From contig CAMTVZ010000165.1 of assembly GCA_947085285.1 (NCBI GenBank), positions 1 to 61,814 on the forward strand: a stretch of DNA of 61,814 nucleotides, read 5' to 3'. The notes under the pieces were generated by a model that saw only the letters and a program-made list of their open reading frames with translations, had not been told where the DNA came from and ran no database searches. The stretch's first letter is position 1; every line of letters begins with the position of its first letter. This document shows, one piece after another, positions 1 to 61,814 of the stretch. A program made the position numbers and the translations under genes. This DNA comes from an uncultured Ignavibacteriota bacterium (GTDB lineage: Bacteria; Bacteroidota; Ignavibacteria; UBA10030; BY39).

Positions 1-993
1 GATGAATTCTGACAGATTATACAAGGTTAAACCGATTCTATGGTCGGTAACTCTGTTCTGTGGGAAATTATAGGTTCTAATTTTATCGCTTCTGTCGCCA
101 CTTTTGACCATCGATTTTCGTTGTGCCGAGACAGTATCGGTTTGTTCTTTGAGTTTTTCTTCATACAATTTAGCACGTAGCATTTTCATCGCAAGTTCTC
201 TGTTTTTAAACTGAGAACGTTCCTGCTGGCAAGCTACGATTACCCCGGATGGACGGTGGGTTATCCTTACAGCGGTTTCAACTTTATTTACATTCTGTCC
301 CCCTTTACCACCAGCTCGATATGTGTCGAATTCTAAATCGGCAGGGTTAATTTCAATCTCTACATCCTCAACTTCAGGCAAAACTGCCACTGTGGCGGCT
401 GAAGTATGCACGCGTCCTTGCGATTCTGTTTCAGGGACACGCTGAACCCTGTGTACTCCGATTTCATATTTTAACTTTCCGTATGCCCCCTGTCCGCTAA
501 TTATTAAAATTATCTCTTTGAACCCGCCTTTACCCGATTCGCTGAAATCTAATATCTCCACCTTCCAATTATTCTTTTCAGCGAACCTTGAGTACATTCT
601 GAATAAATCGGCTGCAAATAACCCGGCTTCATCGCCCCCTGTGCCAGCTCGGATCTCCAGCAAACAGTTCTTTGAATCGTTCGGATCTGTGGGAAGCAAT
701 AAGGTTTTCAATTCTTCTTCGATTATGGAAACTTTTTGCACAGCCTCTTCTTTTTCGGATTGTGCTAAAGCCTTTATTTCAGGGTCGGAAGAAGTTTCTA
801 ATAAATGATTGATTCCATCTAAATCATTTTTCGCTTTGAGATAACTATCGTAAGCACGGACAATATCGGATAGTTCACTGAATTCTTTGTTAAGCTCCCG
901 GAATTTTTCTTGATTGTTTATGATATTTGGGTCGCTTAATAACTGAGTAATTTCTTCGAACCGTGCTTTAATCTTGGTTAATCGTTCAAACAT
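1..993 (-). CDS. prfA: peptide chain release factor 1 (C-terminal end runs off the window start)
   Basis: Absent from the ORF track because it has no stop inside the window. My minus-strand translation from the ATG at 993-991 reads [22 protein letters not shown]...[23 protein letters not shown]...[22 protein letters not shown]...[32 protein letters not shown]. The GGQ motif and a PxT-type (PET) anticodon tripeptide indicate RF1. The frame stays open for all 331 codons to position 1. Confidence 0.9.
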
Positions 994-1856
994 ACATCAA
1001 TTCCTAAAGATGCTTTAAGAGCCTCCAGAGCAACCTCAATCTGGTCGTCTGTTGGTTCCTTTGTTGTTATTTTTTGTAGTAATAATCCTGGTGTTACAAG
1101 TATTTTTCCGATTGTAGTATTACTTTTTCGTGCCGACAATCTTATAAATTCATAAGCGGTACCTCCAATCAATGGAATAAGCGGGAGATGTGTGAAGAGT
1201 CGTGTGATGAGATCCATCTGACCAATGTATTGCATGTATAGGGCATCGAAAATGCTAAAAATAATTATCGAAGATAACATCACAATTAACAGAAAGCTTG
1301 TTCCGCAACGGGGATGAAATCGGGAGAATCTACGTGCATCTTCAATCGTGAGAGGGGCTTTCGATTCGAAAGCAAAAACTACTTTGTGCTCAGCACCGTG
1401 ATACTGAAACACACGCTTCACATCTTTCATAAACGATATCGCAGTTATGTATAGAATTAAAAGTAAAAGTCGTACACCCCCCGAAATAAGATTGAAGGCG
1501 ATTGCATCTTGTTCTACACGAAAAAGGTGGGTTGCTACAAAAAGTGGTGTAACAAAAAATATAGCTATGCCAATAATCATTATTTCGACCAAACCGACAG
1601 CACCCCGAATGATGGGCGCTTTAAAAAAAGTCTTCCTCTCGGCAAGTGTGTGAAATTCTTCTTTTTTAATTATGATTTCACCATTGGATCTACGAACAGC
1701 AGTTGCCACCATGCCGGGAGCACGCATCATCACACCTTCGATTACAGCTTGCCCGCCAACTTGCATTGGCTTGTTGGGGTCAAAATTTATTTTATTATCA
1801 CTCAAATTATTTCCAAAATTAGTTTGATTTTGGCTTAAATATACGAAAATAAGCAC
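978..1856 (-). CDS. DUF1385 (YqhQ-like) membrane protein
   Basis: Track ORF of 292 aa. It has the hallmark [13 protein letters not shown]... and ...[10 protein letters not shown]...[10 protein letters not shown] motifs plus several TM segments. It overlaps the prfA start by 16 nt, and prfA-adjacent synteny is typical of this family. The true start may be the internal Met at MQVGGQ. Confidence 0.75.
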
Positions 1857-1882
1857 TCAGAAACTAATAACTGAAGGTTAAA

Positions 1883-3355
1883 TTATTGTTTTTTATTACT
1901 CAGCGATGAGAAGAGTTGCTTTAGCTTGTATATTTCTCCCTTTTTAAAAAATGTAAACAGATAAAGAAGAAAAACAAACACAAAAAGCACCAGTAATTTG
2001 ATAATTAGATGATACTCGGTTTTAGGGATAATTAAAAAGAGTATGAATGTTAGAGCCGCGGCAATTGTTATTTTTAGAATTCTTATGAATTCATATTCGA
2101 TCTTATAGAATTTTTGTGAATAAAAATACATCAGTATCGACATTGCGAAATAGCTTGCTAAAGTTGCTACAGCTGCACCCATAATTCCGATTGTAGGAAT
2201 TAATAAAAAATTCATCGCAACATTTACTGCAGCTGCTATAAATGTTATGGTAGGAAGGTGAATAGTTTTCTTTTCTAAATAAATACCAGCAGAAAAACTG
2301 AGCGAGAGCCCATAGAATAAATACCCTAACATAATAACAGGAATGATATTCAAACCAACCCAATAGTCGGGGTGAATTATGAATCGTTCGAAAAATTTTA
2401 TCTTAACAATATCTTCAATGAAAAAAGTGATGAGCAATAAAACAAAGCTCATAAGGAGGAAGAAGTATGTTGTGATTCTCGCAAAAAGTTCTTTCGCATC
2501 CACATCTTTAGCTCTTGCAAAAAAGAATGGTTTCCAAGCATAATCGAACATCGAAACAACCAGCATCATAAAGATGCCAAGTTTGTAGTTTGCCTGATAT
2601 ATTCCTACTGATTCGTTATTTGTTAATGCTCGTAGTATCGGGCGGTCGATTACCTGAATAATCATCAAAGCAAAACCAGCAGGCAAGGAAGGGAGCCCAA
2701 ACTTTAATAATAGTTTATAAAGCTCGCCCGAAAAATTAAATGTCAAATTTTTCAAAATGGTAGGGAGGAGAAAAATAAAAGTAACCAGCGATGCAATCGC
2801 TCCACTAATAAAAATACCTTCGATTCCCATTTTGTATTCGACAAGAAGCAAAATATTTAATGATACGTTAACGATTATGTTAAGAAATTTTATAGTTGCA
2901 AAAACTGTGGCTTTGTTTTTTTGTCGGAGGTATGCAAAAGGAACTATTACTAATGCATCGAAGAATAAAATTAATCCTGAATATAAAATGATTGAAGAAT
3001 ATTGGATTGGTATATTAATAATTTCGGTAATCGGAGTTGTAAGAGAAATTAGTATTCCCGAAAATATAAAAGAAGTAGCTGCTATGGAGATGAAGGGAGT
3101 ACTGAAATTTTGTTTCGGAGTTCCTACTTCAAGTGAAGAGGAATATTTAAAATACGCCGACTCCATTCCGTAATTATAAATAACATTAAGGAATGCAATC
3201 AACGAATAAACGTATGCCGTGATACCGTAGTCGTTCGGCGAAAGAAAGTTTGTGTAAATTGGCACAAGCAGAAAATTCAGCAACCTACCAATTACAGTGC
3301 TTGTTCCGTAGATTAATGTATCTTTCCCTAAGCGGGTGATTTTATCAATCATCAA
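1883..3355 (-). CDS. MOP-superfamily polysaccharide/oligosaccharide flippase (Wzx-like)
   Basis: 490 aa and almost entirely hydrophobic, with about 12-14 TM segments. The N-terminus (GKDTLIYGTSTVIGRLLNFLLVPIYTNFLSP) is typical of 'polysaccharide biosynthesis protein' flippases. Confidence 0.7.
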   Translation of the reverse strand: MMIDKITRLGKDTLIYGTSTVIGRLLNFLLVPIYTNFLSPNDYGITAYVYSLIAFLNVIYNYGMESAYFKYSSSLEVGTPKQNFSTPFISIAATSFIFSGILISLTTPITEIINIPIQYSSIILYSGLILFFDALVIVPFAYLRQKNKATVFATIKFLNIIVNVSLNILLLVEYKMGIEGIFISGAIASLVTFIFLLPTILKNLTFNFSGELYKLLLKFGLPSLPAGFALMIIQVIDRPILRALTNNESVGIYQANYKLGIFMMLVVSMFDYAWKPFFFARAKDVDAKELFARITTYFFLLMSFVLLLITFFIEDIVKIKFFERFIIHPDYWVGLNIIPVIMLGYLFYGLSLSFSAGIYLEKKTIHLPTITFIAAAVNVAMNFLLIPTIGIMGAAVATLASYFAMSILMYFYSQKFYKIEYEFIRILKITIAAALTFILFLIIPKTEYHLIIKLLVLFVFVFLLYLFTFFKKGEIYKLKQLFSSLSNKKQ

Positions 3356-3360
3356 GATTT

Positions 3361-4221
3361 TTATCTCGTTTTTACATTCAAAGAAATATCGAGAGCGCTC
3401 ACTGAATGAGTAAGTGCACCGATTGAGATAAAGTCGACGCCTGTTTCGGCAACCTATAAAACATTATGTAGATTGATGTTACCCGAAGCTTCGACCTCAA
3501 CCTTGTGGCTTATTAAAACCACAGCTTTTGTCATTTCAGGGATAGAAAAATTATCTAACATAATTCTATGAATTCCTGTAAACTTAAGAGCCTCTCGAAT
3601 TTCATCTAGGTTTTTAGTTTCGACTTCAATTTTTAATTTTAAGTTACTTGCATTCAGATACTTTAAACATTTTTCGATTGCTTTCGAAATTCCACCTGCA
3701 GCTTCGATATGATTATCCTTGATTAGAACCATATCGTCTAAACCAAATCTATGGTTTACTCCACCACCGATTTTTACAGATAACTTATCTAAAAGCCGTA
3801 GGCCGGGGGCGGTTTTTCGGGTGTCGGTAATTTTTGCCCGAGTACCGGCAACCGCTCCAACAAATTGTCTCGTTAACGTTGCTATACCACTCATTCGTTG
3901 CATGAAGTTCAGAGCTGTCCGTTCGGCTTTCAAAATACTGGCTAAAGGTCCGGTAATAGTACCTACAACTGTCCCGGCTTGAATATAAGTACCATCGTTT
4001 GTTGATTTTGTAAATGTAATTTCAGGGTCGACAATTTGAAATACAAGCGATGCCAATCCAAGTCCTGCAATTACTCCATTCTCTTTCACCAATATTTCTG
4101 CGTAGCCTGAAACATCCGATTCTACAATCGATTCAGTCGTAATATCGCCGAGTCCGATATCCTCGGCTAATGCTTCCTGTATTATCCGGCTTATTCTTGA
4201 GTCATTCAGTAAATCTGTCAT
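3361..4221 (-). pseudogene. nadC: nicotinate-nucleotide diphosphorylase (quinolinate phosphoribosyltransferase) interrupted by an in-frame TAG at 3454-3456
   Basis: The track ORF 3454-4221 (255 aa) carries NadC motifs (LIKDNHI, TRKTAPGLR, EVEASGNI). Reading on in the same frame after the TAG gives VAETGVDFISIGALTHSVSALDISLNVKTR, then TAA at 3361-3363. That is the conserved NadC C-terminus. Confidence 0.8.
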
Positions 4222-4378
4222 TTTCTTTTTCCTCGAGTATCATAATCGGTATATTGGTTTCTATTCTATAAACATTACCACATCCAGTACAATTTAAATT
4301 ATACAATTCGGGATTGTATTCAAGTTGTTCGTAACATTTAGGGCATATCAGAATATCAAGGATATTTTTATCTATCAT
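4202..4378 (-). CDS. Trm112-family small zinc-ribbon-like protein (UPF0434)
   Basis: Not in the track (58 aa, under the cutoff). My translation is MIDKNILDILICPKCYEQLEYNPELYNLNCTGCGNVYRIETNIPIMILEEKENDRFTE. The LxCPxC...CxxC...Y.I..GIP.ML pattern is the Trm112/YcaR signature. It overlaps the nadC start by 20 nt. Confidence 0.65.
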   Translation of the reverse strand: MIDKNILDILICPKCYEQLEYNPELYNLNCTGCGNVYRIETNIPIMILEEKENDRFTE

Positions 4379-4383
4379 TATAT

Positions 4384-4806
4384 TTATCCTATAGAATTGT
4401 TGAATGCAGTTTTTACTGTTTTCAAAAATATTTCTGGTGATCGTGTCGGTTTACGTGTGTCGGATTTTAAAAAACCATGAATAGTGTATCCTTCAGCAAT
4501 CAACTCGCTTGTATGTGTATTCCTAACTTCATATTCGAGTTTTATCCTTGATGTGGGTAATTCTTTAAGTATTGTTATTACATCAATTAAATCATCGTAA
4601 GAGGCCGAGTTGTAATATTTTGCATATGCTTCGACGACAGGGAGTATATATCCCATATTTTCTAATTGAGTGTAGGGTAAACCAATTGAACGTAATAGTT
4701 CAGTTCTTCCACTTTCGAAGTAAACGAAATAGTTTGAATAGTAAACCACATTCATCTGGTCGGTTTCTGCATATCTAACCCGTATTTGAGTTGTATGTTT
4801 AATCAT
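4384..4806 (-). CDS. acyl-CoA thioesterase, YbgC/4HBT hotdog family
   Basis: VRYAETDQMNVVYYSNYFVYFE is a typical 4HBT N-terminal catalytic region. I prefer the Met at 4806 (MIKHTTQIRV) over the track start at 4827, because it removes the overlap with accA. Confidence 0.75.
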   Translation of the reverse strand: MIKHTTQIRVRYAETDQMNVVYYSNYFVYFESGRTELLRSIGLPYTQLENMGYILPVVEAYAKYYNSASYDDLIDVITILKELPTSRIKLEYEVRNTHTSELIAEGYTIHGFLKSDTRKPTRSPEIFLKTVKTAFNNSIG

Positions 4807-4814
4807 AAATAATC

Positions 4815-5765
4815 TTATTCTTCCCAATCGCCCATTGCTACGTATTTTTCAATTCGCTTCTCAACTAACTTATTGGTTGGTATTTTTTTAAGTTTCTTTA
4901 TTTCTTCGAGTAGGGCGGCTTTAAGAACCGAGGCTGCTTCTTCGGGATTGCGGTGAGCCCCGCCAAGAGGTTCAGGAATTATTCGATCGATTATCCCTTG
5001 TTCTAACAAATCAGGCGCTGTTAATTTTAGAGCTTCAGCCGCTTTTTCTTTGTACTCCCAGCTTATCCATAAAATACTTGAGCAAGATTCAGGTGCAATA
5101 ACAGTGAACCAGCAGTTTTCCATCATCAAAACTCTATCGCCAACCCCTATTCCTAATGCTCCGCCTGATGCTCCCTCCCCTATAATTGTTACAATAATGG
5201 GTGTAGGGAGGTGAGTCATCTCGAAAATATTGCGTGAAATCGCCTCTGCTTGCCCCCGTTCTTCAGCTTCTAATCCAGGATATGCTCCGGGGGTGTCTAA
5301 CATAGTAATTACTGGGCGTTTAAATTTAGCTGCCAATTTCATTAATCGAAGAGCTTTTCGATATCCTTCAGGATTTGGCATACCAAAATTTCTGTACACA
5401 TTTTGTTTTGTGTCTCTCCCTTTTTGTGTGCCGATAATCATCACAGGTTCGTCCTCTAACATTGCAAAGCCCCCTAAAATTGCCTTATCGTCCCGAAAAT
5501 TTCTATCGCCGTGAAGCTCGATAAAATCGGTGGTCATCATCTGGATATAATCGAGCGTATATGGTCTCTCAGGATGGCGAGCCAACTGAACACGTTGCCA
5601 CCTAGTAAGATTTTTGTAAATATCTTTCTTCATCAGTTCCAACTTGTTCTCAAGTGTTTTGAGCTCGTCAGTCAAATCGATACTTTGTCCTAACTTTTTC
5701 ATCTCTTCAATTTTCTGTTCGAGTTCGTAAATCGGTTTTTCAAAATCTAAAATTACTTTTGGCAT
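4815..5765 (-). CDS. accA: acetyl-CoA carboxylase carboxyltransferase subunit alpha
   Basis: 316 aa, collinear with AccA. Shared segments: LDFEKPIxELE, [70 protein letters not shown]. Confidence 0.92.
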
Positions 5766-5773
5766 AGATACCT

Positions 5774-7735
5774 CTATTTATTTATGATTGAATTTGCTAA
5801 CCATTTGATTAAAATTTCAATATCGAGTATTACAGAATAATTTTTTAAATAATATATAGTATAATTCTCTAAATCTTGTTGGCTCAAGAAAGATTTTTGT
5901 TCAATCTGGGCTAATCCAGTTAATCCGGGTTTTAACGATGGAAATTCGTTAGTAACACTATTTATCGGATAACCGACTAAACTAAATTCACCGGCTATAA
6001 CTTTTGGGAGTAAATAATAATAAAATTTTTGCTTAAATGCCTTTTTGAAAGGAAAGAAAATAACTAAAATCAGCGATGCTACTAATATATCGAAAAGGCG
6101 CTTTATAATTTGATTTATTTTAGAATTTAATTTGTAGTCGATTTCGATTAACGGTAAGTCGTTTAAATTATCAATATGTGTTTTACCAATTATAACTTCT
6201 AAACTATTTGGTACCATCCGATAATTTACTTTGTTTGTATTTGATCTACCAATAACATTTAATATATCTTTGTACGATAACTCATCAGTCGAAAAGAGCA
6301 CATCACTTATTTTGTAACTATCAATTATTTTACCGATTGTTCCCACACTACCGATTATTTCAACACCATCTATTTTATTGCCAATCTTTTTTCGATTTAA
6401 GTCGATAAACCCTACAACATTATAATCATACCGCAGAGGGGAGCGAAGTTTTTGCAAAAGTTGCCGGGCATTTGCGGAGGTGCCAACTATTAATGTTCGT
6501 CTTCCACCAAAACCACTCCGTACAAGTTTACTGTACCTTAAAAAAATCTTAATTAATAATCGTGATAATGAAAGTAAAAGTAAGGAAATAAGAGCTGAAT
6601 AAACTACGACGATTCGACTGAATGCGAACTGTTTGAAAAAATATGTGAGTGCCGAAATAATTGTGAACCCAATAATTACTGATATGATGATACGGGCGAT
6701 TGAGTATTTATGCTTATTATATCCTCCAAAAAAGGAATTAGTGGTAATTACAGCCATTGCCGGTATTATCGTCATCGGCAAAAGAGCATAGTCGGGTATA
6801 TTTACAGTTTTACCGAAACGTAAATAAAAACCTAAAACTATCGATAAGTTTATTAAAACCCAATCTGTTAGAGGTATTATAGAAGATTTAACAAGTCGGG
6901 AGAACGACGCTAACCACGAACGAAATACTATTGCAAGGTGTAAAATGCTCAGAATTAGAGCTGAGTGGTTGAGATGTGTTCTAACAAAAATGTGCATAGC
7001 ATTGTAAAACATTTTGATGTCGTCGAGATTGCTCTGTTTTGTACTCTCGCCTTTGTAATGTATGATCTGAGTTTTGTGATAATAGACAATTTTCCAACCT
7101 GCTTTGATAATTCGATAGCACCAATCGAGGTCTTCGCCGTACATAAAGTAGGATTCGTCGAGTTTGCCAACTTGTTCGTAAACCTCACGCCGTAAAAACA
7201 TGAATGAGCCACTGACAGCTTCAACCTCATAAGTTTCGTTCGGATTTAAATAAGTTAAATTATACTTACCAAATAGTTTAGTGTTAGGGAATAAAGCACT
7301 TAAACCTGTAACTTTAGTGAAAGCCGACCAAGGTGTAGGTATGCTACGTCGGCAGGCAAGTTGTAAGCTGCCATCGGGATTCAAAATTTTGCACCCAGCA
7401 AGCCCGACCTGTGGATTATTCTCGAGATATTCGATTAAAGAAGTTAAGGTATCTTCTTGAACAATCGTGTCGGGATTAATTAACAGTATATATTTCCCCG
7501 ACGATTGGGCTAATGCGATGTTATTGGCAGCGGCAAAGCCTAAATTAGTTTGGTTTAAAATAAGTTTAACATCAGGAAATGATGTCTGAACTAATTCAAC
7601 ACTGCCATCATCGGAGGCATTATCGACAACGAAGATTTCCCCTTCGATGTTTTGCATCGCTTTTTGAATCGAAAGGAGTGCGTTCTCCAAAAATGAACGG
7701 ACATTATAATTTACTATTATTACCGAGAGTTGCAT
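5774..7735 (-). CDS. fusion protein: family-2 glycosyltransferase + multi-TM region + Rossmann-like linker + degenerate phosphoglycosyl-transferase (bacterial sugar transferase) C-terminal domain
   Basis: 653 aa. The N-terminal GT2 has [17 protein letters not shown] and YGEDLDWC. The middle has about 5 TM segments and then [16 protein letters not shown], as in WbaP-type proteins. The last 109 aa resemble a PGT domain ([38 protein letters not shown]). That domain lacks about 80 residues, including the KFRSM and LDEIPQ segments present in the intact paralog at 9649-11052. Confidence 0.7.
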
Positions 7736-7738
7736 TAA

Positions 7739-8455
7739 TTAAATTTTGCCAAACAGACTTTGTAACTTTAATTTCCAAACTAAGAAAACAGCTTCGTAAA
7801 TAATATGCTTTGACATTTTTGACGAGCCGTGTCGTCGGTCAACAAATATAATTGGGTGTTCTACAATTTTAAATCCTTTTTTCCAAGCTTTAAAATTCAT
7901 TTCTATCTGGAAAGCATAGCCATTCGAGTGAATCGCTTCTAGATCAATTGCTTCTAAAACTTTACGACGAAAACATTTGAACCCACCAGTTGTGTCCTTA
8001 ATCTTCATACCTGTGATGATTCGCGTATATAAACTTGCCCCATAGGATAGTATCAATCTGTGAATGGGCCAATTTAAAATTCTAACACCATCGATGTATC
8101 GTGAACCCAATACCAGATCAAAATCTTTTATCTTTCTTAAAAAGTTAGGTATCTCGTTTGGGTCGTGCGAAAAATCGGCATCCATCTCCATTACGTAATC
8201 GAAATTATTCTTGATAGCATATTTGAATCCTTCAACGTATGCGGTTCCTAATCCCATTTTACCGGGTCGTTTAATCAAGTGTATTCGGCGATTACCTGCT
8301 TGCATCCGTTCGACAATTGCCCCCGTGTTATCGGGCGAGTTATCGTCAACTATCAGCATTTCGATTTCAGAATCTTGAGATAAGACGAGGTTAATAAGCC
8401 TTTCGATGTTTTCAGCTTCGTTGTAAGTTGGTGTAATTACTAATGTTTTAGGCAT
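7739..8455 (-). CDS. polyprenol-phosphate mannosyl/glycosyl transferase (Dpm1-like GT2)
   Basis: 238 aa. Motifs VITPTYNEAENI, VDDNSPDNTG, MDADFSHDP (DxD) and GGFKCFRR are typical of dolichyl/polyprenyl-phosphate mannose synthase-type GT2 enzymes. Confidence 0.75.
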   Translation of the reverse strand: MPKTLVITPTYNEAENIERLINLVLSQDSEIEMLIVDDNSPDNTGAIVERMQAGNRRIHLIKRPGKMGLGTAYVEGFKYAIKNNFDYVMEMDADFSHDPNEIPNFLRKIKDFDLVLGSRYIDGVRILNWPIHRLILSYGASLYTRIITGMKIKDTTGGFKCFRRKVLEAIDLEAIHSNGYAFQIEMNFKAWKKGFKIVEHPIIFVDRRHGSSKMSKHIIYEAVFLVWKLKLQSLFGKI

Positions 8456-8475
8456 AAAATAATTTCGATAGTTAT

Positions 8476-9582
8476 TTAGATTGTATTTAAAAAGTTTTTA
8501 ACTTCGCTGGCAATGTAAGCTTGCATTTCAAAAGTTAGTTCGGTATGCATCGGAAGTGATATTACCTCGCTGCTCATCTGTTCGGTAACTGGTAATTTTA
8601 TTTCAGGCGATACATATTTAATGTATGCTTGCTGTTTGTGAAGAGGAACAGGATAATATATTGCGTGAGGGATACCTTTCGATTTTAAATATTCTGCTAA
8701 CTTGTCGCGCTGTGGTACGCGTAATGTATATTGATGAAAGATATGTTTAGTATAGTCTTTTACTTTAGGTGTAATCGCAGGTGTGTTCTCGAATAGTTTG
8801 TTATATATTTCGGCTGCTTTACGGCGAATGTCGTTCCATTCGTCCAAATATTTTAACTTAACATTCAATATCGCAGCTTGAATTGAATCGAGACGGCTGT
8901 TCACTCCGAGTATCTCATGATAATATCTTACTTTAGAACCATGTACTATAATCATTCTTAATTTTTCTGCAAGCTGGTCGTTGTTGGTTACAACCATACC
9001 GGCATCGCCGTATGCACCAAGATTTTTACTTGGGAAAAAACTAATACAACCGATGTCGCCTATCGTGCCCACCTTTTTACCCTTATACTCGGTCCCCATT
9101 GCTTGTGCAGTATCTTCGATAATGAATAGTTTGTGTTTTTTTGCTATCTCCATTATAGGATCCATATTTGCTGCATGACCGTAAAGGTGAACAGGGATAA
9201 TAGCTTTAGTGTTTTTTGTAATGGCAGATTCAATTTTTGTAGTGTCGATATTGAACGTGTCTGATTCGATATCAACATAAACCGGTTTTGCACCGAGTAG
9301 AGCAATAGTTTCGACAGTTGCAACGAATGTAAAGGGAGTTGTGATTACTTCGTCGCCAGGGCCGATATCGAGAGCCATAAGTGCAACCTGTAATGCGTCA
9401 GTACCTGATGCACAACCGATTGCATGCTTCGCTCCTAAATAGTTTGCTGTATTGGATTCAAAATCTGAAACTGTTTTGCCAAGTATAAAGTGGCCAGTAT
9501 CGAGTACAGATTGGATTGCCGCATCGATTTCGGGCTTGATCTTTTTATATTGATTAACTAAGTCAACAAGTTGTAAGTTCAT
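8476..9582 (-). CDS. DegT/DnrJ/EryC1/StrS family sugar aminotransferase (PLP-dependent)
   Basis: 368 aa. Motifs: GxxVxxFE, GCASGTDALQVAL, and FFPSKNLGAYGDAG (PLP lysine region). Confidence 0.85.
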   Translation of the reverse strand: MNLQLVDLVNQYKKIKPEIDAAIQSVLDTGHFILGKTVSDFESNTANYLGAKHAIGCASGTDALQVALMALDIGPGDEVITTPFTFVATVETIALLGAKPVYVDIESDTFNIDTTKIESAITKNTKAIIPVHLYGHAANMDPIMEIAKKHKLFIIEDTAQAMGTEYKGKKVGTIGDIGCISFFPSKNLGAYGDAGMVVTNNDQLAEKLRMIIVHGSKVRYYHEILGVNSRLDSIQAAILNVKLKYLDEWNDIRRKAAEIYNKLFENTPAITPKVKDYTKHIFHQYTLRVPQRDKLAEYLKSKGIPHAIYYPVPLHKQQAYIKYVSPEIKLPVTEQMSSEVISLPMHTELTFEMQAYIASEVKNFLNTI

Positions 9583-9648
9583 ATGGTAGATATTTTGTTA
9601 TTTGATGTATAATTAGAGTTTCGAAATTCGAATTTAGAAATTTATGAA

Positions 9649-11052
9649 TTAGTGTCCTTTGCCCAAAAACATAACTGCTATAGTATGGAAGATAATTTTA
9701 AAGTCCATTCTTAACGACATATTCTCGATGTAGAAGAGATCGTATTGAACTTTCTTTTTAACATCCTCAATACTCTCATCGTACTTGTGTTTTACTTGTG
9801 CCCATCCTGTAATACCGGGTCTGATTTTTAATCGACGCTTATAAAGTGGTATTTCCTTTGCAAGTAGCTCTACAAAAAAGGGCCTTTCAGGTCGAGGACC
9901 AATTAAACTCATATCGCCATTTAATACATTTATGAATTGTGGAATTTCGTCTAATCTTAATTTGCGTAAAATTTTTCCAACACGAGTTATCCTTGCATCA
10001 TCCTTGTTAGCCCATACAGGTCCCGATTTATGTTCAGCATCTTCTACCATCGAACGGAATTTAATTATCTTGAACAATTTTTCATCTTTTCCAACACGTT
10101 CTTGTGTATAGAATATCGGTCCTTTCGAATCGAGTTTAATTGCAATAGCCAATAGAATCCAAAGTGGCAAACCAAGGAAAAGTATTAAAAACGAAACACT
10201 GATATCTATTAGTCGCTTAACAGCCTGTTCCCACGGCTGCATTAACTCTGTATTAATTTCAATTAGAGGGAAGCCGTAAATTTGGTTTGTACGGGCCTGT
10301 CCACTTATGATATCGTATAAATCGGGTATTATCTTAATTCTAACATCGTTACCATTGCAAGCAGCAATTACCTTCAACAATTTATCGTGCTCAGTTGAAT
10401 CGAGTGCTATTAAAACATCTTTTACTTTATATTGTTCGTTGAGATTTGAAAGGTCGTTTGCTGAACCTAAAACAGGTACCCCTTTATGATTTGCATTCAC
10501 AATTTCCTCTTCGGTCGAAACAAAACCAATGATACGATGCCCTAATGCTGGGTATTGTTGTATCTTGTCGAACAATTCAATTGCTTTATTATTCCATCCT
10601 ACAATAACAGTGTTGTTCAATCCGATGCCGCGTAGCATCAGACCTCGTTGGAAAGTATGATAGATTAATCTGCCAGTTGACGTAAAACCTAAAAGCAAAG
10701 CCCAATAAATTAAAATAAGAAAACGTGAGTGGATTGGGGATCCAACTTTTTGGTCGTCAATGAATATGATGAAGAAGAGGAATAATGTTCCAAAAACAGA
10801 AGCTTTAGCGAGAGCAATAAATTCATCGAGCCGGGATTGAGCACGCCAAGGGCGGTACAACCCAAAGAAAAAGAAAACGATAAGCCAGTAAATCCAGATG
10901 ATAAGCATCGGAAGCACGAGGTCGGGTTCAACGGCATACGATACCCAGCCACTGCGAATTCTAAACCAGTAATAAACATACCACGCTAAATTAATAGCTA
11001 CAAAGTCGATAAGTAATAAATTGTATTTTTCTTTTGAAAATCTACCTTGCAT
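9649..11052 (-). CDS. polyprenyl-phosphate hexose-1-phosphate transferase (WbaP/WcaJ-type initiating phosphoglycosyl transferase)
   Basis: 467 aa with N-terminal TM segments, a Rossmann-like middle and a complete C-terminal sugar-transferase domain. Domain segments: KRLIDISVSF, GPIFYTQERVGK, FKIIKFRSM, LDEIPQFINVLNGDMSLIGPRPE, RPGITGWAQV. Confidence 0.85.
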   Translation of the reverse strand: MQGRFSKEKYNLLLIDFVAINLAWYVYYWFRIRSGWVSYAVEPDLVLPMLIIWIYWLIVFFFFGLYRPWRAQSRLDEFIALAKASVFGTLFLFFIIFIDDQKVGSPIHSRFLILIYWALLLGFTSTGRLIYHTFQRGLMLRGIGLNNTVIVGWNNKAIELFDKIQQYPALGHRIIGFVSTEEEIVNANHKGVPVLGSANDLSNLNEQYKVKDVLIALDSTEHDKLLKVIAACNGNDVRIKIIPDLYDIISGQARTNQIYGFPLIEINTELMQPWEQAVKRLIDISVSFLILFLGLPLWILLAIAIKLDSKGPIFYTQERVGKDEKLFKIIKFRSMVEDAEHKSGPVWANKDDARITRVGKILRKLRLDEIPQFINVLNGDMSLIGPRPERPFFVELLAKEIPLYKRRLKIRPGITGWAQVKHKYDESIEDVKKKVQYDLFYIENMSLRMDFKIIFHTIAVMFLGKGH

Positions 11053-11085
11053 AATTAGTATTAAGATAAAAGATTATGGTAAAGA

Positions 11086-12276
11086 TTACAAATGTTTACC
11101 AAGGTTTTCATAGTAATAAGATTCGAGCTGTTCAGCGATTATTTTCCAATCATATAACGAACGCACAATATTTTTAGCATTTTCGGAGAGACGTTTTTGC
11201 ATATCAGGATCTTTCAAAACTTTAACTACCGCATTTGCAAAATCTTCGGGGGTATCTGCTATGAGGATATCTCTTCCAGTTTCTACAGGTAATCCCTCAA
11301 CTCCTATGAAGGACGTAACAACAGGGACTCCAAGTGCCATTGGTTCTAATATTTTATTGAGAGTGCCAGCTCCGAACCGGATTGGTGCAATAACGACACT
11401 ACTCTTCAAATAATAATCTTTTATATCATGAACAAACCCTGTAATAATGATATCGTGTTGTGCAAGTTTCAGGATACTCGGCGGTGGGTCTTTCCCTACG
11501 ATATATAATTTTGCATCTTGTATCTGTTTTTTAATCAAAGGGAAAATTTCCTTAACAAAATAATGTACACCATCGGAATTTGGGAAATATGACATGTTAC
11601 CTGTGAAAATAATCCTGTTAGGTTCGCGTTCAACGTTTTGAGTATTTGTAAAATAATCTAAATCGATTCCGTTGTACAATAAGTCGATTTTTGCCTTGGG
11701 TGCGTTTTTTAATAAGAACTCCTTATCAACAGCCGAACAAACAAGGCATCTATTAAAATACTCTAAGATCTTTTCATACTTGCTAAGTCGTGTAAGCTCC
11801 GTCTTCAACAATAATTTATAGATGATATTTTTGTTTGTATTGAGAAAACGTTCAAGATAGAGGGAACCCGCATCAGTCAAATCTAAGATACGTGGGATTC
11901 TAAAATCTTTCATATATTGAGCCATTCTGATGAGATGGACATGCACGATGTCGAATTGTTTCGATTCAAATTCATTCTCAATTTGGCGCTTGAAGGTTTT
12001 AGATTTGTAATATGCCACCTGAAACGGTTTATTGGCTGGTATATTACAGATACAATTTAAAATCGATTTCCAGACAGGCAGGTAAATAGTTTTTACTTCT
12101 GAACAATATTCTTTGAGCATCGTAACATATTGCAACTCATCTTTAGAAGAAATAAACGACAACAATGTAATTTCATGTCCTCGCTTTGATAATTGTTTGA
12201 TGAGATTGAAAATTTTCAGCTTATCGCCGCGATAAGGGGGATAAGGTAGCCGAGATGTGAGTAGTAGTATGCGCAT
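11086..12276 (-). CDS. family-4 (GT-B) glycosyltransferase
   Basis: MRILLLTSRLPYPPYRGDKLK is a GT4-type N-terminus, and the C-terminal region has GAGTLNKILEPMALGVPVVTS. I prefer the Met at 12276 over the track start at 12309, which would overlap the upstream methyltransferase. Confidence 0.75.
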   Translation of the reverse strand: MRILLLTSRLPYPPYRGDKLKIFNLIKQLSKRGHEITLLSFISSKDELQYVTMLKEYCSEVKTIYLPVWKSILNCICNIPANKPFQVAYYKSKTFKRQIENEFESKQFDIVHVHLIRMAQYMKDFRIPRILDLTDAGSLYLERFLNTNKNIIYKLLLKTELTRLSKYEKILEYFNRCLVCSAVDKEFLLKNAPKAKIDLLYNGIDLDYFTNTQNVEREPNRIIFTGNMSYFPNSDGVHYFVKEIFPLIKKQIQDAKLYIVGKDPPPSILKLAQHDIIITGFVHDIKDYYLKSSVVIAPIRFGAGTLNKILEPMALGVPVVTSFIGVEGLPVETGRDILIADTPEDFANAVVKVLKDPDMQKRLSENAKNIVRSLYDWKIIAEQLESYYYENLGKHL

Positions 12277-12283
12277 TGTTTTA

Positions 12284-12970
12284 TTAATTAGTAGTAACTC
12301 GTTTAGCAATAACTACATTTGCAAAACCTAATAAATCCCAAAATGCTGTACCGCTAATAAAACCATATTTCCAAATATCATAGATAATGTAGATTGGAAG
12401 AAATAATATTCTTTTAAATGAACGGCGGGTTTTAGCAAGTAATATTTCGCAGTTATTGTTTTTTAGTGTATTTATCATCTCGCTCATTGGATAAATTCTT
12501 TTATGGGTTTGGTCGTCCCAAAAATTTAAAGTTCCTTTCATACTGGGCAAACTCAAGCTTATTTGACTTGGAGTTTCAATATATAAAATACCTCCATTTT
12601 TCAATTTTTTATGTAATTGTGATAATATCTCTAATCCCGATGAGAGATGTTCGATAATATGTGAGAAAATTATACAATCGTAGTAATCATCATGAATTTC
12701 ATCCAACGAGCTACTGTTTAAATCAATTTTATAAAATCTGTCAATGCAGGCAAAATCAGAGTCTTGATAATTATATGTTTGATTAATATCTAAACCATGA
12801 TATTCACAATTCCCGATATACTTTTTTGTTAACGATGGTGAATGATTGCCACATCCGATATCAAGAATTCTAAGGTGTCCAGAATTAAGATATTTTAGTA
12901 AGTAATCAAATCGAACTGGTCTTCGCAGATAACTAATAAAAAGATTGAATATATTAGAAAATTTATTCAT
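12284..12970 (-). CDS. class I SAM-dependent methyltransferase
   Basis: 228 aa. Motif I is ILDIGCGNH, followed by a post-I acidic residue (GLD) and motif II/III-like YDCIIFSHIIEHL...LKNGGILYIETP. Confidence 0.7.
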   Translation of the reverse strand: MNKFSNIFNLFISYLRRPVRFDYLLKYLNSGHLRILDIGCGNHSPSLTKKYIGNCEYHGLDINQTYNYQDSDFACIDRFYKIDLNSSSLDEIHDDYYDCIIFSHIIEHLSSGLEILSQLHKKLKNGGILYIETPSQISLSLPSMKGTLNFWDDQTHKRIYPMSEMINTLKNNNCEILLAKTRRSFKRILFLPIYIIYDIWKYGFISGTAFWDLLGFANVVIAKRVTTN

Positions 12971-14052
12971 CGGTTTAAGATAGAACGATATAGATTAATA
13001 TGGTTACGAACAACTTCGGTATAGGAATAGATAGAAGTGCCGCCATAGTTTAGGTTACTACGTAGGTTTGAATTATTATCGATATACGATAATAATTCGA
13101 TTAAATTTTCTTTATTATTTAGATCAAATAAAAAAAGTTGGTTGTTATGTCGCTTATGAAATTCAAGGTTCGTAGGTATATTAGATGCAATTATTGGTGT
13201 ATTGGTTACTATTGCTTCTGCAACAGGAATCCCAAAGCCTTCATACAGTGATGGCATCACGAGTGCTTTGCAGGTTTTGTATAGTTGGATGAGGTTTTCG
13301 TTCTGAATGTATCTTAGCCACACAATATTGGGATGTTTTATAAGGTGTTCAATTTCGTTAAAACCAAATCCTGCCTTACCGACTAAAATAAGCTTAGTAT
13401 TTTTAGATATTGCTGAAGATTTATATGCATTGATGAATGTGTTGAGTAAAAATGATATGTTTTTTCTTTGTTCTAGGGTCCCTACGAACAGGAAAAAACT
13501 ATCGTTGATATAGGGTTGATTCAATTCAAATATGTTCTCATTTTTAATTTGATTGAAATATAATTCGTTTACACCATTGAATATTACATTTACTTTTTGT
13601 TCTTGTATATTCTTAAATTTATCCAAAATTTCGGCTTTAATACTTTCGGAGGGAGTTACAATGGCTTCAACTCGTTCCAACGATTTGATTATTGCCCTTC
13701 TTATATATGGCAAATAATATTCAGGAAATAATTGCGGATATTTAAAAACACTTAAATCGTGTATTGTGGTAACCTGAATTATTTTTCGGTGTGGTTTGGG
13801 TGTATAATAATTTTGATAGTGAATTATATCATATTTTTTATTAAATATCGTTTCTAAATTTACATTAATGATATATAATTGTCGTCTAATTATACGAGGG
13901 AGGTACTTCAAGTAATTGTAATTGCTTAAATCACAATCAGTAATTTTATTAAGGTGTTTCCATAGGTTATAACTTACATTACCTATTCCTGTAAGATTAC
14001 CTAATGTGCTTAAACCTTCGTTAATTAAAATTTTCATTTGTTTAAAAACCAA
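12967..14052 (-). CDS. family-4 glycosyltransferase (tandem paralog 1)
   Basis: 361 aa with the E-x7-E region MPSLYEGFGIPVAEAIVTNTPIIASN. It is collinear with the next gene: ITDCDLSNYNYL versus ITDCKISTYSYL, and TIHDLSVFKYP versus TIHDLIPFRCP. Confidence 0.7.
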   Translation of the reverse strand: MVFKQMKILINEGLSTLGNLTGIGNVSYNLWKHLNKITDCDLSNYNYLKYLPRIIRRQLYIINVNLETIFNKKYDIIHYQNYYTPKPHRKIIQVTTIHDLSVFKYPQLFPEYYLPYIRRAIIKSLERVEAIVTPSESIKAEILDKFKNIQEQKVNVIFNGVNELYFNQIKNENIFELNQPYINDSFFLFVGTLEQRKNISFLLNTFINAYKSSAISKNTKLILVGKAGFGFNEIEHLIKHPNIVWLRYIQNENLIQLYKTCKALVMPSLYEGFGIPVAEAIVTNTPIIASNIPTNLEFHKRHNNQLFLFDLNNKENLIELLSYIDNNSNLRSNLNYGGTSIYSYTEVVRNHINLYRSILNR

Positions 14053-15130
14053 TAATTTTCTTATATGCCTTAAAATGATTCCTCGCTACAACGTCGTAGG
14101 TGTAATTATCTAAATTCTTATAATCTAACCTATCTCGATATATCTGATGTTTCTTGTCGAATTCAACAATTAACTCGCTTAGTTGATTTGGTTTTTCGAG
14201 CTCGAAAATAAACATTTGATCGTTATGAGCTTTGTTCAATTCGATGCTAGCTGCAATATTGGATATAATAATTGGACAATTTTGACTCATTGCTTCAAGC
14301 AAAACCATTCCATACCCCTCGTACATTGAAGGGAAAATAAATGCTTTTGCATACTTATAGAGTGCTACCATAATATTGTCGGAGATATAACCAAGGGTAA
14401 TGATGTTCTTAGAAGAGATCAATTTGCTATTAATAGAAGAATATCCGTAGGCCGGTTTTCCGGTAAGTATTAATTTTGTGTCGGGCGATATTCCTTTTTT
14501 TTCAAGTGCATTTTTAAAAGAGTCGATTAGATAAATTAAATTTTTTCTGGTAGTTAAATCGCCTACGAATAAAAAGTAGTTATATGGTTTGATATTGATT
14601 GTTAATAATTCATTATCCTCAACATTTGCTTTGAAAAAAATATCTCGCAAGCCACCACCACATATAAATATTTTTCTTTCTTCGATATGTGGGAATAAAT
14701 TTAGTATCTCGTTTTTTACAAAATTCGACAAAGTAATGATTGCATCGGATCGTTCAATTGAGTTTTTAGTAGCTCTCCTATTATACGATCGCCAGATAGC
14801 TGTTATTGTTTCTGGACATCTGAACGGAATTAGGTCGTGAATAGTTACAACTTTCTTGGCTGAAAATTTTGTGAACGGTACGTAGTGTGTTAAAAAATGG
14901 AGGATATCATATTTTTGGTTCAAATATTCAAGATTTGTGATGAACTCGTAAGTTAATCTCTTTGCTATTGGGGGCATTCGGTGTAGATAACTATATGTCG
15001 AGATTTTACAATCAGTTATTTTTTTGAGACTTAAATAAAGATTATCTGCGTGCTGACCAATTCCGCTAAGCATCTTTGATTTTGAAGGTCCAGCATCTAG
15101 TAAAATATCTAATTTGGAATTATCTAGCAT
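14042..15130 (-). CDS. family-4 glycosyltransferase (tandem paralog 2)
   Basis: 362 aa with FPSMYEGYGMVLLEAMSQNCPIIISN. It aligns end to end with 12967-14052. Confidence 0.7.
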   Translation of the reverse strand: MLDNSKLDILLDAGPSKSKMLSGIGQHADNLYLSLKKITDCKISTYSYLHRMPPIAKRLTYEFITNLEYLNQKYDILHFLTHYVPFTKFSAKKVVTIHDLIPFRCPETITAIWRSYNRRATKNSIERSDAIITLSNFVKNEILNLFPHIEERKIFICGGGLRDIFFKANVEDNELLTINIKPYNYFLFVGDLTTRKNLIYLIDSFKNALEKKGISPDTKLILTGKPAYGYSSINSKLISSKNIITLGYISDNIMVALYKYAKAFIFPSMYEGYGMVLLEAMSQNCPIIISNIAASIELNKAHNDQMFIFELEKPNQLSELIVEFDKKHQIYRDRLDYKNLDNYTYDVVARNHFKAYKKIIGF

Positions 15131-16394
15131 GTTTAAGCTCGGGTTTGATGCATATTAGATGAATTATTGATAAAGTAACGACATTATACACAAAGTGGAG
15201 TAAAGTAAACGCATTAAAGAAAAAGCTCATAAACACAGAGAAAGCAACTATCGCATAAATAGCAAGCCAAGCGAAATTTTTTTGTTCCAACATTTTATAA
15301 TATATATAACCCACGAATAGTCCAAACAAAAAAGGGAATAGCGCTAAACCGATTATGCCAAAATCAAAATAATAATACCAGTGAAAAGGATAGGTATTGT
15401 AACCGCTGATTAGTAATTCCATTTCATCGATGTTAAAGTATTTTAACAAATTCTTTTTTAATCCTGTAATTGCTAACAAAGGATTAAAGGTAAAATATCC
15501 ATAGGTATGGTAATATAATTTATCAACACCACGAGCAAAATTTTCAAGATTCATCGCAATGTACATATACGGTTCTGTTAGAACTGAATATTCTTCCGAA
15601 AATTTCATTTTAGATGTTAAGTAAACATATTTTTCAACATGCTTTAAAAATCTCAAGTTCATAATCGTATAAATTACGATAGCGAAGAATGATGCCCCTC
15701 CGATAATATAACGGAGTTTTATTTTTTTACCTGCATAGTAAAAAACAAGAACAATCATAAAAGCACCCATTACTAAATCCATCCTCTGTAATAACAGGGT
15801 ATATGAAATAATGGTAGCTATAAAAATCGAAAGTAATAAAAATTTTCTTTTACGAGTTTTGTATTTACTATAAATAAAATATTCAATTATCATTAATAGT
15901 ATCACGGGTGCTGAATGGACTAGTAAACCAAAACCAAATACAGTCATCTGAGTCCGGGATTCTCCGGGAAAAAAATGCAAAGCCGGAATAAACCCTTTAA
16001 TCAGAAAAGTTCCCATATAGCCTATCGTGTATATGAAAAATAATAGTATAGTTAGATAATAAAATAAATTTTCATTCATTCCTTTTGAATGAATAATTTC
16101 TCGAAATTCACTTCGGTTAGGGATAGGTTTATTGATATTCAATATGTAAATAAAAAATATTCCAGCCAAGAAAAACAACAGTCCCAACATTAACGTAATC
16201 CAGCTATACAAACTCCACTGGTGTTGGAAATGACTCAATTTGAGTTCTGCTAAACCGATGGCTAAAGACCATATCACAATAAATATTCTTGCTGGAGCAA
16301 AAAAGTCGGATGTTTTGCGTAACCCTGAAAAAAGGGTTAAGAAAAAAATTAAAAAACAAATAATCGAAATTATACTCATAAACACAACTAACAA
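15120..16394 (-). CDS. Wzy-like oligosaccharide repeat-unit polymerase (polytopic membrane protein)
   Basis: 424 aa with about 10-12 TM segments, no soluble domain, very low GC, and a position between the GT genes and Wzx. Assignment rests on topology and context only. Confidence 0.55.
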   Translation of the reverse strand: MLVVFMSIISIICFLIFFLTLFSGLRKTSDFFAPARIFIVIWSLAIGLAELKLSHFQHQWSLYSWITLMLGLLFFLAGIFFIYILNINKPIPNRSEFREIIHSKGMNENLFYYLTILLFFIYTIGYMGTFLIKGFIPALHFFPGESRTQMTVFGFGLLVHSAPVILLMIIEYFIYSKYKTRKRKFLLLSIFIATIISYTLLLQRMDLVMGAFMIVLVFYYAGKKIKLRYIIGGASFFAIVIYTIMNLRFLKHVEKYVYLTSKMKFSEEYSVLTEPYMYIAMNLENFARGVDKLYYHTYGYFTFNPLLAITGLKKNLLKYFNIDEMELLISGYNTYPFHWYYYFDFGIIGLALFPFLFGLFVGYIYYKMLEQKNFAWLAIYAIVAFSVFMSFFFNAFTLLHFVYNVVTLSIIHLICIKPELKHAR

Positions 16395-16735
16395 TCTATT
16401 AATTTAAAAATACTGTTATGGAGAAAGTGCCTCGCAACATATAATTTTATTTTATTGTTGTATAAATTTCGTAATGGTATTTCAAACGGTAAATAATCAT
16501 TGATCACAATTTTCTTCACATATGATGATATAGCTTTGGTAATTTTTGTGGTTGGTAAATTAAACGTAAAATCCCGACAAAACCTAACCACAGCCTTTTC
16601 TGACCGTTTCGGTGAGAGAAATATAATAGAATCGTTGAATATTATCTCAGCTCCTTTTCTGTTTCTAACGTCATCTATTAAAAGTCGATTAAATTGTATT
16701 TTTCCACATGTTTGTTTTAAAATATTTTTAATCAT
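16388..16735 (-). CDS. hypothetical protein (possibly the 3' part of a 162-codon gene interrupted by an in-frame TGA at 16757-16759)
   Basis: Track ORF of 115 aa with no motif I recognise. A 39-codon ORF (MIKRTNYFPDTLLTMYDTPEKYYNILFLNKAEIIHTLKY) starts at 16876 in an ATGA overlap with the Wzx stop. It is in the same frame as the track ORF. Confidence 0.4.
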   Translation of the reverse strand: MIKNILKQTCGKIQFNRLLIDDVRNRKGAEIIFNDSIIFLSPKRSEKAVVRFCRDFTFNLPTTKITKAISSYVKKIVINDYLPFEIPLRNLYNNKIKLYVARHFLHNSIFKLIDC

Positions 16736-16872
16736 TGAAATTTTTTCCAGATTCGCTCAATATTTTAGTGTATGAATTATTTCCGCTTTATTTAAAAACA
16801 GTATGTTGTAATATTTTTCGGGAGTGTCATACATAGTTAAAAGAGTATCAGGAAAGTAGTTTGTACGTTTTA

Positions 16873-18315
16873 TCATTTATTAATAGCAACTCCGTTTTTT
16901 TCTAAAGAAAATATTAACATTCTTTCTTGTCTATTCAAGCCACCGATATAAACTGTTATTATATAAACTATTAAAAACAAAATAATGCCATAAATCCAAA
17001 ATATATTAACCAGATAATAAAGGCTAAGTCCTAAGACTAGAGTTATTAAAATTGGTATCAAATAACGTTTCTCAAAAGTCCAACGTACAAAATGTTGATA
17101 ATTAGATAAAAGATATCCCAATCCTACAAAGATATTCGAAATAATAGCAACTATAGCTGCACCGTATGCCCCATGTATAGGAATGATTATCAAACAAGCT
17201 ACTAATGTTACTAAAGTTCCAGCCGCAGTAATAAGCATTCTAAGGTTTTGACGATTTGATGTTGTTAACATTAATCCATATGTTTCAGAGATGAAACGTG
17301 TTAAAATAACAAAAGCGGCAATTTTCATAATAGGAATAGCGGCATCGAAATTATTTTTGCCGTATAAAAATGTAATAATCTGCTCTGCGTAAATATAAAA
17401 AACCAAAGATATTGGGAGAGAAATGATACAAAAAGTTTTATTTAAAATACGGCTAAGTTTCAACCAACGTTCTGAATTTGTTTCGTACAGACTCGATAAG
17501 GTTGGCATTGAGGTAAAAACTAAGATGTCGGATAAAATTAATACTAAACTAACAAGCTTGAAGGCTGAGTCGTATATTCCAACTGCATAATCGCCTTTAA
17601 GAAAAGCAAGGAACGGTATAATCAGTTGAAAAAAGAGATTACCAAATATTAAACTAAAGCCGAATGCTAAAATTTTTGACTTATCCTCGTGCCAACCTTT
17701 AATTGTAAACCTGAATGATTTTAGCCCTATTATATTTTGAGCCTTATATGCCGCAAAGGCTAAAGCCAAACCTCGTGTTGAGATAAAAATTAATGCTATG
17801 TATAGGATATTTAATTTCAGAATACCGGCAATGACTAATAAAACTAAGAAAAATGAATTAACAATAAATGTAATTTTGGTTTCGTGATGGAATTGTTCTA
17901 AACCCCTAAGCAATGCAAAAAAATAATTTGTAAGTGAGTTAAAAATTACACTGAAGCTGAAAATTAGTATTAATAATTTTGTGAGTGAGCTGGTGTCGAG
18001 TATTAGTGGTATCGTCCATATACAAACTAAAGCAAACGATGCGAAAATAAGTTTAAAAGAAAAAAAACGATTGACTATTTCTCCTGCCTTTTCTTTGTTT
18101 CGAGCTACTTCGATAGTCATTAAAGCGTCAAATCCAAAATCAGAAATTAAAACAAATATTGTTGAAAATACGAATGCGGTAGAAAAACTGCCAAATATGT
18201 CGGGACCATAGAAACGGGCAACACCGACAAACATTAGTGCGCTTGAGAGTATACGAATAGCAGCAGACAAAAATGAGAGTATAGAATTGCGCTTCAATGT
18301 TGCCGTTTGGTCCAT
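16873..18315 (-). CDS. Wzx-type polysaccharide flippase (MOP superfamily)
   Basis: 480 aa with about 12-14 TM segments and a flippase-like N-terminus (NSILSFLSAAIRILSSALMFVGVARFYGPDIFG). It lies inside the EPS locus. Confidence 0.7.
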   Translation of the reverse strand: MDQTATLKRNSILSFLSAAIRILSSALMFVGVARFYGPDIFGSFSTAFVFSTIFVLISDFGFDALMTIEVARNKEKAGEIVNRFFSFKLIFASFALVCIWTIPLILDTSSLTKLLILIFSFSVIFNSLTNYFFALLRGLEQFHHETKITFIVNSFFLVLLVIAGILKLNILYIALIFISTRGLALAFAAYKAQNIIGLKSFRFTIKGWHEDKSKILAFGFSLIFGNLFFQLIIPFLAFLKGDYAVGIYDSAFKLVSLVLILSDILVFTSMPTLSSLYETNSERWLKLSRILNKTFCIISLPISLVFYIYAEQIITFLYGKNNFDAAIPIMKIAAFVILTRFISETYGLMLTTSNRQNLRMLITAAGTLVTLVACLIIIPIHGAYGAAIVAIISNIFVGLGYLLSNYQHFVRWTFEKRYLIPILITLVLGLSLYYLVNIFWIYGIILFLIVYIITVYIGGLNRQERMLIFSLEKNGVAINK

Positions 18316-18320
18316 TAGAA

Positions 18321-19571
18321 TTATACTTTGTCTTTTCTCTTAAGACGAAATCCAAACCAGTCGTTTTTGAGTGTTCTAATTAGTGTATCGAATTGAATCG
18401 GATTATTTTTTTGTAGTTGGTATTTTGTTTCTAATAAGAATATGATGAATAATGATGTAACAGTAGAAATTACTAATGCAAGAAGAGTGTATAAAGCCAC
18501 CTTTGGCTTTGATTTTCTTTCAGGGACTTCAGCCTTGTCTAATACAACAACTGACGGTGTGCTCCTTCTTTCTTCAACTTTAGCCTGTTCAAGCAATGGT
18601 GTTATAAATTGTAAAATCTTATACTGAATTTCTAAATTACGATAAAGCCTGACGTATTCAGCCCCTAATTCCGGCGCTTGTTTGAATGGTATAAATATTT
18701 TCATCTGTTGTTCAGCTGTTGTATTCCCAGAATTCATTTCATTAATTTTCTTTTGTAATTCTTGTATTTCAATTTTAGCCGATTCTACTATAGGGCTTTC
18801 TTCCGAAAGGGTACGTTCCAGAATACTCAACTCAACTTCTTTTGCAATTAATTTACCATAAATATCAGCACCCGCTTTTATTGATGCTTCTATCTGCTCA
18901 GGCATAGCAATTACTCCAAATTTCTCTTGAAATCTTTTTAATGCCAATTCACCCTGACTGATTTCCTCTAAATTTTTGTTATATCGCTGCTCGATAAATT
19001 CTCGATTACCACGTGCATTCTGTACGTGTAATTCGGAATTCGTTTTATTTAGTAGTTCTACAAAATAATTAGCCATCTCGGCAGCACGTTGTGGACTCTT
19101 ATCGAATACTGTAATTGTTAAGTTCCCTTCATCCTGAACTTCGAATTCCACGTTCGACAAAAGTTCCTTAGTTGTTTTTTCCATAGGGTAGCTTTTTATC
19201 TTATAAACGTTTACTAGATCAAACTTCCTGATTACCTCGCTTAATACAGTTGAGCTCTTTAAGATTGCAAGATATCTATCTGTTTCAGTCGGTCCGGTTA
19301 ATGAACCTAATTTTTTACCAGGTGCGAAAGTCTTTACCAGTGATGAAATCCCCTCAACACCCGAAAGTAAGTCGGTTTGCTCAGCCGGAAATACTGATGC
19401 TGTTGCTTTGTACCATTTGGGACTAAAGTAAGCTATGATAGTGGTTGTAAAAGTAACAACAATAATGAACCAAACAAGAAAACGTCGGTACTTTGTTAAA
19501 ACTGATAAAAAATCAAGTAATGTGCTTCCTAATGTTATTGTTTTATCTTCTTGATTAAATTCTTCCATCAC
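18321..19571 (-). CDS. polysaccharide co-polymerase / chain-length determinant (Wzz/GumC-like, no kinase domain)
   Basis: 416 aa with an N-terminal TM (FLVWFIIVVTFTTTIIAYF), then a PKWYKATASV Wzz-type motif. A long coiled-coil periplasmic region follows, then a C-terminal TM (LYTLLALVISTVTSLFIIFLL). Confidence 0.7.
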   Translation of the reverse strand: MMEEFNQEDKTITLGSTLLDFLSVLTKYRRFLVWFIIVVTFTTTIIAYFSPKWYKATASVFPAEQTDLLSGVEGISSLVKTFAPGKKLGSLTGPTETDRYLAILKSSTVLSEVIRKFDLVNVYKIKSYPMEKTTKELLSNVEFEVQDEGNLTITVFDKSPQRAAEMANYFVELLNKTNSELHVQNARGNREFIEQRYNKNLEEISQGELALKRFQEKFGVIAMPEQIEASIKAGADIYGKLIAKEVELSILERTLSEESPIVESAKIEIQELQKKINEMNSGNTTAEQQMKIFIPFKQAPELGAEYVRLYRNLEIQYKILQFITPLLEQAKVEERRSTPSVVVLDKAEVPERKSKPKVALYTLLALVISTVTSLFIIFLLETKYQLQKNNPIQFDTLIRTLKNDWFGFRLKRKDKV

Positions 19572-19585
19572 ATCTTTCTATATTG

Positions 19586-21241
19586 TTATTTTGATACTTG
19601 TACAATTAAAACTGCAATTCCAATTACAACACTTAATATACTTGCTGTTTGGCTTAAGATTGTTGTATAATATGCGAATGTCCTTTCGGGTTTTTTGGGA
19701 ACCCAAATATAATCACCCTCCTCGATCGTTGTTTCGTCCGGCTCTAACCATTGTTTTGTTTTTGCTTTGATTATTTTTACGTCCCCTTTTCTCGCTGCAT
19801 CTGTAAAACCACCGCATTTGGCGATGTAATATTCCATCGACTCACCTTTGACGAAGGGGATATGCCCGGGGGTAATTACTTGACCGAAAACATATATCGT
19901 ATTTTTTATAGAAGGTATTTGTATATAATCGCCATTCTTGAGTAAAACATCCTGCGATTTATCATTTTGTAAAAATAATTTTTCGAAATCTACGTTCACG
20001 ATTTCTTTTCGGAGGCGAAGCTCAGTTTCCATAAAGTATGAAGCTGTATCGTCCGGAGATATGCTGCCGCGCATGCTCATAATCCGTTCGATGTCCATTT
20101 CGCGTGGCGAAACCGACTGCCTGTAAAGTTCAGCCGATTTGAGTGAAGCGAATTCAGTAAACCCTCCGGCCGATTGAATCGCATCTGATAAACGACTGTT
20201 ATTTTTAGTAATAGGATATGTTCCGGGGTACTTAACCTCGCCTCCAATATGTACAACGAAATCTTCTCTCAATTCTAATTTTTGTTTAACTACAATTCTG
20301 TCGCACGGTACAAGCGGAATATTTTTAGAATTTCCGTCATAAATTTCGCTTAATTTTAGAATTTTAGTTTCAATTGTTTTGGCTTCCTCGTCGAGGCGTG
20401 AGAATTCGATACTATCTAAATTTGCTAAAGGAGTAGAACCGAGGGCTATTTTTAAAGCATCGGTAATGCTGTCGCCATCAACAAACTCGAATCTCCCCGG
20501 ATTATTTACTTCGCCATAAACACCGATAACATTCTTAATTGGATTTTTCCTCGGTACAATAATTACATCGCCTTCGCGAAGGTAGGGATTATGTTTGTCT
20601 TCTTTTGTAGCTAAAAACTTTGGAATATCTATTCTGATGCTCGAACCATCTTTTCGTTTTAACAGAATGTTTCGTGTTGACATCCTCTCGATGACTGCGG
20701 ATAGTTCACTTTGAGTTTGCCGCTGCGACAGTGTATTGGCAGCTTGTAAGGCTTTATCGACACGATCGACTGCTGATAGAGTGTAGAGGGCTGGATTCAA
20801 TACATTGCCGGATACAGTTACTACGACAGGGCGCGGTTCTATAAGGGTAACAGTTATCTCGCTTGCAATATATTTTTTCCGGACTTCCGCATGAACAATT
20901 TTTTTTACTTCGGCTAAAGTTTTATCAGCAACTTTCACTTCACCGACGGTCGGAATGATAAGTGTCCCTTCGGGGGTAACTGTCAAAAAAAAATTAACAG
21001 CAGGACTTATCCAGATGTTTACCGCAATTTTATCAGACGGTCCTACAAAATATTTTTCAGCATCTACCGTTCCTTCTAAAGCCACCTGTTGTGGTTGTGG
21101 CATTAATTGTTGATATTGCCTTGATTTAGAATCAAAGTTATCAAAGATATTGTTTGTCTCTTTGTCTTTGCTAAACTGTCCAACAGTAGTTGAGGTAAAA
21201 AGTAATAGCAAAAATAAAACTATGTTTTTAATTTTAATCAA
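19586..21241 (-). CDS. polysaccharide export protein (Wza-like; Poly_export + multiple SLBB domains)
   Basis: 551 aa with a signal peptide and YxVGPSDKIAVNIW (Poly_export PES motif region). It has repeated SLBB-like units (GEVxxPGxY...L..AI..AGG) and a C-terminal hydrophobic helix. Confidence 0.75.
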   Translation of the reverse strand: MIKIKNIVLFLLLLFTSTTVGQFSKDKETNNIFDNFDSKSRQYQQLMPQPQQVALEGTVDAEKYFVGPSDKIAVNIWISPAVNFFLTVTPEGTLIIPTVGEVKVADKTLAEVKKIVHAEVRKKYIASEITVTLIEPRPVVVTVSGNVLNPALYTLSAVDRVDKALQAANTLSQRQTQSELSAVIERMSTRNILLKRKDGSSIRIDIPKFLATKEDKHNPYLREGDVIIVPRKNPIKNVIGVYGEVNNPGRFEFVDGDSITDALKIALGSTPLANLDSIEFSRLDEEAKTIETKILKLSEIYDGNSKNIPLVPCDRIVVKQKLELREDFVVHIGGEVKYPGTYPITKNNSRLSDAIQSAGGFTEFASLKSAELYRQSVSPREMDIERIMSMRGSISPDDTASYFMETELRLRKEIVNVDFEKLFLQNDKSQDVLLKNGDYIQIPSIKNTIYVFGQVITPGHIPFVKGESMEYYIAKCGGFTDAARKGDVKIIKAKTKQWLEPDETTIEEGDYIWVPKKPERTFAYYTTILSQTASILSVVIGIAVLIVQVSK

Positions 21242-21255
21242 TGTTCAGTTCCTCA

Positions 21256-22269
21256 TTATCTATTTTCGTACATGTTTTTATAATATTCTTGATACTCGCC
21301 GCTAATTATCCGTTGCCACCATTCTTTGTTGTTTAAATACCATTCGATTGTTTCGGTGATACCTTCTTCAAATGTATAGCGCGGTTGCCAGTTCAATTCG
21401 TTTTTAATTTTGCTTGCATCTATTGCATATCTCAAATCGTGCCCTGGACGGTCTTTCACAAAGGTTATTAAACTTTCTGGTTTATTCAACTTTGCTAAGA
21501 GAAGTTTAACAATGTCGATATTTTTCCATTCGTTATTTCCACCGATGTTATAAACTTCGCCAATTTTTCCTTTATGAAGTACTACGTCGATAGCTTCGCA
21601 ATGATCGAGTACGTGCAGCCAATCTCGTACGTTAGTTCCATTCCCATAAACTGGAAGTGGTTTGTCGTTTAGTGCGTTTGCAATCATCAACGGTATTAAT
21701 TTTTCTGGGAATTGGTATGGTCCGTAATTGTTTGAACAGCGGGTAATAAGAACAGGGATTCCAAATGTATGTTGATAAGCCAAAGCAAGTAAATCGGCGC
21801 CGGTTTTGCTTGCGGCATAAGGACTGTTGGGATGGAGTGGAGAATCTTCCGTAAATTTCCCTGAGCTTCCTAATGAACCATAAACTTCATCTGTCGACAC
21901 TTGAAGAAACTTCTCGACACCATGTTCCTTTGCTAATTCTAATAGGACCTGAGTTCCGAGCACATTTGTTTGTATAAAAATTGTTGCACCTAATATGCTG
22001 CGGTCGACGTGCGACTCAGCTGCGAAATTTACTACAGTGTCGATTTGATATTTCTGTAAAACATTTGCAACGGCTTCCTTGTCGCAAATGTCGCCTTTTA
22101 TAAATTTGTAATTTGGATTTGATTCTACACTCTTCAGGTTTTCTAAATTTCCTGCATAGGTTAGCTTATCAAAATTGACTATCCTGTAATCAGGATATTT
22201 GTTAAGGATATAGTGGATAAAGTTGCTACCAATAAACCCAGCTCCTCCTGTAACTAAAAAATTTTTCAT
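21256..22269 (-). CDS. rfbB: dTDP-glucose 4,6-dehydratase
   Basis: 337 aa. Motifs: GGAGFIGSNF, AAESHVDRS, STDEVYG, PYAASKTGADLL (YxxxK), and DRPGHDLRYAID. Confidence 0.9.
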   Translation of the reverse strand: MKNFLVTGGAGFIGSNFIHYILNKYPDYRIVNFDKLTYAGNLENLKSVESNPNYKFIKGDICDKEAVANVLQKYQIDTVVNFAAESHVDRSILGATIFIQTNVLGTQVLLELAKEHGVEKFLQVSTDEVYGSLGSSGKFTEDSPLHPNSPYAASKTGADLLALAYQHTFGIPVLITRCSNNYGPYQFPEKLIPLMIANALNDKPLPVYGNGTNVRDWLHVLDHCEAIDVVLHKGKIGEVYNIGGNNEWKNIDIVKLLLAKLNKPESLITFVKDRPGHDLRYAIDASKIKNELNWQPRYTFEEGITETIEWYLNNKEWWQRIISGEYQEYYKNMYENR

Positions 22270-22272
22270 AGA

Positions 22273-22749
22273 TTAATCTTCAATTTTAAAAATTGTGTTA
22301 GGATCGTTTTCGTGCCGAATTTCATCAACTTTTTCTTTTTTCCCAATTCCCATGAATAATCGGTTCGGATAATTTGTTACCATCCCGAGTTGATTGCCAA
22401 TATTTTTATATGCGTGGACTACTCCTGGGGGAACAAGAATTGATTTTGGTTCATCCTCGCCGGCAGTGATTATCATTTTATTCAGGTAAGTTGGGGAATT
22501 CTTCCTATTATCCCATAGATAAATTTTGAAAGTCGATGGACCTATGAATCCAAATAAATCTGTCTGCTCGATGTGTTCGTGTGGACCGCGAGCAACTTGA
22601 GGTTTCGTCATTGAAATGTACGACATTTCGGGGCGAAATTCTGCTAAAAGTTCATCGTTGCGAAAAGTTTCGATAAGCCAACCGCGTTGGTCTGAATATT
22701 TACTTAATACTTTTATTACCACACCATTGATTGGAGCGTAGTTGAACAT
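22273..22749 (-). CDS. rfbC: dTDP-4-dehydrorhamnose 3,5-epimerase family protein (short cupin form)
   Basis: 158 aa. DQRGWLIETFR, RGPHEH and PPGVVHAYKN match the epimerase cupin core. No rfbA or rfbD lies in the window. Confidence 0.7.
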   Translation of the reverse strand: MFNYAPINGVVIKVLSKYSDQRGWLIETFRNDELLAEFRPEMSYISMTKPQVARGPHEHIEQTDLFGFIGPSTFKIYLWDNRKNSPTYLNKMIITAGEDEPKSILVPPGVVHAYKNIGNQLGMVTNYPNRLFMGIGKKEKVDEIRHENDPNTIFKIED

Positions 22750-23083
22750 ATTGTTTCCTGAATAGTTTGAAAATCTGCTTGAAAATAAGAAAAAAAGCTT
22801 TAAAAAACAATGGTAGCAATATGTTCGGTAAGTATTCCTTTATGTTTTTATGAAAATTCTGTGGAATGAATCTACAAAAAGCCCACATTAAAATCAAATA
22901 AAGGGGCTCTCCAATAAGTCCGAATACCTCGCCCTTGATGTTTGTCGAAATCTAAAACTGTGGAGTAATGAGCATTAGAACAAGTTCAGGGGATCGGGCA
23001 TTTTTGCTATTTGGGAAACTTCTTACGAGGGCTGATTTATAAAAGTATTTTTTTTAATAACTCAGCCCCCATTAGATTACTGA

Positions 23084-24238
23084 TTATGCAACTAAAACTT
23101 CTTTAGTTTTTTTTGTTAATTCGGCGGGTGTGAATGGTTTTGGGATGATGTCGAATGCACCTAATCTTATTGCTTCAATTGCATTTTCGATTGAAGCATA
23201 ACCTGAAATCATAATTACAGGTATTTCGGGCCAATTCCTTTTTATAGATTGCAGAACTTCAATACCGCTCCGCTTGGGCATCTTTAAATCTAACAGTATC
23301 AAATCGTATCTATTGAGTTTCATTTTTTGCAATGCTGCATCTACGTCGAATGCTTCTTCAACGGCGCAGCTTTGTTTAGATAAAATTTTTCGGACACTGT
23401 GGCAAACTATTGGCTCATCGTCAACAACTAATATGGAATGCTTTGCCGTTGCATCTCTGCCCCATAATGCTGTTAAAGGTATATCCGATCTGCTCAGACA
23501 ATTTATGTAATCGGAATTCGTTGCTTGTTCAACCTCAGAGATGCTGAATGGGAGGTCGGCATCGATTATTTCGGATGTATATCGTTTTACTTTAACGGCT
23601 TTTGTTCGCTCTTTCTTTTCGATTGGACATTCCCCGATACATTCACGCCCTTCGGTGATAACACGGCGGCATTCACGTTTCCCCAAATTGCAGTATGCTT
23701 TGACGGCTTCCTTTTTTGCAAGGGGCATATCGGAATGAGTAAGGGCTTCAACATATTCTATCGAAGTTGCTCTGGCTACTTCGTTTTTATTGAATGGCAT
23801 ATCAACATCAATTATTTCGGAAGTTTGCTCATAAACTTTGGGTTCAACTTTTCGTTGCTCAATTTTTAATTGTCGTTGTGTTAAAGCTTTTTTTGTAGCT
23901 TCGCTTAATTCATCGGGGGTGAAGGGTTTCGGTAAGTAGCTCGAAGCTCCAAGCTTTGTTGCCTTTACTGCTGATTCGATGGATGCGTAGCCAGTTATCA
24001 TTATTACTTCGAGGTCAGGATAATGATCTCGTATAATTTGCATCAATTCTATTCCGTTAGTTTTAGGCATCATTAAATCGGTAATCACTAAATCGAATGA
24101 AGTTTGATTAATTTTTTTAATTGCATCTTCAACACTCAATGCATTTTCTACTTCATAACCTTTGCGTGAGAGAATTTTATTTATACTTCTGCACACGGTT
24201 TCTTCGTCGTCGACCACTAATATTTTTTCAGTTATCAT
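23084..24238 (-). CDS. dual response-regulator receiver protein with a duplicated linker module and a four-Cys cluster (REC-[rpt-CX6CX9CX3CP-rpt]-REC); no output domain
   Basis: 384 aa.
- REC1 (aa 1-120): VVDDEE, ITD54LMMP, YLPKPF.
- REC2 (aa 268-384): VVDDEP, LLD317LKMP, IIPKPF.
- The linker holds two copies of SEIID[VA]D[ML]PF..EV..AT...Y.....SD[MI]PL, at aa 140-173 and 222-255.
- The copies flank C183-x6-C190-x9-C200-x3-C204-P.
- SD-like AAGGAA lies 8 nt upstream of the ATG. Confidence 0.8.
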   Translation of the reverse strand: MITEKILVVDDEETVCRSINKILSRKGYEVENALSVEDAIKKINQTSFDLVITDLMMPKTNGIELMQIIRDHYPDLEVIMITGYASIESAVKATKLGASSYLPKPFTPDELSEATKKALTQRQLKIEQRKVEPKVYEQTSEIIDVDMPFNKNEVARATSIEYVEALTHSDMPLAKKEAVKAYCNLGKRECRRVITEGRECIGECPIEKKERTKAVKVKRYTSEIIDADLPFSISEVEQATNSDYINCLSRSDIPLTALWGRDATAKHSILVVDDEPIVCHSVRKILSKQSCAVEEAFDVDAALQKMKLNRYDLILLDLKMPKRSGIEVLQSIKRNWPEIPVIMISGYASIENAIEAIRLGAFDIIPKPFTPAELTKKTKEVLVA

Positions 24239-24291
24239 TTTAATTTCCTTTTGATTTTTGATTAATTATAATTTTTTCATGCTTCTATAAC

Positions 24292-24307
24292 TGCAATCGC
24301 TATGCCA
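24292..24307 (-). promoter_or_regulatory. sigma-54 (-24/-12) promoter for the dual-REC gene
   Basis: The minus strand reads TGGCAT-AGCGA-TTGCA, against the consensus TGGCAC-N5-TTGCW with exact GG/GC spacing. The -12 element lies about 55 nt upstream of the ATG at 24238. A sigma-54 activator gene is immediately upstream. Confidence 0.6.
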
Positions 24308-24505
24308 TTGAAGTTTTAATGGGGAGTGATTAGCTATAATCTATTATATTATAATGAGTTATGGATGGAAAAATTATGGAAGAGTGAGGGATTTACGATT
24401 TTTATCACAAAAAATATAAATAGGAAAATGCTTAAATTGGGTTGGGAGGCGTATATTATTGAGATAAAAAAAATATACACCTGCATCTAAAATTGTGCAT
24501 AAAAA

Positions 24506-25900
24506 TTATTTTGAAATACCGTATTTCCGCATCAAAGCTTGAAAATTGGAGCGCTGCATTTCAACATCACGAGCAGCTTTCGAGATATTCCAGTTGTTTC
24601 GGATGAGAGCTTCTTCTATAAACATTTTTTCTATATCTTGAATTGATGCTTCACGTATTTGTTTCTTTAGCTTTTTGAGTTCCTCAGAATTTTTTGGGAT
24701 GAGTGATTTTGTTTGTGTCTCGGTTTTAAAGAGGGCGGCTGAAATATGAACAGGCAATATTTCATTTCCATCAACTAATATTGTTAATCGTTCAATTGTG
24801 TGTTCAAGTTCGCGAACATTTCCGGGCCAATGGTAATTAAGCAAAACTTCACAGGCTTCAAGTCCGATTTTTGGGATTGGTTTTGATAATTTGTTACAAG
24901 AAATTTTTAGAAATTTTTTTATCAGTTCAGGTATATCTTCTTTCCTCTCACGAAGTGGTGGTAGTTTAATAGGGAAAACATTCAGCCGGTAATAAAGGTC
25001 TTCCCGAAATTTTCCTTCGCTAACCAAGTTTTTCAAATTCTGGTTGGTAGCAAAAATCAATCGGACATCGACGTTTTTGATTTTTGTGCTTCCGACCGGA
25101 AGAATTTCTTTAGTTTGCAGAACGCGTAGTAACCGCGACTGTACTTCGAGCGATAGGTTACCGATTTCATCTAAGAAGATGGTTCCGTTATCAGCAACTT
25201 CAAACAATCCTTGTTTGTCGGAGGTAGCTCCAGTGAACGAACCTTTTTTATGGCCGAACAATTCGCTCTCTAACAAGGTAGTCGATAGTGTAGATATATC
25301 TAATGCAAAAAATTTTTCCTCTTTCCGTTTGCTGCAATTATGTATCGCTCGTGCTGTTAAATCTTTGCCGGTTCCGCTCTCACCGATTATTAAAACGGTG
25401 CAATCGGTAGGGGCAACTTTCCGAATTAAATTAAAAACCTCAATCATTTTAGGGCTTTGTCCGATAAAACCTTCAAAAACAGAAGCTTCAAAAGGCTCGG
25501 TTTCGTTTTTCATTTGTTGTATCAGTTTGCGTTTTTCTAATGCACGGTTGAGAACAGCTAAAAGTTCATTAGGAGTGAATGGTTTAGGGAGAAAATCGAA
25601 TGCACCCGATCGCATTGTTTCGACTGCTGCTGCAATAGTCGCATAACCAGTTATAATGATTACGACAGTCTCAGGATACCGCTGTTTGATTGTGGTTAAA
25701 ATCTCAAATCCACTTATATCCAACATCTTCAAATCGGTGAAGACCACATCGAAAGAATCGGATTGCAAAAGTGCAAGCGCCTGCTTGCCTGTTGTGCTGT
25801 ATTGTACTTTGTGTCCGGCACGCAGGAATATTTTTTCACAACTCTTACAGATAACTAATTCATCGTCAACGACTAATATTTTGGCTGTCATTTGTTTCAA
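24506..25900 (-). CDS. sigma-54-dependent Fis-family response regulator (NtrC-type enhancer-binding protein)
   Basis: 464 aa. REC domain: VVDDE, FTDLKM, LPKPF. AAA+ domain: GESGTGKDL, ELFGHKKGSFTGA (a GAFTGA variant), FLDEIG, RVLQ...PVG, FREDLYYRL. C-terminal HTH: NWNISKAARDVEMQRSNFQALMRKYGI. Confidence 0.9.
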   Translation of the reverse strand: MKQMTAKILVVDDELVICKSCEKIFLRAGHKVQYSTTGKQALALLQSDSFDVVFTDLKMLDISGFEILTTIKQRYPETVVIIITGYATIAAAVETMRSGAFDFLPKPFTPNELLAVLNRALEKRKLIQQMKNETEPFEASVFEGFIGQSPKMIEVFNLIRKVAPTDCTVLIIGESGTGKDLTARAIHNCSKRKEEKFFALDISTLSTTLLESELFGHKKGSFTGATSDKQGLFEVADNGTIFLDEIGNLSLEVQSRLLRVLQTKEILPVGSTKIKNVDVRLIFATNQNLKNLVSEGKFREDLYYRLNVFPIKLPPLRERKEDIPELIKKFLKISCNKLSKPIPKIGLEACEVLLNYHWPGNVRELEHTIERLTILVDGNEILPVHISAALFKTETQTKSLIPKNSEELKKLKKQIREASIQDIEKMFIEEALIRNNWNISKAARDVEMQRSNFQALMRKYGISK

Positions 25901-27875
25901 TTTCTAATGATTTTATTGGTAGATAGATAGTGAATGTAGTTCCGTTGCCCGTTACACTCTCGACATTTATAGTCCCGCCGTGCTGCTCAATAATTCCGTA
26001 ACTAATAGAAAGTCCTAATCCTGTGCCGTGTTCTTTTGTAGTAAAGAATGGGTCAAAAATTTTATCCCGAATGTGTTCTGGTATGCCGGGCCCTGTATCC
26101 TTAATCGAAACAACAATCGAGTTCTCATTTGCATCCATTTTTGATTCAATAATTAAATCGCCACCGCGAGTCATTGCTTCTGATGCGTTCAAAATTATGT
26201 TTATGAAAACTTGCTGAATTTGATCAGGGTCTGCCATTATTTCTGGTAGATCTTTTGAGAGATTTTTTTCAATCTTAATGTTTCGGAAAGAGGTCTGATT
26301 TCTTACCAGAAGAATTATGTTCTCGATTAAAGTGTTGATGTTTATTATTTTTTTTTGAGGAGCTATTTGTTTAGCAAAATCGAGGAGTCGCTTTACAATT
26401 TCGCGGCAACGTATCGTTTCTTTGACTATCAATTCAACGTCGTCACGCTTCGGATCGCCTTTCGGTAAATCTTCTAACAGTATGCTGCTGTTAGTTAATA
26501 TGCCGGTCAATGGATTGTTAATTTCGTGAGCAACACCTGCGGCAAGTTTGCCGAGCGAAGCAAGTTTTTCTGAACGGAATAATTGTGAGTGAATTTTTTT
26601 TATCTCCTTTGTCCGTTCTTCAACTTTTATTTCGAGTTTATTTCCCCATTCTTCTAGTTCAAGTTTCTCATTCTCGAGTTCTCTTGCCATGTAATTCAGT
26701 GAAGCTGCAAGTCGTTCAATCTCGCGCGGCGCCTTAAGTTCGAGATTGTGGTGATATTTACCCTCCGTTATTTCTACTGCGATTTCTTCCAACTTTTTCA
26801 GTGGGTTTGATATTTTTTTTGCCTGATGTATCGAAATTAAAACTATTAAAAGAATACCGACTAATGTAATTCCAAGAAAAGTTATTAAGGTATTTCGCAA
26901 TAAATCGTTAAACGGTTCTTTAAGAATACCCACATAAAGGATTCCGATAATTTTATTTTGAATATCCTTGATTGGTTCGTAGGCGCCGATGTACCAAGTG
27001 TTGACTACAAAGGCATCGCCAATCCAAAGTTTGCCATCTCTCAGTACGGCATCGTTTACTTCTTCTGAGACCAAGGTTGTGATAGCAACACTGCCGTCCT
27101 CGTTTTTCACGTTGGTCGAAATCCGCAAATCGTTCAAAAATATTGTAGCAGTGCTAACCTCCTTGCCTTTATATAATTCAGGCTCCTGCATAATTTTTTT
27201 AATTTTGTTAACAATTTCAAAATTCCTATTCAACAAAATTCCACCAATTAACACGCCTTGAAAAATATTTTCATCGTCGAAAATCGGCACGGCTGCCTTC
27301 AGCATCATACCCGATTTTTCTGAAAGCGATGTTCGGGGTTTGGCCATCGGTGTTGGAGTTATTTCCATGTGAGCTTGCTTGGCAAGGTCGGCTGATTCTC
27401 TATATAATTGATCAGCCGATACCACATCGGTCCCTGTTACAATTTGTTTAGTTTTTATAACCCGTTCAACGAAAAGATCATTAATTAATAAATCGCCGAA
27501 GGAATTCGGGTTTCTTCCGCGTGAAATAACTTTCCCATTCTTGTCAACGACAGTTAATATGTCGATTTGTTCACGTCTGAGAGTTCGTAGCAAATCTTTC
27601 TGTAAAAAATTTTTATCGTTTTCGCTGACTGCTTTTATCACTAAACTTCGGGCTGCTGTAAGTCGAACAATGCTCTCAATTTGTGAGATTTTATTTTGGT
27701 AAATTTCGCGTGCTGAGCTTAAATCGGAACGAACTTTTGTTTCGGCTCGAGTAATTATTTGGTCATAAATTAATTTCACCCCCACGATGCTTGTAATTAC
27801 AGCGGGAATAATAATAGCAATTGTGAAATAAATAATTAATTGAGATTGGATGCTTTTGGTTGTAAATGGTTTCAT
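25866..27875 (-). CDS. sensor histidine kinase (TM - extracytoplasmic Cache-like domain - TM - HAMP - HisKA - HATPase_c)
   Basis: 669 aa with two TM segments bracketing a sensor domain of about 300 aa and a HAMP-like segment after TM2. H-box GVAHEINNPL, N-box NIILNASEA, G-boxes DTGPGI and GTGLGLS. It overlaps the NtrC-type gene by 35 nt. Confidence 0.85.
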   Translation of the reverse strand: MKPFTTKSIQSQLIIYFTIAIIIPAVITSIVGVKLIYDQIITRAETKVRSDLSSAREIYQNKISQIESIVRLTAARSLVIKAVSENDKNFLQKDLLRTLRREQIDILTVVDKNGKVISRGRNPNSFGDLLINDLFVERVIKTKQIVTGTDVVSADQLYRESADLAKQAHMEITPTPMAKPRTSLSEKSGMMLKAAVPIFDDENIFQGVLIGGILLNRNFEIVNKIKKIMQEPELYKGKEVSTATIFLNDLRISTNVKNEDGSVAITTLVSEEVNDAVLRDGKLWIGDAFVVNTWYIGAYEPIKDIQNKIIGILYVGILKEPFNDLLRNTLITFLGITLVGILLIVLISIHQAKKISNPLKKLEEIAVEITEGKYHHNLELKAPREIERLAASLNYMARELENEKLELEEWGNKLEIKVEERTKEIKKIHSQLFRSEKLASLGKLAAGVAHEINNPLTGILTNSSILLEDLPKGDPKRDDVELIVKETIRCREIVKRLLDFAKQIAPQKKIININTLIENIILLVRNQTSFRNIKIEKNLSKDLPEIMADPDQIQQVFINIILNASEAMTRGGDLIIESKMDANENSIVVSIKDTGPGIPEHIRDKIFDPFFTTKEHGTGLGLSISYGIIEQHGGTINVESVTGNGTTFTIYLPIKSLEIETNDSQNISR

Positions 27876-28013
27876 TTAAGTATTACATACAAAAATTCTA
27901 ATTGAAAATGCAGAAAAATAAACCAAAAAGCAAATAATTTTAGGCTGTAGAACGACAACTAAATATTAATCACAGTCGCCGTTTCTCCTTATCGACATAT
28001 TTCCTTTATCGTG

Positions 28014-28769
28014 TCAAATTATTTCAATCGCCTCGCTAGGTATCCAGCCAACTTTGCCATCTGCCAGACGGATTTTTTTCCATTTATCTACGTTGTCTAA
28101 AATTTCTACTTTAACCCCCTCGTGCAAGATGAACAAATCGGTTCCACTTTCGTCGGGCGAGCTTTTAATCGCAACATTAGCCGAAAATATAATTGCTTCG
28201 CTTGTGCTTTGTTCGATTTTATTTTGTTGGAATGCAAAAATAAGAGTTACTACAGCAAATAAGGTTAAAAAAGTTCCGCTGAAGAAACTTAGGCGACGAA
28301 CTAACGATTTACGTGCAATTCGAAATATGGCAAAGCAGAATAATCCGACCCAGAGAGAAACTATGCATAAAACCGACCAAGTTGTTGAAGAAGTTAATCC
28401 GCTTAAAGTTTGCCACCATTCAACGATAAACAAACGAGGGAGGGGTTCGATTTTATCGACGACTTTAAGATTAGCGATTTTGAGATTATAGTTTATGTCG
28501 TCATCTTTTGGGGATAAACGTTTAGCACGTTCGTAGTACAATATTGAAGCCGGCAAATTATCCAGCTTAAAGTGTGCATTTGCTAAATTGTAGTAAAGGT
28601 CAGAATGTTCGTAACCGTGCCTGAGTATACTTTCGTAAATTGCAATCGCTTTCGAATACTCACCATCACGATAAAATTGAGTTGCTTGATTATATTGATG
28701 GCTGAGTTCGTCAGAAATTAAAATCGCAGGTAGCAGGAGAAGTAAAATTAAAGAAAGTAAATATCTCAT
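28014..28769 (-). CDS. batE: BatE-like protein (signal peptide, TPR repeats, TM segments, C-terminal SH3b domain)
   Basis: 251 aa. TPR-like YNQATQFYRDGEYSKAIAIYE... and a C-terminal WKKIRLADGKVGWIPSEAIEII SH3-type motif. It is the last gene of the bat-type operon. Confidence 0.65.
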   Translation of the reverse strand: MRYLLSLILLLLLPAILISDELSHQYNQATQFYRDGEYSKAIAIYESILRHGYEHSDLYYNLANAHFKLDNLPASILYYERAKRLSPKDDDINYNLKIANLKVVDKIEPLPRLFIVEWWQTLSGLTSSTTWSVLCIVSLWVGLFCFAIFRIARKSLVRRLSFFSGTFLTLFAVVTLIFAFQQNKIEQSTSEAIIFSANVAIKSSPDESGTDLFILHEGVKVEILDNVDKWKKIRLADGKVGWIPSEAIEII

Positions 28770-30601
28770 TTAATTTCCTCTTCGATTGTTGAGATTAAAT
28801 CAACAGTTTGGTTATAAATATTTTGCATATCGAGTGAGTCCGACGTAGGAGCGAAACGTGCAAACTCGCAATGGTCGAGTGTAGTCAGAATTTTGTTAAT
28901 TGATTCATCGCTAACATTCCGTGCTTTGAGTGAAATGCCGACAGTCTCCCTCGATAGTTCTGCAAGTTGAATTCCTAGTTTGTCTCCAACATATCCCCAT
29001 AAAGCTTTAGAGAGTTCTTCATAAAATTCTTCTCTCTTTTTCGCTGATAGTAAATGTTTTGTAGTTGCAAGCCGTTTTTTAGCAATTTTGGTGGCACGTT
29101 TGCTTTTAAAACGTATTACATCGCTTACATTTTGTTCGTAGCGTTTATACAAAAATATAAATCCTAAGAATAAAAATATTGGTACAATGCTTAAACCCCA
29201 AAATAACATCGATCCAAAAAATGTTTTTCCGTGTTTCTTAAATTTAATAGGATCGCTTTTGATGAAACGGATATCCTGCCCAAGTAGCTTTATTTCTTCT
29301 TTACTCAAACCGGCGATTGGTGCCGAAACTATATCGCTCCCTTTTGTAACATTGAGGTTAAAATCGGGGGAATTAATTGAAACATATTCTTTTTTAGTTG
29401 GGTCGAAATAAGTGAACGTAAAGGAAGATATTTTTTGATTCCCTTGCCTACGTGGTATTAACAAGTATTCAAAAGTCCGGCTACCCGAAATGATATTTGT
29501 TGCTTGTGAAATGTTATCCGAAATTTTTGGGTCGTAACTATCGAGGTCAGAAGGGAAGTTTATTTTCAAAGGTTGAATCAGCTTTAAATTACCACGTCCT
29601 GAAATTTTTACTTTAAGAGTTACAGCTTCATTCGATTTTGTTTCAGTTTTATCGAGCCAAAATTCGGCAGAAAATTTTCCGACAGCACCGCTAAATCCTG
29701 GTGGGGGATTCGTCGGTAGGGGGCGGACGTTAACCTTAAGACTGTTACTTATTGATTTATGTTCTACGTTTCGCACATTCCCGAAAAATGGGTCGTTAAA
29801 AAATTGGTCGAATATATCGCCGCTGCGTCTTCGTGTTTGAACCTGAACAACAAAATCTGCCTCCATCGGATCAATCTCGAGCGTGCCGCTTTGCTGTGGA
29901 AAAAGAGCTGTCTTCCGAAGAGTTGCCACTCTGTATTGAATTCCATTTAAAACTTCAATTCCAAACTGCGGATTTTTGGGTAACTCAATTTCTTGATTCC
30001 AAAATCCTGTGAAAGAAGGAACTTTGCTAACAGAGTAATTTGTAATGTTCACACGTGTATACAGTTTGTAGGTCGCTGTGATTTGTTCCCCCTGGTAAAC
30101 ATTTGATTTATCGACACTTACACGGATGAAAAGATTGTCGCTGATTTGTTTTGAAATACTAGCCTCTTCTTGCGTCTGCGATTGTTGTGGCTTCGGTTTC
30201 GACGCCCCTTTTGTAACCTCGATAGTGATGCTATTCGATTGTATCTTCTTACCACCTGATTCTATCGAAGCTGGAGCGATAGTGAATTTACCTTCAGCAC
30301 GGGGCTGGAGAATATAAGAGTAAGAAATCGATTGCGACAGTGCTCCATTTATGAATTGCATACTTGTAGATTGATTGGGACCTGATAAGACTAAAAAATC
30401 GTTAAAAGGTGGTGGTTGAAAATTTTTTCCACTTCCGTTTAACGAAAAGGTAATTTCAATCTGTTCACCCATCTCTATACGATTTCTATCGACCGAAGCA
30501 GTGAAAGATACATCTTGAGCTAAGGCAAAAGAAAATGAAATGGATATTGCAAACAATAAAAACAAAAATTTAATATTTCCAATCAGCAATTTATAATTCA
30601 T
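28766..30601 (-). CDS. batD: BatD-like oxygen-tolerance protein
   Basis: About 611 aa from the Met at 30601 (MNYKLLIGNIKFLFLLFAISISFSFALAQD signal peptide). That Met lies 1 nt after the batC stop; the track start at 30619 is less likely. It has repeated beta-rich domains, one TM near aa 470, and operon context. Confidence 0.7.
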   Translation of the reverse strand: MNYKLLIGNIKFLFLLFAISISFSFALAQDVSFTASVDRNRIEMGEQIEITFSLNGSGKNFQPPPFNDFLVLSGPNQSTSMQFINGALSQSISYSYILQPRAEGKFTIAPASIESGGKKIQSNSITIEVTKGASKPKPQQSQTQEEASISKQISDNLFIRVSVDKSNVYQGEQITATYKLYTRVNITNYSVSKVPSFTGFWNQEIELPKNPQFGIEVLNGIQYRVATLRKTALFPQQSGTLEIDPMEADFVVQVQTRRRSGDIFDQFFNDPFFGNVRNVEHKSISNSLKVNVRPLPTNPPPGFSGAVGKFSAEFWLDKTETKSNEAVTLKVKISGRGNLKLIQPLKINFPSDLDSYDPKISDNISQATNIISGSRTFEYLLIPRRQGNQKISSFTFTYFDPTKKEYVSINSPDFNLNVTKGSDIVSAPIAGLSKEEIKLLGQDIRFIKSDPIKFKKHGKTFFGSMLFWGLSIVPIFLFLGFIFLYKRYEQNVSDVIRFKSKRATKIAKKRLATTKHLLSAKKREEFYEELSKALWGYVGDKLGIQLAELSRETVGISLKARNVSDESINKILTTLDHCEFARFAPTSDSLDMQNIYNQTVDLISTIEEEIK

Positions 30602-30602
30602 T

Positions 30603-31292
30603 TCACCAATCCTTCTCAATTGAGATGCGTGCAGGAGCTTTCTTCTTTAGTTTTTTCTGAACATCCTTTTCTTCATTTTTCAAAGCTTCAAGAAGTCGTT
30701 CGGCGTCGTCTTTAGAAATCTTCTGTTCCTGTTGTTTGGCTTGTTGCTTTTTTTGTTCCTCTTGTTTTTGCTGCTCTTGTTTCTGTTGTTCCTGATTTTG
30801 CTCTTCTTGTTTTTGTTGGTCCTTTTGTTTTTTGTCTTGATTGTCTTGTTTTTGTCCGCCTGAGGCGGATTGCTGCTGCTGAAGCAGCATTTTTGCGTAT
30901 TCTAAATTGTATTTAGTATCAACATCGTTAGGATTTAGCTTCAGAGCATTTTTATATGCTTCGATGCTCTCTTGAATTTTTTGTGTTTTGAGAAACGAGT
31001 TTCCAAGATTATGTAGTGCCTTTGCTCGAGTCTCTTTGTCAGTTTCTTTTGTAGCTGCAATTTTAAACTTCTCAGCTGCTTCTTCATACTTTTCTTGCTT
31101 ATATAAGGCGTTCCCTAAATTAAATGTACCATAATATGAATCCTTATTTTTCTCTAACGATTTACGGTAATTAACTTCGGCATCAATAAATTTATTTTCT
31201 TTATACTTTCGGTTACCTTCGTTAATAAACGATCTTTCGGATTGAGAATAAGCCGAAGCTGAAATAATTAATATGAAGATAATTAATTTCAT
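30603..31292 (-). CDS. batC: BatC-like TPR protein with Q/K/E-rich low-complexity tail
   Basis: 229 aa with a signal peptide, TPR repeats (GNALYKQEKYEEAAEKF; LGNSFLKTQKIQESIEAYKNALKLNPND) and then a QQKQEEQNQEQQKQ... tract. Confidence 0.65.
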   Translation of the reverse strand: MKLIIFILIISASAYSQSERSFINEGNRKYKENKFIDAEVNYRKSLEKNKDSYYGTFNLGNALYKQEKYEEAAEKFKIAATKETDKETRAKALHNLGNSFLKTQKIQESIEAYKNALKLNPNDVDTKYNLEYAKMLLQQQQSASGGQKQDNQDKKQKDQQKQEEQNQEQQKQEQQKQEEQKKQQAKQQEQKISKDDAERLLEALKNEEKDVQKKLKKKAPARISIEKDW

Positions 31293-32329
31293 TTATTTTT
31301 GTCTCCGAATAAATTCCATTTCGAAAGCCATTTGTTTTTGCGGTCAGAAATAAAAAATTCTATCACTAATAATAAAAGTGCGATTGCTAAAAAATATTGG
31401 AAACGGTCTTCATAGTCGGTAAATATTTTTGCCGCATACTCTTTTTTTTCCATCGCTGAAATTTCTTCCAATATAAGTTCTAATTCATTTTGCTGATTTG
31501 TTGCAAGGATGTATTTGCCGTTCCCTGCTGAAGCAATTTGCTGTAAAACTGCTTCATTTAATTTGGTAACGACTATGTTTCCATTTTTATCTTTTCGGAA
31601 ACCGACATGCACATTATTTTGATAAATCGGAATAGGTGCCCCCATCGGCGAGCCCATTCCAATAGTGTGTACAATTATCCCTTGTTCGGCTGCGTTTTTA
31701 GCTTCGCTGATAGCATCGTCTTCGTGGTTCTCGCCATCAGAAATTACAACCAACACTTTATATTTCTTTTCGTCCCCCAAAAACGATTTTATTGCGAGCC
31801 GGATTGCCGAACCGATTGCAGTCCCTTGTATCGGAACAATATCGGTATCAATCGCACTCAAAAATAATTTCGCAGCCGAATAATCGGGTGTTAAGGGGAG
31901 TTGAAGATAAGCCTCGCCGGCAAAGACGATTAATCCAATTCTATCGTTCTGAAGTTTATCTACCAAACGCGAAATTGCTTGTTTTGTGCTTTCGAGGCGA
32001 TTCGGTTTGATATCTTCGGCTCTCATACTGTTCGATACATCGATAGCAATTATGATATCAACCCCTTCTCTCTTAATTTCTTCTAACTTAGATCCAACTT
32101 GCAAATTGGCGAGCCCTAATATTGTGAAAATAAATGCTGAAATTAGTATTAAAAATTTTACAGCATATTTGTATTTGGGAGAATCGGGTATCAATCGGCT
32201 GATTAAGTGAAGTTCGCCGAAATCAATTAGCGCTTTTTTCTTCTTTCGCATTGCATACCAATATACTCCAATAATAATTGGGATGAGAAAGAGAGCGTAT
32301 AAAAATTCTATGTTAGCAAAACGAATCAT
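31289..32329 (-). CDS. batB: VWA-domain membrane protein (BatB-like)
   Basis: 346 aa with an N-terminal TM pair, a VWA domain with MIDAS DVSNSM, and a C-terminal TM. Confidence 0.8.
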   Translation of the reverse strand: MIRFANIEFLYALFLIPIIIGVYWYAMRKKKKALIDFGELHLISRLIPDSPKYKYAVKFLILISAFIFTILGLANLQVGSKLEEIKREGVDIIIAIDVSNSMRAEDIKPNRLESTKQAISRLVDKLQNDRIGLIVFAGEAYLQLPLTPDYSAAKLFLSAIDTDIVPIQGTAIGSAIRLAIKSFLGDEKKYKVLVVISDGENHEDDAISEAKNAAEQGIIVHTIGMGSPMGAPIPIYQNNVHVGFRKDKNGNIVVTKLNEAVLQQIASAGNGKYILATNQQNELELILEEISAMEKKEYAAKIFTDYEDRFQYFLAIALLLLVIEFFISDRKNKWLSKWNLFGDKNK

Positions 32330-32333
32330 TTTC

Positions 32334-32403
32334 TAATTGTTAATTGTAAATGTGAATTATAAAATTTAAAATTTAAAATTATAAATCCGCAATCCGAAAT
32401 CAA
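32334..32403. repeat. 70-nt heptanucleotide-periodic tract in the batA-batB spacer
   Basis: TAATTGT TAATTGT AAATGTG AATTATA AAATTTA AAATTTA AAATTAT AAATCCG CAATCCG AAATCAA. The tract fills essentially the whole 74-nt intergenic gap. Confidence 0.7.
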
Positions 32404-33396
32404 TCACGGGTTTGTCCTGAATATCGTATATCTGAACAATAATTCCAACAGGAGAAACAATCCTGCAAACAATGCTGCTAGTGTGAATTGTTCCGATTTA
32501 CGTCTGAATTCAGTTACTTCAATTTTAGTCTTTTCCAATTTATCAATTTCCTGAAAAATCGCTTTTAGTTTTTTGTTATCAGTAGCGCGGAAGTATTTAC
32601 CGCCGGTTGTCTCGGCAATTTTTTTCATTAATTCTTCATCAATTTGAACAGGAACATTTTGGTATTGAGTTCCAAAGGGTGTTTGAACAGGGTAAGGTGC
32701 CAGTCCAATTGTTCCAACGCCGATTGTATAAACCCTAATTCCGAAAGACTGAGCAATTTGCGAGGCTGTGATTGGGTCGATGAAACCACGATTGTTGATA
32801 CCATCGGTTAACAAAATTATCACTTTGCTTTTAGCTTTGCTATCTTTTAATCTGCTTACCGAAGTTGCCAGCCCCATTCCGATAGCAGTTCCGTCTTCAA
32901 TTATTCCGCTTTTCACATCTTTCAATAAATTTTTTACCACAGCCCGGTCGGTTGTAAGGGGGCATTGGGTAAAACTTTCGCCTGCAAAAATTACGATTCC
33001 GATTCGGTCGTTCTCTCTGCCGTCAATAAAATCGAATGCAACTTGTTTTGCTGCTTCTATGCGGTTAGGTCGCAAGTCCTCAGCTAACATACTTCCAGAA
33101 ATATCGGTTGAAATTATAATATCGATACCTTCGGTAGTAACCTTTTCGCTTCGGGTTGATGATTGCGGACGGGCAAGAGCAATGACGAGGAGAATAAAAG
33201 TAAGCATTCTAAAGACAAATAATAGATGCCGAAACCTTTGCCGCCACGAACGGGGTGCAAATTCAAAACTTTCCAATGTAGATACTTGCAGTTCAACATA
33301 CTGCTTACGGTTGTGTTTCCAATACCAATAAATAAAAACGGGTATCAATATTAGTAAATAGAAAAAGTATGGAGATGCAAAAGTTATATTGCTCAT
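32404..33396 (-). CDS. batA: VWA-domain membrane protein (BatA-like)
   Basis: 330 aa with N-terminal TMs, a VWA domain with MIDAS TDISGSM, LLTDGINN, and a C-terminal TM. Confidence 0.8.
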   Translation of the reverse strand: MSNITFASPYFFYLLILIPVFIYWYWKHNRKQYVELQVSTLESFEFAPRSWRQRFRHLLFVFRMLTFILLVIALARPQSSTRSEKVTTEGIDIIISTDISGSMLAEDLRPNRIEAAKQVAFDFIDGRENDRIGIVIFAGESFTQCPLTTDRAVVKNLLKDVKSGIIEDGTAIGMGLATSVSRLKDSKAKSKVIILLTDGINNRGFIDPITASQIAQSFGIRVYTIGVGTIGLAPYPVQTPFGTQYQNVPVQIDEELMKKIAETTGGKYFRATDNKKLKAIFQEIDKLEKTKIEVTEFRRKSEQFTLAALFAGLFLLLELLFRYTIFRTNP

Positions 33397-34475
33397 ACCT
33401 TTTCCTCTTCTAATTTTTTGGGAATTGTTTTTTCAACGAATTCGAAAGCTTGTTTCATACTTACATCGTTTTCATTTGGGAGGGGTTGCTGTTTTGCAAA
33501 CTTAACAAAGTCGGCAAGTGTAAGCATCTCTCTCAATATCGATTGTAATTCTCCGTTGAATTCTGGATGATGCGAGTAGTCGGCTAATATCTCATCGGTT
33601 GTCGATTCCATCGCTTTAATATTGAAACGGTCTTCGATATATGTTCGGACAATATCAGTAAGTTTGCTGTGGTAGAGTTTAACTTCGCCACGTTGCCACA
33701 ATTTTTCGGCTTCGAGATAGCGGAGTGCATCGAGTGCGATTTCGTGTGGAGGTCGTTTCGGTTCACTGAAAATTTTCCAGATATCTTTCTGTTGTCGCTT
33801 TCTTATAATGTAATAAAGCAAAATACCTACAAGGAGCGTAGCAATAACACCTATTAAATAGGGAAGTATTTGTGCAAATGTTATCGGCACGCTCAAGGGT
33901 GGTTTGATATCTTTTATCTCTTGTGATGGGTCGACCCCAACACCACGAATAAAAATTGGGATAGGAAAAGTGGAAGCAAAATAAAGCGTAGTATCGTTTT
34001 TCAAAATGTAGCCGAAATCCAGCTGAGGAATTACAAACGTTCCTGTATCATAACCCGAAATTGTAAAAATTGTTTTTTCGATTATTTTATTTTCTGATTT
34101 TGCGATTAAAGGTTGCGAGCGTTCAATTATATCTAAACCTTTAAGTGAATCTATAATTGCTGGATATGAAATTTTTGTATCGGGTGGATATTCTAATTCG
34201 ATATAAAGTTTTAACCAATCGCCGATTAATATATGATTAGAATCAACACGCGCAGCGACTCGAACGTCTTGAGCAACGAGCGGAGAGCTTAGAGCTAAGA
34301 GCAGAGAGCTAATAGCAATGAGCCCTTCGACTACGCTCAGGGTAAACTTTGAGCGATGAGTGATGAGTTTAGAGCTTAGAGCAATGAGCTTAGAGCGTAG
34401 AGCAAAGAAAATAGTGATGTATTTTCTGAATTCGATATTCGATATTCGATATTCGATATTTACTCGTTTTACCAT
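33393..34475 (-). CDS. Bat-operon membrane protein: BatD-like N-terminal beta domain + TM + DUF4381-like C-terminal region; N-terminal 70 aa encoded by heptanucleotide repeats
   Basis: 360 aa. The ATG overlaps the DUF58 stop (ATGGTAA). DVRVAARVDSNHILIGDWLKLYIELEYPP parallels BatD's DVSFTASVDRNRIEMGEQIEITFSLNG. A TM segment (ILPYLIGVIATLLVGILLYYII) is followed by PPHEIALDALRYLE, which is DUF4381-like. The start codon is uncertain because of the repeat tract. Confidence 0.55.
   Translation of the reverse strand: MVKRVNIEYRISNIEFRKYITIFFALRSKLIALSSKLITHRSKFTLSVVEGLIAISSLLLALSSPLVAQDVRVAARVDSNHILIGDWLKLYIELEYPPDTKISYPAIIDSLKGLDIIERSQPLIAKSENKIIEKTIFTISGYDTGTFVIPQLDFGYILKNDTTLYFASTFPIPIFIRGVGVDPSQEIKDIKPPLSVPITFAQILPYLIGVIATLLVGILLYYIIRKRQQKDIWKIFSEPKRPPHEIALDALRYLEAEKLWQRGEVKLYHSKLTDIVRTYIEDRFNIKAMESTTDEILADYSHHPEFNGELQSILREMLTLADFVKFAKQQPLPNENDVSMKQAFEFVEKTIPKKLEEEKV
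34271..34466. repeat. 28 consecutive heptanucleotide units (STRR-like degenerate tandem repeats) around a unique core
   Basis: Phased from 34271, the plus strand reads GAGCAAC GAGCGGA GAGCTTA GAGCTAA GAGCAGA GAGCTAA TAGCAAT GAGCCCT | TCGACTA CGCTCAG GGTAAAC | TTTGAGC GATGAGT GATGAGT TTAGAGC TTAGAGC AATGAGC TTAGAGC GTAGAGC | AAAGAAA ATAGTGA TGTATTT TCTGAAT | TCGATAT x4 | TTACTCG. Confidence 0.8.
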
Positions 34476-35344
34476 CTTTTTTCTCTAATTCTGAAAAAAT
34501 TCATGAGTGGTTGAATATACGATTGGTCGGTTCGGATGTTAATGCTATCCACACCACTTTTACGGAAGATCGATTTTAAGTTTTCTTCTGTTTGTTGTCT
34601 CCATTTTTTATAATTATCGCGAACTTGTTTTTTTGAGGTATCCACCCAAAATACTTTACCTGTTTCGGCATCGGCAAGACGCATCAAACCGACTGCCGGT
34701 AATTCTTGTTCGCGCTGATCGTAAATATTGATAGCTACTACATCGTGTTTTTTGTTTGCAATTTTCAGTGCATCTTCAAATCCCTTATCCATAAAATCCG
34801 AAATCACAAATGCGATACTCCTTTTTTTAATAGCGCTGCGTAAATATCGCAAAGCTTCGGTAATGTTAGTTTGTTTGTGCTGTGGTTTGAAATCGAGCAA
34901 TTCACGTATGATGCGAAGTATGTGAGTTCTTCCTTTTTTGGGAGGTATAAATCGTTCAACGATATCGCTGAAAAATATTATTCCAACTTTATCGTTGTTT
35001 TGTATTGCAGAGAAGGCAAGCACTGCACAAAGTTCGATTGCTAAATCCTTTTTCATTTGCAGAGCAGTTCCGAATTCCCCCGAGCCGCTTACATCTACAA
35101 GAATCATTACCGTAAGTTCGCGCTCTTCTTCGAATATTTTTACATACGGATGGTTGAATCGGGCTGTAACATTCCAGTCGATCGAGCGGATATCATCGCC
35201 AATTTGGTATTCTCGAACTTCGCTAAAAGCCATACCGCGTCCTTTGAACACGCTGTGGTATTCGCCTGAAAAAATTTGGTTGGCGATACCGCGGGTTTTG
35301 ATTTCGATTTTTCTGACTTTTTTTAATAAATCAGTTGTTTCCAT
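34469..35344 (-). CDS. DUF58 domain protein (VWA-like, MoxR partner)
   Basis: 291 aa. GEYHSVFKGRGMAFSEVREYQIGDDIRSIDWNVTAR is the DUF58 signature, and the gene follows moxR. Confidence 0.8.
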   Translation of the reverse strand: METTDLLKKVRKIEIKTRGIANQIFSGEYHSVFKGRGMAFSEVREYQIGDDIRSIDWNVTARFNHPYVKIFEEERELTVMILVDVSGSGEFGTALQMKKDLAIELCAVLAFSAIQNNDKVGIIFFSDIVERFIPPKKGRTHILRIIRELLDFKPQHKQTNITEALRYLRSAIKKRSIAFVISDFMDKGFEDALKIANKKHDVVAINIYDQREQELPAVGLMRLADAETGKVFWVDTSKKQVRDNYKKWRQQTEENLKSIFRKSGVDSINIRTDQSYIQPLMNFFRIREKRW

Positions 35345-36330
35345 TATGGTACTTCTACTGTATTCAAAATCTCGTTCACGATATCTTCGGAGTTCACATT
35401 CTCAGCTTCAGCTTCATAAGTAACGGCGATACGGTGTCGGAGAACATCGTGGCAAACTGCTCGCACATCTTCGGGGATAACATATCCTCGTCGCTTGATA
35501 AATGCAAATGCTTTTGCTGCCAATGCGAGGTTTATACTTGCCCGTGGCGAAGCGCCATAACTGATAAGTTGTGCTAACTTTTCGAGTTTAAAATTCTTAG
35601 GTTCACGTGTCGCAAATACTATATCTAAAATATATTTCTCAATTTTTTCATCCATATAAACTTCTTGAACAACATTCCGAGCTTTTAATATGTCGGCAGG
35701 GCTCACCACAGCTTTGGCTTTCGGGTACGAGTTAGTAATGTTTTGCCGCATAATCAATCGCTCTTCATCACGATTGGGATAAACAATTTTAATCTTTAAC
35801 ATAAAACGATCGACTTGCGCCTCAGGGAGAGGATATGTTCCTTCTTGCTCAATCGGGTTTTGTGTTGCCAGAACAAGAAAGGGTTCATCAAGTTGATATG
35901 TTTGCTCACCGATTGTTACTTGTCTTTCTTGCATAGCTTCGAGCAGAGCGCTTTGAACTTTCGCAGGTGCGCGGTTAATTTCGTCTGCCAAAATAAAATT
36001 AGCAAATATGGGACCTTTCTTTACTGCGAACTCTTCTTTCCGCTGGCTATATATCATTGTACCAATTAAATCTGCAGGAAGCAGGTCGGGGGTAAATTGA
36101 ATTCTCTGAAATTTTGATTGTATCGTTGTTGCCAGAGTTTTTATCGCAAGTGTTTTTGCCAATCCCGGAACGCCTTCTAATAGGATATGTCCATTCGATA
36201 GCAAACCAATTAGCAAACGTTCTACCATATATTTTTGTCCGACTATTACCTTGCCGATTTCCATAGTTAACAAATCAACGAAGGCACTTTCTTTTTGAAT
36301 TTTTTCGTTTAATGTTTTTATATCTGTCAT
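35344..36330 (-). CDS. MoxR-family AAA+ ATPase
   Basis: Walker A is LLEGVPGLAKT and Walker B is FILADEINRAPAKVQSALLEAMQE, with ATQNPIEQEGTYPLPEAQVDRF. I prefer the Met at 36330 (MTDIKT), which has AGGAG 6 nt upstream, over the track start at 36357. Confidence 0.9.
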   Translation of the reverse strand: MTDIKTLNEKIQKESAFVDLLTMEIGKVIVGQKYMVERLLIGLLSNGHILLEGVPGLAKTLAIKTLATTIQSKFQRIQFTPDLLPADLIGTMIYSQRKEEFAVKKGPIFANFILADEINRAPAKVQSALLEAMQERQVTIGEQTYQLDEPFLVLATQNPIEQEGTYPLPEAQVDRFMLKIKIVYPNRDEERLIMRQNITNSYPKAKAVVSPADILKARNVVQEVYMDEKIEKYILDIVFATREPKNFKLEKLAQLISYGASPRASINLALAAKAFAFIKRRGYVIPEDVRAVCHDVLRHRIAVTYEAEAENVNSEDIVNEILNTVEVP

Positions 36331-36575
36331 CAGAACTCCTGTTTTTATTTTTTCCAAAAATTATAAATGGACTCAACAAACAACAAGTCCATTAAACCTC
36401 GAAAGGCGAAAGAATTATAAGAAAAAAAATAGAATATTTCAATTTAAGCGATTCTACGGTTTTATATTAAATGAGTTTCATTATCATCCCTTTTCCTATC
36501 GTTGCAATCCTTATAAAAAAAAATTATATTTAGTAGTGTTTTATCAAACGAATATTTAATAACAACGGAGGTTTT

Positions 36576-37253
36576 ATGTTGAAACTTACATATTACGGTC
36601 ATTCAGCCTTTTTGCTGGATGATGGAAAGACTAAATTAATTATCGACCCTTTTATCGAGGGGAATCCTCTTTCTACTATTAAGGAGAAGGATGTGAATGT
36701 AAATTACATTGTAGTAACTCACGGACATGGCGACCATCTTGGCGATGCGATTAGTATATCGAAAAGGTGCGATGCAACTATTATTGCTGTGAACGAGTTA
36801 GCAAATTATGTTGCAAGTAAAGGTGCCAAAGCCCACAATATGCACATTGGAGGTGGTTTTAATTTCCCATTTGGGCGTGTGAAATTTACTATCGCCCATC
36901 ACGGCTCTTCTTCGGGCGAGGGGACTTATACTGGCGAGCCATCGGGTGTTTTAGTTACGATGGGGGGTAAAACTGTTTATCACACCGGAGATACAGGATT
37001 ATTTTCGGATATGAAACTGATTGGTGAGATGAACCCCGTAGATGTTTTGCTCCTTCCAATTGGCGATAACTTTACGATGGGAATCGACGATGCTGTGAAA
37101 GCTGTTGAATTAGTAAATCCTAAATTTGTTGCACCGATGCACTACAACACTTTTCCAGTTATCGAAGCTGACCCGCATGCTTTTATTGCAAAAGTTAAAG
37201 CAAAAGGATTTAATGGAAAAGTTTTTAATTCTGGTGAAACGTTTGAATTTTAA
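36576..37253 (+). CDS. UPF0173-type metal-dependent hydrolase (metallo-beta-lactamase fold)
   Basis: 225 aa with LTYYGHSAFLL, VTHGHGDHLGDA (HxHxDH) and HTGDTGLF. GGAGG SD lies upstream. Confidence 0.75.
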   Translation: MLKLTYYGHSAFLLDDGKTKLIIDPFIEGNPLSTIKEKDVNVNYIVVTHGHGDHLGDAISISKRCDATIIAVNELANYVASKGAKAHNMHIGGGFNFPFGRVKFTIAHHGSSSGEGTYTGEPSGVLVTMGGKTVYHTGDTGLFSDMKLIGEMNPVDVLLLPIGDNFTMGIDDAVKAVELVNPKFVAPMHYNTFPVIEADPHAFIAKVKAKGFNGKVFNSGETFEF

Positions 37254-37268
37254 GATTGAGATAACGAG

Positions 37269-38072
37269 TTGAGTAAAGTTGTAACAGTAGCAAATCAAAA
37301 AGGTGGAGTTGGTAAAACAACTACTACAATAAATTTAGCAGCCTGCGTAGCAGCAGCTGAGGTGCCAGTCCTTATTATAGATAACGACCCGCAGGCAAAT
37401 GCTACATCGGGATTAGGTTTTGATACTCAAAACGGTGGTAAAAATATTTACGATGTACTCATCGGAGGTATCGATCCATGGGAGGCAATACAGCAAACCA
37501 GTATGCCTTTTCTTTCGCTTCTGCCATCGAGTATAAATTTAGTAGGTGCAGAAGTCGAAATGGTTGAGATCGATAATCGTGAAAAATTGCTCGCAAATGT
37601 TGTAGATAGTATCAAGAACAAGTTTGGTTATATTTTTATCGACTGTCCACCTTCGTTAGGATTGATAACATTAAATTCACTCGTTGCTGCCGATTCGGTG
37701 TTGATCCCAGTTCAGTGCGAGTATCATGCACTTGAAGGGCTGACTCAATTATTGAACACAATCAACATCGTAAAGAAAAACCTGAATCAGAAATTAGAGA
37801 TAGAAGGTGTACTTATGACTATGTTCGATGCAAGGTTGCGGCTTTCGAATCAAATTGTTGAAGAGGTTAAAAAATATTTTGGCAATAAAGTTTACCAAAC
37901 AATTGTAAACCGAAATGTTCGCTTGAGCGAAGCTCCGAGCTACGGTAAACCGATTTTGTTATACGATGCTTTATCGAGTGGCTCAAAAAATTATATGAAT
38001 CTAGCACAAGAATTTTTATTAAGAAACAATCACTTTCAAACAGAACAGGTAAATAAAGATGTCGAAAATTAA
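37269..38072 (+). CDS. parA: chromosome partitioning ATPase ParA/Soj
   Basis: 267 aa with a TTG start and the deviant Walker [12 protein letters not shown], plus DCPPSLG and [12 protein letters not shown]. Confidence 0.9.
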
Positions 38073-38982
38073 AGGTGGATTAGGAAAAGGACTTGCTGCG
38101 TTGATCCGTCCATCCGCAGCGGAAGGGGAAACCACTGTTGCCACTGAAAAAGAAATAATAGTTCAAACTGTAACTCGCGAAACTGAAGGCATAACATTAA
38201 TAGATGTTGATAAAATAAAGCCGAATCCGTTTCAACCCCGTGCCGATTTCGACGAGCAAGCCCTCGATGAATTAAAAAAATCGATTATCGAAAAAGGAAT
38301 TATTCAACCGATAACAGTGCGTCGAAAAGATGACTTCTTCGAATTAATTGCTGGCGAACGAAGGGTGAGAGCCTCGATTGATGCTGGTATCAAACAGATT
38401 CCAGCCTACATAATCGATGTTAAGAATGATGAAGATATGTTGGAGTTAGCCCTTGTCGAAAATCTCCAGCGCGAACATCTTAATGCAATCGAAATTGCAA
38501 TTTCTTACCAACGCTTAATTACAGAATGTAATCTTACCTACGAAGAAGTTGCAAAAAGAATCGGGAAAGATAGAACTACGGTGATCAATTTTATCAGGTT
38601 GTTGCGCTTACCCGACGAAATTCAATTAGCGCTCAGGAAAGGCCAAATTACTGCAGGACACGCCCGTATGTTAGTAAGTTTACCCGACGAAAAAAATCAG
38701 ATGAAATTGTTTCATAAAATTATCAAGCACGATTTGAATGTTCGTCAGGTTGAAAAATTAGTCCGCGACTTTAATAAAAAGCCCGAAACTAAATCTAAAA
38801 TAAGTGAATTTGTTCCCGATTCACCTTTTTCTGATATTGAACAAAAACTAAGGCAGATATTTGGAACAAAAGTAAAATTGATTAATCGAGCCGACGGAAA
38901 AGGTGAAATACTGATTGAGTATTATTCGATCGACGATTTAGATCGTTTAATTGAAATAATAATGAAACTGAAAGGAAGTTAA
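38059..38982 (+). CDS. parB: chromosome partitioning protein ParB/Spo0J
   Basis: 307 aa with [24 protein letters not shown] and [14 protein letters not shown], plus an HTH segment. It overlaps parA by 14 nt. Confidence 0.9.
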
Positions 38983-38985
38983 AAA

Positions 38986-39375
38986 ATGAGAAAAAAAATT
39001 TATACAGATGCAGCCCCGGCACCAATCGGTCCTTATAGTCAAGCTGTTATTGGTTCAGGTTGTTTTTTATTTACTGCAGGGCAGATTCCGATTGACCCAG
39101 CATCGGGTCAAATTGTGACAGGGGATATAAAAGCACAAACTCATCAGGTATTAAAAAACTTAGCAGCAATTTTAGAAGTAGGGGGGGCAACGCTACATTC
39201 GGTTTTGAAAACTACAATCTATTTAACCGATATGAATGAGTTTGCCGCAATGAATGAAGTTTATGGAGAATTTTTTTCGGATTCGCCACCGGCACGAACT
39301 ACAGTACAAGTATCACGACTACCACGTGATGTGAAAGTGGAAATCGAGGCTATTGCTTTAGTAGTCAATTCTTGA
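38986..39375 (+). CDS. ridA: RidA/YjgF family reactive-intermediate deaminase
   Basis: 129 aa with [45 protein letters not shown]. Confidence 0.85.
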
Positions 39376-39944
39376 ATATGAAGATTTATATTAAAAGTTT
39401 TGTTATTGGTTCTTTAATCTTTTTATTCATCTCAAAATCTTATCCTCAACAACACTTTTCGAAAAGTGAAATATCACGCCTATCTGGGGATAGATTTATT
39501 TTTACTGAATCGAATCAAAGCGAAAAGGAAATTGAAAAAAAAACTAAATCGCCAACTATCGCTATGCTTTTATCTGCCGGTTTGCCGGGAGCAGGACAGT
39601 TCTACAGCGAGTCGTACTGGAAAATTCCAGTTATTTTTGGTTTAGCCGGTTACTGGAGTTATGAGTGGGTTAATATGAATAGGGAGTATAAAAATTATAA
39701 AAACCTTTATTCAGAAAGTTTAATCAAACTTCCACCTTCAGGAAATTTCCAGTATCGAACTATCCGCGATTTTTACAGAGGCGAACGCGACAAGTTCGCC
39801 TGGTATTTGGGTATCTTGTATGTTGTAAATATTTTAGATGCCTATGTAGATGCGAGCTTGTTTGAGTTTAGTGTTGATGACAATTTGGCTAAATCTACTG
39901 GAAAAAATTTGAAATTAAAGATATTTTTTTGCGAACTAAAGTAA
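39372..39944 (+). CDS. membrane protein, DUF5683-like
   Basis: 190 aa with a signal/TM segment and [24 protein letters not shown]...[12 protein letters not shown]. Its position downstream of parB is as in many Bacteroidota. The family call is from memory only. Confidence 0.5.
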
Positions 39945-39947
39945 TAG

Positions 39948-39976
39948 TTGACAATAACATCATAAAGTATTATATT
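39948..39976 (+). promoter_or_regulatory. sigma-70-type promoter (TTGACA-17 nt-TATATT) for the T9SS cargo gene
   Basis: TTGACA at 39948-39953 and TATATT at 39971-39976, with a 17-nt spacer. The site is about 50 nt upstream of the ATG at 40028. Confidence 0.45.
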
Positions 39977-40027
39977 CTTACAGTTTGCAATCAATATATC
40001 TTAATAATAAAAATAAAGGATCTTGAC

Positions 40028-41371
40028 ATGAGACAATTTTTAAACACTATTTTATTGGTCGTACTCTTATTATTCACATTTAACTTCCCTTTAATTGCAA
40101 AAATGTCGAACAGCCTATTAGATATAGGTGATTACTATGCAGAATCTACTTGGGTCGACACCGTTTCTGTTTTCTCTGTCTCTCCAAAAGATTTAAATTT
40201 TGGTAATGTGTATGTAGAATCGACTTGGACAGATAGCGTTACAGTTACAAATACCGGAAGTGGGAATTTGAATATCACTTCAGTATATCCTACAAATAAC
40301 CAGTTCAGTGTGGTACCTGCAAACGCGGTTATCCTACCTTCAGGAACCCAGAAGTTTGCTATTACTTTTGCACCTACTACATCAGGCTTGAAATTAGGTC
40401 ATATCGTATTTGTACACAATGGTACTACAGGCCGTGATTCAGTTTCAGTGCGAGGCACAGGCATAATTACAATTGCTGCAGCCAGGGCGTTACCAAATGC
40501 TTCCGAAGTAGTAATCGAAGGTGTTATCACTCGTGGTTTAGGTGCTTTCACACGCATACAAGATGCAACTGCTGGAATTGTTATCCGTCAAACAAGTGGT
40601 ACGTTTTTTACCGCATTGGCATCCGGTGATTTAAGGGCTGGAGATAAAATCATAGTTAATGGAAAAACTTCTGAGTTCAGGCAATTAAAACAAATCAACG
40701 AAGCAGATTTATTAAGTTGGGAACGAATTTCGCGGGATAATCCGCTGCCAACCCCACAACTTGTAACACTTGCTGAAATTGCTGCTAATGGCGAACAGTA
40801 CGAAAGTGAACTAATCAAAGTAACTGACTTAATTATCGATCCAGCCGGTGATCAAAATTTTGTTGCCGCAAAAAATTATAATATCACAGACCTTTCAAAT
40901 CCGTCAAGCCCGGTTGTTTTACGAACTCCAAATGCCGCCGATTCAGAAATTGATGGGTTGCCGATTCCGACCGTAAAATGTATCTTTACAGGTGTGTTAG
41001 GGCAGTTTCATACTACTGACCCGACAGCTGGATACCAATTAAGCCCGATACTCGCATCAGATATTACAATTCAAGTAAACGTTAATGAACCTAATGTATT
41101 GCCAGTTAAATTTTCGTTGAATGGTAACTATCCTAATCCATTTAATCCTACAACTAAAATATCTTTCGACCTTCCCAAGTCAACGAATATTAGTTTGACA
41201 GTTTATAATTTATTAGGTCAAAAAGTAAAAGACCTTATCAACAATAAAAATTATGAAGCCGGTCGACATATTGTTTCATTCGATGCTTCTGGCTATTCAA
41301 CAGGTGTATATCTTTACAAATTATCTTCACCCGAATTTACATCTGTCAAAAAGATGATCCTGAGTAAGTAG
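40028..41371 (+). CDS. secreted protein with T9SS C-terminal sorting domain (choice-of-anchor-D-like Ig domain + OB-like middle domain)
   Basis: 447 aa from the Met at 40028 (MRQFLNTILLVVLLLFTFNFPLIA signal peptide). The N-terminal domain has LNFGNVYVESTWTDSVTVTNTGSGNLNITSV...FAITFAPT. The C-terminus, NYPNPFNPTTKISFDLPKSTNISLTVYNLLGQKV...GVYLYKLSSPEFTSVKKMILSK, is a type-A T9SS CTD. Confidence 0.7.
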   Translation: MRQFLNTILLVVLLLFTFNFPLIAKMSNSLLDIGDYYAESTWVDTVSVFSVSPKDLNFGNVYVESTWTDSVTVTNTGSGNLNITSVYPTNNQFSVVPANAVILPSGTQKFAITFAPTTSGLKLGHIVFVHNGTTGRDSVSVRGTGIITIAAARALPNASEVVIEGVITRGLGAFTRIQDATAGIVIRQTSGTFFTALASGDLRAGDKIIVNGKTSEFRQLKQINEADLLSWERISRDNPLPTPQLVTLAEIAANGEQYESELIKVTDLIIDPAGDQNFVAAKNYNITDLSNPSSPVVLRTPNAADSEIDGLPIPTVKCIFTGVLGQFHTTDPTAGYQLSPILASDITIQVNVNEPNVLPVKFSLNGNYPNPFNPTTKISFDLPKSTNISLTVYNLLGQKVKDLINNKNYEAGRHIVSFDASGYSTGVYLYKLSSPEFTSVKKMILSK

Positions 41372-41399
41372 TTTATTTTAGTTGAAATATTTGATAATA

Positions 41400-41440
41400 A
41401 AAGCCGGCTTATCGCAAGATAGACCGGCTTTCCTATTTTA
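41400..41440 (+). terminator. rho-independent terminator
   Basis: AAAGCCGGcttatcgcaagatagaCCGGCTTT followed by a T-rich tail (cctatttta). It sits 29 nt after the cargo gene stop. Confidence 0.6.
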
Positions 41441-41494
41441 TATAGATTTATGTATATTTCAAAAAATTTAATCTCCAAATACCTTAGGTAAAAA

Positions 41495-42484
41495 ATGCTC
41501 AACTATATTTGGCTTTCATTAATTGTCATTGGAATATTAGTTGCAGTTGCAATTGATTTTAGAGATATTTCGACCGACAAGTTTCGCAATGGCGAAGAAA
41601 TTCAAACCGAGTTAATTTTTGATTCTCCGACTCCACAACTTGAAAAAGGGAAACACTACAAGTGTAATATTTCGATTCCCGCATCAGAGATGCAAAAGAT
41701 TTATAGACTACCGTTATCTGAAAATCTTGTGCAGGAAGCTGAAATAATAGTCTCAAATTCCAATGAAGCAGTTATTAAAATTTCAACTGATGAACAAACT
41801 CCGATAATCTGGAGAGAGCTTGCCGCTGCTCAACGGAAAGATAGCCATGTTTTGCAAGGAAAGATACATTTTGTAAAGTTTTCTGAAAATGTTTTTAATG
41901 CAACTCTAATTCTTAATCCAGTTAAGTTCACAAAACTTAACTCCGTTACAAACGACGGTGTTGTTCGCTACGCAAAAACAGCCGTCGAGCTGGCAATCGG
42001 ATTAATCGGTATCATGGCTTTGTGGTTGGGTATTATGAAGATCGCCGAAGCTTCTGGATTAATTACAAAACTTGCCGGTTTACTAAAACCGATTACAACT
42101 CGCTTATTCCCCGATGTTCCTCCTGAACATCCTGCTATGGGTGCAATGATTATGAATATTTCAGCTAACATATTAGGTTTGGCTAATGCAGCAACTCCGC
42201 TTGGTTTAAAAGCAATGGAAGAGCTCAACAAGCTGAATAAAAAATTAGGAACTGCAACCGATGCAATGTGTACTTTTCTCGTTATCAATACAAGTAATGT
42301 TCAGCTAATACCGGCAACTGTCATCGCAATTCGAGCGGCAAGTGGTTCGGCTAATCCCACTGAAATATTGGGCGCAGTTATAGTAGCAACTACAGTCAGT
42401 ACGATAGTTGGTATTACCGCTGTAAAATCATTATCGAAATTGAAAGTCTTTCGGAAACAATTGTTAGAAGGGAGACAACCATGA
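41495..42484 (+). CDS. spmA: SpmA-like nucleoside-recognition (Gate) domain membrane protein with an extra domain of about 125 aa after TM1
   Basis: 329 aa. MLNYIWLSLIVIGILVA and AKTAVELAIGLIGIMALWLGIMKIAEASGL...PEHPAMGAMIMNISANILGLANAATP match SpmA. Residues about 22-150 have no counterpart in the roughly 200-aa canonical protein as I recall it. Confidence 0.7.
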   Translation: MLNYIWLSLIVIGILVAVAIDFRDISTDKFRNGEEIQTELIFDSPTPQLEKGKHYKCNISIPASEMQKIYRLPLSENLVQEAEIIVSNSNEAVIKISTDEQTPIIWRELAAAQRKDSHVLQGKIHFVKFSENVFNATLILNPVKFTKLNSVTNDGVVRYAKTAVELAIGLIGIMALWLGIMKIAEASGLITKLAGLLKPITTRLFPDVPPEHPAMGAMIMNISANILGLANAATPLGLKAMEELNKLNKKLGTATDAMCTFLVINTSNVQLIPATVIAIRAASGSANPTEILGAVIVATTVSTIVGITAVKSLSKLKVFRKQLLEGRQP

Positions 42485-43023
42485 CGACATTAATCGATAT
42501 CATTCAAACCCTTTCGATACTCGCAATACCGTCGATAATTTTTTTCATAGTTACTTACGGTATCATCAAAAAGGTAAAGATATACGAAGTCTTCGTCGAA
42601 GGGGCTAAAGAAGGATTCAACGTTGGAGTCCGAATCATTCCATATCTTGTTGCAATGTTGGTAGCGATTGGGGTGTTTCGCACAAGTGGAGCGATGGATT
42701 TTTTGACAATAATAATTTCGCCCATCACAAATTTAATAGGTATGCCTGCCGAAGCGCTCCCGATGGCAATTATGCGTCCACTTTCCGGTTCGGGGGCTTT
42801 GGGAGTGATGAGCGAAATCATCAACACACACGGTCCCGACTCGCTCATTGGGAGAATGGTATCAGTGATGATGGGGAGTGGCGAAACGACCTTTTATGTT
42901 CTGGCCGTTTATTTTGGCTCAGTCAGTATCTCTCGCACTCGTCATGCCGTTCCAGCAGGTATTATTGCAGATATTGCTGGAATAATAATGTCGGTTTGGC
43001 TCGTGAATCTCATTTTTGGTTAA
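42481..43023 (+). CDS. spmB: SpmB-like spore-maturation-protein-B family membrane protein
   Basis: 180 aa. YEVFVEGAKEGF, AMRPLSGSGALG and the 4-nt overlap with spmA fit SpmB. Confidence 0.75.
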   Translation: MTTLIDIIQTLSILAIPSIIFFIVTYGIIKKVKIYEVFVEGAKEGFNVGVRIIPYLVAMLVAIGVFRTSGAMDFLTIIISPITNLIGMPAEALPMAIMRPLSGSGALGVMSEIINTHGPDSLIGRMVSVMMGSGETTFYVLAVYFGSVSISRTRHAVPAGIIADIAGIIMSVWLVNLIFG

Positions 43024-43130
43024 TAAATATTTTACAAAAATGGCTTTTTCCCTTGATTTATTAAAACTTCTTGCCTATATTAACAGAGGTTTTTTACAAA
43101 ATAAATTACTAATCCATTAAATAAAACAGA

Positions 43131-44042
43131 ATGCATTTACTAAATAAGTTAATTGTAGCAACAATCCCTGTAGTCCCACGCCCCATTGTACGTTATTTTG
43201 CTGGTCGGTATATAGCGGGTGAGGAATTAAGCGATGCTGTCGGCACAGTAAAAATTTTGAATAAGTTCAATATGATGGCTACGATGGATGTACTCGGTGA
43301 ATCGATAACTAAAAAAGAAGAAGCCGAGTTTGCAACCCAAGCCGCTATCCGAACACTTAAAGTTATTAGTGATGAAAAACTTAATTCAAATTTATCAATC
43401 AAACTTACTCAATTAGGTTTACACCTCGATAAAGATTATTGTCTCCAAAATGTAAAGAATATTGTTCGTGCAGCTAACGAGTTAAATAATTTTGTACGTA
43501 TTGATATGGAAGATTCGAGTTGCACCGACGATACGATAGATATCTATATTAAGATTAGGGAAGAGTTTAAAAATGTCGGAATAGTTTTACAAGCATACTT
43601 ACATCGTACTGAATCGGATGCAATTAAATTGATGGACCGTGGATTTATGAATTTCCGTTTATGCAAAGGTATTTATGTAGAACCCGCCACGATTGCTTTC
43701 AAAAAGAGGGAAGAAATTAATCGTAATTTCAACAAAGTTTTAAAAATGATGCTCGAACGAAAAGCATATGTAGGAATAGCAACACACGATGAAGACTTAA
43801 TTAAATATGCTTACAAGTTAGTTTCAGATTTACAGCTTCAAAAAAACGAGTATGAGTTTCAGATGCTTTTAGGCGTGCGTTCTGAATTGCGTTCTCGAAT
43901 TGTAAATGATGGCCATCGTTTACGAGTCTATGTCCCCTATGGTCACCATTGGTATAAGTATTCTATTCGACGATTTAAAGAAAATCCTGAAATAGCAGGT
44001 TATGTGTTTAAAAGTATATTTTCAAAAAATAAATTAAATTAA
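43131..44042 (+). CDS. proline dehydrogenase (monofunctional PRODH)
   Basis: 303 aa with FAGRYIAGE, MDVLGE, VRIDMEDS, LQAYL, RLCKGIY, ATHD, EFQMLLGVR and VYVPYG, then ...RRFKENP. This is the typical PutA-type PRODH barrel. Confidence 0.8.
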   Translation: MHLLNKLIVATIPVVPRPIVRYFAGRYIAGEELSDAVGTVKILNKFNMMATMDVLGESITKKEEAEFATQAAIRTLKVISDEKLNSNLSIKLTQLGLHLDKDYCLQNVKNIVRAANELNNFVRIDMEDSSCTDDTIDIYIKIREEFKNVGIVLQAYLHRTESDAIKLMDRGFMNFRLCKGIYVEPATIAFKKREEINRNFNKVLKMMLERKAYVGIATHDEDLIKYAYKLVSDLQLQKNEYEFQMLLGVRSELRSRIVNDGHRLRVYVPYGHHWYKYSIRRFKENPEIAGYVFKSIFSKNKLN

Positions 44043-44076
44043 CTAAATCAAAAAAATAATTTAAAGGAGAAAACTT

Positions 44077-46173
44077 ATGGCAGATGTAACAGCCAAAGGT
44101 CCGGGTTTGAAATACAAACCATATGTTCCGGTGGAGACTGATATGAAAGAATTCACAATGCGAGCATTGGTACTCGGCCTAATAATGAGCGTAGTTCTTG
44201 GTGCTGCAAATGCTTATTTGGGATTAAAAGCCGGTATGACCATAGCGGCAACATATCCAGCAGCAGTTATCGGAATGGCGTTTCTGCGAATAATGAAGGG
44301 TTCAATACTCGAAGAAAATTTGGCTCGAACGGTAGGTTCAATTGGTGAGTCGGTAGCCGCTGGTGCAATATTTACACTTCCTGCTTTTTATATCGCAAAA
44401 ATTTGGCACCCCGATAATAATTCAAGTTTTTGGACAATCGAAAACTTTTTTATCTCGGTTGCAATTATGTTCGCCGGCGGATTGTTAGGAATTATGTTCG
44501 TTGCACTTCTTAGAAGAGTAATGGTCGAAGATGTAGAATTGCCATTCCCTGAATCTGTAGCTGCTGGTGAAATTCATAAAGCAGGACAAAAAGGGGGCGG
44601 CGGTGCAAAATTCCTTTTCTCTGCAATGGGTGTTGGCGCTCTGATTAAAGCTTTAGGCGAATTCAAATTGTTTGCTTCGGGCTGGGCTTCGTTTGTAACT
44701 TTTTTCGAAACCGCAATCAAAGGTACTGCACTCACTGCTAAAGGGGGCTTAGTACTTAGCTCTCCAGCTGTAAAACCAGCTTATTTAGGTGTAGGCTATA
44801 TCATTGGTCCCAAGTTAGCATCTCTTAATTTTAGCGGTGGTCTTTTAGCCTGGGGGTTGTTAACACCTATTATTTATTATTTCATCGGTCCTCATATAAA
44901 TTTGGAAGCTTGGGCGTCGCAGTTAGCCGCTGCAAGTCAAATTTCTATCGAGAAAGCTACCGCAAGAGTACAAGACCCAATTTTTCAGATGACAGAGATA
45001 TGGAAATTTATAGTAAGACCTATCGCAATCGGTGGTATGTTAGTGGGCGCAGGTTATACACTTTTTAGAATGAGAAAAAGTTTGATAACTGGTATATCAC
45101 GTTCAATTTCGGATGTTAAAAAAGCTGCAACAGGTGAACATGTATCTATCAGAACCGAAAAAGATTTAAGTTTCAATTGGATTTTAGTTGGTATCGGCAT
45201 CTCAGCTATCGGAACATTCTTTATCTATAACTACTTCGCTCAAGATGTAGTTGCAGCTTTAGTTGCCACTGTGGTAATGATAATTGCTGGATTCTTCTTT
45301 GCTGCCGTTTCGGGTTATTTAGTCGGTATCATTGGTTCGTCGAATAACCCAATCAGCGGATTAACAATATCCACACTTATAATAGCGGCGTTATTAATGG
45401 TGGCACTTGGAATGACTGGACTTACGGGCGTTGCTGCAGTATTGGGTGTTGCTGCTGTAGTTTGTGTTGCAGCCGCAGTTGCAGGCGAAATGTTGCAAGA
45501 TTTAAAAGTCGGTCACATTTTAGGTGGTACACCCTGGAAGATGCAGTCGGGAAATATTATCGGTGCATTTGTTTCAGCTGCTGTGATGTTCATTCCATTA
45601 GTCATACTTCATCAAGGCGATATAAATGCTGGTAGAATGGCTGACCCACCGTATGAAGGGGGCTTTGGTGGACCGGTTCTTCCTGCCCCTCAAGCAAGCT
45701 TGATGGCAATGCTCTCGACTGGAATTGTAAGTGGCGAAATGGCCTGGCCCCTAATAATTGTCGGTATGTTGATGGGCTTTGGTTTTATTCTTATGCAAGT
45801 ACGAAGTCCAATGCTTGTTTCTGTTGGTATGTATCTACCTTTAGGAACAACATTTGCAATTTTCATCGGCGGTCTGATTAAGGGGTTAGTCGAACGTATT
45901 AATGCTAAACGGCAATTTAACGATGCACAAAAAGCTCGTGTTGAAAATACAGGTATCTTGCTTGCAGCCGGATTAATAGCAGGTGAAGCATTAATCGGTT
46001 TATTGTTCGCAGGTTTAGCATTCGGCGAAATCCCACTCTTTGCATTCTTCGCAAAGCCAACATTCTTAATAAGTCTTGCAGTCTTTGCAGTAATTGCCTG
46101 GATTCTGATTCAAATTCCAATTAAGAATGCTGGCAAACCTGATGAACCTGCACCTCCATCTGCAATAATATAA
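44077..46173 (+). CDS. OPT-family oligopeptide transporter
   Basis: 698 aa and polytopic, with EFTMRALVLGLIMSVVLGAANAYLGLKAGMT, NPISGLTISTLII and QDLKVGHILGGTP. AAGGAG SD lies upstream. Confidence 0.85.
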   Translation: MADVTAKGPGLKYKPYVPVETDMKEFTMRALVLGLIMSVVLGAANAYLGLKAGMTIAATYPAAVIGMAFLRIMKGSILEENLARTVGSIGESVAAGAIFTLPAFYIAKIWHPDNNSSFWTIENFFISVAIMFAGGLLGIMFVALLRRVMVEDVELPFPESVAAGEIHKAGQKGGGGAKFLFSAMGVGALIKALGEFKLFASGWASFVTFFETAIKGTALTAKGGLVLSSPAVKPAYLGVGYIIGPKLASLNFSGGLLAWGLLTPIIYYFIGPHINLEAWASQLAAASQISIEKATARVQDPIFQMTEIWKFIVRPIAIGGMLVGAGYTLFRMRKSLITGISRSISDVKKAATGEHVSIRTEKDLSFNWILVGIGISAIGTFFIYNYFAQDVVAALVATVVMIIAGFFFAAVSGYLVGIIGSSNNPISGLTISTLIIAALLMVALGMTGLTGVAAVLGVAAVVCVAAAVAGEMLQDLKVGHILGGTPWKMQSGNIIGAFVSAAVMFIPLVILHQGDINAGRMADPPYEGGFGGPVLPAPQASLMAMLSTGIVSGEMAWPLIIVGMLMGFGFILMQVRSPMLVSVGMYLPLGTTFAIFIGGLIKGLVERINAKRQFNDAQKARVENTGILLAAGLIAGEALIGLLFAGLAFGEIPLFAFFAKPTFLISLAVFAVIAWILIQIPIKNAGKPDEPAPPSAII

Positions 46174-46185
46174 TGCAAACGTAGG

Positions 46186-46548
46186 ATGAAGATGTTTCGT
46201 AAAAAGAAATCTGAATTTGATGGTTTTAATCTGCTCGACCTTAAACCGATAAGAATGTTTGAGTTTGAAGAAGGCCCCACAGCAAATGTTACTTTGCTGA
46301 TACCAAAATTCAGAGATAAAATTTTAGGAAAATATCTTCAACCTATAATTAAGAAGAAATATTATAGGGTCAAATTAGATACATTAGGCAGTTTTGTATG
46401 GACACAATGCGATGGACGTACAACAGTAAACGAGATAGCGGAACGGCTTCGGCAAAAATTTGGCGCCGAAGCCGAACCGGCTGTCGATAGAGTTGCAAAA
46501 TTTATCCAGCATTTGTATCGCGGCGATTGTATTACCTTTAATGTATAA
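46186..46548 (+). CDS. PqqD-family (RRE-like winged-helix) protein, orphan
   Basis: 120 aa. The C-terminal half, LDTLGSFVWTQCDGRTTVNEIAERLRQKFGAEAEPAVDRVAKFIQHLYRGDCI, fits the PqqD pattern (x-W-x-x-x-DG-x-x-T-x-x-E-I...). Confidence 0.6.
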   Translation: MKMFRKKKSEFDGFNLLDLKPIRMFEFEEGPTANVTLLIPKFRDKILGKYLQPIIKKKYYRVKLDTLGSFVWTQCDGRTTVNEIAERLRQKFGAEAEPAVDRVAKFIQHLYRGDCITFNV

Positions 46549-46549
46549 T

Positions 46550-46864
46550 ATGATTTCAAAAAAGACCATAAAAAATATTGTAAAAGAGATTGTTGATGCG
46601 TGTAATCCGGAGATGGTAATTCTTTTCGGTTCTTATGGTAGAGGGAAACCGAAAAAGGACAGCGATCTTGATATTTTTGTAGTAGCTGATTTACCTGGCA
46701 CAGCATCAGAGAAAATTCGATTCTTAAATCGAGCGATTACCGCAACTGGTTTTGGTATTGATATTGTGATTAGAAGTCGCAAGCAAGTGAAGATAGCTTT
46801 GAAGGGGAGAGATTGGTTCATTCAAGAGATCTTCGCTGAAGGGAAAAAGATGTATGCACGCTGA
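46550..46864 (+). CDS. minimal nucleotidyltransferase (MNT; type VII antitoxin-like)
   Basis: 104 aa from the ATG at 46550 (MISKKTIKNIVKEIV...). It has the NTase motif LFGSYGRGKPKKDSDLDIFVV. The track's longer ORF from 46460 would overlap PqqD out of frame. Confidence 0.8.
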   Translation: MISKKTIKNIVKEIVDACNPEMVILFGSYGRGKPKKDSDLDIFVVADLPGTASEKIRFLNRAITATGFGIDIVIRSRKQVKIALKGRDWFIQEIFAEGKKMYAR

Positions 46865-47258
46865 TGCTATTCCTTGGGTTGAGAAAGCAGAGGGAGATTA
46901 TGAAGGGGCAATATATCTCTCCAAGAAACGATCTAAAAAGATTGCACACTTGATATGTTTTGCATGCCAACAATCGGCAGAAAAATATTTAAAAGCTTTT
47001 CTTGTTGATAAGGATATACGTTTTTCAAAAACACATTTCCTAATAAAGGAACTTCTTCCATTATGCGAAAAAGTTGATCAAGAATTCAGTGTACTCGTTC
47101 CTTATTTAGAAGAACTTGACCCTTATTCAGTAGAATTTCGTTATCCCGGAGAAGAGATAACAAAGGATGAAGTTAAAACGGCGATAGTAGCGATAAAGAA
47201 AGTTAGAAAATTTGTACGGGGCAAATTAGGATTAGAAAAACAAAAGAGATTATTCTAA
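46854..47258 (+). CDS. HEPN-domain protein (type VII toxin-like partner of MNT)
   Basis: 134 aa with AEGDYEGA...CQQSAEKYLKAFL...H.L..L...VEFRYPGEE, an HEPN (PF05168-type) helical pattern. It overlaps the MNT gene by 11 nt. Confidence 0.8.
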   Translation: MHADAIPWVEKAEGDYEGAIYLSKKRSKKIAHLICFACQQSAEKYLKAFLVDKDIRFSKTHFLIKELLPLCEKVDQEFSVLVPYLEELDPYSVEFRYPGEEITKDEVKTAIVAIKKVRKFVRGKLGLEKQKRLF

Positions 47259-47309
47259 AAATAAAAAAAAAATAATTAGTATCTATTAAATAAATTAGAG
47301 GAATTAAAT

Positions 47310-48764
47310 ATGTCAAAAGCAATTGAAGGATTAAAACCAGAATTAGTTTGGAAATACTTTGCTGAAATTTGCAAAATCCCACATGGGTCAAAAAACGAAA
47401 CGGCAATCATTGAGTATATGCTGAAAACTGCCGAGAAACTTGGCTTGAAAGCCAAAAAAGATAGCTTCGGTAATGTTGCCGTTTCTAAACCGGCAACACC
47501 TGGAAAAGAAAATGCCCCCACAGTAATTCTACAAGGTCATCTCGATATGGTATGCGAAAAGAACAAAGATAAAGTACACGATTTCGAGAAAGATCCCATC
47601 GAATTAATTCGTGAGGGGAATGTACTCAGAGCAAATGGAACAACCTTAGGTGCCGATAACGGAATCGGTGTAGCGATATCGCTTGCAATAATGGAAGACA
47701 AGTCATTAGTTCACGGGCCACTCGAATTTTTATTCACAGTTGACGAAGAAACAGGATTAACGGGTGCTCAAAATTTGAAGGGCGATTTTCTGAGCGGAAA
47801 AATAATGATCAATTTAGATTCGGAAGAAGAAGGTGCACTTTACGTTGGATGTTCTGGTGGTAAAGACTCTTTAGCTACACTTCCTATCGAGTGGGAAGAT
47901 GCACCAGCAGGTTATATACCTTTGCAAATTACTTTATCGGGACTTCGCGGCGGCCATTCCGGTTTAGATATTCACACCGGGCGTGGTAATGCGATTAAAT
48001 TATTGAATCGTATCCTTTGGAATTTAAACAATAAAATCGATATTCGTTTAGCAAAATTTGAATCAGGCAATAAACGAAATGCTATTCCACGCGAAGGCGA
48101 GGTAACAATACTTGTTCCCCCCGACAAAGTTTCGGAAGTTGAAACCACCGTTCAGAATTTCGATACAATATTTAAATCCGAATATAGTGTCGTAGATAAA
48201 GGGGTAACAGTTAAAGTAAAGAGAGTAGATGGAGTAAATAAGGTGTTTACTAAGAATTTCACCGATCGTTTGTTAAATTTGCTTTATGCTTTACCACACG
48301 GTGTGATTGCGATGAGTCAGGATATAAAAGATTTGGTTGAAACCTCAACTAACCTGGCAATAGTAAACACAACGGATAAAGCTGTAACGATTAGCACAAG
48401 CCAAAGAAGTTCAGTCGAAAGTTCTAAAATGGATATCGTAAACCAGGTCCGTTCTGCTATGCTACTTGCAGGAGCAAAAGTGGAACATTCGGATGGTTAT
48501 CCTGGTTGGAAGCCGAATATGAATTCAAAAATTTTAATTACCGCAAAAGATGTTTATAAAAATCTTTACGGAAATGAACCTCATATCAAAGCTATCCACG
48601 CCGGTTTAGAGTGCGGAATTATCGGCGAAAAATTCCCAGGTATGGATATGATTTCAATGGGACCAACTCTCGAAGCAGTTCACTCTCCCGACGAAAAAAT
48701 TTACATAGATACTGTTGAAAAATTTTGGAAGTATCTGTTAGAAATATTAAAGAATGTAAATTAA
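47310..48764 (+). CDS. pepD: aminoacyl-histidine (Xaa-His) dipeptidase
   Basis: 484 aa. LKPELVWKYFAEICKIPHGSKNE, LQGHLDMV, GADNGIGVA, FTVDEETGLTGA and HAGLECG are collinear with PepD. Confidence 0.85.
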   Translation: MSKAIEGLKPELVWKYFAEICKIPHGSKNETAIIEYMLKTAEKLGLKAKKDSFGNVAVSKPATPGKENAPTVILQGHLDMVCEKNKDKVHDFEKDPIELIREGNVLRANGTTLGADNGIGVAISLAIMEDKSLVHGPLEFLFTVDEETGLTGAQNLKGDFLSGKIMINLDSEEEGALYVGCSGGKDSLATLPIEWEDAPAGYIPLQITLSGLRGGHSGLDIHTGRGNAIKLLNRILWNLNNKIDIRLAKFESGNKRNAIPREGEVTILVPPDKVSEVETTVQNFDTIFKSEYSVVDKGVTVKVKRVDGVNKVFTKNFTDRLLNLLYALPHGVIAMSQDIKDLVETSTNLAIVNTTDKAVTISTSQRSSVESSKMDIVNQVRSAMLLAGAKVEHSDGYPGWKPNMNSKILITAKDVYKNLYGNEPHIKAIHAGLECGIIGEKFPGMDMISMGPTLEAVHSPDEKIYIDTVEKFWKYLLEILKNVN

Positions 48765-48795
48765 TTTTTATACTCAAATATTAACATTATAGTCG

Positions 48796-48828
48796 CCACG
48801 GATAATTTCGTTATCCGTGGTTTTTATT
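48796..48828 (+). terminator. rho-independent terminator after pepD
   Basis: Perfect 10-bp stem CCACGGATAA-tttcg-TTATCCGTGG, followed by TTTTTATTT. It ends only 4 nt before the rlmD ATG, so rlmD expression needs read-through or an upstream promoter. Confidence 0.7.
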
Positions 48829-48832
48829 TATT

Positions 48833-50239
48833 ATGCAAGAAAAAAATGGAATAATTTTAAAAATCGATTCATTATCATCAGAAGGGAAAGGTGTTGCGCG
48901 TTCCGAGGGAAAAGTCTTCTTCGTCGAAGGGGGCATACCGGGGGATGTGGTTCGATGTGTTGAGCTCAAGTCGAAAAAAAAATTCAGCAACGTACGTGTA
49001 ATTGAAATTCTTGAACCATCTAAACATCGCACTCAGCCAAGATGCAAATATTTCGGTATTTGCGGCGGATGCAAACTTCAATCTCTCGATTATAAATCTC
49101 AGTTAGAGTTTAAATTAAAAAATGTTGTGGATGCTTTCGAAAGAATTGGCGGTATAAAAAATCCAAATGTTTTACCAATAATAGATTCAGTTGACGATTA
49201 TTTTTACAGAAATAAAATGGAATTTACTTTCTCGAATCAAAAATGGCTGACTAAAGAAGAAATCGATTCGGGAATTGAAATAAAGAAAACATTCGGGCTG
49301 GGATTGCACATCCCTAAAATATTCGATAAAGTTTTGGATATTGAGGAATGTTGGTTGCAGAAGGAACAGACAAACAGAATAATAAATTTTACGCGTGAGT
49401 TTGTTAGACACAATGAACTTACAATTTATACTACACAAACTCATGAAGGTTATCTAAGGCATTTAGTTATTCGCACAAGCGAGGCAAGCGGTGAAATAAT
49501 GGTTAACCTCGTTACTACATACGATAAACCAGCTATGATGAAAAAATATTCAGATTTGTTAACTCAAAATATTCCTGAAGTAACAACTGTTGTGAATAAT
49601 GTTACAAGTCGCAAATCGATGGTCGCTGTGGGAGAAACTGAGAGAGTTTATCATGGGTGTGGATTCATATACGAAAAATTGGGTGGTTATAAATTCCGCA
49701 TTTCAGCAAACTCATTTTTTCAAACTAACACAAAACAAGCTGAACGGCTTTATTCGGTTGTTAAACAATATGCAACCTTGAATGGGGATGAAGTTGTTTA
49801 CGATCTTTACAGTGGGACTGGTTCGATAGCCATATATATTTCTGATTCAGCTTCCGAGGTTATCGGATTCGAGGTTGTTGAAAGTGCAATTCAGGATGCA
49901 AAATTAAATGCCGAAATAAACCAAATTCATAATTGTCATTTCATACAAGGCGACCTGAAAGAAAAATTGACAAAAGAAACAGAATGGTTAAATCATCATC
50001 CTAAACCTGATGTTATTATACTCGACCCGCCACGTAGTGGGATGCATCCAAAAGTTGCTACTGAAATTGTGTTGCTTAAGTCAAAAAAAATTATTTATGT
50101 TAGTTGCAATCCAACCACGCAAGCACGCGACATAAAATATCTTATCGAAAATGGTTATATACTTGAAGCTATTCAGCCAGTCGATATGTTCCCGCAAACT
50201 TTTCATATTGAATCGGTTGCGGTGCTAACACATGTTTAA
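48833..50239 (+). CDS. rlmD: 23S rRNA (uracil-5-)-methyltransferase, RumA/RlmD family
   Basis: 468 aa with an N-terminal TRAM domain (SSEGKGVARSEGKVFFVEGGIPGD). The Fe-S Cys cluster is RCKYFGICGGCKLQ. It also has FFQTN, DLYSGTGSI, DPPRSG and VSCNP. Confidence 0.85.
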   Translation: MQEKNGIILKIDSLSSEGKGVARSEGKVFFVEGGIPGDVVRCVELKSKKKFSNVRVIEILEPSKHRTQPRCKYFGICGGCKLQSLDYKSQLEFKLKNVVDAFERIGGIKNPNVLPIIDSVDDYFYRNKMEFTFSNQKWLTKEEIDSGIEIKKTFGLGLHIPKIFDKVLDIEECWLQKEQTNRIINFTREFVRHNELTIYTTQTHEGYLRHLVIRTSEASGEIMVNLVTTYDKPAMMKKYSDLLTQNIPEVTTVVNNVTSRKSMVAVGETERVYHGCGFIYEKLGGYKFRISANSFFQTNTKQAERLYSVVKQYATLNGDEVVYDLYSGTGSIAIYISDSASEVIGFEVVESAIQDAKLNAEINQIHNCHFIQGDLKEKLTKETEWLNHHPKPDVIILDPPRSGMHPKVATEIVLLKSKKIIYVSCNPTTQARDIKYLIENGYILEAIQPVDMFPQTFHIESVAVLTHV

Positions 50240-50380
50240 AAAAGTTCTATTTTTAATATATTTTTGCAAAAAAATAACGATAAAATTAAAAAGTCTTGCG
50301 TTTTAATTAGATTTTTTTATATTGTTTAGGAATTTTTAAACAACAACTAAATTAACGCATAATTTAGGAGGCGGTAATAT

Positions 50381-52867
50381 ATGTTATATTTTAGAAAATA
50401 TTTTTATTGCGTCATCTATTTATTTTTGGTAAATATACTTTTTGCGGGAAGTAGTCCAAAAACAATTGTAGCGAGCCGCACAAACTCGTCGCCCATAATA
50501 GATGGGATATTGAACGAGGAGTATTGGTCAAGAGCAGTACCTATGTCCGATTTCGTTCAGTACGATCCTGTAGAAGGGGCTGAACCTACTGAAAAAACTT
50601 CTGTAAGAGTATTGTATGATGATTATGCTCTTTATTTTGGTGTTATATGCAACGACGCAAATCCTGAAGGTATCAAGAAACAATTAACCCGGCGTGATAG
50701 GAGTAGCGAAGCCGATAGGTTCAGCATAACAATCGATTCATATAATGACGGACAAACAGGTTTTGTTTTTGCTGGCACGGTTTCTGGGGTTCAATCCGAC
50801 GGTATATTATATCACGATGGAACGATGTATGATCTTCAATGGGATGCGGTTTGGAATTTTGCCGCAAAAATCAATAACGATGGTTGGTCGGCTGAATTCG
50901 AGATCCCTTTCAGTGCTCTACGTTTCACACATCAAGAAGGAGAAATGGTTTGGGGCATTAATTTCAGACGCTACATTGCACGCAAAAAGGAATTTGCTGA
51001 ATGGGTAATGATACCACGCAGGGAAACTGGTAAAATTTCAAAAATTGGAAATCTATCAGGAATTATAGGTATAAAGCCTTCCCTAAACTTATCAGTTCTC
51101 CCATATGTGGTTTCACGATTCGATTTCGACCAGCAGCAAAAACCCCATACATTTAAAAAAGTATTTTACAGGGACGTAGGCGTTGATGTTAAGTATGGTA
51201 TTACAAATAATTTTACAATCGATGCGGCTATCAATCCTGATTTCGGTCAAGTAGAGGTTGATCAGGAAGTAATGAATTTAACTGTCTTTGAAACTTACTT
51301 CCCCGAAAAACGCCCATTTTTTTTAGAGGGGAATCATATTTTTTCATTCGGTGTTACCCCCGATGAACAACGTTTGAATTTATTTTATTCCCGTCGTATC
51401 GGAAGAGCCCCAAGATATAATTATCAAATAGAATCCTATAGAAATTATGGTTATATATCCGAAATTACACATCTACCTAAAAATACAACAATCATTGGAG
51501 CTGCTAAGCTGACTGGTAGAACTGAATCGGGCTTAACTGTTGGCGCTTTATCAACAGTTACAGAGGGCGAGTTGGCTGTTTACAAAGATTTGGCAAACAA
51601 TAGAAAAACAAAAATTGTTGAACCGACTGCCAACTATAATGTTTTGCGTTTAACTCAAGATGTTCTATCGAATTCATCGGTTGGATTTATGGCAACGAGT
51701 GCTTTACTCGATAAACAATCGCCTAACTTAAGTGGTGGTGCCGACTGGAATTTAAAATTTTTTGATAATACCTATTCGTTTGCTGGATATTTAACAGGTT
51801 CACAATATTCAACCAGAGACGATTTCCTTCGATTACATCGAAAAGATCATGGTAGTGCGGGTAAATTATTCTTAGGAAAAATTGCCGGCGAAAACTGGCT
51901 TTATAATACAAGCTTCGATTATGCCTCAAAAAAATTCAATATAAACGAACTTGGTTTATATAATCGCCCACGCGAATTCGGTGGTAGGTCGCATTTGATT
52001 TATAGAGTTACTCAAGCAAGCGGAATTCTTCTCCGATACTTATTAATGTTAGGGGCTGACTACAGATGGAACTACGAAGAATATAATACTTCAAAAAATA
52101 TTAGTGCTGCTTCTAACTTTATCCTAAAAAATTTTTGGTCTATTACCTTTCACGTAATAAACGATATGGCAGCCTATCAGGGTGAGGAACGAGGCATAAT
52201 AGGTTTATATAAAAAACCTTCTGTTTTTTCTCTGCAATCTGAAATATCATCCGATACACGCCTACCAGTCAGTTTTAATACTTACTTGATTTATGAAGTT
52301 GATTCAAAATCGAAAACAGAAGTTATGGCTACTTTAAGTTTAACTTTGCGTCCAACAACTTGGCTCGAGTTTGTTCCTATGTCAACATTTGCAAAACGTT
52401 GGAAAGAAGAGACCGGTGTATTTTTAGGCGGGTCTTTTCATAGTGTTGTAGACCCTATAACTGGTAAACCGTACACCCTTTTTGGTGATCGAGATTTAGA
52501 TTATTTTGATGTTGCACTACGCGGAATTATTACACTACATACTAATTTAAGTGTACAATATTTTACTCAAGTCTTCCTGTATAAATGGCATTACCGGAAT
52601 TTCAAAAGAATGATTGACCCTGAAAATTTAGAAATCATTAATTACAATTTTCCCTATAAAGATCTAACATTCAAAACAATGAATGCTAATATTGTTGTGA
52701 GGTGGGAATTCTTACCAGGTAGCACTCTATTTTTTGCCTGGACGCAGGCTCGTCAAGGATTAGAGCCATTATTCTTTTCAAAAGTAACGAAAGATTTTTC
52801 AAATGTTTTCAAAATCCCCCCCGACAATGTTTTATTGCTAAAATTAAATTATTGGCTAAATTTATAA
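50381..52867 (+). CDS. CBM9-like / DUF5916-like large secreted (probably outer-membrane-associated) protein
   Basis: 828 aa with a signal peptide and an N-terminal region IDGILNEEYWSRAVPMSDFVQYDP...VRVLYDDYALYFGVIC. The long C-terminal part is rich in beta strands. The family name is from memory, not a search. Confidence 0.55.
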   Translation: MLYFRKYFYCVIYLFLVNILFAGSSPKTIVASRTNSSPIIDGILNEEYWSRAVPMSDFVQYDPVEGAEPTEKTSVRVLYDDYALYFGVICNDANPEGIKKQLTRRDRSSEADRFSITIDSYNDGQTGFVFAGTVSGVQSDGILYHDGTMYDLQWDAVWNFAAKINNDGWSAEFEIPFSALRFTHQEGEMVWGINFRRYIARKKEFAEWVMIPRRETGKISKIGNLSGIIGIKPSLNLSVLPYVVSRFDFDQQQKPHTFKKVFYRDVGVDVKYGITNNFTIDAAINPDFGQVEVDQEVMNLTVFETYFPEKRPFFLEGNHIFSFGVTPDEQRLNLFYSRRIGRAPRYNYQIESYRNYGYISEITHLPKNTTIIGAAKLTGRTESGLTVGALSTVTEGELAVYKDLANNRKTKIVEPTANYNVLRLTQDVLSNSSVGFMATSALLDKQSPNLSGGADWNLKFFDNTYSFAGYLTGSQYSTRDDFLRLHRKDHGSAGKLFLGKIAGENWLYNTSFDYASKKFNINELGLYNRPREFGGRSHLIYRVTQASGILLRYLLMLGADYRWNYEEYNTSKNISAASNFILKNFWSITFHVINDMAAYQGEERGIIGLYKKPSVFSLQSEISSDTRLPVSFNTYLIYEVDSKSKTEVMATLSLTLRPTTWLEFVPMSTFAKRWKEETGVFLGGSFHSVVDPITGKPYTLFGDRDLDYFDVALRGIITLHTNLSVQYFTQVFLYKWHYRNFKRMIDPENLEIINYNFPYKDLTFKTMNANIVVRWEFLPGSTLFFAWTQARQGLEPLFFSKVTKDFSNVFKIPPDNVLLLKLNYWLNL

Positions 52868-52892
52868 TTATCTTTTAAAACAAATATATTCG

Positions 52893-53342
52893 ATGAAAAA
52901 TCAAAATATCTTCGCCGAGCAGATTGCTGAACTTACTTTTAATCTTCTTCAAAATTGTCAAGAAAAAGAGCACAGGTTGGCTGACCAATTAAATTTAACA
53001 GTATCCGAATTTAGAACTTTAAGATATTTTCGGAAAGATACAAGCTTAAATATAAAAGAATTAGCAATGCGAATACGGTTGAGCGGGAGCCGTCTGACAC
53101 GTATATTGGATGGATTGGAAAAGAAAAATCTCCTTACCCGATCGATTGATATCCATGATCGAAGAAGCATTATTGTTTCTCTAACTTCATCAGGGGTTGC
53201 GATAGTTAGTACTCTTGAAAAAAAGTTCATCGAAATACATGAAGAAATTTTGAAAGGAATCCCACTATCTCAACAAGATTCAATCATTAAAAGATTGCGT
53301 CAATTGTTGCAATCGTTAGAAAATTGGTTAAAAGCTTCATAG
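52893..53342 (+). CDS. MarR-family transcriptional regulator
   Basis: 149 aa with LTVSEFRTLRYF...IKELAMRIRLSGSRLTRILDGLEKKNLLTRSIDIHDRRSIIVSLTSSG, a winged HTH with a DxR wing. Confidence 0.8.
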   Translation: MKNQNIFAEQIAELTFNLLQNCQEKEHRLADQLNLTVSEFRTLRYFRKDTSLNIKELAMRIRLSGSRLTRILDGLEKKNLLTRSIDIHDRRSIIVSLTSSGVAIVSTLEKKFIEIHEEILKGIPLSQQDSIIKRLRQLLQSLENWLKAS

Positions 53343-53380
53343 ATCTTCATTGCAAATCTAATCATTTTATCGTATATTTT

Positions 53381-53413
53381 AACCGCCCGCCGCTGGCGGT
53401 TATTTTATTTTTA
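53381..53413 (+). terminator. rho-independent terminator after marR
   Basis: AACCGCC-cgccgct-GGCGGTT followed by ATTTTATTTTT. Confidence 0.55.
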
Positions 53414-53423
53414 GAACGATTAA

Positions 53424-55220
53424 ATGGAAAACAACAGAAATTTTTGCATAATAGCGCACATAGACCACGGTAAATCGACTATAGCCGACCGTTTGTTAGA
53501 GCGGACTGGAACAATTACTGCGCGTGAAATGAAAGTTAATCAAGTTCTTGACGATATGGATCTTGAGCAAGAACGTGGCATAACAATTAAACTTCATGCT
53601 ATTCAAATGAAATATAAGGCGAACGATAACAAAACTTATACGTTAAATCTAATTGATACACCAGGGCACGTCGATTTTTCGTACGAAGTTTCACGCTCCC
53701 TTGCTGCATGCGAAGGGGCTTTGTTAGTCGTAGATGCCTCGCAAGGTGTCGAAGCACAAACAATCAGCAATTTATATCTTGCGATTGATGCCGGCTTAGA
53801 AATTATACCGGTAATTAACAAAATTGATTTACCGAGTTCGATGATTGATACGGTTAAACATCAAATTATGGATTTGATAGGATGCCGCGAAGAGGAAATT
53901 ATTTTAACAAGTGCCAAACAAAAAATTGGAATCGATGAAATATTGGAGGCGATTGTTCACAGAATTCCAGCTCCAAAAGGTGAAACCGACGCTCCTTTAC
54001 GCGCTTTAATATTCGATTCCATTTTTGATATTTATCGTGGTGCAGTGGTGTATCTTAGGGTTTTCGAAGGTGTATTAAAGGAAGGCGACAAGGTAAAGTT
54101 TTTTGCCAACAACAAAATTTTTGAAGCTGAAGAAGTTGGTATATTAGAGATGAAGAGGGTTCGCACAGGTTCGCTTAAGGCTGGCGACGTTGGCTACCTT
54201 ATTGCTGGTGTAAAAGACGTTCACGATACAAAAGTTGGCGATACAATTACTAACGCCGATAACCCAGCTTCTGAACGCCTACCCGGTTATAAAGAGGTTA
54301 AGTCGATGGTATTTGCCGGCTTATATCCAACTAATGCTGACGATTTTGCATTGCTACGCGATTCACTCGAAAAACTTCAGCTCAACGATGCAGCACTTAT
54401 TTTTGAACCTGAAACATCTTCGGCACTTGGCTTTGGCTTCCGCTGTGGCTTTCTTGGTTTACTTCATATGGAAATTGTGCAGGAACGCCTTGAACGCGAA
54501 TACAAACAAAGTCTTATCACTACAGTCCCAAACGTCGAGTATCGCGTTACCACACATAAGGGCGAAGTTGTATTAGTTGACAATCCCGCACTAATGCCCG
54601 CAATAGGAGATATCGAACGTATCGAAGAACCTTACATAGCCGCTCAAATTATTACACCCACAGAATATATCGGAAATATAATGAAGCTTTGCACCGAACG
54701 CCGGGCAATTTATAAAAATACAACTTACCTCGATCCTACACGTGCTGATTTAAGATACGAGATTCCACTATCTGAAATAATATTCGACTTTTACGATAAA
54801 CTTAAATCGACTACACGAGGTTATGCATCGTTCGATTATGATTTTTTAGATTATCGAGAATCGGATTTAGTTAAGTTAGATATATTATTAAACGGTGAAT
54901 CGGTCGATGCACTCTCGACAATAGTCCATCGCGATAAATCGTACGAATTGGGTAAAAAACTTTGTGCACGCTTACGTAAACTTATTCCTCGGCAGATGTT
55001 CGAAGTTGTGATTCAAGCTGCAATTGGAAGTAAGATAATAGCACGCGACACTATATCGGCGATGCGTAAAAACGTTCTAGCTAAATGCTATGGTGGCGAT
55101 ATTTCACGTAAACGCAAACTTCTTGAAAAACAAAAAGAGGGCAAGAAGCGTATGAAGCAAGTAGGCAGAGTCGAAATTCCACAGGAAGCTTTTTTGGCTG
55201 TGCTTTCAATCGAAGAATAA
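53424..55220 (+). CDS. lepA: translation elongation factor 4 (LepA)
   Basis: 598 aa with [35 protein letters not shown] and the LepA-specific C-terminal region (...[26 protein letters not shown]). Confidence 0.95.
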
Positions 55221-55234
55221 TAATTTTATTAACT

Positions 55235-56140
55235 ATGAACAAAACAAAACAACATTCCACAAAAACTCAAGAAGAGAAGAAAACTTTTAAAGAAAAAACT
55301 ATTCACTTCCTAAAAGAAACGGGTACTATTTTAGGAATATTTTTAGTTTTGAATAGTTTTGTAATCGCCTCATTCCAGGTTCCAACTGGTTCGATGGAGA
55401 ACGAAATTTATGGTGGCGATTTTTTACTTGTTAATAAATTTGTTTTCGGGGGTACTACTCCTCGCACTATTCCTTTTACTGATATTAAAATTCCACACTT
55501 CAAACTACCGGCACTATGGAGCGTTGAACGTGGCGATGTTATTGTGTTCGCCTTCCCAGGTAACAGGGACGAAGTTGAAGCCGAGCCATTTGCTTATTAC
55601 TTGAAACGCGCTATTGCAATTGCCGGCGATACTTTAGAAATTCGTGACCGTGTTGTTTTTGTAAATGGCGAACCTGCTCCAGTTCCACGAAATATACACT
55701 TCAATTCAGGGATGATCAAACCCAAAGGGGTAGCCGACGACAGAATATTTCCGCCAGGGGCGCCTTTCAACGAAGATAATTATGGACCCATAAGAATTCC
55801 AAAAAAAGGCGACACAATTGAAATAGGTTTTCATAATTATACTGCGTGGAAAATTTTCATCGAACGCGAAGGCCATAAAGTTACCTACGATAATCGAGGA
55901 ATACTTATTGATGGCAAATTACAAAAATACTACGTTGTTGAAAAAGATTATGTTTTTGGTATGGGGGATAACCGCGATAACAGCCTCGATAGCCGGTTTT
56001 GGGGATTTATCCCGACTTCTGAAGTAGTTGGAACTCCACTTATTCTATACTGGTCGTGGGATCCGCATATTTCAATTTTAGATTTTACAAAAAAGTTAAG
56101 TACAATAAGGTTTAATCGTATAGGAAAACTAATTAAGTAA
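55235..56140 (+). CDS. lepB: signal peptidase I (copy 1)
   Basis: 301 aa with a TM, catalytic Ser box PTGSMENEI, Lys box YLKRAIAIAGD and GDNRDNSLDSRFWGFIP. Confidence 0.85.
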   Translation: MNKTKQHSTKTQEEKKTFKEKTIHFLKETGTILGIFLVLNSFVIASFQVPTGSMENEIYGGDFLLVNKFVFGGTTPRTIPFTDIKIPHFKLPALWSVERGDVIVFAFPGNRDEVEAEPFAYYLKRAIAIAGDTLEIRDRVVFVNGEPAPVPRNIHFNSGMIKPKGVADDRIFPPGAPFNEDNYGPIRIPKKGDTIEIGFHNYTAWKIFIEREGHKVTYDNRGILIDGKLQKYYVVEKDYVFGMGDNRDNSLDSRFWGFIPTSEVVGTPLILYWSWDPHISILDFTKKLSTIRFNRIGKLIK

Positions 56141-56142
56141 TT

Positions 56143-56955
56143 GTGAGTGAAAAAGATAATAAATTAAGCTGGTTACGCGAACATCTTTTAATAATTTTTG
56201 TTACGATTATTGCAGGATTGATATTAAGAACATTCTTCATAGAAGTTTATCGCATCCCAACATCATCTATGGCGAACACAATCTTAGAGGGCGATTATTT
56301 ACTCGTTAATAAATTTATTTACAACATCAGAACTCCCAAATACTTTCCTTTTACCGATATTGAAATCGGTCAATTTTCTATACCAACTTTTAGGAAACCT
56401 CAACGGGGTGATATCGTGGTTTTTTATCATCCGAGTCGTATCGACAGTATAGCACTCTCGAATAATGTCAGTTTCATCAAACGTTGTGTTGCTGTAGCTG
56501 GCGATACTGTTCACATGGTAAATAATGTTTTATATATTAACTCAATCCCATTCCCCAACATTAAAACTTTAGCTAACAATGAAGCTTATAACTTTGGGCC
56601 TGTGGTAGTTCCAAAAAAAGGAAGTATTATATCACTCAATAAATCAAATATTGATGATTGGAAAATGTTTATCGAACGGGAAGGGCACACAGTTAGTTTG
56701 TCGGATGAGGGTTTAATTTTAGTTGATGGAAAAATATCCGATACTTATTCAGTTAAAAAAAATTATTACTTCATGCTGGGAGATAACCGTAACAATAGTT
56801 CGGATAGCCGCCACTGGGGATTTTTACCAGAAGATAATATTATCGGCAAAGCTCTTTTTGTATTTTGGTCGTGGAACCAAAATTTAAGTTTAACTAATTT
56901 GATTGAAAAATTTGCAAGCGTCCGATGGAATCGTATCGGTATGCTGCTCCACTAA
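56143..56955 (+). CDS. lepB: signal peptidase I (copy 2, tandem paralog)
   Basis: 270 aa with a GTG start, a TM, Ser box PTSSMANTI, Lys box FIKRCVAVAGD and GDNRNNSSDSRHWGFLP. Confidence 0.85.
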   Translation: MSEKDNKLSWLREHLLIIFVTIIAGLILRTFFIEVYRIPTSSMANTILEGDYLLVNKFIYNIRTPKYFPFTDIEIGQFSIPTFRKPQRGDIVVFYHPSRIDSIALSNNVSFIKRCVAVAGDTVHMVNNVLYINSIPFPNIKTLANNEAYNFGPVVVPKKGSIISLNKSNIDDWKMFIEREGHTVSLSDEGLILVDGKISDTYSVKKNYYFMLGDNRNNSSDSRHWGFLPEDNIIGKALFVFWSWNQNLSLTNLIEKFASVRWNRIGMLLH

Positions 56956-57002
56956 TCGAGACTTCTGAAAAATAAAATATGCAATTAATAAATCATTTAA
57001 AT

Positions 57003-57180
57003 AGAACACAGATAAACGCGGATTTGACGCCTGCCTGCCGCAGGCAGGGATATACACGGATTATTATCAGTGTTAATCCGTTGCATCTGTGTTCATCCGT
57101 GCCTGCACGCCGTAGTGCTACTATGCGTTTCGGTCGCCTACGCTCCAAAGCTTCAGCGACGAAGCGCACGCAGGCGTGTT
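57003..57180. repeat. GC-rich composite palindromic (REP/BIME-like) intergenic element
   Basis: Three inverted-repeat units sit in the lepB-hemW spacer:
- Outer imperfect IR: AACACAGATAAACGCGGATT (57005-57024) pairs with AATCCGTTGCATCTGTGTT.
- Enclosed perfect palindrome: CCTGCCTGC-c-GCAGGCAGG (57030-57048).
- Second hairpin: GCGTTTCGGTCGC...GCGACGAAGCGC, flanked by GCCTGC...GCAGGC.
Local GC is far above the flanks. Confidence 0.6.
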
Positions 57181-57212
57181 CTATTTTATTTTTCAGGAGT
57201 CTCTAATTACAA

Positions 57213-58349
57213 ATGGCTGGTATATATTTACATATTCCGTTTTGTGAACGCAAGTGCATATATTGCGATTTCTATTCTGAAACAAATCAAAACCACTATA
57301 ATGTGTTTGTAAAATTATTATTAAAAGAAATCGAGCTCTATAGCGATTATCATAACCTTGAAGAAATACAAACTATTTATTTTGGAGGCGGTACGCCAAG
57401 TTTGCTTCCATCAACAAAAATAGCTGAAATTTTAAATTTTATAAGAAAATATTTTAAGGTGAATAACCTTGCCGAAATTACTCTCGAAGTAAATCCCGGT
57501 ACTGTTGATCTCAAAAAACTTACAGAATATAAAAATTCAGGAATCAATCGTTTGAGTATTGGGGTTCAATCGTTTAACGACGACGACTTAAAATTCCTTT
57601 CACGTATTCATTCTGTTGAGGATGGAATCAGATGTATTTCGGATGCGAAAGAAGCAGGCTTCGAAAATATCAGTATCGATTTGATTTATTCACTACCGAC
57701 ACAAACGATATCGACTTTAATTTATAATCTTCAGAAAGCAATTGATGCTAATGTTAATCATATTTCCGCTTACAGTTTGATTGTTGAGGATGGTACGGAG
57801 TTGCACCGATTAATACAAAATAAAACTATCTCAACAGTCGACGAAGCAATCGAAACGCAGATGATGGAACTTACAATTGATATGTTGAAATCGGCTGGTT
57901 TTGAACACTACGAAATATCGAATTTTGCCAAACCGGGCTACTTCTCGAAACATAACACTAATTATTGGAATCATTCGAACTATTTAGGGCTCGGTCCCTC
58001 TGCTCATTCTTTCTGGATAAACAAACGCTGGTGGAATGTTGATACGATATTCAATTATTTTAACCGTCTTGAAAATAATATGCTACCGATTTCTGAAACT
58101 GAAAATTTAAATACCGAACAATTAATTAACGAAAAATTTATGTTGGGTTTACGCAGTAAAGGTGTAGATTTTAAGATTTTGAATAAAGAATTCAATTATG
58201 ACTACAAGTTACAATGTGGAAATCTAATACATCAACTCACATCGAATAAATTAGCTACATTCGAAGATGATCGTCTAATGCTCACAAAAAATGGAATTAT
58301 GATTGCTGATGAAATAAGTAGGATGTTCATTTTGCGAAATTCTGTATAA
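57213..58349 (+). CDS. hemW: radical SAM family heme chaperone HemW (HemN-like, oxygen-independent coproporphyrinogen oxidase family)
   Basis: 378 aa with YLHIPFCERKCIYCDF (CxxxCxxC), FGGGTPS, RLSIGVQSF and the HemN C-terminal domain. Confidence 0.85.
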   Translation: MAGIYLHIPFCERKCIYCDFYSETNQNHYNVFVKLLLKEIELYSDYHNLEEIQTIYFGGGTPSLLPSTKIAEILNFIRKYFKVNNLAEITLEVNPGTVDLKKLTEYKNSGINRLSIGVQSFNDDDLKFLSRIHSVEDGIRCISDAKEAGFENISIDLIYSLPTQTISTLIYNLQKAIDANVNHISAYSLIVEDGTELHRLIQNKTISTVDEAIETQMMELTIDMLKSAGFEHYEISNFAKPGYFSKHNTNYWNHSNYLGLGPSAHSFWINKRWWNVDTIFNYFNRLENNMLPISETENLNTEQLINEKFMLGLRSKGVDFKILNKEFNYDYKLQCGNLIHQLTSNKLATFEDDRLMLTKNGIMIADEISRMFILRNSV

Positions 58350-58387
58350 TAATCTATATTTAAGCAAATATAAAATATGAGGAAGTA

Positions 58388-61081
58388 ATGCAACAAAAGA
58401 ACTGGTATCATAGAGTTACTGCAATCGGAGTTTTATTAACTTCGTTTATTGTTTATTACATAACAACACCCCCAACTTTAACATTTTGGGATGTTGGCGA
58501 ATTTATTGCAGCTGCATTTTTATTACAGGTCCCCCATCCCCCGGGTTCACCCTTTTTCTTACTTATAGGCCGCATCGCAAGCATGATTCCTGTTTCGGGC
58601 GATATAGCTGTAAGAGTTCATTTGATATCGGGGATTTCAAGCGCTCTTACTGTTATGTTCCTTTATTTAATTGCAGTCAGATTGATTGTATCGTTCCGTG
58701 GTAACCCTACTTCATTGTTAGATAAATTCATAGTCTATGGTGCCTCTGCAATTGGGGCTTTATCATTAGCTTTTGGAACTACTTTCTGGTTCAATGCTAC
58801 CGAAGCTGAAGTTTACGGTTTGAGTATGCTCTTTGTATCAATTATTATTTGGTTAATAATGCGCTGGTACGACCATCATCAGGAACCGCACAACGAAAAA
58901 TATATCTTCTTAATCGCATATCTTATAGGGCTATCTATCGGTGTCCACTTATTAGCGGTTCTTACTGTGTTCACGGTGGCAATGATTTACTATTTCAGAA
59001 AATATGAATATCAGACTAATTCGTTTATTAAATTGGGTATTATTTCTGTCATTATTTTCTACGGAATATATCCCGGTATAGTTAAATATTTCCCGATAAT
59101 GTTGAATGGAGAATTCGGAGGAATAAAGAACGATTTAATTTCCTATATTCCTGTTTTAATGATCCTCGGTTCTTTCTACGGAATCTATTATTCCATACAA
59201 AATAAGAAAAAGATTTTGAATATTACTTTAATTTCTTTTTTACTAATAGTAATAGGGTATTCAACTTACACATTGGTTCTTATCAGGGCAAATGTTCCCG
59301 ATATGCCAATGAACGAAAATGATCCGAGTAATTTAGAACGACTTGTAAGTTACTTAAGTCGCGAACAATATGGCGATGCCCCTGTGATGCAACGACGCTA
59401 CAGTCAGGAACCTATGCACGCAGAAACCTGGCAAAATTATACAAGCGATATGGATTTTATGTGGCGCTATCAAATCAATCATATGTATAACCGATATCTC
59501 CTTTGGAATTATGTAGGAATGGAAGGCGACTGGCAGGATGCAGGTGTTAGCTGGAAATATACTTTCGGAATCCCTTTCTTAATCGGTTTGCTCGGTATGT
59601 ATTATCATTTCCGCAAGGACTGGAAAATGGCTTTGCCTTTTCTTACGATGTTCATAGTAATGGGAGTTGTGTTAGCCCTTTATCAAAATCAGCAGCAACC
59701 ACAACCGCGTGAACGCGATTATTTTTATGTCGGTTCATTCTTTGTCTTCTCAATCTGGATTGCATTAGGTATAGTTGCTATAATCGACTTTATTAAAACA
59801 TTTTTAAAGAAACCTAATTTGTTTTCAATAGGCACCAGCGGAGTTCTTGCATTATTTTTCTTCGTTATTCCTGTCAATTTTTTAAAAATCAACTGGCACG
59901 AGCGCGATAGAAGTAATAATTATGTAGCTTGGGATTATTCCTACAATATTCTTCAAACTTGCGAGAAGGATGCAATCCTATTTACTAACGGTGATAACGA
60001 TACATTTCCACTCTGGTATCTCCAGGATGTAGAAGGAGTTCGCCGCGATATTCGAATTGTGAATTTAAGTTTGGTGAATACAAACTGGTACATTAAGCAG
60101 CTGAAAAATTACCGACCGCACGGTGCTAAAAAAGTTGCTATCAGTTTTACCGATTCACAAATCGACCAACTTCAACCTATCGTTTGGGAAACCCGACAGA
60201 TGCACATACCTGTGCCAAAAGAGGTTTTCGAAAAATTTGGTGTTACCGATACTGCTTTAATAAACAAAGGGAGAATATCTTTCACAATGCCGCATACAGT
60301 TACCTTCGGCGAGCATAAGGTTATCCGCGTGCAAGATATTATGGTGCGAGATATTGTAATGTCGAACAAATGGGAACGACCGATTTATTTTGCTACAACA
60401 GTATCGCCTGATAGTAAAATTGGATTAGATGAATATATGTGGATGGATGGTTTGGCTTGGCGATTAAAACCAATTGCTGCATCGCAGGAAACTGCTATTC
60501 ACCCAAACATTATGGAGGCTAATTTTATGTCCGAAAATGTTGTTCCGTCGAAAGAACCACAATACGGTTACCTCTATCGTGGATTAAATGATACTACTAC
60601 TTATTTCGACGAAAATATTACACGCCTAACGGTGAACTATCGTTCGGGTTTCGTAAGGTTGGCTCTACACTATTTCAACGTTGAGAAGAATAACGAAAAA
60701 GCATTGAAAGTTCTAAATCGGATGGAAGAAGTGATACCTCTGAAAGGGGTCCCGTTCGACTGGCGGTTAGCTTCGGATGTTATGACGATTTATTCGCGAC
60801 TGGGTGATTTTGAAAAACGAGATATGTACGCTGATTATTTAGAGAAAGAATGCTGGAAAATGATTAATGCAAATCAAGGCGATATGAATTCCTACTACAA
60901 TCCATACCGTGTGCTACTTGATATTTACCAGGAAAAGAATAACTATGAAAAAGCAATCGAAGTTCTAAATCGCATTGCAGTATTCTATCCGAACGATCCT
61001 TCAATCAGAAACCGGATTACAGAATTACAGGCTATGCAAAAAGCTGCTGCCGAGCAAAAAGATTCGGTCCCGAAACAATAA
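58388..61081 (+). CDS. DUF2723-type polytopic membrane protein (PMT/GT-C-like putative glycosyltransferase) with C-terminal TPR-like region
   Basis: 897 aa. WDVGEFIAAAFLLQVPHPPGSPFFLLIGR is the DUF2723 hallmark. It has about 11 TM segments, a soluble domain, and helical repeats at the C-terminus. Confidence 0.7.
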   Translation: MQQKNWYHRVTAIGVLLTSFIVYYITTPPTLTFWDVGEFIAAAFLLQVPHPPGSPFFLLIGRIASMIPVSGDIAVRVHLISGISSALTVMFLYLIAVRLIVSFRGNPTSLLDKFIVYGASAIGALSLAFGTTFWFNATEAEVYGLSMLFVSIIIWLIMRWYDHHQEPHNEKYIFLIAYLIGLSIGVHLLAVLTVFTVAMIYYFRKYEYQTNSFIKLGIISVIIFYGIYPGIVKYFPIMLNGEFGGIKNDLISYIPVLMILGSFYGIYYSIQNKKKILNITLISFLLIVIGYSTYTLVLIRANVPDMPMNENDPSNLERLVSYLSREQYGDAPVMQRRYSQEPMHAETWQNYTSDMDFMWRYQINHMYNRYLLWNYVGMEGDWQDAGVSWKYTFGIPFLIGLLGMYYHFRKDWKMALPFLTMFIVMGVVLALYQNQQQPQPRERDYFYVGSFFVFSIWIALGIVAIIDFIKTFLKKPNLFSIGTSGVLALFFFVIPVNFLKINWHERDRSNNYVAWDYSYNILQTCEKDAILFTNGDNDTFPLWYLQDVEGVRRDIRIVNLSLVNTNWYIKQLKNYRPHGAKKVAISFTDSQIDQLQPIVWETRQMHIPVPKEVFEKFGVTDTALINKGRISFTMPHTVTFGEHKVIRVQDIMVRDIVMSNKWERPIYFATTVSPDSKIGLDEYMWMDGLAWRLKPIAASQETAIHPNIMEANFMSENVVPSKEPQYGYLYRGLNDTTTYFDENITRLTVNYRSGFVRLALHYFNVEKNNEKALKVLNRMEEVIPLKGVPFDWRLASDVMTIYSRLGDFEKRDMYADYLEKECWKMINANQGDMNSYYNPYRVLLDIYQEKNNYEKAIEVLNRIAVFYPNDPSIRNRITELQAMQKAAAEQKDSVPKQ

Positions 61082-61102
61082 TTTTTTGTAACCGACTAAA
61101 GC

Positions 61103-61814
61103 GTGAAGATATTAATTTTTAACTGGCAGGATATCCGAAATCCCCTTTCGGGTGGAGCTGAAGTTCACTTGCACGAAATATTTTCACGCATTGCTCAGTT
61201 AGGGCATGAAGTTACTCTCTATTGTTCATCATTTAAGGGGGCAAAGCGAGAGGAAAATATTGGCGGCATTCGGGTCATCAGAGAAGGGGGGCGTTATCTT
61301 TTTAATTTCCGTGTTGTTTATAAATACTTAACAAAGTTTCGAAAAGAAAATTATGATATCGTTATCGATGATATGAACAAGATACCTTTTTTTACCCCCC
61401 TCTATGTTCGTAAGCCTTTATTCTTTATTCTTCATCATCTCTTTAACAAAAGTATATTTTTAGAAGCCCCTTTGCCAATGGCACTCTATGTTTATTTAAT
61501 GGAAAAAATTGGTATTTATGTTTGTAAAAAAAAGGGGGTTCCAGTAATTGTAGTTTCACCAAGTACAAAAGCTGAGATAATTGAAAAAGGAATCAGCTCC
61601 GAAAAAATTTATTTTGCTTATAATTGTGTTGACCATAAGCTTTATAAGCCGGAAGAAAATAACAGAAGCTCAACAAAGTTAATCGGCTATTTCGGCAGGA
61701 TTAAGAAATACAAATCGATTGAACACTTGCTAAAAGCTTTTGCGATTGTAATCAAAGAATATCCTGATCTGCGGCTTGTTGTTATTGGCGACGGTGATAA
61801 CCGGATTAATCTGC
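61103..61814 (+). CDS. family-4 glycosyltransferase (5' part; runs off window end)
   Basis: GTG start. VKILIFNWQDIRNPLSGGAEVHLHEIFSRIAQLGHEVTLY is a GT4 N-terminal Rossmann domain. The frame is open to the window end. Confidence 0.7.
   Translation, partial: MKILIFNWQDIRNPLSGGAEVHLHEIFSRIAQLGHEVTLYCSSFKGAKREENIGGIRVIREGGRYLFNFRVVYKYLTKFRKENYDIVIDDMNKIPFFTPLYVRKPLFFILHHLFNKSIFLEAPLPMALYVYLMEKIGIYVCKKKGVPVIVVSPSTKAEIIEKGISSEKIYFAYNCVDHKLYKPEENNRSSTKLIGYFGRIKKYKSIEHLLKAFAIVIKEYPDLRLVVIGDGDNRINL

Follow-up and report, generated by a model that had tools for sequence, protein, structure and literature searches.

Few components of bacterial two-component signalling are as poorly understood as receiver-only proteins. 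Several described systems approach the arrangement treated here, in which two receiver (REC) domains flank an inserted domain (REC-X-REC). FrzZ of Myxococcus xanthus is a REC-linker-REC protein that lacks an output domain. Both of its receivers can be phosphorylated, and a CheA-type chemosensory kinase feeds it; we know of no four-cysteine motif or repeated module in its linker. Phosphate-sink receivers, such as CheY1 of Sinorhizobium meliloti, are extra receivers that compete for the phosphoryl groups of a kinase and shorten or damp signalling. To our knowledge the CheY1-type sinks are single chemotaxis receivers that lack a cofactor domain and are not induced by their pathway. The interdomain linker of rhizobial NifA contains the motif C-x11-C-x19-C-x4-C, for which metal binding and a part in oxygen sensitivity have been proposed. 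In PleD (PDB 1w25, 2v0n) the second of two receivers is a non-phosphorylated adaptor, followed by a GGDEF output domain.

FixT of Caulobacter crescentus is a single-domain receiver that is induced by FixLJ and inhibits FixL autophosphorylation; through C53, C56, C59 and C64 it holds an oxygen-labile [4Fe-4S] cluster that protects it from Lon (PMC7078487). It is the one example of an Fe-S-binding receiver in the literature that we searched. We take FixT as the closest documented analogue of the protein described below, which may work in a similar way.

The window, a 61,814-nt stretch of DNA from an uncultured Ignavibacteriota bacterium, contains a REC-X-REC gene on the minus strand, from an ATG at 24238 to a stop codon at 23084 (23084..24238). 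A first-pass annotation made from the letters had listed this 384-codon open reading frame without giving its strand; the ATG-started frame stands, and the strand can now be added. A single intact frame is found in 24 of 25 related loci. Pfam PF00072 (Response_reg) matches the product in two separate stretches, the second spanning aa 269-377, at E=1.3e-65 and with a score of 218.9 bits (cut-off 30.2), which places both stretches in the receiver family. REC is the sole domain type matched in Pfam or NCBIfam. The 384-aa product is thus a genuine two-receiver signalling protein without an output domain, and the first-pass annotation was right in seeing no output domain.

Residue conservation was counted over 33 full-length homologues. 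Receiver domain 1 (aa 5-118; 23885..24226, minus strand; PF00072) has the acid pocket D10/D11, the phosphoryl acceptor D54, and T82, Y101 and K104, and all six residues are kept in every homologue. Receiver domain 2 (aa 267-380; 23099..23440, minus strand) has D273/D274, the acceptor D317, S345 and K367; its aromatic-switch position, F or Y in most orthologues, is occupied by I364. Taken together, the catalytic residues D10, D11, D54, T82, K104, D273, D274, D317, S/T345 and K367 are kept in 31-33 of the 33 homologues. Both receivers had looked intact at first reading, and the Pfam stretches and conserved catalytic residues bear this out. The two share 52% identity with each other and about 45% apiece with the receiver of the neighbouring response regulator (below); all three have the helix-1 motif (V/I)C.S..KI. 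Judged by these identities of 45-52%, the three receivers are close paralogues.

Tandem intact receivers and the absence of an output domain are features shared with FrzZ. The partner of FrzZ is CheA-type, whereas that of REC-X-REC would be a classical HisKA kinase in an NtrC-type system, with no che genes nearby. Tandem receivers are likewise shared with the PleD-type adaptors, but REC-X-REC has catalytic residues in both receivers, no output domain and a 148-aa insert between them.

The insert, of about 130 aa, is built from an acidic module of 35-40 aa that occurs twice and a basic Cys4 module in between. Module A (aa 140-173; 23720..23821, minus strand) is acidic, follows the pattern SEIIDVDMPF..EV..AT..EYV..LTHSDMPL and is predicted to form a short beta-hairpin and two helices. 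The Cys4 module (aa 182-212; 23603..23695, minus strand) reads YC-NLGKRE-C-x9-C-x3-CP and continues into a Lys-rich helix. Module A' (aa 222-255; 23474..23575, minus strand) repeats module A as SEIIDADLPF..EV..AT..DYINCLSRSDIPL. That the linker contains two copies of one module, at exactly these residues, had been seen in the first pass, and BLASTP of the two linker halves confirms the repeat (21/40 identities, E=8e-15). The further claim that the duplication is visible in the DNA stands in part. The DNA does contain a 34-nt direct repeat whose copies, 246 nt (82 codons) apart, are 79% identical, but this repeat is confined to the TSEIIDxDxPF opening of each module; outside it the module DNA is only about 55% identical, and over the full 102 nt A and A' agree at 56 positions, a weaker signal than had been implied.

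Cysteines occur at positions 16, 183, 190, 200, 204, 247, 279 and 291 of the protein. Those of the central module form the pattern C183-x6-C190-x9-C200-x3-C204-P205, as had been read from the sequence. A survey of homologues had been proposed in the first pass as a check on this cluster. It finds C183, G186, C190 and C204 in all 33 full-length homologues and C200 in 32 of them; P205 is found in 26. The four cysteines and the glycine are at least 90% conserved in a set of 14 full-length REC-X-REC proteins sharing 32-70% identity, and in an alignment of 48 linkers C183, G186, C190 and C204 are invariant while the third cysteine is off by one column. In module A' the residues D226, D228, P230 and S251 are invariant; C247, also in that module, is shared by 27 of the 33 homologues and conserved only within a subfamily.

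Mean pairwise identity among 24 Ignavibacteria orthologues is 77.5% for REC1 and 77% for REC2, 66% for module A, 72% for the Cys module and 65% for module A', against 24-42% for the spacers before module A and either side of the Cys-A' junction (aa 119-138, 213-220). The linker had been described as something other than a low-complexity spacer, and the module identities of 65-72% agree. This pattern of conservation indicates that the linker modules are folded, selected units and no mere tether. A linker-only AlphaFold model has a mean pLDDT of 78.9, rising to 91-93 in the Cys module, which is modelled as a beta-hairpin carrying the first and second cysteines, a short helix, and a loop with the third; the fourth opens the Lys-rich helix. 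The module is strongly basic, with a predicted helix behind it at linker residues 73-84. Its four-cysteine knot probably binds a metal.

The linker had also been called no described domain, and none of our searches gives a meaningful match. Searched on its own, the linker (23474-23821) is matched by no model of either Pfam or NCBIfam. A Pfam scan of 48 linkers matched no family consistently, with zf-CCCH matched by three of them at E of at least 0.05. Against PDB sequences, neither the linker profiles (alignments A2 and A4) nor the A-module profile (A7) gave a meaningful match. Foldseek with the full-length model returned REC matches only, headed by the PleD-type structures, so the linker was modelled and searched separately. 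That model has no significant neighbour in PDB (best E=6) or BFVD (best E=0.84); the best PDB matches, all non-significant, are RING/PHD fingers at E of about 6-9 and a probability of at most 0.06. A linker that matches a known family, or one whose cysteines vary, would count against the first-pass reading; on sequence grounds, neither is the case here. We conclude from these profiles and alignments that the linker represents a rare, undescribed conserved domain family, with a Cys4 knot and an IDVDMPF module.

Particular metal-binding families were considered and rejected. The C-x6-C-x9-C-x3-C spacing is neither the ferredoxin motif nor the CxxC zinc-knuckle motif. The ending CxxxCP had been likened to that of ferredoxin-type 4Fe-4S motifs, with non-canonical spacing upstream; the terminal C-P is real, but the proline varies among homologues as noted, and no match to the Fer4 clan was found for the protein or any of the 48 linkers. 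HMM and Foldseek results together rule out ferredoxin and HiPIP membership. Zinc ribbon, treble-clef and RING/PHD membership is ruled out by the lack of a CxxC pair and the non-significant Foldseek scores. The NifA motif resembles the present one in being a four-cysteine motif in an interdomain region, in a regulator of a sigma-54 system, but it lies within the activator, between AAA+ and HTH, has different spacing and no flanking repeats, and is not homologous to the REC-X-REC linker.

As to the nature of the centre, Fe-S would agree with the lack of CxxC knuckles, with the common C-P end, with hosts that seem to be anaerobes and with the redox enzymes encoded beside the unit in many loci. 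Other features point to Zn, namely the small hairpin-plus-helix fold, the weak structural neighbours, which are all zinc fingers, and the proline, which is not invariant.

Relatives of the linker are few. A word-index search found eight and a profile search 79, and an exhaustive HMMER search of 1.84 billion cluster representatives gave only 50 clusters at E<=1e-3. All come from metagenomes or MAGs of uncultured organisms, under the names 'hypothetical protein', 'response regulator' or 'CheY-like' only. Among them the modules are rearranged as REC-A-Cys, Cys-A'-REC, REC-Cys-A'-REC and A-A-Cys, and stand-alone Cys-A proteins of about 106-119 aa also occur. Stand-alone A-A' proteins, about 110-120 aa long, are numerous, making up at least 35 clusters, and have neither the cysteines nor a receiver; the genomic contexts of their genes are inconsistent. 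Since the modules occur rearranged and as small proteins of their own, the linker is better regarded as a domain than as a spacer.

The gene next to REC-X-REC encodes an NtrC-type response regulator (24506..25900, minus strand; Pfam, NCBIfam) with REC, sigma-54 AAA+ and Fis-type HTH domains; NCBIfam reached no equivalog cut-off for it. One gene further lies a sensor histidine kinase (25866..27875, minus strand; Pfam) with Cache_3-Cache_2 / sCache_3_3, HAMP, HisKA and HATPase_c domains, the presumed phosphodonor. The first-pass annotation had the kinase adjoining the REC-X-REC gene, which is incorrect.

We scanned species-representative genomes with a nine-sequence alignment (A2) and obtained 26 loci, all in MAGs labelled Ignavibacteria, Bacteroidota or 'Chlorobiaceae', the closest 90% identical. 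The order Cache-HAMP-HisKA kinase, NtrC-type activator, REC-X-REC is kept in all 23 loci with enough flanking sequence, with the activator always directly upstream of the REC-X-REC gene; these loci include those of a 43%-identical homologue of different lineage (L003/L004). An apparent second, 'split' gene in locus L005 lies in a frameshift-ridden assembly and was set aside as evidence.

Beyond the three genes the flanks fall into two recurrent classes. In about 14 of the 26 loci the unit is bordered upstream by a divergent MarR gene and an hdrCBA-like cluster and downstream by a convergent [NiFe]-hydrogenase cluster encoding the large and small subunits and HycI, an arrangement that fits a redox-linked role. 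The other class, to which the window and about 5-6 relatives belong, has Bat-type genes on the upstream side and co-directional rmlC-rmlB-wza genes downstream; no hdr or hydrogenase genes were found in the window.

Between the activator and REC-X-REC genes, in a gap of about 267 bp, we find a predicted sigma-54 (-24/-12) promoter, TGGCATAGCGATTGCA (24292..24307, minus strand), that fits the consensus TGGCAC-N5-TTGCW with no mismatches and ends 54 nt upstream of the REC-X-REC ATG. Of 25 related loci, 23 have TGGCA[CT]N5TTG near -70 (range -62 to -99), and the remaining two have a TGGCAY-N4-TTATGC variant. Elsewhere in 637 kb of locus sequence, both strands included, the pattern has only three matches; about 0.0003 are expected per 70-nt window. 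By this conservation the REC-X-REC gene has its own dedicated sigma-54 promoter, as predicted from the motif. The neighbouring NtrC-type regulator, on account of its adjacency, is the presumed activator. An alignment of the intergenic region gave no clear palindrome as an activator binding site, with conserved blocks among close relatives only. Before the neighbouring hdr and hydrogenase genes sigma-54 promoters are sporadic (loci L001 and L020), leaving the REC-X-REC gene as the only conserved local sigma-54 target. A scan of 22700-24600 for sigma-70 promoters and terminators did no better than on shuffled sequence and gave no minus-strand terminator; an Rfam scan of the window found nothing.

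Our main reading, to which we give a probability of roughly 40%, is that REC-X-REC is a protein with two phospho-acceptor sites, induced by its own pathway and feeding back on the kinase, possibly under the control of the Cys4 centre. A ligand bound at the Cache domain would activate the kinase, the kinase would phosphorylate the sigma-54 activator, and the activator would turn on the REC-X-REC gene. The product would then dock on the same kinase, as suggested by the close paralogy of its receivers to that of the activator, and either drain phosphoryl groups or inhibit the kinase, giving a delayed negative feedback. The Cys4 centre may be an Fe-S cluster that is labile to oxygen or redox change, or else a structural Zn site. 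Its state might set the stability or activity of the feedback protein, and intracellular redox or iron would then become a further input, as in FixT. A 'regulated sink or connector' had been among the roles suggested at first reading, and that suggestion gains support from the conserved sigma-54 promoter directly downstream of a sigma-54 activator and from the paralogy of both receivers with that of the activator. The likeness to CheY1-type sinks would lie in an extra receiver competing at the same kinase.

With FixT the protein has in common a receiver architecture without an output domain and four conserved cysteines. FixT is induced by its own pathway, and the promoter beside the sigma-54 activator suggests that the same may hold for REC-X-REC. 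FixT has one receiver, with the cysteines (C-x2-C-x2-C-x4-C) inside the REC fold, whereas REC-X-REC has two and carries its cysteines in an inserted domain; the pathways are FixLJ-FixK for the one and a Cache kinase with a sigma-54 activator for the other, and there is no sequence homology outside REC. Membership of the FixT family, which has its four-cysteine motif within the REC fold, is rejected, as the C-x6-C-x9-C-x3-C motif lies elsewhere. Given a separate Cys domain and no homology outside REC, a FixT-like way of working is possible for a protein that is no member of the family.

A more specific proposal, plausible but in our estimation less likely true than false, takes the linker for a new Fe-S domain that senses redox state or iron, composed of the Cys4 knot and a new acidic interaction module that is also found as small proteins of its own. 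The sigma-54 circuit would then become a coincidence detector, with the Cache kinase reporting an external ligand and the Fe-S-gated, pathway-induced tandem receiver the intracellular redox state, all in a compact circuit of three genes and one sigma-54 promoter. It would show how anaerobes join extracellular ligand sensing to intracellular redox state, and the REC-X-REC family would be a second solution, independent of FixT, in which the metal centre sits in a dedicated domain inserted between receivers.

Phosphorylated REC-X-REC could instead be the output of the pathway, a forward connector or adaptor whose A and A' modules bind partners and whose Cys4 centre is structural Zn only. We think this unlikely, though it deserves serious consideration. 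The A modules are conserved, acidic and found alone in the A-A' clusters, as is typical of an interaction module; the REC-X-REC gene is the one conserved sigma-54 target at the locus; its flanks are of two recurrent kinds, hdr/hydrogenase or rmlCB-wza; and the weak structural neighbours are Zn fingers. Partners under such an arrangement could be, for example, redox enzymes or the polysaccharide-export machinery, bound in a phosphorylation-dependent manner. The inconsistent contexts of the stand-alone A-A' genes speak against a connector, and the paralogy to the activator's receiver is more simply explained by competition at the kinase. The feedback reading has a gap of its own here: the A-A' proteins without cysteines or receivers imply a phosphorylation-independent function of the A modules that it leaves unexplained.

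The basic Cys4 knot and the Lys/Arg-rich helix after it (CPIEKKERTKAVKVKR) might also form a metal-stabilised DNA- or RNA-binding domain, making the protein a transcription or RNA regulator under the control of two receivers. The strong basicity of the module, the helix that follows, the existence of Cys-A mini-proteins on their own and the non-significant resemblance to zinc fingers agree with this. We nevertheless consider it improbable: no DNA-binding family is resembled, the Cys module is only about 30 aa long, the context indicates no DNA target, and one dual-REC homologue, P0095, keeps A, A' and both REC folds, the second receiver degenerate, while lacking the Cys module. More improbable still is a metal-free thiol/disulfide switch, in which the four cysteines would form reversible disulfides and shift the relative position of the receivers. 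The near invariance of the cysteines would suit such a switch, and response regulators under thiol control are known, among them Rre1, RpaA and RpaB (PMC9321951) and ArcA (PMC8728512). A compact Cys4 arrangement with an invariant glycine and with loop insertions between the third and fourth cysteines (x3 to x8) is, however, more typical of a metal site, and the hosts, to go by their MAG labels, are mostly anaerobes with a reducing cytoplasm.

The Cys4 knot and IDVDMPF are new sequence modules that merit a domain entry, and the stand-alone forms of IDVDMPF suggest an unrecognised interaction function. A 40-aa profile of the A module found only 11 candidates, with one new match of 67 aa. A subfamily of the linker combines the spacing C-x6-C-x9-C-x8-CP with a variant 'B' module (LIGIDQPF..EV...TGPEYV), and this unit is sometimes duplicated, as in the REC-[A-Cys-B]x2-REC protein P0087.

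In roughly half of the loci from Ignavibacteria (L-numbers denote loci with related genes in MAGs), the three-gene unit of Cache-HAMP kinase, NtrC-type sigma-54 activator and REC-X-REC gene is flanked on one side by a divergent MarR gene with an hdrCBA-like cluster and on the other by a convergent [NiFe]-hydrogenase cluster that encodes the large subunit, the small subunit and HycI. This arrangement is found in L001, L012, L013, L015-L019, L023, L025, L027, L028 and L031. A DUF362 gene was seen close by in L003/L004 and in L036.

In the window, rmlC, rmlB, a Wza-like exporter gene and a Wzz-like gene (18321-22749, minus strand) are co-directional with the REC-X-REC gene and lie downstream of it, across a gap of 334 bp (22750-23083). 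The rmlC-rmlB-Wza-type arrangement after the REC-X-REC gene recurs in L006, L008, L010, L024 and L030. Given this recurrence in five loci, and since a terminator scan of 22700-24600 found none in the gap, read-through into the polysaccharide cluster from the sigma-54 promoter (24292-24307, minus strand) is possible. The window contains 17 sigma-54-like matches with at most one mismatch, an excess over the 6.9 +/- 2.4 seen in shuffles. Besides the promoter, just one site, 9847-9862, matches exactly; it lies on the plus strand amid consecutive minus-strand genes and is therefore unlikely to be functional.

The orthologue in L001 (same contig as L011; assembly GCA_964520905.1) is broken between REC1 and the linker by an in-frame TAG at 7959-7961 of that locus, and the gene calls divide it in two, with the IDVDMPF Met as the start of the second gene. 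As the open reading frame is intact in the other 24 loci, the TAG probably stems from a nonsense mutation or a faulty assembly, not from a true split of the gene.

The helix-1 Cys occupies the same position in all three paralogous receivers, namely C16 of REC1, C279 of REC2 and the Cys of 'LVICKS' in the activator (24506-25900), and this position falls on the usual kinase-docking face. Conservation of C16 is at least 90% among dual-REC homologues. One such homologue, P0095 (397 aa; P-numbers denote proteins related to the linker or its modules), has the acidic modules A and A' without the Cys module, and in its second receiver the acceptor Asp is replaced by Asn and part of the acid pocket is gone. 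Loss of the Cys module and degeneration of REC2 are not generally linked, since in P0102 and P0104 REC2 is degenerate yet the cysteines are retained.

A divergent subfamily (P0083, P0084, P0087, P0099, P0105, P0108 and P0122) has the spacing C-x6-C-x9-C-x8-CP together with a variant 'B' module, LIGIDQPF..EV...TGPEYV...PYEELK; P0087 carries two whole A-Cys-B units between its two receivers.

The modules also occur apart from receivers. Stand-alone proteins of ~110-120 aa consisting of A and A' only, which have no REC and from which exactly the Cys module is absent, form at least 35 clusters (P0031, P0037, P0042, P0051 and others; loci L036/L037). P0016 (187 aa) and similar proteins keep the Cys module and end in a decayed REC N-terminus. 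Genes of both types are found outside two-component loci, and their products may be functional mini-proteins or decaying copies. P0012 and P0013 (189 aa), in which an internal deletion joins the start of A' straight to the middle of REC2, look like damaged copies and probably are. Cys-A proteins of ~106-119 aa likewise occur alone (P0074, P0075, P0101, P0103, P0106, P0114 and P0119), and in L032 one stand-alone Cys-A gene is adjoined by a small Fer4-type ferredoxin gene.

Follow-up and report, generated by a model that had tools for sequence, protein, structure and literature searches.

A conserved kinase and sigma-54 activator cassette with a REC-Cys4-REC product and a probable link to redox or hydrogen metabolism

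Genes and features of the cassette

The stretch of DNA analysed, called the window throughout, comprises positions 1-61,814 of the forward strand of contig CAMTVZ010000165.1 (assembly GCA_947085285.1), from an uncultured Ignavibacteriota bacterium (UBA10030, BY39). On its minus strand, the gene for a Cache/HAMP histidine kinase is followed by that for an NtrC-type enhancer-binding protein (EBP) and then by that for a dual-receiver protein of REC-Cys4-REC layout, dual-REC for short (Table 1). The open reading frames agree with every gene coordinate given in the preliminary description of this locus. The kinase and EBP genes share 35 nt; an EBP start at the ATG at 25891 would shorten this overlap to 26 nt. 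The EBP and dual-REC genes are 267 nt apart, and a gap of 334 nt separates the dual-REC gene from the next gene.

Table 1. Positions of genes, domains and sites in the window
Feature	Position	Strand	Remarks	Basis
Sensor histidine kinase	25866..27875	-	669 aa	ORF, Pfam
NtrC-type sigma-54 enhancer-binding response regulator	24506..25900	-	464 aa, TTG start	ORF, Pfam, NCBIfam
Upstream activating site 1 (presumed)	24482..24499	.	palindrome TGCACAATTTTAGATGCA	family consensus TGYATA-N6/7-TATRCA
Second upstream site (tentative)	24461..24479	.	degenerate (TGTATA-T7-TATCTC), 20 bp from site 1	
Sigma-54 promoter (predicted)	24292..24307	-	TGGCATAGCGATTGCA	strict pattern search, conservation in orthologous loci
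Dual-receiver protein	23084..24238	-	384 aa	ORF, Pfam
REC1	~23879-24226	-		Pfam Response_reg
Undescribed middle module	~23453..23827	-	between REC1 and REC2	invariant columns
REC2	~23093-23440	-		Pfam Response_reg
Stem-loop	23022..23075	-	GGGGGCUGAG...AUCAGCCCUC, directly 3' of dual-REC stop codon	

The kinase has a Cache-type extracytoplasmic domain of ~290 aa between two hydrophobic segments (Pfam sCache_3_3/Cache_3-Cache_2), then HAMP, HisKA (E-value 5.9e-15) and HATPase_c (1.6e-27); an H-box, HEINNPL, can be seen in the sequence. The EBP consists of Response_reg (2.1e-27), Sigma54_activat (7.9e-69), AAA_lid_14 and a Fis-type HTH_8 (1.3e-06), with the Walker A motif GESGTGKD and the sigma-54 contact loop GSFTGA, which in orthologous EBPs reads GSFTGA, GAFTGA or GAYTGA. 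By domain content the pair is of the NtrB/NtrC type (group I bEBP), with a HisKA/HATPase_c kinase and a REC, AAA+ and HTH_8 activator having a GAFTGA-type loop. Neither protein reaches a named equivalog in NCBIfam. The EBP scores 426 against a cut-off of 558.6 for NtrC, 378 against 714 for AtoC and 356 against 760 for ZraR, and is also under the cut-off for NtrX. The kinase, whose NCBIfam matches cover the core only and are each under the equivalog cut-off, scores 253 against 646 for AtoS and 207 against 479 for ZraS. An identity with PrsK/PrsR was rejected, the scores being 105.8 against 300 (TIGR02916) and 353.2 against 502.6 bits (TIGR02915). No open reading frame with an RpoN box occurs within the 61.8-kb window.

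The promoter of the dual-REC gene and its upstream sites

The predicted sigma-54 promoter lies 69 nt 5' of the dual-REC ATG, with the -24 GG at 24305-24306 and the -12 GC at 24293-24294. It would start transcription near 24281, so that the 5' UTR would measure ~43 nt and include an AAGGA ribosome-binding site (24246-24250). The preliminary description found no other sigma-54 promoter in the window, and the strict pattern TGGCAY-N5-TTGCW indeed matches once in 61.8 kb, at this position. Such a match is weak on its own, since 0.14 are expected by chance and 14 of 100 shuffled sequences contained at least one. Comparison with orthologous loci, however, lifts the prediction from a chance-level match to near-certainty. 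Each of the 45 orthologous loci whose upstream DNA is long enough has TGGCAY-N5-TTGN 58-80 nt before the start codon, and TGGCA...TTG is invariant in an alignment of six orthologous intergenic regions that are elsewhere 60 % identical, although the -12 'C' varies among orthologues (C/T/A). Strict matches number 36 at the conserved position versus five elsewhere (443 kb, both strands). Because of this conservation the promoter is far beyond chance.

Site 1, the only perfect TGCAY-N8-RTGCA match in the window, begins 7 nt past the EBP stop codon; the -24 element follows ~175 bp further downstream. A site of the family consensus is present between -300 and -200 relative to the ATG in 34 of 43 orthologous loci (0.06 expected), ~190 bp upstream of the -24/-12 element, and strict palindromes are almost confined to the intergenic region between the EBP and dual-REC genes. 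The tentative second site in the window has, to judge from its sequence, a poor right half-site; tandem palindromes at 20-bp spacing occur in loci L094, L101, L104, L107, L122 and L126. Palindromic sites ~100-200 bp from the promoter are the arrangement of an enhancer, and site 1 is presumed to be the binding site of the EBP.

It had been proposed that the three genes make up a self-contained signalling cassette, with the promoter placed for the EBP to drive the dual-REC gene. Both parts of this proposal are borne out by gene order, promoter position and upstream palindrome, which are conserved across ~45 loci, distant members included. More than 40 related genomes share the trio, and the order kinase, EBP, gap, dual-REC holds wherever enough upstream DNA is available, L118 and L119 excepted. 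It is kept in distant members at 36-47 % protein identity, some of which have a PAS instead of a Cache kinase. The kinase and EBP very probably switch on the adjoining dual-REC gene, and the cassette is, on this comparative evidence, a genuine regulatory circuit, conserved among relatives, whose effector is undescribed and whose function is putative.

The REC-Cys4-REC protein

The only Pfam domains in the dual-REC protein are its two receivers, both of which are intact: REC1 keeps the acid pocket, acceptor Asp, Thr and Lys (D10, D11, D54, T82, K104) and REC2 the acid pocket, acceptor Asp, Ser and Lys (D273, D274, D317, S345, K367), all in invariant columns. Both are modelled by AlphaFold at a block-mean pLDDT of ~80-91, and the structural matches of the protein are to receiver domains only (Foldseek). 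The three receivers of the cassette are 44-51 % identical to one another. Those of dual-REC are 44-45 % identical to that of the EBP and have in common with it the alpha-1 motif V/I-C-x-S-x-x-K-I, which makes the same kinase the likely phosphodonor; since unrelated NtrX/NtrC1 receivers reach 35-41 %, only a little less, shared kinase specificity is suggestive only.

The protein was at first labelled 'output-less'. This does not fit the segment between the receivers, a strongly conserved, autonomous module that is also found as stand-alone small proteins. The module begins with a unit of ~35 aa (IDVDMPF..EV...TS.EYV..L..SD.P), continues with the cysteine cluster C183-x6-C190-x9-C200-x3-C204-P (23627-23692) and a Lys/Arg-rich helix, and ends with a second copy of the ~35-aa unit, identical to the first at 19 of 38 positions. 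C183, C190 and C204 are invariant down to 34-49 % identity; C200 does not vary within the close subfamily. The module has no match in Pfam or NCBIfam and none to a PDB profile at E up to 10, and is represented by only 46 representative clusters among 1.84 billion; its AlphaFold pLDDT (40-73) does not suffice for a fold search. The cysteines may form a metal or Fe-S site, which would probably contribute to dual-REC activity. As judged from sequence, the REC-Cys4-REC protein is the dedicated product of the module and most likely its effector rather than a mere appendage.

The circuit, its context and related systems

Downstream of the cassette lies a polysaccharide locus of the Wzx/Wzy type, comprising an RmlC-like cupin, RmlB, Wza, Wzz/GNVR, a Polysacc_synt flippase, GT4 glycosyltransferases and a Bac_transf initiating transferase. 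The gap before it had been said to hold no convincing terminator. This stands insofar as there is no U tract, but a strong hairpin (dG -23.9 kcal/mol, z = -3.3), homologous to the terminator hairpin of locus L001, is present 9-62 nt past the dual-REC stop codon. A hairpin with a T tract follows the gene in 32 of 44 orthologous loci, the window not being among them. Because of these terminators, and because the next gene is convergent or variable, the dual-REC gene would normally be monocistronic; in the window, the hairpin without a U tract may permit some read-through into the RmlC-like gene.

The usual neighbours of the trio in relatives are hydrogenase/heterodisulfide-reductase genes, compared with capsule genes in the window. 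About 25 of the relatives' loci carry HycI/HdrABC-like, [NiFe]- or [FeFe]-hydrogenase(-like) genes beside the cassette. In the 26 clustered loci, a HycI protease is near the cassette in 16, HdrB-like CCG and HdrC-like Fer4_8 proteins in 13 each, and HdrA-like, DRTGG and [FeFe]-hydrogenase-like proteins in five to six each; [NiFe] large and small subunits are found in four loci by clustering and in up to seven by tblastn. In a sister clade, NuoE/NuoF/HdrA-like genes follow the cassette in all three loci (L085, L136 and L137). The hydrogenase/Hdr-type neighbour operons of the relatives have no -24/-12 element of their own and seem to have their own regulators, one a MarR-type winged helix (Pfam) and others Rrf2-like as read from the translation. 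The circuit probably has a connection with redox or hydrogen metabolism, a link that amounts to guilt by association in other genomes, since tblastn finds no hydrogenase/Hdr homologue in the 61.8-kb window.

The reading favoured here, with moderate confidence, is that of a conserved three-gene module that runs from the kinase through the EBP and sigma-54 to a REC-Cys4-REC effector, in a hydrogen/Hdr-type redox context. The Cache/HAMP membrane kinase would phosphorylate the EBP, which would bind one or two of the palindromes just past its own stop codon and, from ~175-190 bp upstream, activate sigma-54 RNA polymerase at TGGCAT-N5-TTGCA. This promoter would transcribe essentially one gene, so that the amount of REC-Cys4-REC protein would be set transcriptionally by the kinase, EBP and sigma-54, and its activity probably by phosphorylation of its two intact receivers. 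A branched circuit of one kinase and three receivers could provide feed-forward control (an AND-gate) and/or phosphate-sink feedback. The feed-forward or feedback branch already suggested is a reasonable reading. The phosphorelay suggested alongside it is not: neither a receiver nor an Hpt domain is part of the kinase, the cassette has no Hpt gene, and there is neither a hybrid kinase nor an Hpt match in any of the three proteins (Pfam), so that a His-Asp-His-Asp relay does not apply. The physiological context suggested by genomic association is hydrogen/heterodisulfide-reductase-type redox metabolism, and the EPS-adjacent position in the window genome would be a lineage-specific rearrangement.

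A purely negative role for the dual-REC protein, as a phosphate sink that, once induced by the phosphorylated EBP, drains the kinase and ends the signal in a pulse or adaptation, with the real outputs at other EBP-dependent promoters of the genome, is unlikely, although the likeliest of the alternatives. Two intact receivers closely akin to that of the EBP and the lack of a recognisable enzymatic or DNA-binding output domain would suit a sink, and extra -24/-12 elements diverging from the kinase gene in L005, L083, L098 and L107, in L005 with a palindrome between the element and the gene, hint at further EBP targets. However, the only promoter/upstream-site pair conserved within ±7-10 kb of all loci is that of the dual-REC gene, and a mere sink would have no need of four invariant cysteines set between two conserved units, in a module that also stands alone. 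That same module could instead be a zinc-finger-like nucleic-acid-binding output, making dual-REC a phosphorylation-controlled DNA- or RNA-binding regulator and a second tier of the cascade. The module is autonomous, both subfamilies have a conserved basic stretch right after the fourth cysteine (CPIEKKEKARAK and CPQLKKVKK), and zf-CCCH is matched weakly (E = 0.055) by one member of 18. Yet the module has no CxxC knuckles, its x6/x8-9/x2-8 spacing and terminal C-P resemble an Fe-S site more than a zinc ribbon, no DNA-binding family is matched significantly and the AlphaFold model of the module is of low confidence; such an output is improbable.

Equally improbable is the proposal of the preliminary description that the cassette regulates EPS or capsule production, whether by a sigma-54 transcript running through the 334-nt gap into RmlC-like/RmlB/Wza/Wzz or by dual-REC acting on the EPS machinery. 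A genuine Wzx/Wzy locus does adjoin on the same strand, as it does in the 74 %-identical relative L002; the window hairpin has no U tract; ~100 nt appear, by comparison with L001, to be inserted between the hairpin and a conserved T-rich block; and sigma-54 is commonly linked to EPS genes in general (PMC3162934). Against this, the window and L002 are the only two of ~30 informative loci in which EPS genes come after the cassette, the next gene in most relatives is convergent or unrelated, most relatives have a canonical terminator behind the dual-REC gene, neither a second -24/-12 element nor an upstream site lies in or near the EPS genes, and both kinase and EBP are well under the PrsK/PrsR cut-offs. 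It is less probable still that a non-adjacent EBP serves the promoter, its adjacency to the cassette EBP being coincidental and the palindrome and T-run being the terminator of the kinase-EBP operon. L118 and L119 keep the -24/-12 element with no kinase or EBP within 6.5 kb, and a T8 run lies 8 nt past the palindrome in the window. But the palindrome is conserved as sequence (TGYATA...TATRCA) and not just as complementarity, several loci have two to three phased copies, some ~125-150 nt before the ATG and far from the EBP stop codon, and the gene order persists with either type of kinase and at identities as low as 36-47 %.

Amongst known systems, the cassette can be set beside NtrB/NtrC-type sigma-54 pairs such as NtrBC at glnAp2, with which it shares, besides the domain types, tandem palindromic enhancers ~100-200 bp upstream of a -24/-12 promoter. 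As with NtrC-induced glnK feeding back on NtrB, the activator would induce a small signalling protein able to feed back. It differs in scoring under the NCBIfam cut-offs noted above, in the membrane Cache sensor of its kinase and in its conserved target, which is the REC-Cys4-REC protein and not a metabolic operon or PII. HoxJ/HoxA/HoxBC of Cupriavidus and HupT/HupR/HupUV of Rhodobacter combine a kinase, an NtrC-family regulator and a metal-cluster sensory protein beside hydrogenase genes. By description, these hydrogen-sensing systems resemble the cassette in general make-up and in the gene context of its relatives, but the cassette has no regulatory [NiFe] hydrogenase, its accessory protein is a dual receiver, and tblastn finds no linked regulatory and structural hydrogenase genes in the 61.8-kb window.

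A further parallel concerns the Desulfovibrio vulgaris operon DVU2405-DVU2399, which we take to be flx-hdr. Classed under energy metabolism, it is controlled by DVU2394/DVU2395, a GSFTGA-type EBP and kinase (PMC4641369). The likeness to the cassette lies in the loop variant of a two-component EBP and in an Hdr/NADH-oxidoreductase-type gene association, as in the sister-clade loci; the reported target there is the redox operon itself, with no REC-Cys4-REC intermediate described. PrsK/PrsR, a PEP-CTERM/EpsH-associated sigma-54 two-component system linked to EPS loci (PMC1569441), is likewise a kinase and EBP pair beside an exopolysaccharide locus, but the cassette proteins are far under the family cut-offs and their EPS adjacency is not conserved among relatives.

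The REC-Cys4-REC protein itself has partial parallels. Rhizobial NifA carries a Cys motif, and OrpR is described as a sigma-54-dependent activator that uses an iron-sulfur cluster for redox sensing (PMC8359166). In these, conserved cysteines give a sigma-54 circuit of anaerobes a redox or metal input, as those of the cassette may do; their cysteines are within the EBP, whereas those of the cassette, with putative metal binding, are in a separate product of the sigma-54 promoter. Like CheY-type phosphate sinks and RssB-type adaptors, dual-REC is likely to act by protein-protein contact or phosphate competition. Like PleD, it has two CheY-like domains per chain, and PleD provides its best full-length structural matches, via the receivers only (TM ~0.3, Foldseek). 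Neither a GGDEF nor any other known output domain follows its receivers (Pfam, NCBIfam), which are separated by the ~140-aa conserved Cys4 module. The second receiver of PleD is degenerate, whereas both receivers of dual-REC keep all acceptor residues.

The cassette and its conserved transcription unit

The cassette consists of three minus-strand genes, which encode a sensor kinase, an NtrC-type sigma-54 enhancer-binding protein (EBP) and a protein with two receiver domains (dual-REC). ORF calling gave the same ORFs, strand, coordinates and gaps as the preliminary description, with 267 nt between the EBP and dual-REC genes and 334 nt between dual-REC and the next gene; the EBP and kinase genes share 35 nt, and an alternative ATG at 25891 would shorten this overlap to 26 nt. 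Pfam assigns sCache_3_3/Cache_3-Cache_2, HAMP, HisKA and HATPase_c domains to the kinase, Response_reg, Sigma54_activat, AAA_lid_14 and HTH_8 domains to the EBP (Walker A sequence GESGTGKD, loop GSFTGA), and two Response_reg domains and no other domain to the dual-REC protein. The nearest NCBIfam models are AtoS/ZraS for the kinase and NtrC/AtoC/ZraR for the EBP, with every score below the equivalog cut-off; a PrsK/PrsR identity for the pair is ruled out by NCBIfam. No rpoN is present among the window ORFs, and an Rfam scan of 22600-24600 gave zero matches.

Features of the cassette and its surroundings in the window
Feature	Position	Strand	Remarks
Sensor kinase	25866-27875	-	ORF, 669 aa
EBP activator	24506-25900	-	ORF, 464 aa, TTG start
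Dual-receiver protein	23084-24238	-	ORF, 384 aa
Palindrome TGCACAATTTTAGATGCA	24482-24499		Starts 7 nt past EBP stop codon
-24/-12 element TGGCAY-N5-TTGCW	24292-24307	-	Single strict match in window, 69 nt before dual-REC ATG
3' hairpin	23022-23075		After dual-REC stop codon; dG -23.9 kcal/mol, z = -3.3
Polysaccharide locus, Wzx/Wzy-type	downstream of cassette		RmlC-like cupin, RmlB, Wza, Wzz/GNVR, Polysacc_synt flippase, GT4 glycosyltransferases, Bac_transf initiating transferase
Bat-type operon (BatD + TPR/SH3 protein)	upstream of cassette	same as cassette	Pfam

Conserved synteny in related genomes had been proposed as a check on the cassette, and the order kinase, EBP, gap (252-456 nt), dual-REC is kept in every orthologous locus with enough upstream DNA except L118/L119, where the kinase-EBP order is missing and the promoter is still kept. 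The same order is found in distant members (dual-REC homologues P0132, 44 % identical; P0134, 47-49 %; P0136, 45 %) and in a sister clade (P0129, P0141 and P0154), whose kinases have PAS sensors in place of Cache and whose dual-REC proteins differ in cysteine spacing and contain the middle module once or twice. The circuit is represented by considerably more than 100 protein clusters in MAGs labelled Ignavibacteriota, Bacteroidota or Chlorobi, and a variant occurs both in candidate division BRC1 and among taxonomically unassigned contigs. A profile scan of genome contigs with the full-length alignment picked up generic receiver motifs; five of its 80 loci were orthologous, and the non-orthologous loci L006-L080 were left out of the analysis.

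The strict promoter pattern is not significant by itself, with 0.14 matches expected in the window and at least one in 14 of 100 shuffles. However, the match is judged to be real because its position and sequence are conserved across orthologous loci. TGGCA...TTG is invariant in six aligned orthologous intergenic regions that are elsewhere about 60 % identical, and TGGCAY-N5-(T/A/G)TGN lies 58-80 nt before the start codon in all 45 loci with enough upstream DNA (drawn from genome, metagenome and contig look-ups), the final base of the -12 'GC' being C, T or A across orthologous loci. The strict pattern matches 36 times at the dual-REC promoter position versus five times elsewhere (443 kb, both strands). 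Distant and sister-clade members each have an element before the dual-REC gene, although that of L136 is weak and non-consensus (TGGTAC-N5-ATGT, 120 nt before the ATG). The earlier view that the sole sigma-54 promoter of the window lies ahead of dual-REC stands, and we infer from sequence that dual-REC transcription is sigma-54 dependent. A look-up of RNA-seq runs found none that contains this DNA.

The palindrome further upstream is the window's sole perfect TGCAY-N8-RTGCA. The site lies 200-300 nt before the ATG in 34 of 43 orthologous loci, where the same-loci background predicts 0.06 per 100 nt, and the remaining loci have the variant TGTATA-N6/7-TATACA. Several loci carry a pair of copies at 20-bp spacing, to which some add another roughly 125-150 nt ahead of the ATG; strict sites are almost restricted to the EBP/dual-REC intergenic region. 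Placed just past the EBP stop codon, the palindrome was considered as an operon terminator. However, the conservation of the sequence itself, its phasing and its multiple copies argue instead for a protein-binding site, predicted to be that of the EBP HTH_8 dimer.

The conserved transcription unit is predicted to be the dual-REC gene alone, because the next gene is convergent in 16 of 30 informative loci, same-direction next genes vary between loci, and a hairpin with a T tract lies no more than 130 nt past the dual-REC stop in 32 of 44 loci, many of these being textbook terminators. The preliminary description saw no convincing terminator after dual-REC in the window. This is correct in that a U tract is lacking there, but a strong hairpin does follow the stop codon. 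The terminator hairpin of the orthologous locus L001 is its homologue; the consensus terminator scan skipped the window hairpin on account of its loop of more than 8 nt.

Comparison of window positions 22905-23030 with L001 shows about 100 nt apparently inserted between the hairpin and the conserved block ATTTGATTTTAAT.TGGGC.TTTTGTAGATTCATTC, which separates the dual-REC hairpin from its T-rich tail. The insertion may have weakened the terminator in the window lineage; read-through from dual-REC into the RmlC-like gene is possible and found no positive support.

A second -24/-12 element (TGGCAY-N5-TTGT) that the window lacks is present in four orthologous loci: L005:6127(-), L083:4099(-), L098:2620(-) and L107:2629(-). 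Its distance upstream of the kinase gene is 236-332 nt; it faces away from that gene, with 200-470 nt to the next ORF on its own strand. The ORFs beyond are HdrC/HdrB-like genes, an Ldh-type dehydrogenase or a paralogous Cache kinase, and L005 also has a palindromic upstream site (6285) in the stretch that separates the second element from the kinase gene. The second element could be one more target of the EBP, or else a long leader or small RNA.

The Cys4 module of the dual-REC protein

Both receivers keep all their catalytic residues in all close homologues and are modelled confidently by AlphaFold. Pairwise identity among REC1, REC2 and the EBP receiver is 44-51 %, and all three have the alpha-1 motif V/I-C-x-S-x-x-K-I; this fits a shared kinase partner, although identity to unrelated NtrX/NtrC1 receivers is only slightly lower (35-41 %).

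The middle module (residues about 138-262, ~125 aa) has three parts: a ~35-aa acidic unit (IDVDMPF..EV...TS.EYV..L..SD.P), the cluster C183-x6-C190-x9-C200-x3-C204-P followed by a helix rich in Lys and Arg, and a repeat of the acidic unit. The cysteines (family spacing C-x6-C-x8/9-C-x2-8-C-P) and the D-x-D-x-P-F motifs are invariant down to 34-49 % identity. In our judgement, the spacing and the terminal Cys-Pro resemble those of an Fe-S site more closely than those of a zinc ribbon.

The module has no match in NCBIfam or Pfam, where E values up to 10 gave scattered noise, and its profile found nothing among PDB sequences at E up to 10. It is matched by only 46 representative clusters among 1.84 billion, and one cluster is from candidate division BRC1. 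AlphaFold gives the module no confident fold (pLDDT 40-73, in the whole protein and alone), and Foldseek with the full dual-REC model retrieved receiver domains only. Stand-alone proteins of 106-119 aa (P0144, P0149, P0153 and P0161) and 169 aa (P0135) have the Cys4 cluster and one or two IDVDMPF units without a receiver; thus, the module is autonomous.

In the sister clade the cysteine motif reads YCxVGxxVCDIFKKLGxTCKAGxKTxECPQ. A paralogue, P0138 (397 aa), keeps both IDVDMPF-type units but none of the four cysteines, and its second receiver is degenerate (VIDEDP; FLNSN replaces LLDLK); P0138 may have been inactivated or repurposed. The close subfamily has extra invariant cysteines, C16, C247 and C279. 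One lies in helix alpha-1 of each receiver, as also in the EBP receiver, and the remaining one is in the second repeat unit, at a place where the first unit has Ala.

Polysaccharide and redox genes beside the cassette

The polysaccharide (EPS) locus had suggested the cassette as a candidate capsule/EPS regulator. This role is not borne out by the comparison: the window and L002 (74 % identical) are the only loci with EPS genes after the cassette, the L001 contig ending too soon to show its downstream genes, and the window shows neither a further -24/-12 element nor another upstream site, whether near the EPS genes or ahead of the kinase. The adjacency is, on this distribution, lineage-specific, and single-genome adjacency is an unsafe basis for an 'EPS regulator' label in annotation.

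The 'rfbC' at 22273-22749 is merely RmlC-like (Pfam dTDP_sugar_isom, 42 bits; NCBIfam rmlC, 27.5 versus a cut-off of 155.75), and its short product of 158 aa is probably a sugar epimerase or isomerase of the cupin type with a different specificity. The centre of the polysaccharide locus (12001-18000) has a G+C content of about 30 %, versus 35-39 % in most of the remaining window, as is usual for glycosyltransferase blocks that are exchanged horizontally and vary between serotypes. An ORF without a Pfam match (15120-16394, 424 aa) occupies the place expected for the Wzy polymerase.

Redox genes are the more recurrent neighbours. When the neighbouring ORFs of 26 loci were clustered, Pfam-annotated and mapped by tblastn, a HycI-type hydrogenase maturation protease was found in 16 loci, CCG (HdrB-like) and Fer4_8 (HdrC-like) proteins in 13 each, HdrA-like FAD/Fer4, DRTGG and [FeFe]-hydrogenase-like (Fer4 + Fe_hyd_lg_C + FeS) proteins in 5-6 each, and both large and small [NiFe]-hydrogenase subunits in four by clustering and up to seven by tblastn. 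These genes are divergent from the kinase, on the same strand downstream past the terminator, or downstream and convergent; about 25 non-redundant loci have at least one hydrogenase/Hdr-type neighbour. No hydrogenase/Hdr-type homologue was found by tblastn in the 61.8-kb window. The genes that follow the sister-clade cassettes, in three of three loci (L085:9954-17677, L136:9249-15444 and L137:5336-10247), encode on the same strand NuoE-like (2Fe-2S_thioredx), NuoF-like (Complex1_51K) and ~1100-aa Fer2_4/Fer4/Pyr_redox_2 proteins, with FlpD too in L085, and look like an Flx/Hdr- or Nfn-like NADH-dependent complex.

The 280-660-nt gap in the sister clade contains no second -24/-12 element, and no such element precedes the Hdr/HycI operons that follow dual-REC (L118, L122-L127) in four of five loci, the L118 operon having a single weak, non-consensus GG/GC match. 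The neighbouring operons appear to have regulator genes of their own, one encoding a MarR-type winged helix (Pfam) and others, judged by their translations, resembling Rrf2. The hydrogen/Hdr-type link is an association, predicted from gene neighbourhood, and the physiological context of the cassette is likely to be redox or hydrogen metabolism.

A small ORF lies between dual-REC and a HycI-HdrCBA-DRTGG-[FeFe]-hydrogenase-like operon in L127 (8735-9150) and L118 (7902-8339). Its translation (MLYSKSCEYSIRALTYL...) reads as a putative Rrf2-type (Fe-S) transcription factor. A palindromic TGTATA...TATRCA directly precedes it in L127, and similar sites occur in the equivalent gap of L122, L123 and L126.

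The predicted circuit

Sigma-54 two-component systems are textbook, and the kinase/EBP/promoter part of the cassette is an ordinary NtrBC-type system. In the circuit proposed here, the kinase would act through phosphorylated EBP at the palindromic enhancer to drive the sigma-54 promoter of a monocistronic REC-Cys4-REC gene. Transcription would set the level of the dual-REC protein, and its state would be set by phosphorylation, probably from the cassette kinase, and by the Cys4 site. A classical phosphorelay, as entertained in the preliminary description, is excluded since Pfam detects neither an Hpt domain nor a hybrid kinase; the design would rather be a branched feed-forward, and phosphate-sink feedback would be either its by-product or an alternative to it. 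Since its gene is the only conserved target, the REC-Cys4-REC protein is best read as the effector of this signalling module. Comparative evidence places the circuit on firm ground, and its predicted function is plausible. It provides a clean natural case of a branched one-kinase, three-receiver design, combining transcriptional feed-forward with possible phosphate-sink feedback.

By contrast with textbook sigma-54 two-component systems, the sole conserved product here is itself a signalling protein, and the domain at its core has no counterpart in Pfam, NCBIfam or the PDB. A wider interpretation is offered tentatively and is, taken whole, rather doubtful: the ~125-aa middle would be a new metal- or Fe-S-binding sensory/output domain, and the REC-Cys4-REC protein the true effector of a widespread, previously undescribed circuit, gated both by an extracytoplasmic signal (Cache kinase to EBP to sigma-54 transcription, plus phosphorylation) and by intracellular redox/hydrogen status (Cys4 site), which, in the Ignavibacteriota and further anaerobic lineages, controls or contacts electron-bifurcating complexes of the Mvh/Hdr and Flx/Hdr types. 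To our knowledge, almost nothing is known of how uncultured anaerobes regulate electron-bifurcating energy metabolism; the recurrence beside Mvh/Hdr-type hydrogenase, heterodisulfide-reductase and NuoEF/HdrA-like genes offers a testable entry into it.

The hydrogen-sensing HoxJ/HoxA/HoxBC system is among the closest contextual paradigms, but is not known to include a REC-Cys4-REC intermediate. Nor is DVU2394/DVU2395, another close paradigm, in which a GSFTGA-type EBP controls DVU2405-DVU2399 of the energy-metabolism class (PMC4641369). A third is OrpR, a sigma-54 activator with Fe-S-based sensing (PMC8359166) and likewise no known REC-Cys4-REC intermediate. The literature search found no description of the REC-Cys4-REC architecture and nothing specific on sigma-54 systems in Ignavibacteria.

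Some loci have a second, paralogous Cache/HAMP kinase gene divergent upstream of the cassette (L003:3347-5182(-), ~47 % identical; L107:201-2159(-); L098:1-981(-)), and the three receivers may be fed by more than one kinase.
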